The translations under genes were made by a program, and so were the position numbers. A DNA stretch of 64,000 nt from Zootoca vivipara (lineage: Eukaryota): NCBI RefSeq assembly GCF_963506605.1, contig NC_083292.1:15500001-15564000 (forward strand), read 5' to 3'. The stretch's first letter is position 1. Each line of letters starts with the position of its first letter. Below the pieces are notes generated by a model. That model ran no database searches, had not been told where the DNA came from, and saw nothing but the letters and a program-made list of their open reading frames with translations. Below, piece after piece: positions 1 through 64,000 of this stretch.

Positions 1-10100: not shown

Positions 10101-13100
10101 GGGCCGCAGTTTGGGGGTGCCTGCTCTAACCATGGAGTGATGGGCCCTCCCCCTTTAAAAAATAATTACCCAATGTAGAGTAATTTACCAGCAGTCCAGT
10201 ATTGCGCTTCTATTAAAGAACCTAAACAATAAGCAGCTAAAAAAAGAAGATTTGGAAAAAAATATTTAACTGGCCCACTAGAGGAGGAAACATCAGCCCT
10301 GATAAGGCCACTGGGAGGAATGACAAAGATACAACAGGAAGGATATGTTTAAATGAATTACATTCTGTAACAGCAGCTTTGCCATTCCAAGCTGGCCAGA
10401 CAAGCTGCTTACATGATCAACAAGGGTGGTGCAGTGGGGAAAGGCAGACTAGCCAGCCAGTCTGGAAATAAAAACAAAAAAGTGGGTAGCAAACAGTTTT
10501 AACAGACATAAAAGTCACTCTTTTAATCCTGTTTATAGTGTGACTGAGTAGAAATCCCATATGAATCACCTGTGTGGAGGACAACTGTTCTGCATGGACA
10601 CTTTGGACAACATGATTTCCCTGTAACAAAGCAGCAGCAAAATCACAATGGTGCACCACTGACACTATCCATGCATTTGGGTCAATTCACATGTTAACTT
10701 TTCTGCTACTGCATGGCAAGTCTTGCAATTGCCCCAAAGTGAAATCCACATGCCAGCTGGCTTCTTCATCTCACAGACCACAAGGCCATTGTCAGGATCG
10801 AAGATAAAAAGTCTTCTTCTTTAGAGATCACTTGTAGCCAAGTAAGATTGTCTTCCATAAACACGGTTTTAACAATGAGTCCGTAAGTGACTGTGGAGGC
10901 CAATTCTGGAGCCACATGTCCTTCCACAGTGGGGACATTGGTTTCCAGGCCGGAGTTGATCATGGTGTGGATTTGCCAAGCGTGCCTTCCTCTTAGCACG
11001 TTTCTCCCTTGCGTCCTGAGATCGAGTGTCTTCAAAGCGCCATGACACCTTTGGTAAAGGCTGTTCTCCAACTGTAGCGCTCGCAGGCCAGTGTTTCCCA
11101 GTTGTCGGTGTTTATACTACATTTTTTTAAGATTTGCCTTCAGACAGCCCTTAAACCTCTTTTGTTGGCCACCAGCATTACGCTTTCCATTTTTAAGTTC
11201 AGAATAGAGTAGTTGCTTTGGAAGACGGTCATCAGGCATCCACACAACATGACCAGTCCAACGAAGTTGATGTTGATTGTTAACTTGTAGCCAAGGAACC
11301 CCAAGCTTTTTCTCAAAAAGGAGAACCCAGTAGATCAGGCATGTCCAAAGTCCAAATCCGGCCAGCCGGTTGGTTTAATCTGGCCCCTGTGACAGTTTAT
11401 TTTCTGGGGTAAAATCCTAAAAAAAACCAACAATCCTAAAAAAAGGTCAACAACTTTGGTTGGTCCTTTGGTCGGCCCTTCACTTCATCCAGTATCATCT
11501 TAAGCTTATCTCACGCCCTGGTGCAGGGATCCCTAGGGCGCCCCCAGCCCCCTGGAGGTCCCTCCCACACGCGCGCCTGCCGCCTCACCTGCACTTTCCT
11601 CAGCTGTGCATGTTTGGGTAGCGCAGGAGGCTGCGGCCCACCCCCTGGCTGCCTTGGCCAGGGAAGAGCAGCACCGAAGCCTCCTGGGGAGCATGGTGTG
11701 CCTTCCCGCTAGGTCCCAACCACGGTGCCTCGTTCTCCGCCGTGTCCCGCAACAGGCTCACCGCCTCCCCCTCGCTGGGAGGCCTCAAAACTCCACCTCA
11801 GCTGAGCCATCACCGTGCGGAGAGCCGCAGGGCCAGGAAGGGGAGAGCGCAGCCTCCGGAGAGGCTTCGGCACCAGCGCACACACAGCACGGGGGAAAGG
11901 AGAAGGAGGCACGGCGTGGCGTCCTGGCCAAACAGCCGGAACCCCACGCTCACTTGCGAGGCTCCGGGGTGCTGCCTCCTCCTCTGCTGCCTAACGACAG
12001 CCCGCTGATTCCTGCAGCCAAGGGAGAGGTGGAGGCGGTGGTGGAGGAGCCAAAGGGATTAGTGGCTGGTTGCGCCCCGTCAGCGCCCCCGAGAGGCCGG
12101 CGCCCTGGCGCAACGCGCCACTAGGCCCTATGGTAAAGACGCCTCTGACTTCATCAAATCTGGCCCTCTTTGAAAAAAGTTTGGACATCACTGCTGTAGA
12201 TGCTACCAAAATCATGAAGAAATGGGATTAAAATGCACGTGTCCATTTAATCCTGGTAGTAACAAGTCAAAGATACTATTAGTCCAGTTATGGAATGCTG
12301 AGATAGCTATGTTTCTTCCCACACAGACATTCTCAGACTCTATCACAGCATGTACTCTGAAAAAAACCAACAAGATCCCCAGAGAGACTAGAAAGATCTA
12401 TACAAGCCAGAAAATCTGCTCACTTGCTTATGTCAATCTGCAAAATGAGGTTTGAAAGACACTGCTAGAGTATCCCTGACATTGGACAGAATAAATCTGG
12501 GCAAAGAAATGCAGATATTTTGGGGGCTGAAGACCACAGTGTGAACTGGAAAGACAAGTAGAAAATTTGCTGAAGTAGAACTATTGAATACAGGTCTTGC
12601 TAATCCTACAGTTAGAGACTTTATCATAGTACAGATACATATGACTGCTGAAAATATGGTTTTGCAGCTAGGAGCTAGTGTCACATCTAGATCACCAACT
12701 TTGCATCACCCGGGTTCTGCTGAACAGCAAGAAGAGTATGTACACTTTCTGCAAAGCTACTGCCTTGTTGATTTAGTGCAGCTTTCTTCGATCTGGTAGC
12801 CTCCAGCAGTTTTGAACTACAACTCCCATCAGCCTCAGGCAGTACAGTAATGCTCCCATGAGCTCTAGCATACAGTCATGCTGCTTGAGAGTTGTAGGCC
12901 AAAGCAGCTGAAGGGTGGCAAAGTTTGATTTAGTGGGAAAGAGTTCTTAATTTGACCAGGAAATCTGTAAGGCACTAAAACCAACAAAGGAAAGACACTG
13001 CGTTGATGGTCTACACAACACATTAAGTCCCCAATGATGTCTGCAGTGTCTGTGGAGGGGCTTCTCCAAGATTTACATGGTATCTTGCTGCTGTCAGGTA

Positions 13101-16100
13101 TCCCTCCCCAGGCTTGTCTCCTCTCCTGCAGAAGCAGCTCTTGATTGATAAGCTGAGTAGGCCTCTCACAAAGAGAGGTTAGGGATGCAGGAAGCATGCA
13201 AATGCTCAGGATGACCACCCTTCCTCCCATCAGTGTTCTGCTGTAATCACAATACAGTCGTACCTTGGAAGTCGAACGGAATCCGTTATGGAAGTCCATT
13301 CAACTTCCAAAATGTTCGGAAACCAAAGTGCGGCTTCTGATTGGCTGCAGGAAGCTCCTGCAGCCAATCGGAAGCTGCAAAAGCCTCGTCGGATGTTCAG
13401 CTTCCAAAAGAACGTTCGAAAACTGGGTTTCAATCGTTCGGGAGCTGGTTTGTTCGGGAACCAAGGCGTTCAAGATCCAAGGTATGACTGTACCATGTTA
13501 AGGTTTCTGCCTGGCTCCCCTTTCCCCTGGAAATTTTGTCTGGGGTGCCTAGACAAAGAAAGAAGCCATGGACACAGAGAAACAGAGGCAGGGAACAGAG
13601 CAACAGTTTGCACATCAAACCCATTCCTAAGAGCGCCCCCAAGGCAACCATGCCATGATGGAGCAGTAAACAAAAGGGAGCCGTTTTGATCAGTGCTGGT
13701 CCCCAATCCAGAAGGTAAAGGGACTTATCCATTCAAAGTGCCCTAACAACATGACAGCAAAACACTTCACTATCAGTGGGAAAGGGACTGGCTTTCATTT
13801 CTTGTAAAGCAATCGGCATTTGTTGCTGCGACACAATGACAGAAAACCAAGAAATATGCAAGGCCTCAATTTTGCTTCAAAAATATCAAAGAATCTTGTA
13901 GCACCTGAAAGGCTCATGAAGGCTATCAATGGCTATGTTCTGTTTCTAGTATCAGAAGCAGTATGCCTCCATATATGGCGGCTGGGAATAAACACTTGGG
14001 AGATTGCTATTGTACCCAGGTCCTGCATGGGAGCCTGCCATGGGCATCTGGTTCACCACTGTGAGAATGGGATTCTGTACTAGACAGGCCCTACTCTGAC
14101 CCAGCATCAAGGATCGTTTAATGTTCTTATTACCATAACAGATGTGACAGAAGCTTTCACAGGGTTCTACTCCACCAGAGAGAGTATATGTACAAATGTG
14201 ACAGGTAAGAAGTTAAGAGGTCCAGTAGGTGGACTATGTATTCTGCAAAACGAGATTAAAAACTGAAGGAGCACATAGAACACACCTTGGATTTCACTTT
14301 AACAGTGACATCAAATGCTACAGGAAGTGACATACAGAAAATAAATGCAGAGTGACAGCAAGTAGCTTCAATTTGTAGCATGAATGAAAAGCTGGAGGTC
14401 TTTAAGACAATTAAATTCCAAGCAAAACCTTCTCCAAATTCCAATGTAAACATTCTACGGAAACCTCCAGCAAATAAACAGTAAACCCCAACAAAAGAAA
14501 AGAGCTGCTCATTTTCCAGAGACGGAGAGACTAAATGATGGAACAGGAAACGTTAATTTGCTGCCTGTTGCTTCTGTGGAAAATAGCCATGCTTTTACAA
14601 ACACAGAGTCAGTTGATGGCTTTCCTTCCTATTCAGCTAGCACCCCCCCCCCTCTCACACACACAGAGGTGAGGCTAATAAACAGTCCCAGCTCTAGTCA
14701 CCAAGGCTCACTGCCTTCACCACAATACAAAGAGCTGCATGATTCACAAATCCCAGAAGTGAGAGGGTGAGATTTCCAGTCAAGATAATATCAGATTAGC
14801 CACACGCAATTGGATAGTTAAGCAAGAATAATTTATACCCAGCTCTAACAGAGAGAGGGATGGAAAACTTCATGTCTGACATCATCCAGAGGTCTTACAA
14901 GAAAGAGCACTAGATTTTCTCAAGGGTAGGCTTTGATATGAAGAAATATATCATCGGGAAAAGACCAAAGGCCGATCAAGCACCTAAGTGGTTCATTCAG
15001 ATGAGCATGTCCTCCAGACAGGGATGGTAGCCTGCTTTCAGTCACTCCTCTCTGTTTACTTCTTACTGCAGTCTTCCCCAAGCTGCTGCCCTCCACAAGT
15101 TTTGGACTACAACTGCCATCAGCCACAGCCAGCATTACTACATTGGGCTTCTCACCACCTTTCTGTGTGGCCCTATTTTGCCTTTTACGAGTTGTGGATC
15201 AATGTACATGAAGCCAAGATATCCTGTAGGGATGGGGAACTTGCAACCCTCCAGATGTTATTCCTATCACCACTGGCCATTGGCCATTCTAGGTTGGGTC
15301 AATGGGGGTTGGAGTCCAACATCTGGAAGGCCACCTGTTCCTGACCCTATGCTTGAAGGAATCATGGCCATCTTGCCTTTACAAAGGTATATATTCCAAC
15401 AGCCCACCTGGATTTGGCCTTTGCCCATGATTCGGTCGGTGGTCTCTCCATCTTCTTTGGTAAGCTTGCTTTTGTTGTAACACTTCTCGTAGCACAAGAT
15501 TCGCAGTGTCTGTGAACCCTCCAGTTCTATCTCAAATTCCTGCAGGAGGAGAACAGCACTTCAGTCAATCGAGATTCACTCTTCATAGCAAGGATAGCTA
15601 GATGCTTAGCCCCCAGCCAGCATGGTCAATGGCCAGAGATGATAAATTGTGCAGTCCAACAACATCTGGCAGGCACCACACTGGCTGCCCATGCTGTAGC
15701 TCTCAAAGTCCTAACATCACAGAGATTTCTTGGGAAATTATGAAAGGGCACCCTGAAGATTTTGCCTCATTCTGTTTCCCACCTGGGGAATTAGAACTAA
15801 CAAGTTTTGTGCAATCAAAACAGTTTTCTGTCTGCATCCTATATAATAAAGTCCCTGTGTCTCTGCGTCCAGTCCCTGTGTCCGTGCTACCGCGCATGTG
15901 CCCCACGGACACAGGGATTGGACGCAGAGACTTGGAGCGCAGAGACTGGCCCCTCCTCTGCCTCCTCCCGTTGTCCCGAGTAGCGACGGCCTCCTCCACC
16001 TCCCTTCTCCTGAGGAGAAGGAAGAGGCCTCTGCCGCCTCCTCCCGCAGCACACCTCAGGTAAGCGCGCCGCCCCTCGCTCTCCTGCCTCGTAGCTCCGC

Positions 16101-19100
16101 GTCACTCCCCCGCAGCAGGGAGGTGGTGGAGGCCGCCGCCACTCGGGACAGCGGGAGGAGGTGGAGGAGGGGCCAGTGGGCCTCAGGCGAGAGCGGGAGC
16201 TGCAGCAGAGTGACGCGGGAGCGGCAAGGCAGGAGAGCGAGGGGTGGCGCGCTTACCTGAGGCACGCTGCGGGAGGTGGCGGCAGAGGCCTCTTCCTTCT
16301 CCTCAGGTGAGGAGGAGAAGGTAGGTGGAGGAGGCCGTCGCCACTCGGGACAGCAGGAAGAGGCGGAGGAGGGGCCGGTGGGCCTCAGGCGCTCAACGGA
16401 GGGGACGCCTGCACGGTCCCAGGGCTTCCCCTCCGTTCCCGCCCGGCTAGCGCCCGTTTACTGAACGGGCTGAATGACACTAGTAATATATAAATCTATA
16501 AGATTGTTACCCAAAGAGGGGGTTGTGCACTTTGCTGGCAATGGGAGGTGGGCTAAACTAAACTTATGGAACCTCCCCCTAACATAACAAAGGCAGCAAT
16601 AAATAATGCAATATGGAACAATCAAAGGTATTAAAAACTTAACAATACAATTAAAGCATGGACATAAAAAACCTTTAAGAGGACTAGAAGACCATAATAC
16701 ATATGTGAAGGATGACTGTCACACCCTTTGTCATTTCCAGAGGGAGACAAATTCTTGGCTTTGCCGGGAAAGATACTGCAACTTCCATATTTCCTGAGGA
16801 AATATCTTTTGTAAACTACTTAGATGTTCTCTACAGAGTAAGTGGCATGTACACTTTGTTAAACAAAATAAAAATATTGATGAGCTAAACTATTGTAATA
16901 GGTCTCTAAATAAGAACAATGAAACCCTCTAGTGCAGCCTTCTCCACCTTGGCATCTTCCAAATGTTTTGGAGTGCAATTCCCAACATCTCCAGACAGAA
17001 CATGGGGCTGATGAGAATTATAGTCCATAATATCTACAGGGAACCAGGATGCAGAAGGCTGTACTAGAATAAAAAACAGCAATAGAGGCAGCTCCTCGTG
17101 CAAGCTGTGCAAAAGAGAGACTGTTCTGCTTCTGGCTACTTTTCCCTTCAGTTTCATAAGTCATTCAAAACAAATTCAATGAAGCTGCATGATTCACTAT
17201 TACTCAAAAGCAGCCCCCAGGAATACATCCCAAGACTAACCACTCTAAGCAAGCCACAGCATTGGCCTTGAACTTTCCCCACTCGGTTAATGCTGCAAGT
17301 CAGTTGTGGTGGTCAGTTGTTGTTGTATTTATACCCTGCTTTTTCCTCTAATGGGACTCTTTCCACATACAAGATGCAACTGTGGCATTCACATCTAAGA
17401 CTCGCTATGCTCTCCTGCTGAATTTTCAAAGAGGTGGATTTAGATCAAAACAGTTTGATGCTTATAGAGGGGGGAATCCAAAAGGATAATTCCTTCCCCC
17501 CCCCCGCACCTTACTGAAACAAATGGGAGGGGGCCACAAGGGCACTGCCACACTTGACCCCCAAATTAGACAGCTGAATTTCACTATGACCACTTTTCAA
17601 ATGGGATTAATTCTTGGAACCATTTGTACACAGACAGCAGCAGTAAGATGAAGGTCCCATCCTATTAGGAGCAGGTCATGAAAAAAGAATCTCCTATACT
17701 GCAGAAACGTACAGGAACCTCCCTGATGCACCACATAAGGAGAAGGCATTTTAAATCTGTACAAATAGAACTACTGGCCTCCTCTTGTCAAAGACTCCGA
17801 CTATGAGAGGTGGTGATCAGAGGAAGCCCAGAGCACCACCACAGCCTACCTCATTCCAGTTGGGCTCTGCTGTGTCTCTGTAGACTCTCGTTTTTGCCTT
17901 GTTGACGAAGTACCCAAAAGAATCCACTTCTAAAGTGCAGTAGAGGTCTAGGAGGAGGATGACAAAAGAAGCAATGGCTCGGTTAGGGTCACCAGCATCT
18001 CTTGCCGTTTCCTTGGTCAGCTGGTGCTCACACTCAACCTGACTGCTGGTTGGTCCATGCAACAACAGTGATCTACACTTTGGAGCACCTCCCAGAGTAG
18101 GGCGCTTCCTTCAGTCCCATGGTGGTCTCTGCTGACACCTGATATTTGGAGCACGAGGGCTGCTCTTCTCTCCTCAAGTGTCTCCGTCGTTTCCAGAACC
18201 ACTCCAAGGCAAAGATTATATTGCAAGCTCATTCTTATTCCTGACAATTATCCCACAAGGTTGATTTGTAAAAACCCAACCTCAAATGATGGGGGAATTT
18301 ATTAAATTTCATTCTGTCACAGAAGACCTTTCTGACATGCCAGGCGTCAGTCACCAAGCTGTCACCGCTGTGCATTTTAAAAGGCTTCCAGGATAGACTC
18401 CCCACACAGAAACACACCCCTTGGCAGGCAGCGGCACAGGCTGAATTGGCCAGATGGGAGGCCAGCTGGCCACCCATCCCTTGAGCCCTCCAAAGCTCAA
18501 CTCTCCTGACTGCCACAAAAATGCCAACTAGGTGTGCTGTGACAACCACCTTCATATGTGTGCCAGCTATATAGCTGCAGAGAGAAAGTGCATTGATTGG
18601 GCTGTACAAGAAGCCATTTCACCACTGCACTGCGTCTGTGGAAGCAGAACAACAAAGGAGTACAGGAAGCAGCTGCCTTAAACCAAGGCAGAGCATTTGG
18701 ACTATCTAGCTCAGTACTGTTTACACTGACTGGCTGCAACTCTTCAGGGTCTCCAATCCACTTCCATAGAAGAAGAAGAAGAGTTTGGATTTGATATCCC
18801 GCTTTATCACTACCCGAAGGAGTCTCAAAGCAGCTAACAATCTCCTTTCCCTTCCTCCCCCACAACAAACACTCTGTGAGGTGAATGGGGCTGAGAGACT
18901 TCAGAGAAGTGTGACTAGCCAAAGGTCACCCAGCAGCTGCATGTAGAGGAGCGGAGACGCGAACCCGGTTCCCCAGATTAGGAGTCTACCGCTCTTAACC
19001 ACTACACCACACTGGCTCTCGTTATAGTCCATTGTTATGACAGCAGCACCAGCATTTCCCTGTGGGCAACAAGAGGCCTGCTTGAATCCAGAGTGGGGCT

Positions 19101-22100
19101 TTCATTTGGTTGCTAGCCACAACACCAAATCATACTTAGCATGACGGTAATCCAGTTCTTTGCATTCACACTCAGCTACCATGCAACTACCACTCACTTG
19201 AGCTCTGCTTGAAGCCGCTGGCTGAATGGACAATGACGTTCAGGAACCCATAGAGACCAGGGGACTCATCATCTGTGTTCAAAAACATATAAATGTGAGT
19301 TAAACTGGCTCTGGGAGTTCAGTGGGAAAGGCAGATGAAATCCCCCTATATATGTTAACACAGCAAGAATTCAATTTCTGTGGAGTGAAAGTGTGTGTTT
19401 AAAGACTGTAAGCACATTTATCCCAGATTTAACAACCTTCTGTGTATGTTATTGTGGCTTGGGGAAAAGATATGCTCCATAATCTATGGAAATGTAGTTT
19501 CACAATGTTTATAGCTCTGAGCATAAGAAATTTGACTATGCCACATCCCAAAATCCAGGGAGCATGAAAAAGGCTTCTGGACTGAGAGTGAGACACTGCC
19601 TTTTTAAGACAATGTTTTTCACCATTACGACGACTGAAGCTGGTGGCTGGCTCCATGCCTATGTCTGGGAAGTGAACTGGGATTGTGTACTTTTATTTCT
19701 AGGCAATGGTATAGATCCAACACACACATTAGACACTAGCAGCCACTTGGAAATCATCCCCCTGAGTGCTGCCCACTGTTGGAGGCAAGAGAGTGGGGTC
19801 AAGAGCAATGGCAGATGAGGCCAATTGGTTCCAGGGTTCTCACCTTCTTTGTTTATCGTGAGGGGGATGTGATGCACAGTCTGAAGTTTCACACAGGAAT
19901 TTGTCAGCATCTGGAGCTCCACTGAAGTCAGTGAGAAGCTTTTGAAACCTGCAATTCAGAGGAGAATGGGTTTTTAACCTCCTGCAGACTCGGGAAGAAA
20001 GGTGTAGGCCGGTAATGCTGACCTCCTTGCTTTGAGTATTATTGCCACAAAGACATCCACAAGGGATCCCCAGGAATGATCCTGGGAATAAAATACTACG
20101 ATTCCCGGTTATCCTAGAAAAGGTCAGGCAGATAGCCAACTCCTACCAAACAATTTGCCACATGGATGCCCTTGGGGAATCATGCAGAAGACTTTTCTCA
20201 CAGAGGAAAGGCCCTCTTCTAATAAACCTGTTAAACCTAATAAACAAGTTACCTGCTCCTTACTGGGAATGATGACTGGACTAGGTAGCGTCACTGCGTC
20301 AGTACTGAGCACAGAACTGTAGAACTTTCTTCCTACATGAGGACAGCATGCTGGGACTCCCCATCCTTGGGGCCTCACTGGAGTGGAGGGGAAGCACCTG
20401 GAAGGTGCTGATTCACAAAAACACATCTGTATCTGACCCAGACCACAGTCAAGAAAAGCCCGCACATCTACACATGGGACATTCGGCAACCCTCTCACAG
20501 AAGAGTGGCATGTTCAACCTTAGACATGCGGAAGGGCCAGCCCCAAGATCCCCCCCTCTGATTTCTCCAAGCCCAGGATGCCTGTTGGTCACACCTAGAG
20601 AAGTCAGAGCATAGGCACGTACATTTCTTCTGCTGCTCCCGGATGATCTCTCGCCACTCTGCCCGTTCGTAATCAGATGAGATGAGGAATGTGTAACTCT
20701 GAGTAACAGAGAAAAAGAGGCCCGAGGATTATTTATTTTACCCAACAGCTAAATTATGTACAAAAAGAACAATCTAAAGTGTTCAAATAAGATTATACAA
20801 AGTTCATAATACAGCCAACATATCCCTGCTACTCGATTTTTATTTAATTTTCTGCAAGACTAACAGCATTTTCCTGGACAGTAAAAATCAACTTCATGTG
20901 TCTTACTCTACAAGTTTTGGCTCAGGCAGCCATTGAGCTGTACCATCTAGGAATGATATCCTGAGGTTTGGTGTCTTAGGGGGTATATGCGACCATTCAC
21001 AGTACTCTTCATTGTACAGTGAAAATAACCTTTCACCTGTTGGTGTGTTAAATGCATAGTGCTGCACAGGGTTTTGTCTTTTCTTTAAAAAATAAATAAA
21101 TCCGGTTATAATTTTCTTTTCTTCCTTTTTTGGGCTGATGAACTTTTCCCCCCCAACAAAAGAAATCAGCCATTTGCACACTTGCCTTCTTGCCAGGCTG
21201 TTCATTTCAGGTAGTGTTGAAATTTTTTTTATATAAATGCATATATTTCGTGACATGTGAAGAAAACAATTCCCTGTGTTTGGAAAATCTTGGTGAAGGT
21301 CTAAACAGTGTCAACATTAACAGCTAAGACTTGCAAGTCGTGTCGACACAGCCATCTGTCTTTGAGGGTACAAAAGTGCACAGAGCATTTAATCCAGAGT
21401 CTGCTTCCCTTGCAAGGGTTTACACAGCCTGCCACCAGCTCTGCCCATATTCTATTCAATTACAAAGAGCTCCCAAAAGATCACAAGATCCTGCGCCATT
21501 AACTAGCAGCTGGGCTTAGTGTTCTAATTTGCCAGCCTTCAGCTTCAGACATTATGGTCTTTTTTGCATTCATTATACTATGGGAGTAAATCTTACGTTG
21601 TGAACCACCCTGTGATCTTCGGATGCAGGGCAGCATACAATTTTAATAAATAATAATGACTAAAAATGAAAGCAGCCATTGATTCATTTTGCTGCTTCCA
21701 TAGTGAGCACTAAGCGTGCAACAGGCATGCTCTGTTCACTCAATTTTTTTATGGGGCATGTGCAAGACGACATGAACAAAACTCCACCTCTCATGCTTCC
21801 TCTGTTCAGCCCCATTGAGACCCCATTCTTTGCCAGGCCTCTCACCTTGCCATTGCGGTTATGCACTCGGAATGCCATGTTAGGAGACATCAGTAGAAGC
21901 AAGGATTCCTGCTCCGAAAGCTTCTTTTTCAACCTCTCCATATTCTTGCTGCCCTTATTAGCCCTCTGAGGAAGAGAAAAGCCCAAGAGGTAATGAGAAC
22001 ATGTTCTTTTACAACTCAACAGATGCAGGAGCTTGAGGTTCACAAGATTCTCAATATTTAGGTTCCTTAAACCAGAAGTGGGGGGTACTGGTTTTAACCT

Positions 22101-25100
22101 ATGGAGCCTTACATGGTTCAGGACCCCAAGGAGTAACTTTTCCCATACAAAGTTGCCCATGCCAACAAAGCAATGGGCCTTATCAGTAGTGGCCCCCTAA
22201 CTATCAGATTCTCTTCCCAGGGAGGCTTGCCTAGCACTGACACAGACATATTTTCGGCACCATGCAAAGATGTTTCTTCTATTTGAGTGTGCATTTTCCT
22301 TTGCAGCTCTTGGCGATATTCCTTTGGGGGCTCTTTAGGGTGGTGTGACTTCTCTTAGGGAATGGAGGGGTTGTTTTCATGGTTTGATTACCTCAAATTA
22401 CGCCTCACTTTTAATTATTTTGTTTTTCATACGTTCTATTGTTTATTTGTAAGTTGCTCCGAGTTAATTGTATAAAGCAATTAACAAACTTATAATCAAT
22501 AGTAATAGTAGTAGTGGTAGTAGTAGTGGTGTCTATGCTTTATCTGGCATTATGCTTCCTGCCCATGTGACCCTCACCTACATCCTTAACCCAGAACTCT
22601 GCTCCTACAACCCAGCCTGGAATTTGCCCATCTCAGGGCTTCTGGAATGAGGAGCCCAACAAACATCTGAAAGGGCCCCGCCTGGCAGCCAGAGCAGCCC
22701 TCACTCACATGAGTACTAGGGAAGGAGTGAAGGATACCAACTAGGGTGATGACTTTTTCATTTTTCCCCCTCAAAAAATATTTCCTGTAGCACAAATGGA
22801 TGAACTTTTGCCTATTAATGACTAAAATGAGGTATGTTCCATTGAAATATTTAAAAAGGTTACGCACAAACCGTTTTTATTTTATTTTTTTTGTATGCCG
22901 TTTTACCATTTCATAAAATTGTATTAACAATTCTATATATATTTTGTATCAAATTTGGACACAACACCACATTCCACAATGGGGAGTGTTCTTAGCAACA
23001 TAGGGTATACAAATGTCACACCTGCGCAAGGTAAAAGCCCCTTTTTGGGACCTCAAAACTCAGCCAGCCAGACCTTGCCGGGCACGCTGGGAAAAGAACC
23101 TACAGGAGAGGTAGCAAAACATCATCCTCTAGTGGCGTCTATACTGTTACTGCAGCTAAAAAAAAAGCTTCCTTGTGTGTTTGATGACCCTATATAATGT
23201 TGTATATATGTGACTCTAAAGCTTGGGTTCAGTTTTATATCTGCTTACAGTGACTTCAAAAATGGTCAAAAAACTGATAAATAATTCTTTTTAAAATCAT
23301 TTTGTGCGTGAGGTTTTTTTCAAAATCAAATCTCTTTGAAAGTAAGATTTTATCTAATCTTTAATGAAAGCTCATCAAATTATGATACAGGGAAATGAGG
23401 TTGTAAAACCTCCATCATTCTGCCTGGACCCTGAGGTCCAGCACCGAGGGCCTTCTGGCAGTTCCCTCGTTGCGAGAAGCCAAGTTGCAGGGAACTAGGC
23501 AGAGGGCCTTCTCGGTGGTGGCACCTGCCCTGTGGAACGCCCTCCCAACAGATGTCAAAGAGGAAAACAACTACCAGACTTTTAGAAGACATCTGAAGGC
23601 AGCCCTGTTCAGGGAGGCTTTTAATGTTTAATAGATTATTGTGTTTTATTTTTCTGTTGGAAGCCGCCCAGAGTGCCTGGGGAAACCCAGCCAGATGGGT
23701 GGGGTATAAATAAATTATTATTATTATTATTATTATTATTAAAAGTCATCACCCTAATACCCACAGTGAGAGCTCCATGCTCATCATAATACTCACAGTG
23801 AGAGCTTGCCGCTGCTCCTAGCACCACCAGCACTCAGCCATTCAATGAGAAGGATGTGAGCTCGAGGCAGCAGCTAAACAATGTTTCACACTTCTGGATG
23901 CTCGAAGTGGACCATCCCTAATTCTGAGTTTGGTTCAAAGTGTAGCCAATCTTGCCTACAGCAGAAAGCCTCTCACACTATATTGCCTTTTGTACAGTTC
24001 GGGAATGTGCATGGGGCTCTTCATACCAGCCGACTGGGCTAAGCACAACCCAAGCATGAACTGGGAAGGCTGTTTTGTTGCAGGAATGCTTAGCCGAGGA
24101 ATTGGTGGTAGGGTAGCAGTACTGCCAGCTGCTCCCTGAAAAGGAGTGGGGGGAGGCATAAACGTGAGCCAATGAGTAGCACAGTGGCTATGAAACTTAA
24201 GTTCCTAGTTCAAATCTCTACAAAGCCACGCAACGAGGCAAATCCAGTACCTCTCATCCTACGCCTCTTACAGAGGCCGTTGGAAAGGTTGTTTAATATA
24301 TCCTTGAAAACAGATACAACTGCCAAGCACTATTCGTATTTCTTATTCTCCTCCTCCCCTCTGCTTTTACTTTTTCCCGTTGGATGTCGCTCTTCAGCTG
24401 AGAAATCTTGATCTTCATAGCATCCAGCTCCTCATCTGGCACAAGGGAGATGTTCGGCACTGCCTCTGAATCATCCACCATTTGAAAGCTGAGGTCTGAG
24501 AGTGGAATGTACCATTTGCAGTCATACTGCTGGCTTTTCCTGCAAGTATTAAAGCAGTGTGTTAGCCAGCTTCCCCCTCTGCTCCCCTTAAGCAGCTTAG
24601 CCTCCCACAGACTTGCAGGACAATGTCCTCCTCCCTGAAGCAGCCCCAAAGTTTAGCCAGGGTAACTAGCTCCCTGCCTTATGCATTCCAACGTTACAGG
24701 CCCATACTACAAAAAGAATCTTTCCTTTTGACAACTTGCCTAAACACCTTCCAGAATGCTGTAAAAACCCATCTGGCCTTTGGAAGACTTTCACATGTTC
24801 ATTTTCCTGAGATGAATGTTAACACCCAAGTCAGGAAAAATGTGTTGAAATGCAAGATAATAAACATGGTTCCCATGGAAGTAGCCAGTGTGAGGAGGTG
24901 CATGGCTCTCTGACTGACATATACAGTCGTACCTTGGAAGTTGAACAGAATCCGTTCTGGAAGTCCGTTTGACTTCCAAAACATTAAAAAAACCAAGCTT
25001 CGGATTGGCTGCAGGATCAGAAGCCGTGGAAGGCCAGTCGGACGTTTGGCTTTCAAAAATAGTTCGCAAACCGGAACAGACGCTTCCGGGTTTGCCACAT

Positions 25101-28100
25101 TCGGGAGCCAAAACGTTCGAGAACTAAGCTGTTCGAAAACCAAGGTACGACTGTATGCTCTCTCTGCTATATGGTGTACTACCACCAGCACTGCCATACT
25201 TAGAAGCTGGATTCTGAGCCAGCTCCAGCTTCCAAGGGCAGGCCCCTATGCAGCAGCACAGACAGCAGTCAGTCTGGGAGGTTCCAAACCAAAGAGAGGA
25301 GCCAGCGCTCAAACCTGCTTGGGAGTTGCACCCTCGTAAGTGGAAGTCCTCCCTCCTAATCTGGTTGTCTGCAGTTTCTCAGAGGTAACGGAAAGGCACC
25401 CTGCACATGTTCTGAGCTGGAGAAGAACAAGGGCTGGCCTCTCCATTGGGAGGATCACTTCTGCTCCAGTTTGGTGCCTTGCCTCTGCTGCACCTGGCAG
25501 TTGCCCAGCTGTTCTTAAATCTTTTCCTCCCCGCCCCCTTATGCAATGTATACACATGGTCCTTCACATGGAGCCCACCCAGGAGAGCCTCACCCTCCAA
25601 TCTGCTTCTTGAGCTTGGCACACAGGAACAGATCAGTGAAGAGGAAAACATGGCGCAGCTTGCGGGCTCCCTCGACCAGCTCCACCATGAAACTGTCCTT
25701 CATGAGCTGACGGTGCTGCCAAAAAAAAAAAAAGGAAAGGAGAGGCAAGGGTCAGAAATGGAGACTGGGATAAGTGACAGATGTTGGCCACTGCCAAGGC
25801 CAGCATCAAGAGTTGGCCTGTCTGGGCATCAGCTGAGGGCCCTCCCCACAATACCCCAGCAGGGGCCCACTGAAGGCCCATGGACAAAAGTTGGTGTGGG
25901 TGATGGGGCATGGGGATGACCATAGCTCAGGGGTAGAGCATCTGCCTTGCATGCAGAAGGTCCCAGGTTCAATCCCCGACATTTCCCCATAGGGCTGGGA
26001 ATTGCCCCGTCTGAAACCCAGGAAAGGCACTGCCAGTCAGTGTATACAATACTAAGCTAAGTGGGCCAATGGCCTGGGCTATGCATAAGGCAGCTTCCTA
26101 TGTTCCTATAAAAGAAAGGTGCTGGGGAACTGGAGGAGAAAAGATGTGATAGGGAACTACAGGATCAGACCAAGGAGGGATTCAGCACAGGGTAGAAGTT
26201 GGGGGCGCTCGCTGGAAGCTGAGATCGTGAAGCTGAGGCTCCAATACTTTGGCCACCTCATGAGAAGAGAAGACTCCCTGGAAAAGACCCTGATGTTGGG
26301 AAAGATGGAGGGCACTAGGAGAAGGGGACGACAGAGGATGAGATGGTTGGACAGTGTTCTCGAAGCTACGAACATGAGTTTGACCAAACTGCGGGAGGCA
26401 GTGGAAGACAGGAGTGCCTGGCGTGCTCTGGTCCATGGGGTCACGAAGAGTCGGACACGACTAAACGACTAAACAACAACAGAAGTTGGGGGCAACTGGT
26501 TGTAGTTGAGGAACTGGTCCATGCAGTTGAGTGGGTCTGACAAAGTGCAAGGCGGCTTATGTTTTCTAGCCCAGTCACATGGTGAGAACCTCTGATGCCA
26601 GGGTGGCACCTCGCTGGCAGATACTGGCTGGCACAGACCCTCCACATGACGATAAGCAGCTGGCAAGGAATACTGTTCCCAGTTACTGTTATTTTGAAGC
26701 ATTTCCATGTGGCAACCACAGCGTTTGTATCAGAATTCATTCAAGGACAGGCAACTACAGGAGGGAATCTGCCTTGTAACTTGCAACTTCCTTACATTGC
26801 CAGCTTTGTCCTTCTCTTCAGATGATGATGATGATGATGATAATAATAGCAGTTTTCACAAGCTTTAAACAATTCCCTTCCCTAACTGCCCCCTATGGTT
26901 CCTCCCCAGATCTACTAACCTCATTTATAGCGATAGCCTTATATCTGTCTGCCTTTCAACCATTTATCAAGATGGGAATGATAAAATATATAGTACTGTA
27001 GTTAATTAGTCCAATAAGGATTTAAGTAGGTAAGGAATGGTAAAAGAAAAAAATAAATGAATAGAAGGCAAGGGTTTTGCTGATATTTTCAAGTTACACA
27101 AGATGAAGAGAATATAAAACACAACAGCAAACAAAACAGCAAAGAAAATAAACCAGCTTAATAGACCAAAGCTCTCAGCTAGTTTAAAGAGTTTACAATG
27201 GCTGGCCTTTAATACCAATCCAATAGTTCCACAAAGGGACTCCACAAAGAGAATACGGTAGGCCATTAACAGTGAAAGCAAAAGGCAGGTTTGAATGCTT
27301 CTAGATTTTGCATTGTGTCCAGACTCCATTGAAGGTGTCATTTGGCAAAGGGTCCCAAGAACTGAGACAGTCGCTATTTGACGAAATTTAATAAATTATA
27401 AGCAAATTTAGGTTGCACCCTTATGCAACAAAACTGCTTTTTAAAAAAATAAATAATCAGACTTGATCAAGGTGTCTCCCCTGCCAGGTAAGTATAAAAA
27501 TAATCAGACTTTTGGCAGTAAGGAGAGTAACTGGAAAATGCACTTGGAGCAAGCAGCACAACAGTCACTTGACACGATGTCATATTACCTCAGTACAAAC
27601 ATTTTAAGAACGAACGCTCAATGTCAGATTGAAAGGCCGAATCAAATTGCTGGGGCTCAAGAAGGCATTACAGAAATAAAACAACCGACAAGAAAGGAGG
27701 ATTCTCCGGGTGAAAGCCGGAAAGTCCAGAAAGAAGAGAAAGTGGGGGACTTTTTGGGTGAGAGGCCGAAAGCCCAGAAAGGAGGAAGCGAGCAAAACCA
27801 ACAAGAATTATTGAAGAACTTCGTTTTTTGCGCAGAAGAGAGAGCAGGATTTGTTTCTGCGACAGAAGCTAATGAAAGAAATTGCAAAGGTCAGGGAAAG
27901 TGGATGCCAATTAGAAGGGTTGGTGGTGGTGGTGGGGACAGCAGGGGGTGGGAGGTAAAGGTTTTTGGGTTTTAAAACATGCTAGAAACGGAGATGGGTG
28001 AAGAGGATTTTTGGTGATAGAGATATAGGTTATCCTGGACAGAAACTGGTCTGATTTATGGAATTTGCCAAATTGACTGGGAGAGTTAGTGACCAGAGGG

Positions 28101-31100
28101 AAGAGTTGGTGGGGGAAGACTGGAAACAATCAATAATTATGAGAAGTGTAATATAAATATATATATAAAGATGGTTATCTTTAGAGGAGACAGGAGGTGG
28201 TAGGGAATGGAATATAAGATTTTGTGAGAATTGAAATTAATTAAATGTGAGTATTAAGGATATGTATGTATAATGAAGTAATGGTGTATAAAAGGATAAA
28301 AATTAAGTGATGTGATTTAATTATGATTAATGTAATTAATGATAGAAGTAAGGAAATTGGAAAAGATGAAAATAGGGTAAAATTTGAGAATAACATGTTA
28401 AAAGATAGGTTTAAATATGAGTTATAGGTATGATGTATGAAAACTGCCAAATGAAAATCAGATAAGGGAGATTCGTGGAAGCCCATTTAACAATGTCTAG
28501 AAAGTGACATTGCAGTGAGAGATTTTACTTTCTTGGGCTCCTTGATCACTGCAGATGGTGACAGCAGTCACGAAATTAAAAGACGCCTGCTTCTTGGGAG
28601 AAAAGCAATGACAAACCTAGACAGCATCTTAAAAAGCAGAGACATCACCTTGCCGACAAAGGTCCGTATAGTTAAAGCTATGGTTTTCCCAGTAGTGATG
28701 TATGGAAGTGAGAGCTGGACCATAAAGAAGGCTGATCGCCGAAGAATTGATGCTTTTGAATTATGGTGCTGGAGGAGACTCTTGAGAGTCCCATGGACTG
28801 CAAGAAGATCAAACCTATCCATTCTGAAGGAAATCAGCCCTGAGTGCTCCCTGGAAGGACAGATCGTGAAGCTGAGGCTCCAATACTTTGGCCACCTCAT
28901 GAGAAGAGAAGTATCCTTGGAAAAGACCCTGATGTTGGGAAAGATTGAGGGCACTAGGAGAAGGGGACGACAGAGGACAAGATGGTTGGACAGTGTTCTC
29001 GAAGCTACGAACATGAGTTTGACCAAACTACGGGAGGCAGTGCAAGACAGGAGTGCCTGGCGTGCTATGGTCCATGGGGTCACGAAGAGTCGGACACGAC
29101 TAAACGACTAAACAACAACAAGAAAGTTAGAAGATGAAAATAAGATGAGTTTCTTCTTCTTCTTTTTCATGTTTGTTTGTTAATTTCTTTTTGTGTGTGT
29201 ATTTTTTCATTCTTATAAAAAGAATAATTTTTTTTGGGGGGGGGGAGAGGAATGAACACTCAATGAACAGTAGCCGTCATAGTCTCTTTGCAAATTTTGT
29301 GTCTACATATGTGGACAGGCCTTCTGGAACATCTCCAAACTCCCTGAAAGCCTATTTCTTTTTGTATCTTGTTGGAACAGGACAAACTTTCTCATGTGTT
29401 GCCAGCTGCAGGGGCTGCTACACCCATCCTGCAATACCTAGTGTAGCTTGGGAATTCCAGTGTCCAGAGATTATTCATTTTGCTGCTAGTGTGGTTTGGT
29501 GAAGCCCACATTTCCTGCCCTTCTAAAAACTTATTTGATAGGTATGCGGCTAATTATAGTGTTAGCATCTACTATCTCCAAGGATTTGTCCAAAACCAAG
29601 TTATTTCTCTTTTCTTCCAGAAAGGAGGTACAACTGGGCATCTACTCCTAATTTCTTCATAAAAGCAAATATTATCTGCAGCTGCTTTACAATGAATTCA
29701 CTATCAAGGCCAGCAGAGGGCAGCATACAACAATTCTCCAACTTCACAAACTGGCAAAAACTCTTACCCTTTTTAACCAAATAAAAAAATTCCTTCCAGT
29801 AGCACTAAGTTGTCATTTGTATGAGCTTTCGTGTGCATGCACACTTCTTCAGATCCCTTCAGATGCATGCACATGAAAGCTCATACCAACGACAAACTTA
29901 GTTGGTCTCCTCCCGTTGCTTAGTCCCAGCCCCTGCCAACCCAGCAGTTCAAAAGCACGTCAAAGTGCAAGTAGATAAATAGGTACCGCTCCAGCGGGAA
30001 GGTAAACGGCGTTTCCGTGTGCTGCTCTGGTTCGCCGGAAGCGGCTTTGTCATGCTGGCCACATGACCTGGAAGCTGTACGCCGGCTCCCTCGGCCAATA
30101 ATGCGAGATGAGCGCGCAACCCCAGAGTCTGTCACAACTGGACCTAATGGTCAGGGGTCCCTTTACCTTTACCTTTAAGGTGCTACTGGATGGAATTTTT
30201 TAAATTTTGTTTCGACTACGGCAGTCCAACACGGCTACTTACCTGTAACTAGAACCTTTTTAACCAAATGGCTTTGCCTATACAGTACTAGCAGCTCAAA
30301 GCCTGTGTAGGGCAATGCATTTTATTAGGATGCACAAGAACATTACAAGGCTATAAGCAAGCTTTAGAGTACTCTAGAAAGTTCTTCTCCAGGCTGGATG
30401 TCAAGGGAGTGGGGACGCAAAAAAAGCTGGGAATGGCATTTTTGCTCCAAAAGTCTGCCCTTTATACTAGTCCTCGGGGGAGTTCTGCAAGTATCACTGA
30501 GTTAGCCTCTCTAGGGGACATACAGGTTACATGATGCTATGAAGTGCTATTAGGACAAAGAAGAGATAAGGAAGGGGACCCCCCATTTATTGGTGAATAT
30601 AAATATTGCAGGTATCCAGATCTACCACCAGCACAAGGCAGAAGAGGCAGGGTAGAGAAACATGGCAATTTATTAGCAAATGTAAATATTGGTATCTGGT
30701 ACAGAATGCTGACTAGTCATTGAAGGGAAGGATGTTGTTGTTGTTGTTTAGTCGTTTAGTCGTGTCCGACTCTTCGTGACCCCATGGACCATAGCACGCC
30801 AGGCACTCCTGTCTTGCACTGCCTCCCGCAGTTTGGTCAAACTCATGTTCGTAGCTTCGAGAACACTGTCCAACCATCTTGTCCTCTGACGTCCCCTTCT
30901 CCTAGTGCCCTCAATCTTTCCCAACATCAGGGTCTTTTCCAAGGATTCTTCTCTTCTCATGAGGTGGCCAAAGTATTGGAGCCTCAGCTTCACGATCTGT
31001 CCTTCCAGGGAAGGGAAGGATATGCTAACTAAAAGGTTCTCCATGGCTTTCTTATGGCACAAAGCACTGCTAAGGGGTATAGATCCATTTAGAACAGATG

Positions 31101-34100
31101 TCGTTTGCAAACTCAACTCACAGCGCACTCCTTATTAGCAAATATATAAACAGCACCATCTGTACATAATTTCTCGAGCCAGTAATTCAAATTTCCTCTA
31201 AGATTCCTATTTGTGAAAAGTTGCAGATTCCCCATTATTTCTGGTTCAGTGGGAATTATTCTCACAGAACAAGTATTCTTAAGGTATCAAAGTCAAACAA
31301 TATAATGCAAGAGCTTCTTCTCAGTAAATGTTTTGGATCTGGGTCTATTCCAACATAACAGTTTGCACTGAAGCTACCACAACTTTCTCGGGCTCTCCTG
31401 TGGCTGACTCATCTTAAAGTATTTTTTTACAAAAGGCTGAGTCCAGTCAGGGTTAGGAGCTGGTTGCTAGCAAACAATTCCAGTCTCCATCCCTGTCAAG
31501 GACAAGCAGAATCCATTTTGGAGGGGCCTCCTTGCTTCCCTCGCTACTCAGATGCTTCAGAGATGCCAGCCTGCATTAATGCCTTTGCCATCCATGTGCG
31601 CTCATTTCCCCCCAAGGACTGTAGAGCTAAAGATGCCAGACGAATACACACGGGTGAGCTTTGCAGTCAACTTCTGAAGAAGGGGAGGATTCAGTCGCAG
31701 AGGGCCATAAAACAAGGCAGTCCAAAGCCCTCATTTAATATTTTTTAAGGAGCAGATGAATATGGAGGAGACAGCAAATAAGCTCTGCTCCTCTGGGGCA
31801 TGGCAAACGAGCCCACGCTGCCAACCAGATTTTCATCTTGAGGTGCAAATGCGTTCTTGTGCTTCAATGGCACTCTCTGCAGCAATGCTGACAATCCCCA
31901 GCTGCTCCCTCCCCTTTCCATTGTGGCTGCTTGGAAAAAAGAGGTTGGTTTGGTGCCAGGTGCCTACAGACCAAGGTCAGCTGTGCTTTCTGCCCATCAC
32001 CAACACAAGACAAATAGAGTAATGGCCTGCTGTGCATTCGCAGTCATTCTCTGGGCCAACTCACACATCTAGGGCAGGGTGAAAACTTCAGCGGAATACA
32101 GCATGCAGGACTGGATGTATGGATGCTTCCACAGATATCCAAGCACCTGTTCTCCATGTGCTGACATAGCCCTCCTTGTTGATATTTTCCAGAATGTGGC
32201 AAGCCATGATTTGAACCTATGCAGCCACGAGACAACTGGCCGCCTGGACTCAGGTTGGCTCCTACATGTTGGAAGCTGAATAAATTTGTGAGTAAGCGTG
32301 AAAAAGGTGTGGGGGGAACAACCCAGGATGGCTCCCTCAAATCAGAAATGATCACTTTCAGGCCAAGGTGGAAGCAGAAGGCAGCCTGGTAAGATCTCTC
32401 CTCTTCCGGGAGGGGAGACTTTGCGGGCGGGACCCGCTCCATGCGACAAGCAGGGGGGCATGTATCGGCCCCCTGCTACAGCCCCACTGCCGCGCCAAGT
32501 CTCTGGCCTGGGGGGTGGGGTCTGCATACATTTAAGGCAGCGCAGCAGCATTCAAATTCATAGGGGTATCCCCTTAAGGGATCCTGCGGTTGTGGATCCC
32601 GTCCGATGCCCTGCTGAGGCTAGGGCCATGGCACGACCCCCGGTGACACTGGGGGAGCTTTCAGTTGTATTTGCATCAACAGGCTCCTCCCTCGGGGTGT
32701 TAACCTTATATGACCCCCCGCTGAGCAGGGTGGAGTCACGTTTGCTAGGGTGTCCAATGCCTAAGCCAATACCTCTCACTTGCTCTAACCAATAAAGTTG
32801 TGGCCTTATTTTACCCATTAACTCAAATCCATGTGTCACTGTGTCTTTATTTCTCGCGGGGGGCGGGTCCTCGAACCGCAACGGCAATTCTTGCATTGGA
32901 TTGTGGCCAATTTGAGGGCAAGGGAATGAGCCAGGGGCATGTCCCCTCTGTGGTTCAAGGCTATCCTCAGGCCGGCCTCTATCTCCCGTTTGCGCTTCTT
33001 TGCAGGGCCTGGAAATGAGCATGCTCTAGTGACTCGGGGGGAGGAGGAGGAGATAGCAGTTACTAGAACAATCAAGACTTCCCACTCCTGGCAAACGGTC
33101 AGCCTGTGAGGCAGTGTTGGGGTCATGCCTTCTTGACTGCCATGACTCATCTTGCCAGGAGGGAGGGAGGGGAGGGTTTCAGCACGTCACACACAGAGAG
33201 GAAGGGAAAGGCCTTTGCTGACTCGCTCCTGGGATGCTGGGGGAGGAGAGGCAAACTCCCTGGTAAGTCCCGGAACATCCGTAGGAGACCTACTGGGCGC
33301 CCACAATGCCAGCCAGAGAAGAACGACGTTCCATTCAAGCTCCACTTGCTCAGCAGCGAGGATTGCAGGAGGCTGACTATAAGCCACACCCCATCCAGAA
33401 AGTACTGGCAAGACACCAGCCCTCTTTAAAGTGCTGCATTTTAAACTGATAGGCATGGCTGTGCAGTTTCGTCTTCAGTCTGGTGCTCCTAAACACAGTT
33501 CTCTCAGCAGCTCTGCATTTAACCCTTCCACTCACACAAGAACAATGGTAAACCCCATTTCCAAAAGAGACTTTCTGAAGCCAGAAAAAGTGAGGTTGGG
33601 GAAAGGAAATAAACACTGGGTCCCACCTGCAGCGAGGGTGGGGATGTCTCAAAGTCCCCTGTCTCACATGAAAACATCCTCCAAAATGTAGACGAATAAG
33701 CCCATCCTTCCTGTCTCTCAAAGAGCAGGCATTCACTGAAAGAAGACAGCTTCAAAAGAATGTAAGAAAAGCCTGCTGGATCAGGCCAAGGGCCCATCTA
33801 GCCCAGCTTCCTGTTCTCACAAGCAGCCAACCAGATGCCTACATGAAGCCAGCAAGCAGGATTCGAGCACAAGAGCACTCTTCCCTCCAGGGATTTCCAG
33901 CAACCTTCAGGGCCTAGAAGCCTCTTTTCAAGGCCAAGACTTTGCCTTTGAACATAAATCATGAAGAAAAGAAGACTTGTGAGCATATGCAGAGTGCAGC
34001 TTTCATACTGGGCTCCCAAAGCAGGGCCAAAAAGCTAGAGACAGAGAGAACACGATGGATTTTGAAGTGAAGGATCCAAAAATGAAGCTGCTGCAGGCAC

Positions 34101-37100
34101 TGGGAAAGGAAAGGTCTGACTGTTCCAGATAACACACTGAGAGGGTGCAGATTCCTTCCTGATTCTGCTTGCAGTGCAGAGAATGAGAAGTTCAAAGTTC
34201 AAAAGGAAATATTTGGGCTCCTTAGCATTTTTGAAACGGATTGTGCAGCCACTCCCTGCCTCCCTCCAACTTGCTTTTGCACAGAAAACTCAGCAGGTTC
34301 AGAAAAGCTCTGCTTCATTGCATTCAATATTCAATATTCTTTTGTAAGTTCCCTCAATTTTTAAATTTATATATTGCAATCGGGTTGTACAAACTAAAAA
34401 AAGGATCTAAGTAAATCTGACCAAAGGAAGCACTAACAAGCCAGATCAATATCCAACCCAGCTGTAGTATCCTAATCGGACTCCCCACCTCTTGCCTCCG
34501 CCTGCAAAGCAGGCAGATCACAGTAGGCCTCCAAGGGAGAGCTCACTGAAAAAAGCAACTGCACAAATTCTGGCACATGCAAGGGAACATAAGCCTGCTG
34601 GATTGAGCAAAAAAGGACCCATCTAGTTCAGCATTCTGTTCTCGCAGTGGCCAGCCAGATTCCCCAGGGGGAATCCTGCAAGCAGGCCTTGGGTACCAGA
34701 GCACACTCCTCTCCTGTGGTTCAGAAGCATTGCTGCCTCCAACTGTGGAGGCACAGCATAGCTATCATGGCTAGGAACCCCGGAAGTGACCCATCTGCAG
34801 AGCACATGCTCCCAGTGGAAAGGTGTCCATGCAAGTCAGCCTGGGTGCTTTCACAACTACCTGCAGCTGTAGAATCCTGATGTAAACTAAGCTAAAGGCT
34901 AAAGGGACCCCTGACCATTAGGTCCAGTCGTGACCGACTCTGGGGTTGCGCGCTCATCTCGCATTATTGGCCAAGGGAGCCGGCGTATAGCTTCCAGGTC
35001 ATGTGGCCAGCATGACAAAGCCGCTTCTGGCAAACCAGAGCAGCATATGGAAACGCCGTTTACCTTCCCGCTATAGCGGTTCCTATTTATCTACTTGCAT
35101 TTTGATGTGCTTTCGAACTGCTAGGTTGGCAGGAGCTGGGACCAAGTAACGGGAGCTCACCCCGTCACAGGGATTCGAACCGCCGACCTTCTGATCAGCA
35201 AGCCCTAGGCTCAGTGGTTTAGCCCACAGCGCCACCTGGGTCCCATCCCACCTGGATGTAAACTAGCAGTTGCCAATTTGGGCACACCTGTGCCCACAGA
35301 GGTCTTTCTCTGGTCTCCAAAGGGCTCCCTCCTCCTGCTGAAATTAGGTTTGACAGAAGTGTTCTGTGTGCAGTTAATTGCACTGTGTGTGGTGCCCAAG
35401 AACAGTTTTGCTGGTTTACATCCAATGTGCTTAATTGCTTGGATTATCAACTTCTCACGATATACAAGATGAATTGTTACCAACATGGCCAGGATATTTC
35501 GGAAAAACAAACCAATAAGTATTGGCTTCTAATGCCTTCCAAGTGAACTTTATCAGGGTGAAAACCTAACGAGGGAGTTGGGTATTGTCAGGGGGACTCC
35601 TTAGAGGGACCCTCCCCCAGTCACCCTGACCAGCACTTCATCCAGTGACAGCACTAGCAGCGGGTCAGGAGGAGGGAATGAGGGATGGAGCGGGATGGAG
35701 AGGGGGTTCTCAGACGTGTCAGAGCCTAGACACCGACCCAGCTGGCCAGAGGGGGGAGGACAGCGCAGCGAGGTGTCGGAGAAGCCTGGGCACCCCAAAG
35801 CGCCTCCCCTTAGCCCTGTGTGTAGGCGCGCCCCTCAATTCGGGTGCTGGAAGGGGCTCCAGCCAAAGGACGGGAGAAGGAACGCAGCCCATTCCAGCAC
35901 CCGAATTGAGGGGCGCGCCTACACACAGGGCTAAGGGGAGGCGCTTTGGGGTGCCCAGGCTTCTATGCTGGTCCAAGACGCGACGGAAGCCACTGCCGGG
36001 TTCAGAATCAGACTAGGCAGTCATGTTTACTGATATCTCTGCACTGTAAATAATATGCACAATAAAATTCTGAAAGACAGAGCGGACTGGCGCATCTTTA
36101 CTCAAGAGTAGCCGCAACAATCCCCTGACAGGCATGCTTAGCTTGGAAAAGAGGAACTGAGAGGAGATATGGTAGCCGTCTTCAAATATCTAAAGGGCCG
36201 TCACATGGAGGGATCAAGCTTGTTTTCTCCTGCTCCAGAGGTTAGGACCTGAACCAACAGATTCAAGTTATGAGAAAGGAGATTCCCACAATACATCAGG
36301 AAGAACGTCCTGGTGGTAAGAGCTGTTCGACAGTGGAACGGGAACATGGTGGGCTCTCCTTCATTGGAGGTTTTTAAGCAGAGTTGGATGGCCACCTGTC
36401 ATGGATGCTTTTGTTGAGATTCCTGCATTGCAGGTGGTTGGACCAGATGAGCCTCAGGGTCCCTTCCAACTCTACAATTCTATGATCCGCAGAGGAAAGC
36501 CTTCCCCAGCAGGTTTTACTAAGAGGCCTTAAGCATTTTCCATGACGAAGAATTATGTCCTAATGCAATGGGTGCCACCTCTGCTTGGGCTTGGTTTCCC
36601 TGCAGATTTTTCTATACCTGAGCCTTTTCTCTATTTCTGTTTCAACCACAAGGCCTCTGCATACAAAGGCCTCTCGCCACTGGATGGCACTGAGTGGACA
36701 CAGTGGTTGCAGAGAAGCCAGGCAAGCTCTGGGGCTGAGGCTCTTAAGCAAGCTCTGTAGGCCTGCGCTGCCACCCACCCGCATCCTTGCCGCAATTAGC
36801 AGGCCGTCACTGCGGAGATTAAGCACCAGAAGCGCTGCTTCCCTCAGCTCAAAAAGCACCAGGGAGAGGAAAGCAAAAGCAGCGCTGGTGAGAAAAGAAG
36901 TGGGGCCGCGCAGAAAGGCTGAGCAGAGCAAAGTGCCCCAGTTGTTGCAGAGATTAAAAGGAAGAGGAGCACCGCGGGCCAGATGGGGAAGCAGAATTGG
37001 GGGGGGGGAGGGAGGCTTTGCAGCAACATGGAAATAAATTATCTCATTTTGAGGACTAGCGCCCACCCTCCATACGTGAAAGAGCAAGAGAGCGAGCGCA

Positions 37101-40100
37101 CACCCTTCAAGGCACACTGATGTTACTAGTGTTGTAAATAACGACAAAGGAGCAGCTCACCACAGAGAATACAAACACCTCCCCTTCTCTCCCAGCCAGC
37201 CTTGGCCCTCACCTCATTAGGATGCTGCAGGGCTCCCTTCAAAGCTGGTATGCTACCCTGAGACACTAGCAGATAAACAGGCTCCCTCTCCTCCCAAATG
37301 AGAGCCCTTCCAGCCAGCAGTTTCAGCTGCAGTTCAATTAGCATCCCACTTAATGCAACCTTCTATGGCCTCTAGCTTCCCGTTATTAATCACTATTTAC
37401 ACAGATACAGCTTTGCACGATGCAAGGTCATTAATACACAAGATTTCACAGACAGCGGAGACACTGTGACTTGGCTAGAGCCTCTCGTAACTGAGCCAAG
37501 ACTGGAGCCCAGATCTCGGGGGTTTAACTGCACAAACACTACCCAGAGGTTCTGAAGGCTGAACCCAAGTACCCTCCAGTCTAGATCAAGTCCAAAACAT
37601 GAAGCTCCAATAGTTATTTTGCCTGAGCAAGAGCCCATTCAATACGGAAACACTCCCGCTCCCACCCGGAGGTCCCTCAAGAACTAAATCAGCCAAAAGA
37701 TGGGTGTAGAAATGACTCTGAAAATGGGACTAGTTGCAGGTAGGTAGCCGTGTTGGTCTCACGTAGTCGAAACAAAAAATTAAAATAATTCCTTCCAGTA
37801 GCACCTTAGAGACCAACTAAGTTTGTCATAGGTATGAGCTTTCATGTGCATGCACACTTCTTCAGATACACTGAAACAGAAGTCACCAGACCCTTATGTA
37901 TAGTCAGAGGGTGGGTGTGATGGGAATGGGTGATGGGCTGATAGGAGTGGTAAACCTGTTGACGTTAACGACTGCAATTGGTCTTGCAGGAAAAAGCAAG
38001 GGGTGAGATGGCATAAGAAAGCTTTATTATGTATAATGAGATGGGAGTTTGTCTGAAAGCACCTGGGAGAATTTTCACTGGACATTATTCTAGGCCTGGT
38101 GATGATGAAGGCAGCAAAAAAAGGCCACCTAAGATAAGAACCAAAGAAGAACCCTACTGGGCGAGACAAAAGAGAATTCTTTTAGTTCAGCATACTACTT
38201 CTTAGAGGGGGCAATGTGATGACAACGGGGAAGAGTGACAGCTCAGTGGTAGAGCACATCCTTTGCATGCAGGAGATTCCAGGTTCAATCCCCGGGATCT
38301 CCAGGTAGAGCTTGTTGCTGTTGTTTAGTCGTTTAGTCGTGTCCGACTCTTCGTGACCCCATGGACCATAGCACGCCAGGCACTCCTGTCTTGCACTGTC
38401 TCCCGCAGTTTGGTCAAACTCATGTTCGTGGCTTCGAGAACACTGTCCAACCATCTCGTCCTCTGTCGTCCCCTTCTCCTAGTGCCCTCCATCTTTCCCA
38501 ACATCAGGGTCTTTCCCAAGGATTCTTCTCTTCTCATGAGGTGGCCAAAGTATTGGAGCCTCAGCTTCACGATCTGTCCTTCCAGTGAGCACTCAGGGCT
38601 GATTTCCTTCAGAATGGCTAGGTTTGATCTTCTTGCAGTCTCAGGTAGAGCTTAGAGAGACTCTAATGTAGTCCAAAACATCTGGAGGGCATCAGGTTAG
38701 GGAAGGCTGCCCTCAAGGTTCCATTCCCGTCACCAGGACTAGTCCAATTCCCTTCCCAAATGCTGGTTGAGCCCCCACCCTACACCCTCATCCCCATCAC
38801 AGGCACATATTCTCTTGCAGCCAGTGCAGCGGACATAAAGAAAGAAAACAGTTGTGTGTGGATGTGCCTGGGTGCCACCCCCCACATAAGAACACCGCAC
38901 CCCAAAAAGTGCCAGCAGGACTGGAGCACTCACCTCTCCCTTTTGGACTGTCATGGATTGTCTCCTGGGCGTGATCTCCTCATTGATACTAGACAGGAAG
39001 TTCTGGGAGATGCGGAGGGCATCCTGAAGAAGAGGGTAGTCAGGGTGGCTTGATGGAGTGTGCTTCAGTAGATCCTGCACCGCCAAGAGGAAGGAAGGTG
39101 AGGAGGAGAAAAAGTTCAGAGAATGGCAGCTGGAAATAAAAGGAGCTTCATATCAACAGGCCTTCCTAGGCCCCAGCAGGAGAGACACACGAGCTCACCT
39201 TAGCGGCAGCCGTTTTATCTTCCAGCCACCACTTTTATCTCTCATCACCACCACTAGTTACAGTCCTGTTACTGCAGATGGATCTTTACCAAGCAACATA
39301 AGCAAAAGAAGACAGGACCCCATTCCAAGGAGGCAACAACTCGGTATTTATCAGGAAGGAAGGAAGGAAAAGGGGAGGCACTTTGGAAGGCTGTTTTAGG
39401 ACTAAGCGGCAGCAAAGGTTAGGGTCATCTGGGGGAGCAAGAGACCTTTGAAAGGAGGCTGGGGGTGGTGGAAGGGAAGGAACACAACTCATGGGAGTGT
39501 ATTGGGGCACTGGAGAGATTGAGGCAACAGGTGGGTAGGAAGGTCCCAGAGGGCTGTGAGGAGCAAGCGGCTTGTGGCAGATGCGGAAGAGGAAAAGCTT
39601 TCATGGGGGCTGAGTGCCTTTCCTTCCCAGCAGAACCTGCCAAAATCCAGGGACTTTTCAGAAAAGTGACAAAGACCTTCCAGTTTTGTCTGGCTTCCAG
39701 GTTTATGTAGGCATGGGGTAATTTTAAGCTGCTTGAGTATTATAATCCAGTAGTGTACTGTGTTACATTTGCTCTGAACATTATTTTGAATCTAGAAACC
39801 AAGCCAAGCCCTTAGGGCAGCCAATTTCTACCCTAAATTCACACCCATACCCCCTTTGTATTTTTAACTGCAAACAAAGGGGTTTTTTTGGGGGGGGTCC
39901 AAACCTGTCAGCAAGAGCACAGCTGGAAACCTGATCTGATAACATGCTAAACTCAGATATGAAGGAGCACCTGAAAGTTCGCTACCCCAGTTCTGAAGCT
40001 GGGGGCATAGCAGGGGCATTTCCCAGGGTACTTCAAGCAACTCTTTTTCCAAGGGAATTGATCTTTTATAAAGCCTCCCAATATTTCATGGCCAGCAAAG

Positions 40101-41749
40101 CGTCATCTTCTCCTGAAGTTTGTCTTGGGAACAAACCGCGCCATGGTAGAGGAGACCCAGCACCAAATCTCGCAATGTTGTTTCTTTCAATCAAATGTCG
40201 TTTTTGCGCAAGCAGCAGCAGTGTTGCGAAATGGAGGCGAGGGTTAAAGAAAAAACCACTTCCTGCATGACTGCCTGTGGAAATGCTGGGAGACTGGATC
40301 ACGGCCCTCCTGCACTACATGGAGGGTGTGAGCAAAGGCAGTAGCCCTACACAAAGACCACTATGAAAACAGGCACCCCCAAAGAAGATTTGAAAAGGAC
40401 GATTTACCTTTATCTTTTTAAAAAACAAACAAACACGTCACTCAACACATTGGGAAAGGGAGCACAATGCCATCTTTGCCTGTGGTATGACTGTTTGGCT
40501 ACATATTTTTGCAACTATTATGAGTCCTGTTGTATATAAACCTCAAGGCTTCCCCGTCTTGCTCATTCCCAGCTAGCTCACTGCAATAGCGACGGCAGCA
40601 TCAGCGTTCAAAGCAACTTACGTGGAGCACAAGGGTGCTGCGTGTGACTCGGTCCACTGGCTTGTAAAGGAGAGCTGTGGAGAAAGGAAGATGACAAGGT
40701 CCCACATGAGCCGCAGCTTGGTGGACCAATGTAACCCACACAACTGCAGGGATGAAAGCCCAGCTCGAAGAGAAAGGAAAGTATTCTGCCAACCTAATCC
40801 GTAGGCGCGCTACTTACTTTCTAAGGAGTTTTTCGTCGTCTGCTCTTTTGAATCCTTGGTGCTTCTAGCCTTGAGATTCTATGAAAGGGGAGAAAGAAAA
40901 CATCCACTGTGTTAAGTTTTCTTCAAAGTGCAGCAGGGAACTGCCAGCTGTCCCCTACTTCGCATAATCAAGCTTAATTTGCCATGTAAAGGCAACTCTA
41001 GTCCAGTGGTCAACTCCATCCTTGCACAGTGCTTTTTGCTACCTTTTGGCAGCTGTGTCTATGGTTCCCCTGAAGACATGGCAAGCCCCGCCCCTCTTCT
41101 GCCCTTCTGCCACACTTGATTCGCAGTACCTGGTTTGGGGGGTGTCCTGGCAGAGTTTGGACATGATCCTGAAAACAAGGATAAGGTGTGGTTCCTTTCA
41201 GCGGTACAAGGCTAGGCGTGACTGCCAGGCAGGAGTGACCCAACTTGCAAGAAACCTCAAGAAGCTATTGCACAAGGTGCCCTACTCAAGGCGGCTTCTC
41301 CCCCAAAGGACACCCAGCAGCGCTGCAATTCCACTTGAGAAACCCTCAACCTTTCTAGTGCTGCTCCACCTCACTCCACTTGAGGCTAGCGAAGGCCTGC
41401 CATTTCCCAGACAGAGGGTGATGCTCGCCACTCGAGCGGCCTTGTTCACCTCCTCTTTTGCTAATGATATTTTTCATTGCAGGAGTTCAGACCCTCCCAA
41501 CCTGCCCCTTGCACGGCACGGAGGAGGTGGTGCCAGAGCAGCTCAAAGCCACTCCAGCTGAGTGTGCAAGGGTGTGTGTGTGTGTGTCACCTAATTAGAC
41601 TTCGCATCACCGGAAAAGGTCAATTTGGGGGTGGCCTCAAGACAAGAACCTTGAGAGGTCTTGGGTTGCATTAAGGGCCACGGCATGTGAGACGGGCATT
41701 AGTGACAAGACTGGAAGCTTCTCCTGTGCAAGCCACCCACTGAACAGGA

Positions 41750-41786
<37 letters not shown>

Positions 41787-44700
41787 GAGAGCGCACCACC
41801 TTTGAAGGGCAAGTGCTGCAGGGACATCCCAAGGGCTCCATCTGAGCGCATTAGTCAGAACGAGTCGCTGCACGTGTCTGAACATCATAACGTTACCTCG
41901 GAGATTTCTGCGAACTGAGCGTTGGCCTGACAACACTTCTCTGCCGTCTCCATGGCAACCTCATAGTTATCCACGAAGGCCCGGTACACTCCCAGCTGGC
42001 TGGCCTGCAGGAAGCAAATGCAACATGAAACAAACACCGGTGGGGTGGGGTGGGGGGAAGGGGGGCTGCGGGAGAAGACGGCCGCTGGCTCCACTGGATT
42101 CCAAAGTAAGAGAAGATGGCGAGCTGTCACAAAGCACAGAGGCACCTCCCACATCAGCTACCAGAGAGGATTGGGGGGGAGGGGGGAGGGATGGTGGTCA
42201 TCTGCCTACCCACATCTGGATTAACCCAGTGACCCACCCCTGCTGTGGCCGCTTTCTCCGCTGCATTCTGGCTAGTGGGTTAAGCGCTGTAGGGGCTGTG
42301 TCAGCCCCTTTGCCAGTCAGAGATGATTCAGCTGTAGGGCAGTAAAAACAAGACACACACACCTATAGCAGAGATATCCCTGCACAGTTACCGCAGATGT
42401 TCACACTGCCCCAAAGCCACCCGCATGCAGAGGCCCCTTTTTTTAGCATAGAGAAAAGTGCAAGAGGGATGAATGCAAAAGCAAAGCACTGAAAACAGAG
42501 CCTGGATCAGTTTAAGTCGCCGTTTCTCCTGCATTTGGAGAAGCCCAGCTGGTGAGAGAAAGTGCCTTGGACATTTCTCTGCAAAATTCTTTGGGGAGCT
42601 GCTTTTTGCTTTAATGGCTTGTTTTCATTTCCTTCTCATCCCAAGCTCAGTGGAGAAATAGATGTGACAAGTTAAAATAACTTTCAGTTCAAAAGATATA
42701 TTCTACTTTTTATCCTGCCCAGGGAGCTGAGGATGTTGTATATGGCCGCTCCATTCACAACCCTCTTCATTTTATCATCTCAACAGCCCTGCAAGGAAGC
42801 TCAGGCTCTCAAGCCACCCAGGGAGAACTTTACGGTTGACAACTGAGGCAGGAGGAGGGCAAAACAAAGATGGCAGAAAGAGATGGTGGTGGGCTCTGTG
42901 TGTGTGAGAGAGAGAGGGAGGAAGGGAGAGACTGAGAAGAATTTCTCCATTAGTTTGGTGCTGCTGCAATAGCAGCAGACCCAGAAGCCTTGGAATAAGC
43001 CCATCTTAATCACTGGGACTTAGCACTGATCTCATTTGCTGACTTGTAAATAGCAGCCATAGTTCATGCCTGCTCAGGAAAAGGCTGGGCAAATCCCAAG
43101 CATGTCTGAACTCTCAAGTAAATGTAAACTCTGCGCTTGCTGCCCAGCTGCACATTGCTCAGTGTGGAGCATTCACAGTGCAAAGAGCAAGCATCCATGG
43201 AGAAGGCACAGGGAAGCAAAGTGACTAATGTCATTTGTGCTCCACTGAGGGAGAAGGAGCTCATCTTCCAGCTTTTCATCCAGGGTTACCTCCAAGCATC
43301 CCTTTCATTGGGCATTCATAGAATCATAGAGTTGGAAGTGACCACAAGGATCATCTAATCCAGGCATCCCCAAACTTTGACCCTCCAGATGTTTTGGACT
43401 ACAATTCCCATCTTCCCATCTTGTGATACAGGAATATTTTTGCCCAATGTAGGGCTCAAACCAACTACCCTGAGATATATGAAAGGATGTCATATAGAGG
43501 AGGGAGAAAGATTGTTTTCTGCTGCTCCAGAGAAGCGGACACGGAGCAATGGATTCAAACTTCAAGAAAGAAGATTCCACCTAAACATTAGGAAGAACTT
43601 CCTGACAGTAAGAGCTGTTCGGCAGTGGGATTTGCTGCCAAGGAGTGTGGTGGAGTCTCCTTCTTTTGAGGTCTTTAAGCAGAGGCTTGACAGGCATATG
43701 TCAAGAATGCTTTGATGGTGTTTCCTGCTTGGCAGGGGGTTGGACTGGATGGCCTTTGTGGTCTCTTCCAACTCTATGATTCTATGAGATTGAGTGTCTC
43801 ATGCTCTAACAACTGAGCTAGCAAGCGTTGATTGTTTGTGCTCATGAAGGTATTGGGGTAGTTATATGCAATCCCACTTTCAATACTGCTTGCACCTCTG
43901 CAGTGGTTCTAGGCCAGGCATAGGCAACCTTGGCTCTCCAGATGTTCTGGAACTACAACTCCCATAATCCCTAGCTAACAGGGCCCGTGCTCAGGGATCA
44001 TGGGAGTTGTAGTTCCAAAACATCTGGAATGCCAAGGTTGCCTACGCCTGTTCTAGGCAGACATATTGCTTCATTTCCAAACAGTGCATGTTCAGCAACT
44101 TCAATCCAAAATCCTGCAGCTTTTTATGCCACAAATGTTCTAGTTTATTTTTCATTCCACTTTTATTCCACTATTGTATGCCCCTCCGGACGATAAAAGT
44201 TCAGTAACACAGGGGGAACATTGCAGAACTACTAGAACAGAATGATGTGGGGACAGCCCAGTATACATCCTCCACAAATGCACTGTTATTGTGTCAATGG
44301 CATGTTGCGAAAAATAAACCCAGCCTGGAGCAGCTCTCACTCCACAAATTCAAGTCCTCAGCTTCTGTTCTGGGCCAGGGAGAAAATGAACGTTCCCTTT
44401 GGTTTTTGGTGTTCAGCTCCCTGATTGTATTCGGGGATTGTACTTCATGTTAAAGACACACACAGAGAGAAGATGGCTATGGGTAGTAATGTTCATGAAT
44501 GTAGACAGCTCTAAAGGGAGATTAGATGAATTCACGAAGGATTAGACTAACAATTGCTACTTATGATGGCTGTAGACGACCCTTCAGTGTCAGGGGCAGT
44601 ATACCTCTCAAAAGCAGTTGCTGATCAGCACAAGTGGGGAGAGTTGCTGCTGCACTCAGCTCCTGCTTACAACTGGCATCTGGTTGGCCTCTGTGAGAAC

Positions 44701-47700
44701 AGAATGTTGATGAATCTTTGGCCTTACCTAGCTAGAGGGCTCTTCTGATATCCTTATGTTTTTCCCACTAGTTGTGGCCAACAAAGACTTGCTCCTCCTG
44801 CCTGGTCGCTGTTTCTTGGAGTGGCTGGCAGTGCAAGCCAGGCCCAGTCTCCCATTCCCCAAGCAGACAACTGGTGTGCAGACACATGGTAGTACTTGGA
44901 TGACCGTACTGAGTTGCGCTCACCATTTCTACGCACCGCAGAATTTCTCCTCCGGTCTGAAGAACTAGAGGCACCTCGAGAACGCGACATTTCCTTTCTT
45001 TAAAAGAGAACAAACTGGAAGAGCGGGGCCCAAGTGCTTTCCCCCACAGCCAGAGAAGAGGTGTGACAGCAACAACTAAGCAGGCAGCCCTGGGGCTTAC
45101 TGGCTGGGGAAAGAGCTCTTCCACGGTGCTGCCCCAAGAGGTACGGTATTTGGGCCAAGGTCAGGGTACAAGGAACGCTCAGGATATCCAAGGGGAGAAT
45201 ATGTCTACCCCCACAGTCTGCGGCTGAGGAGGCAGAACAGCAAGGCTAGATCAAAGCCGGAAGGAGGAGTGCGGATGGAGAGAGAAAGAGAGCTGGGGGA
45301 GGGGGAGGGAAGCAGGGGGAGGGGTGGGGGGAAGAACTGGCAGCTCCCAGGGAAAGGAGAGACAGACAGTGCCCTTGCTTCCCTTTGCAAACATCTGAAC
45401 CTCGTTTCTCCCTCTCCTCTCACTTCAAAAGGGGGCTTGGCAACTCCCCGAGGCAGGACTGCAAAGGCTTTGGGTCCAACAGGATCAAAAACAAAAGCTG
45501 GTCCTGGGGAGGGAGGGAAGTGGGGAGGGTTCCCTGCTGTGTGCCTCTCCCTCCGTCAATTGACCACAACCCAAATCATGTGCAGGCAATATGGGAAAGG
45601 AAAAAGAAAGTCCAGCTGCTGGGCGATGGTGCAGGGCAGCTCACTTTGCCCACGGCACAAGGACGGACGGACACAATGCTCGTATCTGAACGCTGAGCGT
45701 TTGCTCCCAACTCCAGTCAACAAAATGGCAGAGCTACAACAGGGCCAATGGGGGAAACCATTTCACCTTTGTCCCATGCGGATACAGCAGGAAAAATGGA
45801 TTCCTGTGGGTTTCTCATGGGCTATTATAAAACTCAAGAAGGGACCCGATAGTGAGAAAGGTTGTGGAAGCACAAAGACGCTCTAGAACAGCGTTTCTCA
45901 ACCACTGTTCCGCGGCACACTAGTGTGCCGCGAGACGCTGGCTGGTGTGCCGCGATGTGTGGCGACGAGAAGGGCGATTTGCATTGTCACGTGCCTGGCG
46001 GCCGCCAATAGACAGCGTTGACCAGCCAGAAAGCAATATTTCTCCTCCTCTTTCCCAAAGCTCAGTGCAAACGAGCCTGGCGGCCGCCAATACACAACAC
46101 TGACCCGCCGGAAAGCAATATTTGGCAAGTGTTTCTTACAGTCATAATTATAATATAGGGCGGCACAGAGTTAAATTTTTTAACTTTTTTAATGGTGGTG
46201 TGCCTCATGATTTTTTTCACGGAACAAGTGTGCCGTGGCCCAAAAAAGGTTGAGAAACACTGCTCTAGAAGCAATAGTTTAAAGAAATAAGGAGCAAGAT
46301 TTGTGATTTCTAGAGTATAAGAGTTAATATATAAATGTATAGATTTAAAATAAGAATCGGGTTGATAACAGTTATAAGAAGTTTGGTATTAGAAAATGTG
46401 AAGAATGTTGAAAACGTGAGCGCTGAAATGGTTACTAGTAGAAAAGTGGATGGGGGGAAGGAGGAAGTCACTGATACAAGAATTATAATAGTAAATGATA
46501 TATGGAATTTTTGTTCTTTTTTATTCTATGCTATTTGTTTTTGTTGTATTTTTCTTTTTTCTTGTGTGTTTTTCTATTTCTATTTTGTATTTCTTCTTGA
46601 AAAACTAATAAAAATTACTTTTTTTAAAAAAGGGAAACCGATAGTGAGAAGTACATGGGCTCCTAATTCCCATGAGCCTCAGCGTCATACAACTGTGTTG
46701 GCTGGGGCTGATGAGAACAGGAAGTTGCCATACAGAATGAGACCACTGATCCATCTGGCATGGTGTGGTCTCCACACTGACTGGCATGGGCTCTCTAGGC
46801 TTTTAGGCAATGAGTCTTTCCCCAGCTTCACCAGGAGATGGTATTCAACATTGAACCTGGGACCTTCTATGTGCCAAGCAGATGCTCTTGTCACTGAGCT
46901 GCAGTCCTCCCCCTTTGGAGTTCAGTTTACTTGAAGGTCACCAGGCTAAGGAAAGCTGCTTTTTATCTCTGGCCTAAACACTTAACTCTTCGGTTGAAAA
47001 ATGAACCGGAAAGCTCAACCGGTGTGCAAACCCACGCACACAAACATGCTCCAGACCAGGGGTCTGCAACCTTTAAGACAAAAAGAGCCACTTGGACCCG
47101 TTTCCAAAGAAAACAAACAAACTGGGAGCCGCAAAACCATTGCGACATTAAAAACAAATATAACACTGCATATATTGTTTCTTACCTTAATGCTATATAA
47201 TTCAGTGGGACTTACTTCTGAGAAACATGGTTAGGATCATTATCTACTGGCTTTTAGACTTCTCAAATGTTCAAATGTAGTTACTGGCCAAAAAAACACC
47301 TCTGTTTAAAAATGCCTATTTAAAAAAGCGAAAATATCTTTAGAAACATGTCTTTTTAAAAGAATATACATTTCAAAATGTGTGTTTTTGGGGTTCTTGT
47401 TTAAATAGGTGGCAGATTAATAGAATGGACTTGTGCAGAATTAGAATAGACCAGAAATAGATGGAGTTGTCCAACCATACAAAAAAGCCACCAGCCCCCC
47501 CCCGGGGGGGGGCTATATGCCAAGGAGGGACGAAGGCGGTGAGGGGCAGTGGCGCGGCTCCGTCTCCTCACCGCTTCCCCGGGCGTCTGTCAGTGGCAGC
47601 GGCAGCAGCAGCAGGGGCCGGGGAACGGGAGCCTCCTCAGCGCTAGAGTGGCAGCAACAGCAACCGCAGGGGGCGGGCATGGCTAAAGCTCCCTCTGACT

Positions 47701-48595
47701 GTACCTTGGAGAGACTGAGTGGCTGGCAAAGGAAGGAAAGGGAGGGAGGGAGGGAAGGAAGGAAGGAAGGAAGGGAGGGAGGGAGGGAGGAAGGAAGGAA
47801 GGAAAGGATGGAGGGCGCCCGGGACGTGTGTGTGTGTGTCCCTCCTTTTCCTCCACACACACCCCGCCACCGCCCGCTCAGCTCTTCTCCTCCTTCCTCC
47901 CCTTCGGTTACATTTTTCCACAAGTAGCTGCTCGCCTCGCAAAAGCCCTTTCCAAGAAAGAAGACGTGGTGGAAATGTGAGACTGGAGGCGCGCGCGCTG
48001 CTGGCCCCCTCGGGAAAGCCAGCCGGAAAGCCGGAGTCATGTGCTGCCCTGCGCCTCTTTAAAATGCCGTTGACAGTGCGCGGCAGTGGAGGTCGCCCGG
48101 CAAAAGTGCGTGCCTCGCGATCGAGAAAAGCCGGAGCGCGCCCGGCGGACAAGGGGCGGAGCCTTGTTGGCCCAGGCCAGTTGGCCTCGTTAGCAGGGCC
48201 GGTGCTAGGGTTTTTTGCGCCCTAGGCGAGATCACCATCTGACCCCCCCCCCCCGAGGTGGTGGACTCTCCTTCCGGGAAGGCTTTGAAACAATGGTTGG
48301 ATGACCATTTGGATACGTTAGTTGAGATTCCTGCATTGCAGGGGGTGGACTAGATGATCCCTGGGTGCCTTCCAATTCCACCCCATTCCATGATTCTATG
48401 ATGCCTCTCTTAGAGGGTGGGGTAAAGCCTGACCAGCCTCCCTCTTCGGCCTCCCCTCCTTACACCCCTATTGGCCGATCACTCCATGCCTATCAAGCAA
48501 TTCCCCACATGGCATTGGCCCACTTTGTACAGACTAGGGATGGGAGGGAGGGGAAGAAACAGAGAAGGGGGCAAGGCTCCCCCCTCTCCCTCACA

Positions 48596-48634
<39 letters not shown>

Positions 48635-51600
48635 ACTCACTCACTCACTCACACACACCCACACACACCTTCTCTTTCCTCAGCTAAGTTCTTCCTGTCC
48701 CAGCGGCGACGCACCCAGGAGACTCCGCTGAGGAACCAGGCACCCAAGGCTTGCTGGCTTGCCCAGCCGTCTCCGGCCCTGGCGCTTGGCAGCACGCCCT
48801 GGCAGGCAGGGCTGCCACTCCGTGCCCGCTGGCTCAGGCATAGGCTCTGTGCCCGGAGGGCTGCTGGGCGGGGCTCCTCGCTCGGCCGGTGCTTCCTTTT
48901 TAATTTTTTCTTTTCCCGGCATTGTCGGGCGAGGGGCGGGCCAGCGAGGAGGGGCGTCACGCCAGTCAGCCACTAGCGTGGCGCCTCGCTAACCCGCCCC
49001 TCGCCCGGCAACGGCGGGAGGAGAAAAAATAAAAGAGGAAGCTGCAGCCGGCATGGAGGCGAGGGGCGGGCCAGTTAGGAGGGAGGGGCGTCAGCGTCAG
49101 CCAGCCAATAACGCGCCGCCATGCTAGCCTAGCCTGCCCCTCACCTCCTCCCAGGTCCCGCCCCCCAGCCCGGCAGCTTCAGGAAAAAAAAGAGGAATCC
49201 ACAGGCGCGCCGGGGGAAAAAACCAAAAGAAAGGCGCACAGGGGCGCCGTGGGAGGGCGGCAAGCGACGGTGGCGTTAGTATCCGCCCCGGAGCCGCGGC
49301 AAAGGTGTAAAAGAGCCGCATGCGGCTCCGGAGCCGCGGGTTGCCGACCCCCGCTCCAGACCATGATGAAGGTCACAAAGGCATCTGCCAGGAGCTGCTG
49401 GAGTCCTGACAAAGAAGCCAAGTCCAGCCAGAGGGCTAGGCAACCCCTAACTTGCCAGCCTGCAGGCCTTCCGTCCCACACAGCTGCTTCTCACTCATAG
49501 TTGCTCCTATTTGCCACCTTAGACACCACCTTCCCCCATTGTGCGCAAACCACAACACAGCTGAAGGGGAAAGCAGAGAGGCAACACCTGGGAGAGAGAA
49601 GGGGCTCCACGGGTCACAAGAGCATCAGCAAAGCAGCTATGAGAGAAGCCCAGGGCTTTGGCTCACCAGCTTCTGGAAGAGGTCCCCCACCCTCTGTTGG
49701 TGGCTCCACTGCTGCACCCGCGGGAAGAGCCCGTCATAGAAGTCCTTGTGGATCTCGTAGAGCTCAGGCACTTTGAAGAAGATGGTTTCGATCTGCTGGC
49801 TGGTCAGCACAGGCTGTGAGGTGGTGGCAGCAGCTTTCAGAGGCTTCATGGGCTGGAAAACAGAGACCCCCCCTTCATGCAGGTGAAAAAACAAAGGCAC
49901 CCACCAGGGCTTCCTGTCTGATCACGCCAGAATATCCCCATTTGGACATGCTACAAATCAGCCTTGCTCAACCTGGTCTCCTCCAAATATTTTGGACTAC
50001 AACACAGCCATGCTGGCTGGAGGTGAGGGGGTGTTAAAATCCAAAACATCTCCAGGTTGAGGAAGGCTGTTCCAGATCTTTGTGAAAAAGCCCAATCCTA
50101 TCCCGTTCTCCCATGAAGCGTAAGACACGGTGGCCACCTCAGGAACCCTCTGCTCACAACCACCAAGCAGAGTCTACTGGGGAATTGTCCAGCTGAAGTC
50201 CCATTTAAATGAATAGGAACAGTTTACAAAAGCCCGACAATGCTCTTGCACAGCTTCCATTACTTCTAATGAAGGGTGGGCTGAACTGGAGAGCTTCCCA
50301 GTCAGTTAGGATGAGGGAAATCCCTTTTGGCTACTCCACCGCAAGTTCACAGTGTCTTCAGCCAGTTCTGGAACTAAAACCCACGCTTCCCCATCCACGT
50401 TCCTGTGTGTTCTTACCAGCAACAGAGCTTCAAGGTGACCTAAGTAGGTTTCTTCACTAGCCAGGATTCCAGACAGGACCCATTTCCTCATCTCCAAGCC
50501 CTTCTCCAAGTCTGGCTCACTCTAGAGAAAGGAAAGACACAATAAAAACAATGGTAAGGCAGTGCAGAAGGCAGCTCCCTAAGCTGGATGTGGAATTGGG
50601 GATTAAAGGAGAATTTTGTTAAGTCTGCATTTTAAGTGAAATGACTCAATTCCCACCTCCAATACCAAGGCGCATACCAGAACACGTACTTATCCCTTTG
50701 CATTTCACACTTCCCGGTTCAAATGACATATTAAAATGCATGCAGTGTTCAGAAATGCACACAGAGAGGTGAAATACATTGTGACAAAATATGCATTTAG
50801 CTACAAATTTTCATACTTTTAAATGCAGAAAATAGCAGGGACTTATGAATGAGCCTGAGCGAAATTAACTCGGAATGAAAATAGGCAGAACCATCCAACC
50901 CTAGCTGTGATGCTTCAAAGACTCATAAATCTCATTCTGACAGGGGTGCTGCAGGGAAACTTGCCTGCACTAAAACGGTGGCACGCAGGCCAAAAAAAAA
51001 AAGATCCGTTTGCTAGGCAGGGAGCACCTAGCATACCCCCCCAAAACAGAAGATACATAAAGTGTGAAGGGGAGGTGGTGAAAGGAAGCAGGCTTAGTTT
51101 CACACCTTGATTTTGAGTTAGCAGACTCCGGCACTGCTTACCTGGAGTACAGTTGTAAGACAGACAGACCCACCATCCCTCAGATGTTGTGTAAAATCAG
51201 AAATTGGGGTGGGAAAGAAGAATGAAATATGAATCAGCAGCATAAAAGGCTTAGCCATTCTACAGCTCTTTGATGCTTGTTGCCCATTTGCAAGGAATAG
51301 TGCCATGTCCCCACTAGGCACTGTTGCTGTGCAAAAACCACTCAAGTCCTCCAGCTGACAGGCACATCCTAGGATCTCTAAAGCAGGCCCCAAACACCTC
51401 GGAGGCCTGGGTGCTCTTTGTACCAGCACACTCAACCCTTGGGGTTCAAGGAGCAATTTATTCTCGGGTTCAAGGATCGATTTGTTATCAGTTTTGTACA
51501 AAGAAGGTCATCAGCTCAACATCAACAGCATAGTCCATACAGTACAGGAAGTTGCTTGGTTCTTTCGCGTGCTTAGAGTGAAGTCACAGGTGCAAATCCA

Positions 51601-54600
51601 TCAGCAGTTTTACGGAAGCCGCTAAACTCCAAACTGCACTGCAGTGCCGGCCAGTTGATCACATGCTCTCTTTTGTGCAGCCCCACCCCATTTCTCACTG
51701 CTCACCTTTGCCCCAACCTTCCCTCTTATGATTACTAATATTTATGGTGGGCCCCTTCGTACCAATCCCTGCAGGCACACTCCTTAGCAGAGGCAGGAGT
51801 CGTCCAGCCTAAAACTTCAAACCCATGTGCTTGCTTATTTTTCATTTCAAAAAATAATAATGCTGTGCTGCCCTTTGGTAGCAATATTAGGGCTGTCTAT
51901 ACAGCAGATCTCACAAGATAATAACAACAAATTACAAAGCAAGACAGCAGTTTTAAAAAATACTAGCTGAACTGCATCTCCCAGCACTGTTGGCCAACTG
52001 GGGTTCTCATGGTAAGCATCTCACACTTTGAATTGTGGTTGGAAACAGAGCGGGGAAGACATTTTAGAAATAGGTGGGAGCTGTTCCTCCAACAAAGTTA
52101 TTAAATTTGTAAATCATCTGAGTGGTTAAAGAAGCCTGGGTGTCAAGGGTTTGTAAATGCCGGTGGCCCACATTTTTCCGCTTGTCTACCAAAATACTTT
52201 TGCAAGGAAGCCAGCAGTGTTGTAGTGAAGTTTCAAGCGCAGGAGCCCCTCGTGGCAGCCCCCTCCCAAGCACCCCTGAAAGAAGATTCATAGAGAAATA
52301 GATGCATGCACTCAAGAGTTAAATTAACTGAAAGTCATTGATGAATGAACTGGCAAAGTGTGGTGATTGTGGTTAACAAGCTGGAATTTTACTGAGGAGG
52401 CCTAGCTTTGCACCAGCCATGACTACAATCCTGTGCATAGTTTCTGGGGAGTGAACTCTGTTGGCCTCCCCTACGCTCTAGCTTCAGCTGGCAAAACACA
52501 GAGATTTTAACAAGTGTTCTTCAGCCAGCTGAAACGTGACTTCTAAAAATGCAAGGAACTAGAACATTAGACAAGCCTGGTAGGTTAGGCCAATGGCTCA
52601 TCTAGTCCAACATCCTGTTCTCACAGTGGCCAACTTTATGCCTGCGGGAAGCCTGCAAGCTGTAAATGAGCACCACAACTGTTATCATTTAGGCTGCTGG
52701 CACAAGGGAGAGAAACATCCAGCCTCTATCTAGCTGATTATTGTCCTCCTCCTCCAAAAGTCTCATCATCACTTCCTTCACTTTGAAAGAACAGGGAGGG
52801 TCCATCAGTTACCCAGAAGATGATGTAATTGCTCCTGATCTGGAAAGTCCAGGCATTGTGCTCCCCCCCCCTCCAAGTTCCTGCCCCTCTATGCCACAGG
52901 GAAGGAACCAGGATGCTGCTGCAGAGTGTATTCAGTTGTGGCAGGCTGTGGATTCCGTGAAACGCAAATATCAGAAAGGGTCAGCTCCATCCTGGAACCT
53001 GTTTTGAAATGGCTTGAGGCCCTTCCCCGTTTCGCTTCAATTAATAACAATGCAAGAGTAAGGAATTAAGGTCTGGAAACACAATGAATGAGCAATGCTG
53101 CACAGCAGGCCCTACTGGCACCTGCCTCCAGCAAGGGAAATGTTGTTTTTCAGTGGGTGTATTAAAGAGGGAGCTGTAAAGAACAAGTATCTTCCCCCAT
53201 GACTTTGTGGGAAGCAGCACAATGAATATTTTCAGAGCAGAGACTTCCAGTAAAAAAAAAAAAAGGAAGAGGGGGTGGGGGAGACACAGAGAGGCCAATG
53301 GGGGATGAAGAGCGGAGAGAGACAGAGAGATATTAATTAGGATCCTTATAACGTACATTATCTTCCGAGGCTTCTGTTTAATAAGCTGCTGGAGAAGGTT
53401 TCACTGCTTGAGTGGTGCTGAACAGGGAATGTTTTCTGCAGAACCAGCCGGCTGTGCTTCATGTGGAGAGAGGTGGAGGAGCAGGGAGAGAAGCCAACAT
53501 TTATTTATAACCACCCAATGGTGTTCATGCCAACCTCTGCTCAGGAAGGGCTTGTACATTCAGGCAAAACCATTAAAACAGCAGAGAACAAGCAGGAGGA
53601 AGAGGAGGAGGAGGAGAGGCAGAGCGAGGGGGAAAGCCAACACCAGCCTCAAGCAGGTGATCTTGGGAGTCAAGCAAAAGGCAAGGTGGGGGATGCCAAG
53701 GACAACGCCAAGGACGATGCCAGAGTAGGCCTTGCATTGCTTGACAAAGCACTGGCTGAGCACTCCCTGCCCCCTCCCAGGCCATGCACCACAAGAGCCA
53801 AGACCCTGATCCAGAGCAGAAAGGAGCCTGGAAGGAGGAGATGTAGCCAGAGCTGGCCTGGAGGCTTGCCGTAGACCACAATCCCAGGCTACCCATTGCC
53901 CACACAGACACACACACACAAAATTATTTCTCCTGGCCTTTGCTGGGAGGACTGCTTGCAAGGGAAGAGGCATGGCAGGAGCACCCCCATCCCCAAGCAA
54001 CAGCTGACTCCAAGGGACTAGCCAAGCCCGCTGCATCAGAGAGGCTGCAGACCAATCTGGGGGTTCTCACCATAGCCAGGCCTAAACCAGGCCAGAGAGC
54101 TGCCCCAGAGGGCACAATAGGCTGTGCTTTCATAGCTGCCTTGCCATTACTTGTCTATTTATTGTCATGGTACAGAAAGCCAGCATCATGGTGGTGGTGT
54201 CCTGCACATATTGGACTCCCAATTTCAGCCCCAGTGGTCAGGTTGGCCAACAGTCCTATGAGTTCAATAGCATCGAATGCCTAGACAGCTCATTGGTTAG
54301 AGCATGGTGCTGATAATGCCAAGGTTGCAAGCTCGATCCCCATATGGGACAGCTGCATATTCCTGCATTGCAGGGGGTTGCATTAAATGATCCTCAGGGT
54401 CCCTTCCAACTCTACAATTCTATGATCTGGACGGCACCATGTTGACCACTCCTGTCCTATGGTACTTTACGCTGCCTTGAGCATTCTGAATGAGACATCA
54501 CATCTAATAGAAAAATTGAGCTTTTCTTAGTAAACTGGGATTCCTGAGGAGTAGCCAGGCTGGGCCACAAGTGCCTCCCATACTTCTCTCCATTGATGGT

Positions 54601-56682
54601 GATGATGTTGATGCATAATAATGCAGATTTATACACCACTTCCTAGCCAGGAGCTACCAAAGTGTTGTATACAAAGAGAGCAAAAAAAGATAAAACTACA
54701 AGGACAGAATGAACAAACAAAAAACGAAAACTCCATTCCTACAGCTTTGCAGTTATCATACCATAAATTGACTAGGTCACACTTCAGGGAAAAGACTTCT
54801 TAAAAGAAAAAGAAAAAGTTGGGGTCAAAACAACATCACCAGACTGATGCAGTATTTCCCTCCCCTATCAGCAAAGAGTTAAAGCATTTTTGGGGAAGTG
54901 CCACAGGCAATCTCTGCTCCTCAGTGCCAAACTGCCCAAGGCCGGAAGAGAAAGTATTTCTCAAACCAGTTTGGCCACCCTTTGATACTACCCCAGATGG
55001 GATGTACCAACCAGCTGCTGACTAGGCAAGGCCACCTTTCTGATGTCTACAAGCCAGGATGTTCTGTCAGAGCTGCTCTTAAAAGCTCCTCAGCCACCAC
55101 CGCAGAAGAGCTTCTCACACAGCCGCTGGCAAGCAGGAAGGGCCAGCTCCTGGCACAACTTTGATTCTAGAAATCAGCCCCGGCGGCACAATCAGAAGCT
55201 ACAACCACTGCCTGAGTGCAGAGGCATGTGACTTTAGAGCAGCCTTTCCCTAAGCTGATGCCCTCCAAACACTTTGGGATACATCTCCCATCAGCCCTAG
55301 CCAGCAAGGACCATTGGATGCTGGTGCTAGCCCAAAATATCTGGAGGGCACCAGGCTGGGGAAAGCTGCTTTAAGCAGACATTGATGCTAGCAACCAGGC
55401 ACGCTGCATTCTCCCCTCTCCCCCTCCTGCGGAAGCAGACTCTGGGGAAATTAAAAGGCCTTGCTTCTTGCTCCAGCTGCTACGGCTGAGGAATCGTAAA
55501 AGGAACCACAAAAAAAGATGAGTGACAGCGGGTGGCTCTGGGAATTAAAAGCATGCGCAAAAGATGCCAAAAGCTCCCTGCAGTGGGCAAAAAGCGGAGA
55601 GAGAGTGTGTTCACATCCTTGTATTGTTTTGCTCCTTCCCCACAATCTTATGGCGAATGCAGACCCTTTATTTATTTAGAGAGCAAACTCTTGAAAGGGA
55701 AGGCAAGGCAGTGCACACCCCAGAGACAACAGTGTCATTTTGCACATTAGGAATGGTGATCCTGTGGCCCTTCAGATCTGGCCCTGATCACTCGCCAGGC
55801 TGGCTGAGGCTGCTGGGAGTTGTAGTCCAGCAATGCCTGCATGGCCCAGGTTCACCACCCCTGTTCTATAGAAAATGAGAAAGCTTCTGTCATACTGGAT
55901 GATTCACGTACTGACGATTGATGTACACACAGCAGGATCCTTGAGCTACCAAGGAGTTAATTTCAGCTTAGTTTAACCCCCTCCGCTGGGAAGATGATCT
56001 TAACTGGCAGCTTGGCAGGCAAAGGGCAGAGTTGGCTTCTGGGAAGGTCAGAGCATGTACATGTACACTTGCAGGCCGACCCAGAAGAGACCAAGGGCTG
56101 AGCATCATGGGTCAGATCTCAGGGGGCAGGAAGAAAGAAGGCAGCCAGACCTGCCTGGATGTGATACTCCACACGTGGCAAATCGGTGGGGCAAAGGACT
56201 CACCCTTCCCGACAACTGCAGCTTTCATTTGGGAACATAAGCAAGCCACAATCCCTTCCTTATCTCTATGACAATGAACCTGAACACAACATCTGCGGAG
56301 ATCTCTCAATGGCCAGAGAGGGCACCTCCAGTACTTTGGCCTGAACAGCTCTGTGTGCAGACACACACTTCCAACTGACAAAACAATAGATTGTACGAAA
56401 TACGGGAGAAAAACCACTAGTACATAAATTGGGCAGATGAGAGAACCTGAATGGGTTGGCTCCTACAGTCCGCTCCAAGAGTCAAAAGGAGGCTTACTGA
56501 TTTTGTGGATTCCAGAGACCCCGAGGAAAGGGTGTCCCGGCTGCCTCGGCTCTTGGAGCTGAGATGGGGAGAGGAGGAGGGCGAGTCGTCGATGTAGGGC
56601 ATCATGTCATGGTGGCGACGCTGCTCTTCGGCCCTGTCCACGTCATAGGCATAGCCGGGTGGCATCCCGCTAAAAGACAAGT
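1073..56682 (-). CDS. BCR: BCR activator of RhoGEF and GTPase, partial gene (coding exons 2-21 in window; DH, PH, C2 and most of RhoGAP domain)
   Basis: 20 minus-strand exons with canonical AG/GT ends and compatible phases. They translate to near-identical BCR peptides ([92 protein letters not shown]). Residues follow BCR rather than paralogue ABR. Confidence 0.98.
2557..2691 (-). CDS. BCR: BCR exon 20 ([32 protein letters not shown]...FAEGI)
   Basis: 135 bp, tcag| ... |gtgcg. Confidence 0.97.
3198..3337 (-). CDS. BCR: BCR exon 19 ([13 protein letters not shown]...AAFDV), RhoGAP domain
   Basis: 140 bp, gcag| ... |gtgag; contains GIYRVSG arginine-finger motif. Confidence 0.97.
3964..4581. 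mobile_element. Tc1/mariner (Tigger/pogo-like) MITE with a second MITE nested at 4067-4403
   Basis: Outer TIR CAGTGGTGCCTCGCT / AGCGAGGCACCACTG with TA flanks; inner TIR CAGTGGTACCTCAGTTTATGAAC / GTTCATAAACCGAGGTTCCACTG with TA flanks. Confidence 0.88.
5023..5132 (-). CDS. BCR: BCR exon 18 ([37 protein letters not shown])
   Basis: 110 bp, caag| ... |gtgag. Confidence 0.97.
7088..7147 (-). CDS. BCR: BCR exon 17 ([20 protein letters not shown])
   Basis: 60 bp, tcag| ... |gtaag. Confidence 0.96.
7227..7655 (-). mobile_element. L2-like LINE 3-prime fragment
   Basis: Homologous to 247-596. Confidence 0.75.
8627..8674. repeat. (GAAT/GAGT)n microsatellite
   Basis: Directly visible. Confidence 0.9.
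8692..8853 (-). CDS. BCR: Candidate alternative first coding exon of a short RhoGAP-only BCR isoform
   Basis: ATG-initiated 54-codon frame ending AAG|gttggc in phase 0, compatible with exon 17. C-terminal [14 protein letters not shown] resembles RLWGRVRNKLLRNK of the short ABR isoform (recalled). Confidence 0.55.
9988..10123. mobile_element. Palindromic hAT MITE (GGACTACAA family; many degenerate copies in window)
   Basis: 8-bp TSD CTCTAACC, CAGGCA...TGCCTG ends. Confidence 0.85.
10805..11277 (-). mobile_element. RTE-clade LINE 3-prime fragment
   Basis: Frameshifted [30 protein letters not shown]...[21 protein letters not shown] (C-terminal C2H2 finger). Confidence 0.85.
11490..12147. mobile_element. 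Non-autonomous hAT element carrying MCAT cargo (Pack-hAT-like)
   Basis: Perfect 8-bp TSD ACTTCATC (11482-11489, 12148-12155); CAG...CTG ends with imperfect TIR (CAGTATCATCTT / AAGACGCCTCTG); subterminal CGCCCTGG motifs. Confidence 0.8.
11604..11885 (-). pseudogene. MCAT: Captured fragment of mitochondrial malonyl-CoA:ACP transacylase exon 1 (degenerate)
   Basis: Translation [15 protein letters not shown]...[21 protein letters not shown] matches the MCAT/FabD N-terminal LFPGQGSQ motif and human [35 protein letters not shown]. Frameshift near 11788, 2-codon deletion, stop at 11600. Confidence 0.85.
13255..13490. mobile_element. Tigger-like MITE
   Basis: TA-CAGTCGTACCTTGGA ... TCCAAGGTATGACTG-TA. 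Confidence 0.85.
15408..15539 (-). CDS. BCR: BCR exon 16 ([21 protein letters not shown]...GKGQIQ)
   Basis: 132 bp, gcag| ... |gtggg. Confidence 0.97.
15837..16483 (+). mobile_element. Non-autonomous Helitron
   Basis: Starts TCCTATATAATAAA after an A, ends CTAG before a T, no TSD; subterminal hairpin GCCCGTT-TACTG-AACGGGC (16452-16470) 9 nt before CTAG. Confidence 0.88.
17850..17947 (-). CDS. BCR: BCR exon 15 ([32 protein letters not shown])
   Basis: 98 bp, ctag| ... |gtagg. Confidence 0.97.
18769..19020 (-). mobile_element. tRNA-derived SINE (Squam3-like)
   Basis: Minus strand GAGAGCCAGTGTGGTGTAGTGGTTAAGAGCGG (A box)...GGTTCGCGTCTCC (B box), (CTT)n tail. Confidence 0.8.
19198..19272 (-). 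CDS. BCR: BCR exon 14 / b3 ([25 protein letters not shown])
   Basis: 75 bp, acag| ... |gtgag. Confidence 0.96.
19844..19948 (-). CDS. BCR: BCR exon 13 / b2 ([34 protein letters not shown])
   Basis: 105 bp, gcag| ... |gtgag. Confidence 0.97.
20623..20698 (-). CDS. BCR: BCR exon 12 / b1 ([25 protein letters not shown])
   Basis: 76 bp, tcag| ... |gtacg. Confidence 0.96.
21846..21965 (-). CDS. BCR: BCR exon 11 (RANKGSK...VHNRNGK)
   Basis: 120 bp, tcag| ... |gtgag. Confidence 0.97.
23413..23740 (+). mobile_element. L2-like LINE 3-prime fragment
   Basis: Reverse complement of 247-596, (TTA)n tail. Confidence 0.75.
24371..24539 (-). CDS. BCR: BCR exon 10 ([13 protein letters not shown]...DIQREK)
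   Basis: 169 bp, gcag| ... |gtaaa. Confidence 0.96.
24924..25153. mobile_element. Tigger-like MITE (same family as 13255-13490)
   Basis: TA-CAGTCGTACCTTGG ... CCAAGGTACGACTG-TA. Confidence 0.85.
25594..25715 (-). CDS. BCR: BCR exon 9 ([26 protein letters not shown]...)
   Basis: 122 bp, gcag| ... |gtgag; start of PH domain. Confidence 0.96.
25912..26110 (+). mobile_element. tRNA-derived SINE (related heads at 38225-38310 and 46700-46915)
   Basis: TAGCTCAG..GTAGAGCAT...GGTTCAATCCC head followed by non-tRNA body. Confidence 0.7.
26207..26481 (+). mobile_element. BovB (RTE) LINE 3-prime fragment
   Basis: [25 protein letters not shown]...[12 protein letters not shown], (CAA)n tail. Confidence 0.93.
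28000..28500 (+). mobile_element. Degenerate L1/Tx1-like LINE 3-prime end (continues after BovB at about 29123-29230; related remnants at 46270-46630 and 58720-59080)
   Basis: [23 protein letters not shown]-like reading followed by an AT-rich UTR. Confidence 0.5.
28512..29122 (+). mobile_element. BovB (RTE) LINE 3-prime fragment, open 198-codon frame
   Basis: [48 protein letters not shown]...RTRLND, (CAA)n tail. Confidence 0.95.
29777..30252. mobile_element. Penelope-like element fragment (inverted arrangement, interrupted by a Sauria SINE)
   Basis: GAAAGCTCATACC...TTAGTTGGTCTC|TAAGGTGCTACTGGA...CCAACACGGCTAC motifs, inverted partial copy at left. Confidence 0.7.
29910..30176 (+). mobile_element. 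Sauria SINE, 5-prime truncated, inserted in a Penelope fragment
   Basis: Homologous to 34897-35243; (ACCTTT)n tail. Confidence 0.85.
30734..31008 (-). mobile_element. BovB LINE 3-prime fragment
   Basis: Same C-terminal peptide on minus strand, (TTG)n at left. Confidence 0.93.
34897..35243 (-). mobile_element. Sauria SINE, near full length
   Basis: tRNA-like head GGTGGCGCTGTGGGCTAAACC...GGTTCGAATCC, body and CCTTTA-type tail. Confidence 0.88.
35586..36130 (+). mobile_element. Solo LTR (Gypsy-like) inserted in a CR1 fragment
   Basis: TGTCAGGGG...CCCCTGACA termini, 5-bp TSD GGTAT/GGCAT, AATAAA at 36061. Confidence 0.8.
36136..36486 (+). mobile_element. CR1 LINE 3-prime fragment (continues from about 35565-35585 across the LTR)
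   Basis: Degenerate [24 protein letters not shown] reading, ends CAATTCTATGAT CR1 tail. Confidence 0.85.
37729..38040 (-). mobile_element. Penelope-like element terminal repeat fragment with hammerhead motif
   Basis: Homologous to 29777-30252; minus strand contains CTGAAGA...GAAAGCTC. Confidence 0.72.
37832..37869 (-). ncRNA. Minimal type I hammerhead ribozyme motif (Penelope-derived)
   Basis: GUAU-CUGAAGA-A-GUGUGCAUGCACAU-GAAA-GC-UC-AUAC: core boxes, palindromic stem II, AGCU stem III, 4-bp stem I. Confidence 0.6.
38313..38640 (-). mobile_element. BovB LINE 3-prime fragment
   Basis: Same C-terminal peptide on minus strand. Confidence 0.93.
38934..39074 (-). CDS. BCR: BCR exon 8 ([10 protein letters not shown]...TVQKGE)
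   Basis: 141 bp, gcag| ... |gtgag. Confidence 0.97.
40622..40674 (-). CDS. BCR: BCR exon 7 ([17 protein letters not shown])
   Basis: 53 bp, acag| ... |gtaag. Confidence 0.96.
40818..40878 (-). CDS. BCR: BCR exon 6 ([20 protein letters not shown])
   Basis: 61 bp, atag| ... |gtaag; not in ORF track, translated by hand. Confidence 0.94.
41752..41783. repeat. (GA)n microsatellite
   Basis: Directly visible. Confidence 0.95.
41897..42004 (-). CDS. BCR: BCR exon 5 ([10 protein letters not shown]...FAEISE)
   Basis: 108 bp, gcag| ... |gtaac. Confidence 0.97.
43472..43785 (+). mobile_element. CR1 LINE 3-prime fragment
   Basis: [63 protein letters not shown] tail. Confidence 0.9.
43915..44050. mobile_element. 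Palindromic hAT MITE
   Basis: 8-bp TSD TTCTAGGC, TIR CAGGCATAGGCAACCTTGGC / GCCAAGGTTGCCTACGCCTG. Confidence 0.87.
45889..46262. mobile_element. Non-autonomous hAT (Charlie-like)
   Basis: 8-bp TSD CTCTAGAA, TIR CAGCGTTTCTCAACC / GGTTGAGAAACACTG. Confidence 0.9.
47728..47808. repeat. (GGAA/GGGA)n microsatellite
   Basis: Directly visible. Confidence 0.9.
48596..48668. repeat. (TCTG)n(TCAC)n(CA)n compound microsatellite
   Basis: Directly visible. Confidence 0.9.
49667..49852 (-). CDS. BCR: BCR exon 4 ([11 protein letters not shown]...VGDLFQKL)
   Basis: 186 bp, ccag| ... |gtgag. Confidence 0.97.
50417..50521 (-). CDS. BCR: BCR exon 3 ([35 protein letters not shown])
   Basis: 105 bp, ctag| ... 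|gtaag. Confidence 0.96.
54284..54426 (+). mobile_element. tRNA-head SINE with CR1-derived tail
   Basis: AGCTCATTGGTTAGAGCATGGTGCTGATAATGCCAAGG head; CCTTCCAACTCTACAATTCTATGAT tail. Confidence 0.7.
56498..56682 (-). CDS. BCR: BCR exon 2 ([11 protein letters not shown]...LESTKS)
   Basis: 185 bp, gcag| ... |gtaag. Confidence 0.95.
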
Positions 56683-57228
56683 CTGCGAAGAAAAGCAAAT
56701 GGTTTTGATGAGTAGCATCATTCATTCAGTCTACTAGTTACTTGCCACATAAGCTGCCTAAATAAGCACATCATAAAGGTGGAATGAAGCTGCAGAAGGA
56801 AAACAGGAAAGGAATATTTTGCTCAGTGTTGTGCAGATGCCCTGGAAAAATGAGAGAGCGGAAGTGTGGCCAGTGTAGAAGCAGCCTCATCCTTCAGTGC
56901 TGCTTTGCACTCAGACTGCAATGTCCCAGGTTCCTGCCCTTCCTGGTTTTCCTGCAGTCATGTCTCCTGCAAGACTATCCTGGGTCCTCCCTAACTAGCA
57001 CCAAAGTGCATTCAGAAAATTCTCACAATCTTTCCAGCAAGTGTCCGTTTGTTTGGGACTGCAGCTCATTTCAGAGGATTCCTGACTCAGAAGACAGAGA
57101 TAATGAACTATGCAGAGCTGTGGAGTAGGGAAGAGAGGAGGTTTCTGCCCAAGACCATGGGAAGCTACTTGTGGGACTTTGGTCTAGTCCAAAGTAGCCC
57201 ACCGGAATAGAATGCCTGTATCTTTCAT

Positions 57229-57506
57229 GGGTTAAACCACTGAGCCTAGGGCTTGCTGATCAGAAGGTCGGCGGTTCGAATCCCTGTGACGGGGTGAGCT
57301 CCCGTTGCTTGGTCCCAGCTCCTGCCAACCTAGCAGTTCGAAAGCACGTCAAAATGCAAGTAGATAAATAGGAACTGCTACAGCGGGAAGGTAAACGGCG
57401 TTTCCGTGTGCTGCTCTGGGTTGCCAGAAGCGGCTTTGTCATGCTGGCCACATGACCTGGAAGCTATACGCCGGCTCCCTTGGCCAATAATGCGAGATGA
57501 GCACGC
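57229..57506 (+). mobile_element. Sauria SINE, truncated
   Basis: Reverse complement of much of 34897-35243. Confidence 0.85.
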
Positions 57507-58399
57507 ATGGACTAGAAGGACCATTGGCCTGCTCCAGTAGGCTCTCAATATGTTCATATGCAGTGCTCAAGCAGAAAATGCAACATTTTCATGTTCCTTT
57601 CCCCCAACCCCCCCCCCCCCAAGACAAAAAGCAGCTAATGGTACCTTTAAAAAATAACATGTTAGAACAATGAGAATCCCCCAAGATCCTATGCCCTTCT
57701 CGTTTTGTTTCTCGGGGCTTCTCTCATGCCTGGAGCTTAGCCAAATGCAGACCCTCGCAAAAGACATGTTTGCTGAAGTTATTCCAACCACGGCTGGCTG
57801 TCAAAGACAACAGCTCATAAACAACACATGCAACTATGTGAATCAGCCTTGAGGCTGGAATTCTGGAGTTCCTGGTCTTGGTTACAGGAGAGAACAGTGT
57901 ATCATTGCTCTGTGGGGGGGGGGGGCATTTCTCTCCCTCTCTCTGCATCTGTAGGGAGGAGGGCTGCAAGATAAGTCACATTGTGGTTATGGGAATTGGC
58001 TCTCAAGGTTGTAAGGAACTGCAGTCTGGCTGAGCCTTAAGGCCTCCCAAGTTTATTTTTTTTTGTTCCTGTTAAACGTCCGGCCTTTGCACATAGGAGT
58101 GTGAGGTGTGACCTTGGATCATCTGCTTCGAGGAGGAGGAGGTTGGGGACCAGCCACTGGCTGGGTTTATTGGGTCCACCTCCCCCGCTTCCTCATCCCA
58201 AGGAGTGGATTTGCAAATCAATTCCGTAATGGGAAGGTTTCCGATAAAGGAATTATGTTTCTTCAAAGGATTCGTCACCAAGTCACTGAAGCAAACACAT
58301 TTCCCCTTCTGCATTGGATGCACGATCCTGGCTCCAGGGAGAGATTTTGCTGAGTGAGAATTCGAACTGCGAGAGGAAAACTCCCAAGTAGCTCTTCCC

Positions 58400-58651
58400 C
58401 AGGGGTCAGCAAACTTTTTCAGCAGGGGGGCCAGTCCACTGTCCCTCAGACCTTGTGGGGGGCCGGACTATATTTTGAAGAAAAAAAATGAATGAATTCC
58501 TATGCCCCACAAATAACCCAGAGATGCATTTTAAATAAAAGGACACATTCTACTCAGGTAAAAACATGCTGATTCCCAGACCGTCCGCGGGCCGGAATTA
58601 GAAGGTGATTGGGCCGCATCCGGACCCCGGGCCTTAGTTTGGGGACCCCTG
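58400..58651. mobile_element. Non-autonomous hAT, OposCharlie1/OC1-like
   Basis: 8-bp TSD CTCTTCCC, TIR CAGGGGTC..CAAACT / AGTTTGGGGACCCCTG; family name from recalled consensus. Confidence 0.8.
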
Positions 58652-61600
58652 CTCTTCCCCCTCCACCTTCTGTCCTTCTGAAAGTTGGCTGATGGGATCC
58701 TGCGGATTAACTACTTTTTGTCATAAGTTCTTATTTATTTCCATACAATTTAACAAATTCAATTCAGTTTCCCTTCTTAGCCTTTTGATTTCCCAAGTTC
58801 CCTTCCTTCCATGATGTTTCTGTTCAAATCCTTTTATCTACTACCTTAAAAATAATAGTTATTTCTATAACATATATTTTACATTACATTCCTTTATCAT
58901 TCTCATTCCTTTGCCTATATTTCTAGACCTGACTGTGATTTCATTTGACTGTAATATTTTGTCACATAATCTGAAAGGGATCTTGACACTTCCACAAAAA
59001 AATTCGTCCTTTTGGTCTCTTATTTTTGCCATCTCCATATAGTCCAATATATTAATCCATGTTTTGTATTTATGCTAACAGCAATATGGTTTGTGTCAGT
59101 TCCATACTACAGCTGCAATCGGAATTATTCAACCCCCATTGCAAATCAGGTGAAATTCAGCTGAAAATGCAACTTATACTGGCTTCTCCAGTCTCACTGA
59201 GTTGCATTTTCAGCTGAATTTGGGGAAACTGCTTGAAGCATCTGCTGTGTAGAGCTATTTCCATTGCTTTTGTGTGATTTGCTACTTGCAAACAGCTGAA
59301 AGTCTGAAAAATTTGATAATAAACCTGTTTTGCAATCGGGGTTGAATAATTCTGATTGCAACTGTGTGTGTGGTGCCTGAGACAGGATATCCAAACTGCA
59401 CTGCTGGTCACACTGAAAAACTTTCCTGCCCCATTGCAAAGTGTCCTAATGCAGCCATAGCTGTCAACTTTTTCCTTTTCTCGCGAGGAATCCTATTCAG
59501 AATAAGGGAATTTCCCTTAAAAAAGGGGGGAAAGTTGACAGCTATGAATGCAGCTCCCATTCATTTCAATGGGACTAAGTGCCGTTTCGAGCAGTTGCTC
59601 AGCCTATGCTACCAAGGACACATGTCTGTGTGCTTCTCCCTCAATGGGGCTGTCTCTGGACTGAGACACCTCCATCTCCCTGCCCTGCCCTGCTGGAAAG
59701 CAGCAGCTTCACAGCACCAAGTCCTAGGATGGCTTTCGGGCCTCAGCACCTACAAAAGGGAAGTTCCCCTGCTTCAGCTAGAACAAGGCTCTTCCCTCTG
59801 CTTAAGTGTTCTGGAGCAGCCTCTTACCCTCTTCCTGCTGATGAGATAGAAGATGTAAACGCTTTGAAGGAAGGAGAAGATAAATAAATGAATGCAAGAG
59901 GTGGTGGCCCTTCCAATATCCTGGCCCAAGGCCAGTTGGGAATGAGAGAGAAGCAGCCCCAATAAGGCCCCCATCCAGCTGTGGATGCAACTGCAGAAGC
60001 TAGATTGGGGCATTACATTTTAATTTGCACAAACTGACACACAACTATTACTTCCTCTGACATGGAAATGTGGTCTTTTAATGAAGCCTAAAACCTCATT
60101 AGCCTCTGTTTTTTTTGCAGTGGCACCACACTGCCAGCTCATACACAACTTGTGCCTGACAGCAATCCCAAGATTCTCAAGCCAGGTATCCCCCATCCTT
60201 GTGCGGATCTGAGCCCCCACCCCACCCCAGCGCAGAAGTTTGCATTCATCTCTGTTGATGCGTTTTGTTGGTTTCAGCCCAGCTTTTCCATCCCAACAAG
60301 GTCGGTTTGCATTGTGTTCCCATCTTCTTAGAGGTTAGTTACGCCTCTCAGTTTTGGGTCATCCACAAATCTCATAAAGATTCCTTCTACCCATTCATCT
60401 AACACAATGATAGAGTACTAAACATAAGGAGAGTCTGTTATGGGGGTTCTCTGTCCAGCTCAGTATCCTGTTCTCACAGTAGCTAACCAAGTGTCCTCAT
60501 GGGAAGTGCACAAGCAGTTCCTGACTCAAGATAGAGCCCAGCACCTGCCCACCCACCCCCAGCATCCTAACCTCCCTCTGGTTGGGTGAGGAACCACCAA
60601 TGAGCATTTTCCATCTATCCAGAGCCAGCCCAGCCAATTAGGCAGCAGGATGAGGCCGCTGCTTCAGGTGGCAGAAGCCCCCCATGCAACACACCCATGG
60701 GTTTTCCACTACCTCCACCAACGGTGGAGAAGCACCGCCACCATCAGTGCCAATACTGGGCAAGATCGCATCCGTTTGGGGTGAGATCTTACCCCAAATC
60801 TTTTCAAAATTGGTGCTGATAGTGGTGGTGCTTCTCCACCACCAGCGGATGCAGCAGAGCGCAGGGCAGCGGCAGGAGCAGGAGCAGGAAGGTAGGTGGT
60901 GGTGGTGGGAACTGCAAGACAGAGCGGCACATCCTGTTTCACCTCAAGCGGCAAAACAGAACACACCACCCCTGCATCCAGCTGTGAATCCACTTGGCAA
61001 TCTAGTATCAATTCAGCCAATTTGCTAACCAAGATATCATGGTAGGCTTTGTCAAATTCTTGGCTGAAGTCAAGATAACTTATGTTCACAACATTCCCAC
61101 AATCCACTAAACTAGTAAATTGATTTAAAAAAAAAAGTGTGTGAGAGAGAAAGAGATTATTAGCCTGACACATTTGTCTCTGCAAATCCCTGTCGGCTCT
61201 CCCTAATCTCTGTACAGTATTGCTAATCGAGAGGACACCTTTATAAGCTGTTCTACCTCCCCCTCCCTCCATTATTGAAGTCAGGTTGACCAGTTTCTCA
61301 GCTCATCCTTTCTGAAGACAACACTTGCCTGTCTTCAGTCCTATAGCACCTCACATGCTTTTCAGAGATGACCCAGAGATCCTCAAGAGTACACCAGCAG
61401 TTTCTTTAATGCCATAGGATGCCGTTCACCTAGCCCTGAAGACCAGTGTTCATTCAAAGTACCGGTACTTAGGCCTTGCCTGACCAACTCATTCAAGAAG
61501 AGCAATTCTGCCCCCAAACCGGTTGGGCTACTTACTGGAGGAAGGTTGCACTCAGCTCCCCTCTGCTTGTTCATCCATTAATATTTCCCCCTCCTTCCTG

Positions 61601-61693
61601 AGCAGGGGGGCTCACCACAGCCTTCTGGTTGCTTTGAACAGTCTTGCAAAGGACTTTTTGCTGCTCTAAACATCTCAATTCTGAGCTTTTGCT

Positions 61694-61870
61694 CAGGGCA
61701 GTCTCAAACAGGTCGGGCGCCCTGGCGCTGAGGGGCGGAGATCGCTCCGGCGTTGCCGCCCTCACAGGTTGCAGCATGGTTTCCGCGCGGCTTTGCCGTG
61801 CAGCGCCCGGCCTGCCGGCCCGGCGCCCTGGCACACCGCGCTACCGGGAGTCTACCTAGAGCCGGCCCTG
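61694..61870. mobile_element. Non-autonomous GC-rich hAT
   Basis: Perfect 8-bp TSD CTTTTGCT; CAGGGC...GCCCTG ends; GGCGCCCTGGC subterminal motifs. Confidence 0.85.
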
Positions 61871-62778
61871 CTTTTGCTGTTGCCCCTACTGCCACCATTT
61901 TTTCTTTCTCACTGAAATGCTTTGCACTTTTCCTTAACTCCATCTTCAACAATTCTGCACTGTAGGACCCTACATAGCATTTGTCTGAGCTGATTAAAAG
62001 CAGCTTTCCTGAAAAGCAAAGGGGCAGTTTAGGCTTCGCACACCTTTGACTTTATGAAAGATCACAAATTCTAACCCCATACCATCACCTTCCCCCCAAA
62101 GTCCCTACTACTGTCATCTCAACAAATCTTCGCCAGACATGTAGCATCACTCAGCAGTCTCACAAAAGCATTATCTCTTCGCCCAGGCTTTCCCTGACCC
62201 ACAAGACCGGGCCCTGCCATTACAAAACCCTGGTATTGTTGTTGTTTTTTAGAATACTACTTTACTGGATTTTACTTTACTGTTTTTATTACACTGATCT
62301 ATTGTTTACATGTCATGTTTTTTGCATACCGCTTAGAGGGCTTTAAATAGTAAGTAGTTTAGAAATGTTTTCAAATGGGTCAGTGTGCCAGCTTTCAAAT
62401 TCCTCAGAATTCTCCATCAGGCTAATTATTAAAAAAAATAAAAACCAAAGGGGAAGGGAGGAGAGACAGAAGAAAAAACCTGTTGATGTTAGTCCAGCCA
62501 TCTTAAACACGTATCTGACATAGACCTGGATAAACAGCCTGGCTTTCACCACCCCCTGCATAGTTTTTATTATGCAACCTGAGGGAGAGCCGTGGGGAAC
62601 ACTATTTTATGATGTTTTGGCATTGCCCTCATCTGGACTTTGGCATGCTCCAACCTGGTTATTGCAAGTTACATGAGTAACAAGACAGGGTTCCAACTAC
62701 CTGAGGAGTGAAAAGTCTAGAAGAATTGCAAGAAGATGACCTCAGAAGTGGGGCTGAAGTCTGACCCTGCACCACTGC

Positions 62779-63021
62779 CATGGGCGTAGGCAGGGGGGGC
62801 AACTGCCCCCCCTAGAAGCAAAAGGCTGAGGGGCGCAGCGTGGCGGCCCCAGGCTTACGCTCCCCGCGCGCCTCCGGAGCTTCGTGCGGGGAGCGGGAGC
62901 CTGGGGCCGGTTCCTCTGAACAGCTGAAAGGCGCAGGCCCACATTCCCACTGTGGCCCCTCCCCTCCCGTGCCTTGGCCCTGCCCCTTGCCCCCCTAATT
63001 TTGATCCTGGGTACGCCCCTG
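62779..63021. mobile_element. Non-autonomous GC-rich hAT
   Basis: Perfect 8-bp TSD ACCACTGC; TIR CATGGGCGTAGGCAGG / CCTGGGTACGCCCCTG. Confidence 0.87.
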
Positions 63022-64000
63022 ACCACTGCCCAAATGGCCATGCGCTACACAAACACAACTGTAACACATGAATAGGGCCTCCTGGTACTCACTTACCTAA
63101 CAACTCTCACTGGTAGTCAGCATTAGAAACTCAGATATATAATGTGGTCGCCAAATGACACCTTAAACCTAGGCTGCGGCTGCCACAATAGAATGTCTAG
63201 GAACCACCCCCCCACTCCATGGGATTTATTCTTATTTTTACTGTTATTCATTCATTCCATTTCTATACCAATTTATATTTTAAAGAACAGATCTCCAAGC
63301 AGTTTACAACACATTAAAACGTCAAATAAAGCAATCCAGAATAAAATCAACTCAGGGGAAATATCTCAGGTCCTTCTCTAAGTGACATTTTGCTTTCTCC
63401 TGGCGCCAGCCTGGCGCCCAGAGATCTCCATGTGGCCGCAATTGGACTCGCACCAGTCGCAAAAATGCGCCTGGCTAATTTCGAACACCACTGGTAGCGC
63501 GCTTCCTCATGGTGCGTAGCAAAACTGTGGAAATCGCTCCCATGGGAGGAAGCAATGGCCACCAACTTGGATGGTTTTAAAAAGGGATTCTACAAATTCA
63601 TAGGGGAGAGGGGTATCAATAGATATTGACTGTACTCTGCCTCCACAGTCAGAGGCAGCGATGCTTCTGAATCCCAGTCACTAAAAACTCCAGGGTGGGA
63701 GAGTCCTCTCATGCTTGAATCCTGCTTGCAGGTTTCCCAGAAGTTGCATCTGATTGGCCACTGTGAGAACAGGATGTTGGACTGGATGGGCCATTGGCCT
63801 GGCCCAACAAGCTCTTCTTGTGTTCTTAACATAGAACACAAAGAAGGGGCATCAGATGCTCCTCTTAAAAGTTTGGCGATGGCACATGTTCGATGACTGC
63901 ATGCAAAATCAGATGGTGAAAACAAATTATTCACAGACCCCGGTGAAATGTTTCTGACTGTGCAAACTGACTCCCCAACTGATGGTGGGTGTTTAGCCCT

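What the first reader, a model, noticed from the sequence alone, without database searches (positions are those of the whole stretch)
11490..12147. Pack-hAT: DNA transposon carrying a captured piece of the MCAT first exon
Seen: a 658-bp GC-rich insert bounded by a perfect 8-bp TSD (ACTTCATC), CAG...CTG ends and short arms of about 65-80 bp with CGCCCTGG motifs. The interior reads on the minus strand as the MCAT N-terminus: an Arg-rich transit-peptide-like stretch, then [25 protein letters not shown]. It has a frameshift, a 2-codon deletion and a premature stop, with no poly(A) and no downstream MCAT exons. Knowledge: 8-bp TSDs and CAG termini typify hAT elements. Gene capture by TIR elements is well known in plants (Pack-MULE, Pack-CACTA) and much more rarely described in vertebrates. 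Inference: a lizard hAT family captures GC-rich 5-prime gene ends at the DNA level and disperses them, here in sense orientation within BCR intron 16.
Basis: partly seen in the sequence, partly recalled or inferred. Interest (0 to 1): 0.9.

Follow-up and report, generated by a model that had tools for sequence, protein, structure and literature searches.

The report
Lizard hAT transposon carrying MCAT exon piece
A 658-bp jumping-gene copy in an intron of the lizard BCR gene carries a dead piece of the first exon of the fatty-acid gene MCAT, and read depth suggests tens of further copies in this species, which is rare for gene capture by DNA transposons in vertebrates.

Summary
A 658-bp GC-rich block (11490-12147) is flanked by an exact 8-bp repeat, ACTTCATC. 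Hundreds of reads and contigs from other copies of the host repeat run straight into 12148 without the block, so it is a true insertion.

- **Arms:** both are homologous, counted from the termini, to a 177-bp MITE elsewhere in the window (61694-61870). That MITE has its own 8-bp duplication and a terminal repeat like Anolis hAT-N6/7/8. In raw reads the arms reach roughly 300-1000 copies.
- **Cargo:** the minus strand matches human MCAT residues 29-87 (E 9e-9). It has a 2-codon deletion, a stop and a likely frameshift. A related species holds a single-copy contig with the two codons intact, probably the true MCAT gene.
the cargo itself has a depth equal to about 30-200 copies in this species. 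It is single-copy or absent in three relatives. This points to an amplified, lineage-specific Pack-hAT subfamily.

Not shown: the parental MCAT locus and its breakpoints, capture at the DNA rather than RNA level, an autonomous hAT partner, any expression, and the claim that the family habitually captures 5' gene ends. That last claim rests only on unchecked notes from this scan on other DNA of the same genome.

Verdict: a new member of a known kind (animal Pack-TIR), notable for its amplification.

The parts
11482..11489 (.). Left copy of the 8-bp target-site duplication, ACTTCATC
   Evidence: Read directly. Other copies of the host repeat carry this octamer once (joints to 12148 and the loose-end consensus).
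11490..11555 (+). Left arm (transposon terminus). It starts CAGTATCATCTT and has CGCCCTGG at 11514.
   Evidence: Depth is 270 in bin 11490-11549 against about 0.56 on the unique flank, then drops to about 40 in the next bin. It is 31/60 identical, ungapped from the terminus, to the left end of the MITE at 61694 (3 of 2000 shuffles reach this score).
11556..12049 (-). Cargo of about 494 bp that is not shared with the cargo-free relative. It is MCAT-derived at least over 11608-11865. The origin of 11556-11605 and 11866-12049 is unresolved: further MCAT exon 1, 5' UTR or promoter, or subfamily backbone.
   Evidence: Depth is 26-110, about 30-200 copy equivalents, lower than the arms. It has no counterpart in the 177-bp MITE. 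GC is 0.67 and CpG observed/expected 0.58.
11600..11788 (-). 62-codon ORF remnant matching MCAT residues about 27-87 ([19 protein letters not shown]^[12 protein letters not shown], then a stop). Two codons are missing after GSQ.
   Evidence: phmmer against PDB: human MCAT 8csp, E 9e-9. tblastn with mammalian MCATs. A single-copy contig of organism D aligns to 11608-11742 with 18 mismatches and has 6 extra bases behind 11644.
11791..11865 (-). Upstream cargo segment, probably also matched by the relative's presumed true MCAT contig. It covers N-terminal coding sequence or 5' UTR and includes a possible ATG at 11810-11808.
   Evidence: Inferred. The bin depths equal the depth of that contig (41.9), and the distance-to-end values at 11831 and 11835 place the end of the aligned piece at 11865. 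The piece itself was not listed.
12050..12147 (+). Right arm (transposon terminus). It ends ...AAGACGCCTCTG, contains GGCGCCCTGGCGC at 12099 and an internal hairpin (12050-12076 / 12107-12133).
   Evidence: Depth is 546 in bin 12090-12149. It is 41/61 identical to the right end of the MITE at 61811-61870 (0 of 2000 shuffles reach this score), and the homology runs back to about 12050. The hairpin is (I1).
12148..12155 (.). Right copy of the target-site duplication, ACTTCATC
   Evidence: All paralogous joints land on 12148.
11336..12193 (.). Host element, an older hAT-like MITE that received the insertion. Its own sequence is 11336-11489 plus 12148-12193. Terminal repeats are CAGGCATGTCCAAAG / CAGTGATGTCCAAAC and the flanking repeat is CAGTAGAT / CTGTAGAT (7 of 8).
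   Evidence: I2. Depth is in the hundreds. The terminal repeat resembles Anolis hAT-N5_AC, CAGGSRTGTCCAACCT (PMC3014272). Contigs of organisms C and D begin to align exactly at 12194 (records 16 and 23).
61694..61870 (+). Cargo-free relative of the arms: a 177-bp MITE with GC 0.73, ends CAGGGC...GCCCTG and an 8-bp duplication CTTTTGCT (61686-61693 / 61871-61878).
   Evidence: Its right terminal repeat, CAGGGCCGGCTC, matches 10 of 12 bases of the Anolis hAT-N6/7/8_AC repeat CAGAGSCGGYCC.

Best explanation
The block 11490-12147 is one copy of a non-autonomous hAT-type DNA transposon. Its backbone is a short GC-rich MITE of about 180 bp.

**Proposed history:**
1. An ancestor copy acquired about 0.3-0.5 kb from the 5' part of the MCAT gene in its centre. 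The piece covers coding exon 1 from the transit-peptide region to about residue 87, possibly with upstream sequence.
2. The most likely mechanism is template switching during repair or replication of the element (inferred).
3. The chimera kept both termini, so a transposase supplied in trans could still move it.
4. It amplified to tens or perhaps more than a hundred copies in this species' lineage. This happened after the split from three relatives that differ by about 5%.
5. This copy landed inside an older hAT MITE in a BCR intron, in the same orientation as BCR, and duplicated the target ACTTCATC.

The MCAT piece is a pseudogene fragment with a 6-bp deletion, a stop and frame changes. It cannot make an enzyme. 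If the copy has any effect, it would be regulatory, as CpG-rich DNA with a GT donor-like site in sense within the intron. That is untested.
For: **Shown:**
- Exact 8-bp duplication, with paralogous empty sites in 4 species.
- Both arms are homologous, in register from the termini, to a separate MITE that has its own 8-bp duplication. That MITE's terminal repeat resembles Anolis hAT-N6/7/8_AC, which were assigned to hAT on 8-bp duplications and YARNG ends (PMC3014272).
- Arm depth is 270 and 546 against about 0.56 on the unique flank.
- The cargo is MCAT: E 9e-9 to human MCAT residues 29-87, including the conserved LLFPGQGSQ loop.
- In organism D a contig at single-copy depth aligns at about 87% and carries the two codons missing here.
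- Cargo depth is 26-110 in this species. At many sites the majority of reads differ from the window copy and agree with the relative's gene: 11641, 11660, 11694, 11699, 11710, 11714.
- In organism D the cargo region shows exactly single-copy depth. In organisms B and C it shows none, while the arms are multi-copy in organisms B and D and only the right arm in organism C, whose left-arm bin is nearly empty at 0.85.
- BCR is on the minus strand.

**Inferred:**
- That the multi-copy cargo reads come from elements with the same arms.
- The capture mechanism.
- Mobilisation by a hAT transposase.
Against: - The terminal inverted repeat of this copy is weak (10 of 16). Its left end, CAGTA, misses the G of the YARNG motif.
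- Neither duplication fits the loose nTnnnnAn preference of hAT targets.
- No autonomous partner or transposase was seen.
- No second cargo-bearing copy could be read base by base, so different duplications around the same chimera are not demonstrated.
- The copy-number estimate rests on about 0.6x of reads at 80% identity in GC-rich DNA. Part of the depth near 11910-12047 may come from low-complexity CCTCC/GGAGG matches.
- The window copy differs by about 3-5% or more from every other read over 11694-11714. It is therefore not a very recent insertion, or it belongs to a minor sub-lineage.
- The parental MCAT locus of this species was not retrieved.
Confidence: 0.8

Rival explanations
1. The element and its dispersal are real, but it belongs to another cut-and-paste superfamily that can make 8-bp duplications, such as P or Mutator-like, and not to hAT.
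For: The terminal repeat is weak and the left end is CAGTA. The duplications do not fit nTnnnnAn. The most similar published families (Anolis hAT-N6/7/8) are themselves orphans with no known autonomous partner.
Against: Two related elements both have exactly 8-bp duplications and CAG...CTG ends. The only lizard DNA-transposon survey I read reports 8-bp duplications only for hAT families and found no amplified P or MULE families (PMC3014272). MULEs usually make 9-10 bp duplications and have long terminal repeats.
Confidence: 0.08
2. This is a single or few-copy Pack-hAT. The high depth over the cargo comes from unrelated GC-rich sequences that cross-match at 80% identity, so the MCAT chimera was never amplified.
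For: Reads were accepted at 80% identity and many lay only partly on the stretch (15563 of 23249). Parts of the cargo are low-complexity. No homologous ORFs from other copies were found in the protein collections.
Against: In the non-repetitive coding part (11610-11730) 37-57 reads cover each bin. They share consistent variant letters, start at about 35-43 distinct places, and some carry as few as 0-6 other differences. The same stretch draws only one contig in organism D and none in organisms B and C, so generic GC-rich cross-matching is not the cause.
Confidence: 0.07
3. Transposition-independent gap filling, the main route proposed for animal Pack-TIRs. In this view an MCAT fragment was pasted by break repair into a MITE that already sat at this BCR locus, and the chimera never moved.
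For: Tan et al. 2021 conclude that most of their 370 animal Pack-TIRs arose this way and are single-copy (PMC8277862).
Against: The multi-copy cargo depth argues against it. The 8-bp duplication brackets the whole chimera inside a host repeat whose other copies are uninterrupted at that exact point, so the arms arrived together with the cargo or before it at this site. Relatives lack even the host MITE here.
Confidence: 0.03
4. The direction is reversed or there was no capture. Either the lizard MCAT exon 1 derives from this transposon family, or the block is a segmental copy of the MCAT locus that includes the arms.
For: None beyond the shared sequence.
Against: The shared part includes the LLFPGQGSQ active-site loop, conserved from bacterial FabD to human MCAT (hits 2c2n and 2h1y). 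The arms are 3-10 times more abundant than the cargo. At least the right arm is abundant in all three relatives, although the left-arm bin is nearly empty in organism C (0.85), and all three lack the cargo family. A cargo-free MITE with the same arms is in this window.
Confidence: 0.02

Closest known systems
Animal Pack-TIRs, especially multicopy Pack-hAT such as Pack-hAT-N8_XT carrying a CAPSL 5' UTR piece in Xenopus tropicalis (Tan et al. 2021, PMC8277862)
   Same: A non-autonomous hAT with both termini intact, a few hundred bp of a host gene's 5' end in the middle, an 8-bp duplication, and more than one copy.
   Different: That study found only 4 multicopy cases among 370, and its worked example has three loci. 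Here read depth suggests tens to more than a hundred copies. The lizard genome in that survey scored zero because only 77 TIR elements, none of them hAT, were annotated. Lizards were therefore effectively unsurveyed.
Rice Pack-MULEs (e.g. Zhao et al. 2018, PMC5861414)
   Same: Capture of GC-rich gene fragments between transposon termini, followed by amplification. The insertion raises local GC sharply, here from 0.44 to 0.67.
   Different: A different superfamily (Mutator, 9-10 bp duplications, long terminal repeats) and a different kingdom. Expression and translation are documented there. Nothing of that kind is tested here.
Anolis carolinensis hAT-N6/N7/N8_AC orphan MITE families (Novick et al. 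2010, PMC3014272)
   Same: Short (288-810 bp), abundant (about 1000 or more copies each) non-autonomous elements with 8-bp duplications, the terminal repeat CAGAGSCGGYCC and no known autonomous partner. The window's 177-bp MITE ends CAGGGCCGGCTC, and the element's right end is CAGAGGCGTCTT.
   Different: Only 8-10 of 12 terminal bases agree. I could not compare internal sequences, and the species is not known to me. No gene cargo was reported for those families. That paper reports incorporation of foreign DNA only for hobo_AC and Helitrons.

Membership tests
hAT superfamily (non-autonomous member) | 8-bp target-site duplication | tested here: met
   ACTTCATC on both sides, with a single copy in paralogous host-repeat copies. 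The related MITE has CTTTTGCT on both sides.
hAT superfamily (non-autonomous member) | Short terminal inverted repeats with the terminal motif YARNG | tested here: inconclusive
   The right end, CAGAG, fits. The left end, CAGTA, fails at base 5. The terminal repeat is 10 of 16. The related MITE has CAGGG at both ends. The family consensus could not be built.
hAT superfamily (non-autonomous member) | Termini shared with an autonomous element encoding a hAT transposase | not testable with these tools
   There is no transposase ORF in the window and no access to the rest of the genome. The nearest published terminal repeats (hAT-N6/7/8_AC) are orphans as well.
hAT superfamily (non-autonomous member) | Target preference nTnnnnAn across many insertions | tested here: inconclusive
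   Only two duplications are available. ACTTCATC fits neither position and CTTTTGCT fits one. The preference is statistical.
Pack-TIR / Pack-hAT (transposon with captured host gene fragment) | Recognisable TE termini on both sides of the internal sequence | tested here: met
   Both arms are multi-copy and homologous to an independent MITE.
Pack-TIR / Pack-hAT (transposon with captured host gene fragment) | Internal sequence of host-gene origin with an identifiable parental copy elsewhere | tested here: inconclusive
   Gene origin is shown at the protein level and by a single-copy contig in a related species. The parental locus in this genome was not retrieved, so the breakpoints are not defined.
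Pack-TIR / Pack-hAT (transposon with captured host gene fragment) | For the multicopy, transposition-dependent class: the same chimera at several loci with different duplications | tested here: inconclusive
   Cargo depth equals about 30-200 copies, but no second locus could be read.

The most novel reading that the evidence does not exclude
This GC-rich hAT MITE lineage may be a vertebrate counterpart of rice Pack-MULEs. Under this reading it repeatedly picks up CpG-island 5' gene ends (promoter, 5' UTR and first coding exon) and amplifies individual chimeras to tens or hundreds of copies. That would scatter promoter-like, first-exon-like modules with donor sites through introns and intergenic DNA of one lizard lineage within a few million years.
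Probability: 0.3. Interest if true: 0.8.

Novelty: new member of a known kind. Interest (0 to 1): 0.6.

Why it matters
Gene-fragment capture by cut-and-paste transposons is a major source of exon shuffling in grasses. In animals it has been judged rare, mostly single-copy and mostly independent of transposition (PMC8277862).

A chimera that still moved, and that reached tens of copies in a lizard lineage while being absent from relatives about 5% diverged, would be a clear vertebrate case of the transposition-dependent route. Its youth would allow three things to be recovered: the capture breakpoints, the donor element and the active transposase.

If the many similar, still unchecked notes on this genome hold up, lizards would offer an animal system for asking why 5' CpG-rich gene ends are favoured. 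They would also allow a test of whether such cargo seeds new promoters or first exons. For BCR itself, this copy is most likely neutral intronic DNA.

Tried and rejected
- **Pfam on the two short cargo ORFs:** no hit, because they are too short.
- **Other copies in the window:** none for the cargo or for close arms by blastn. nhmmer with arm profiles found only the element and the 61.7-kb MITE.
- **Fetching the true lizard MCAT locus failed.** The representative search with the 62-aa ORF gave only mammalian exon-1 isoforms. The homologue search with one of these listed 120 mammals only.
- **Searches with the 62-aa ORF and the 172-aa antisense ORF:** these were meant to catch ORFs called on other copies and found nothing. 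Given the length limits and what that collection holds, this says little.
- **Scan-findings look-ups:** blank by arm sequence and by the word MCAT.
- **Rfam on 10800-12400:** nothing.
- **Retrocopy:** rejected. There is no poly(A), only part of one exon, TE arms and an 8-bp duplication.
- **Possible further MCAT homology at 11555-11605:[10 protein letters not shown] against AARRVLGYDL. This is weak and left open, because the same stretch also loosely resembles the MITE interior.
- **Precise empty site in relatives:** not obtained. Their contigs stop aligning at 12194, the outer edge of the host MITE. The left flank (10950-11300) is a very high-copy repeat, so the other side could not be placed.
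- **Spliced BCR model:** none was built. BCR exons were located only by short peptide motifs that I recalled from memory.
Full report
**What is there**

The window carries a 658-bp block, 11490-12147. Its GC is 0.67 and its CpG observed/expected is 0.61, in surroundings of GC 0.44 and CpG observed/expected 0.22-0.24. The octamer ACTTCATC stands directly before it (11482-11489) and directly after it (12148-12155). The block starts CAGTATCATCTT and ends AAGACGCCTCTG.

An exact 8-bp flanking repeat near a GC-rich block is not rare by itself. Searching 400 x 400 boundary pairs around 16 GC-rich blocks of this window gave 1-14 such repeats per block. Repeats that also have YAR...YTR ends occurred only three times: this element, a poly-A artefact and a second small element at 61694-61870.

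**Proof that it is an insertion**

The block lies inside an older repeat, 11336-12193. That repeat has terminal inverted repeats CAGGCATGTCCAAAG / CAGTGATGTCCAAAC and a 7-of-8 flanking repeat CAGTAGAT / CTGTAGAT. Its terminal repeat resembles Anolis hAT-N5_AC (PMC3014272).

I laid raw reads of the same species (X20) and contigs of three related species (X5, X6, X7) on 10950-12749 at 80% identity. This showed many other copies of the host repeat that pass from 11460-11479 straight to 12148:
- 11467->12148 in 126 reads and 21 contigs
- 11479->12148 in 63 reads and 13 contigs

In 704 reads the letters before 12148 have the consensus ...GGTCGGCCCTCACGCACCTTC. Uninterrupted copies therefore hold the octamer once, and every joint lands on the first base after the block. 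These are paralogous empty sites, and they confirm the target-site duplication.

The window's host copy also lacks about 9 bases (CACGCACCT) just left of the insertion and has a small tandem duplication. That is why the left side of the joints scatters.

**The arms are transposon termini**

On unique flank (12210-12749) the X20 reads give a mean depth of about 0.56, from 1.52 Gb read. Depth along the block is as follows:

| Segment | Depth (X20) |
|---|---|
| Left arm bin, 11490-11549 | 270 |
| Right arm bin, 12090-12149 | 546 |
| Bins between the arms | 26-110 |

The window holds a 177-bp element at 61694-61870 with GC 0.73. Its ends are CAGGGC...GCCCTG and it has a perfect 8-bp duplication, CTTTTGCT. 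Counted from the termini, its left 60 bases are 31/60 identical to the left arm (3 of 2000 shuffles score as high). Its right 60 bases are 41/61 identical to the right arm (0 of 2000). The CGCCCTGG / GGCGCCCTGGC motif sits at the same offsets in both. Right-side homology runs back to about 12050.

The block is thus a MITE of this kind with about 494 bp of extra DNA in its middle. The MITE's terminal repeat, CAGGGCCGGCTC, and the element's right end, CAGAGGCGTCTT, resemble the CAGAGSCGGYCC of Anolis hAT-N6/N7/N8_AC. Those are abundant orphan families that Novick et al. assigned to hAT on 8-bp duplications and YARNG ends.

In this copy the terminal inverted repeat is poor (10 of 16), and the left end, CAGTA, misses the G of YARNG. 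No transposase was seen. hAT is therefore the best-supported superfamily but is not proven.

**The cargo**

- On the minus strand, 11600-11788 reads ...[12 protein letters not shown]...[25 protein letters not shown] followed by a stop. It aligns to human MCAT residues 29-87 with E 9e-9 against all PDB sequences. It also aligns to mammalian MCAT exon-1 products.
- The match includes the LLFPGQGSQ loop shared with bacterial FabD. The direction is therefore gene to transposon.
- Two codons are missing after GSQ.
- Mammalian exon 1 continues for about 40 more codons, so the cargo stops inside exon 1.
- A weak in-frame resemblance ([10 protein letters not shown] against AARRVLGYDL) could extend the cargo to 11555.
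- Upstream, other frames hold Arg-rich text with weak similarity to the MCAT transit peptide: [20 protein letters not shown] against AWARGCVAGCRRGASDLPLPPP, E 0.02 in a 1-kb database.
- No other MCAT exon is in the window.

In organism D, a 1866-bp contig at single-copy depth (41.9, against 39.7 on unique flank) aligns to 11608-11742 with 18 mismatches. It has CACGAA inserted behind 11644, which restores the two codons as Phe-Val. By bin arithmetic it also appears to cover about 11791-11865. I take this contig for the true MCAT exon 1 of that species.

Over the non-repetitive coding part, 37-57 X20 reads cover each 60-bp bin and about 64-106 reads cover single sites. That is about 30-200 copy equivalents.

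At 11641, 11660, 11694, 11699, 11710 and 11714 most or all reads differ from the window copy and agree with organism D's gene. This implies a subfamily consensus closer to the parent gene than this copy is. The window copy carries private changes, two of which (11694, 11699) are C-to-T at CpG sites.

| Relative | MCAT part (11610-11849) | Arms |
|---|---|---|
| Organism D | Depth equals one contig | Multi-copy |
| Organism B | No depth at all | Multi-copy |
| Organism C | No depth at all | Right arm multi-copy; left-arm bin nearly empty (0.85) |

Flank divergence to these relatives is about 4-5% (records 7, 16, 23). Their contigs begin to align exactly at 12194, the outer edge of the host MITE. 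This suggests that even the host insertion is specific to this lineage.

The simplest reading has three steps. There was one capture in this lineage. The chimera then amplified by transposition. This copy is a somewhat decayed member. That the multi-copy reads sit between the same arms is an inference, because no second locus could be read.

**Context**

Short BCR peptide motifs that I recalled from memory match exactly on the minus strand. They run from 50.4 kb (DH domain) down to 1.07 kb (RhoGAP). RILCYEK is at 15.5 kb and DWQRTV at 7.1 kb. The element is therefore in a BCR intron, with the MCAT reading in the same sense as BCR.

A donor-like CAG|GTGAGG lies at 11590/11589 on the minus strand, after the stop codon.

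**Comparison with what is known**

Tan et al. 2021 (PMC8277862) found 370 Pack-TIRs in 100 animal genomes, 208 of them hAT. They argued that most arise without transposition. Only four were multicopy. Their example is a hAT-N8_XT with a 291-bp CAPSL 5' UTR piece at three frog loci. Their lizard genome scored zero with only 77 annotated TIR elements, none of them hAT, so lizards were not really tested.

[quoted passage not shown] The only hits for 'Pack-hAT' in the searchable library were the Tan et al. paper and a plant survey.

This element is therefore a new member of a known kind, unusual for its apparent amplification.

**Earlier notes of this scan**

First-stage readers noted many similar hAT elements with CpG-rich or first-exon cargo on other DNA of this genome. 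The genes named include UNC13B, ALOX5, DNAH10, DISP1, AP4E1 and a site near PRDM16. None has been followed up, and I could not check them. They are leads for the family-wide claim and not support for it.

**Limits**

- The parental MCAT locus, the capture breakpoints, DNA-level against RNA-level capture, the autonomous partner, polymorphism and expression are all open.
- The copy numbers are rough. They rest on about 0.6x of reads at an 80% identity threshold in GC-rich DNA.

Noticed in passing
window 15836-16483: A second GC-rich island (GC 0.65, CpG observed/expected 0.70) looks like a Helitron on the + strand. It starts A|TCCTATATAATAAAG and ends with the hairpin CCCGTTtactGAACGGG followed by ...CACTAG|T. 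Its interior is a long imperfect palindrome of CCTCC/GGAGG-rich DNA with donor-like CAG|GTAAGC and CAG|GTGAGG sites. It lies in the BCR intron upstream of the RILCYEK exon.
   Followed up: partly
window 11336-12193 (own sequence 11336-11489 and 12148-12193): The host of the finding is itself a high-copy hAT-like MITE, with a terminal repeat like Anolis hAT-N5_AC and the duplication CAGTAGAT / CTGTAGAT. Contigs of two related species start aligning exactly at 12194, so this insertion seems absent at their orthologous site. The window copy lacks about 9 bases (CACGCACCT) next to the nested insertion and has a 12-bp tandem duplication at 11454-11477.
   Followed up: partly
window 10950-11300: A very high-copy repeat, with depth about 5000-6500 in 0.6x reads, which corresponds to thousands of copies. 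It is shared with all three relatives. No Rfam match for 10800-12400. It was not classified.
   Followed up: no
window 61694-61870: A 177-bp GC-rich MITE (GC 0.73) with the 8-bp duplication CTTTTGCT and a terminal repeat, CAGGGCCGGCTC, like Anolis hAT-N6/7/8_AC. It is the cargo-free relative of the finding's arms.
   Followed up: yes
window 47432-48319 and 48626-49753: Two further GC-rich islands (GC 0.62-0.63, CpG observed/expected 0.60-0.66) in an upstream BCR intron. No 8-bp flanking repeat with YAR termini was found around them, so they do not look like the same kind of element.
   Followed up: partly
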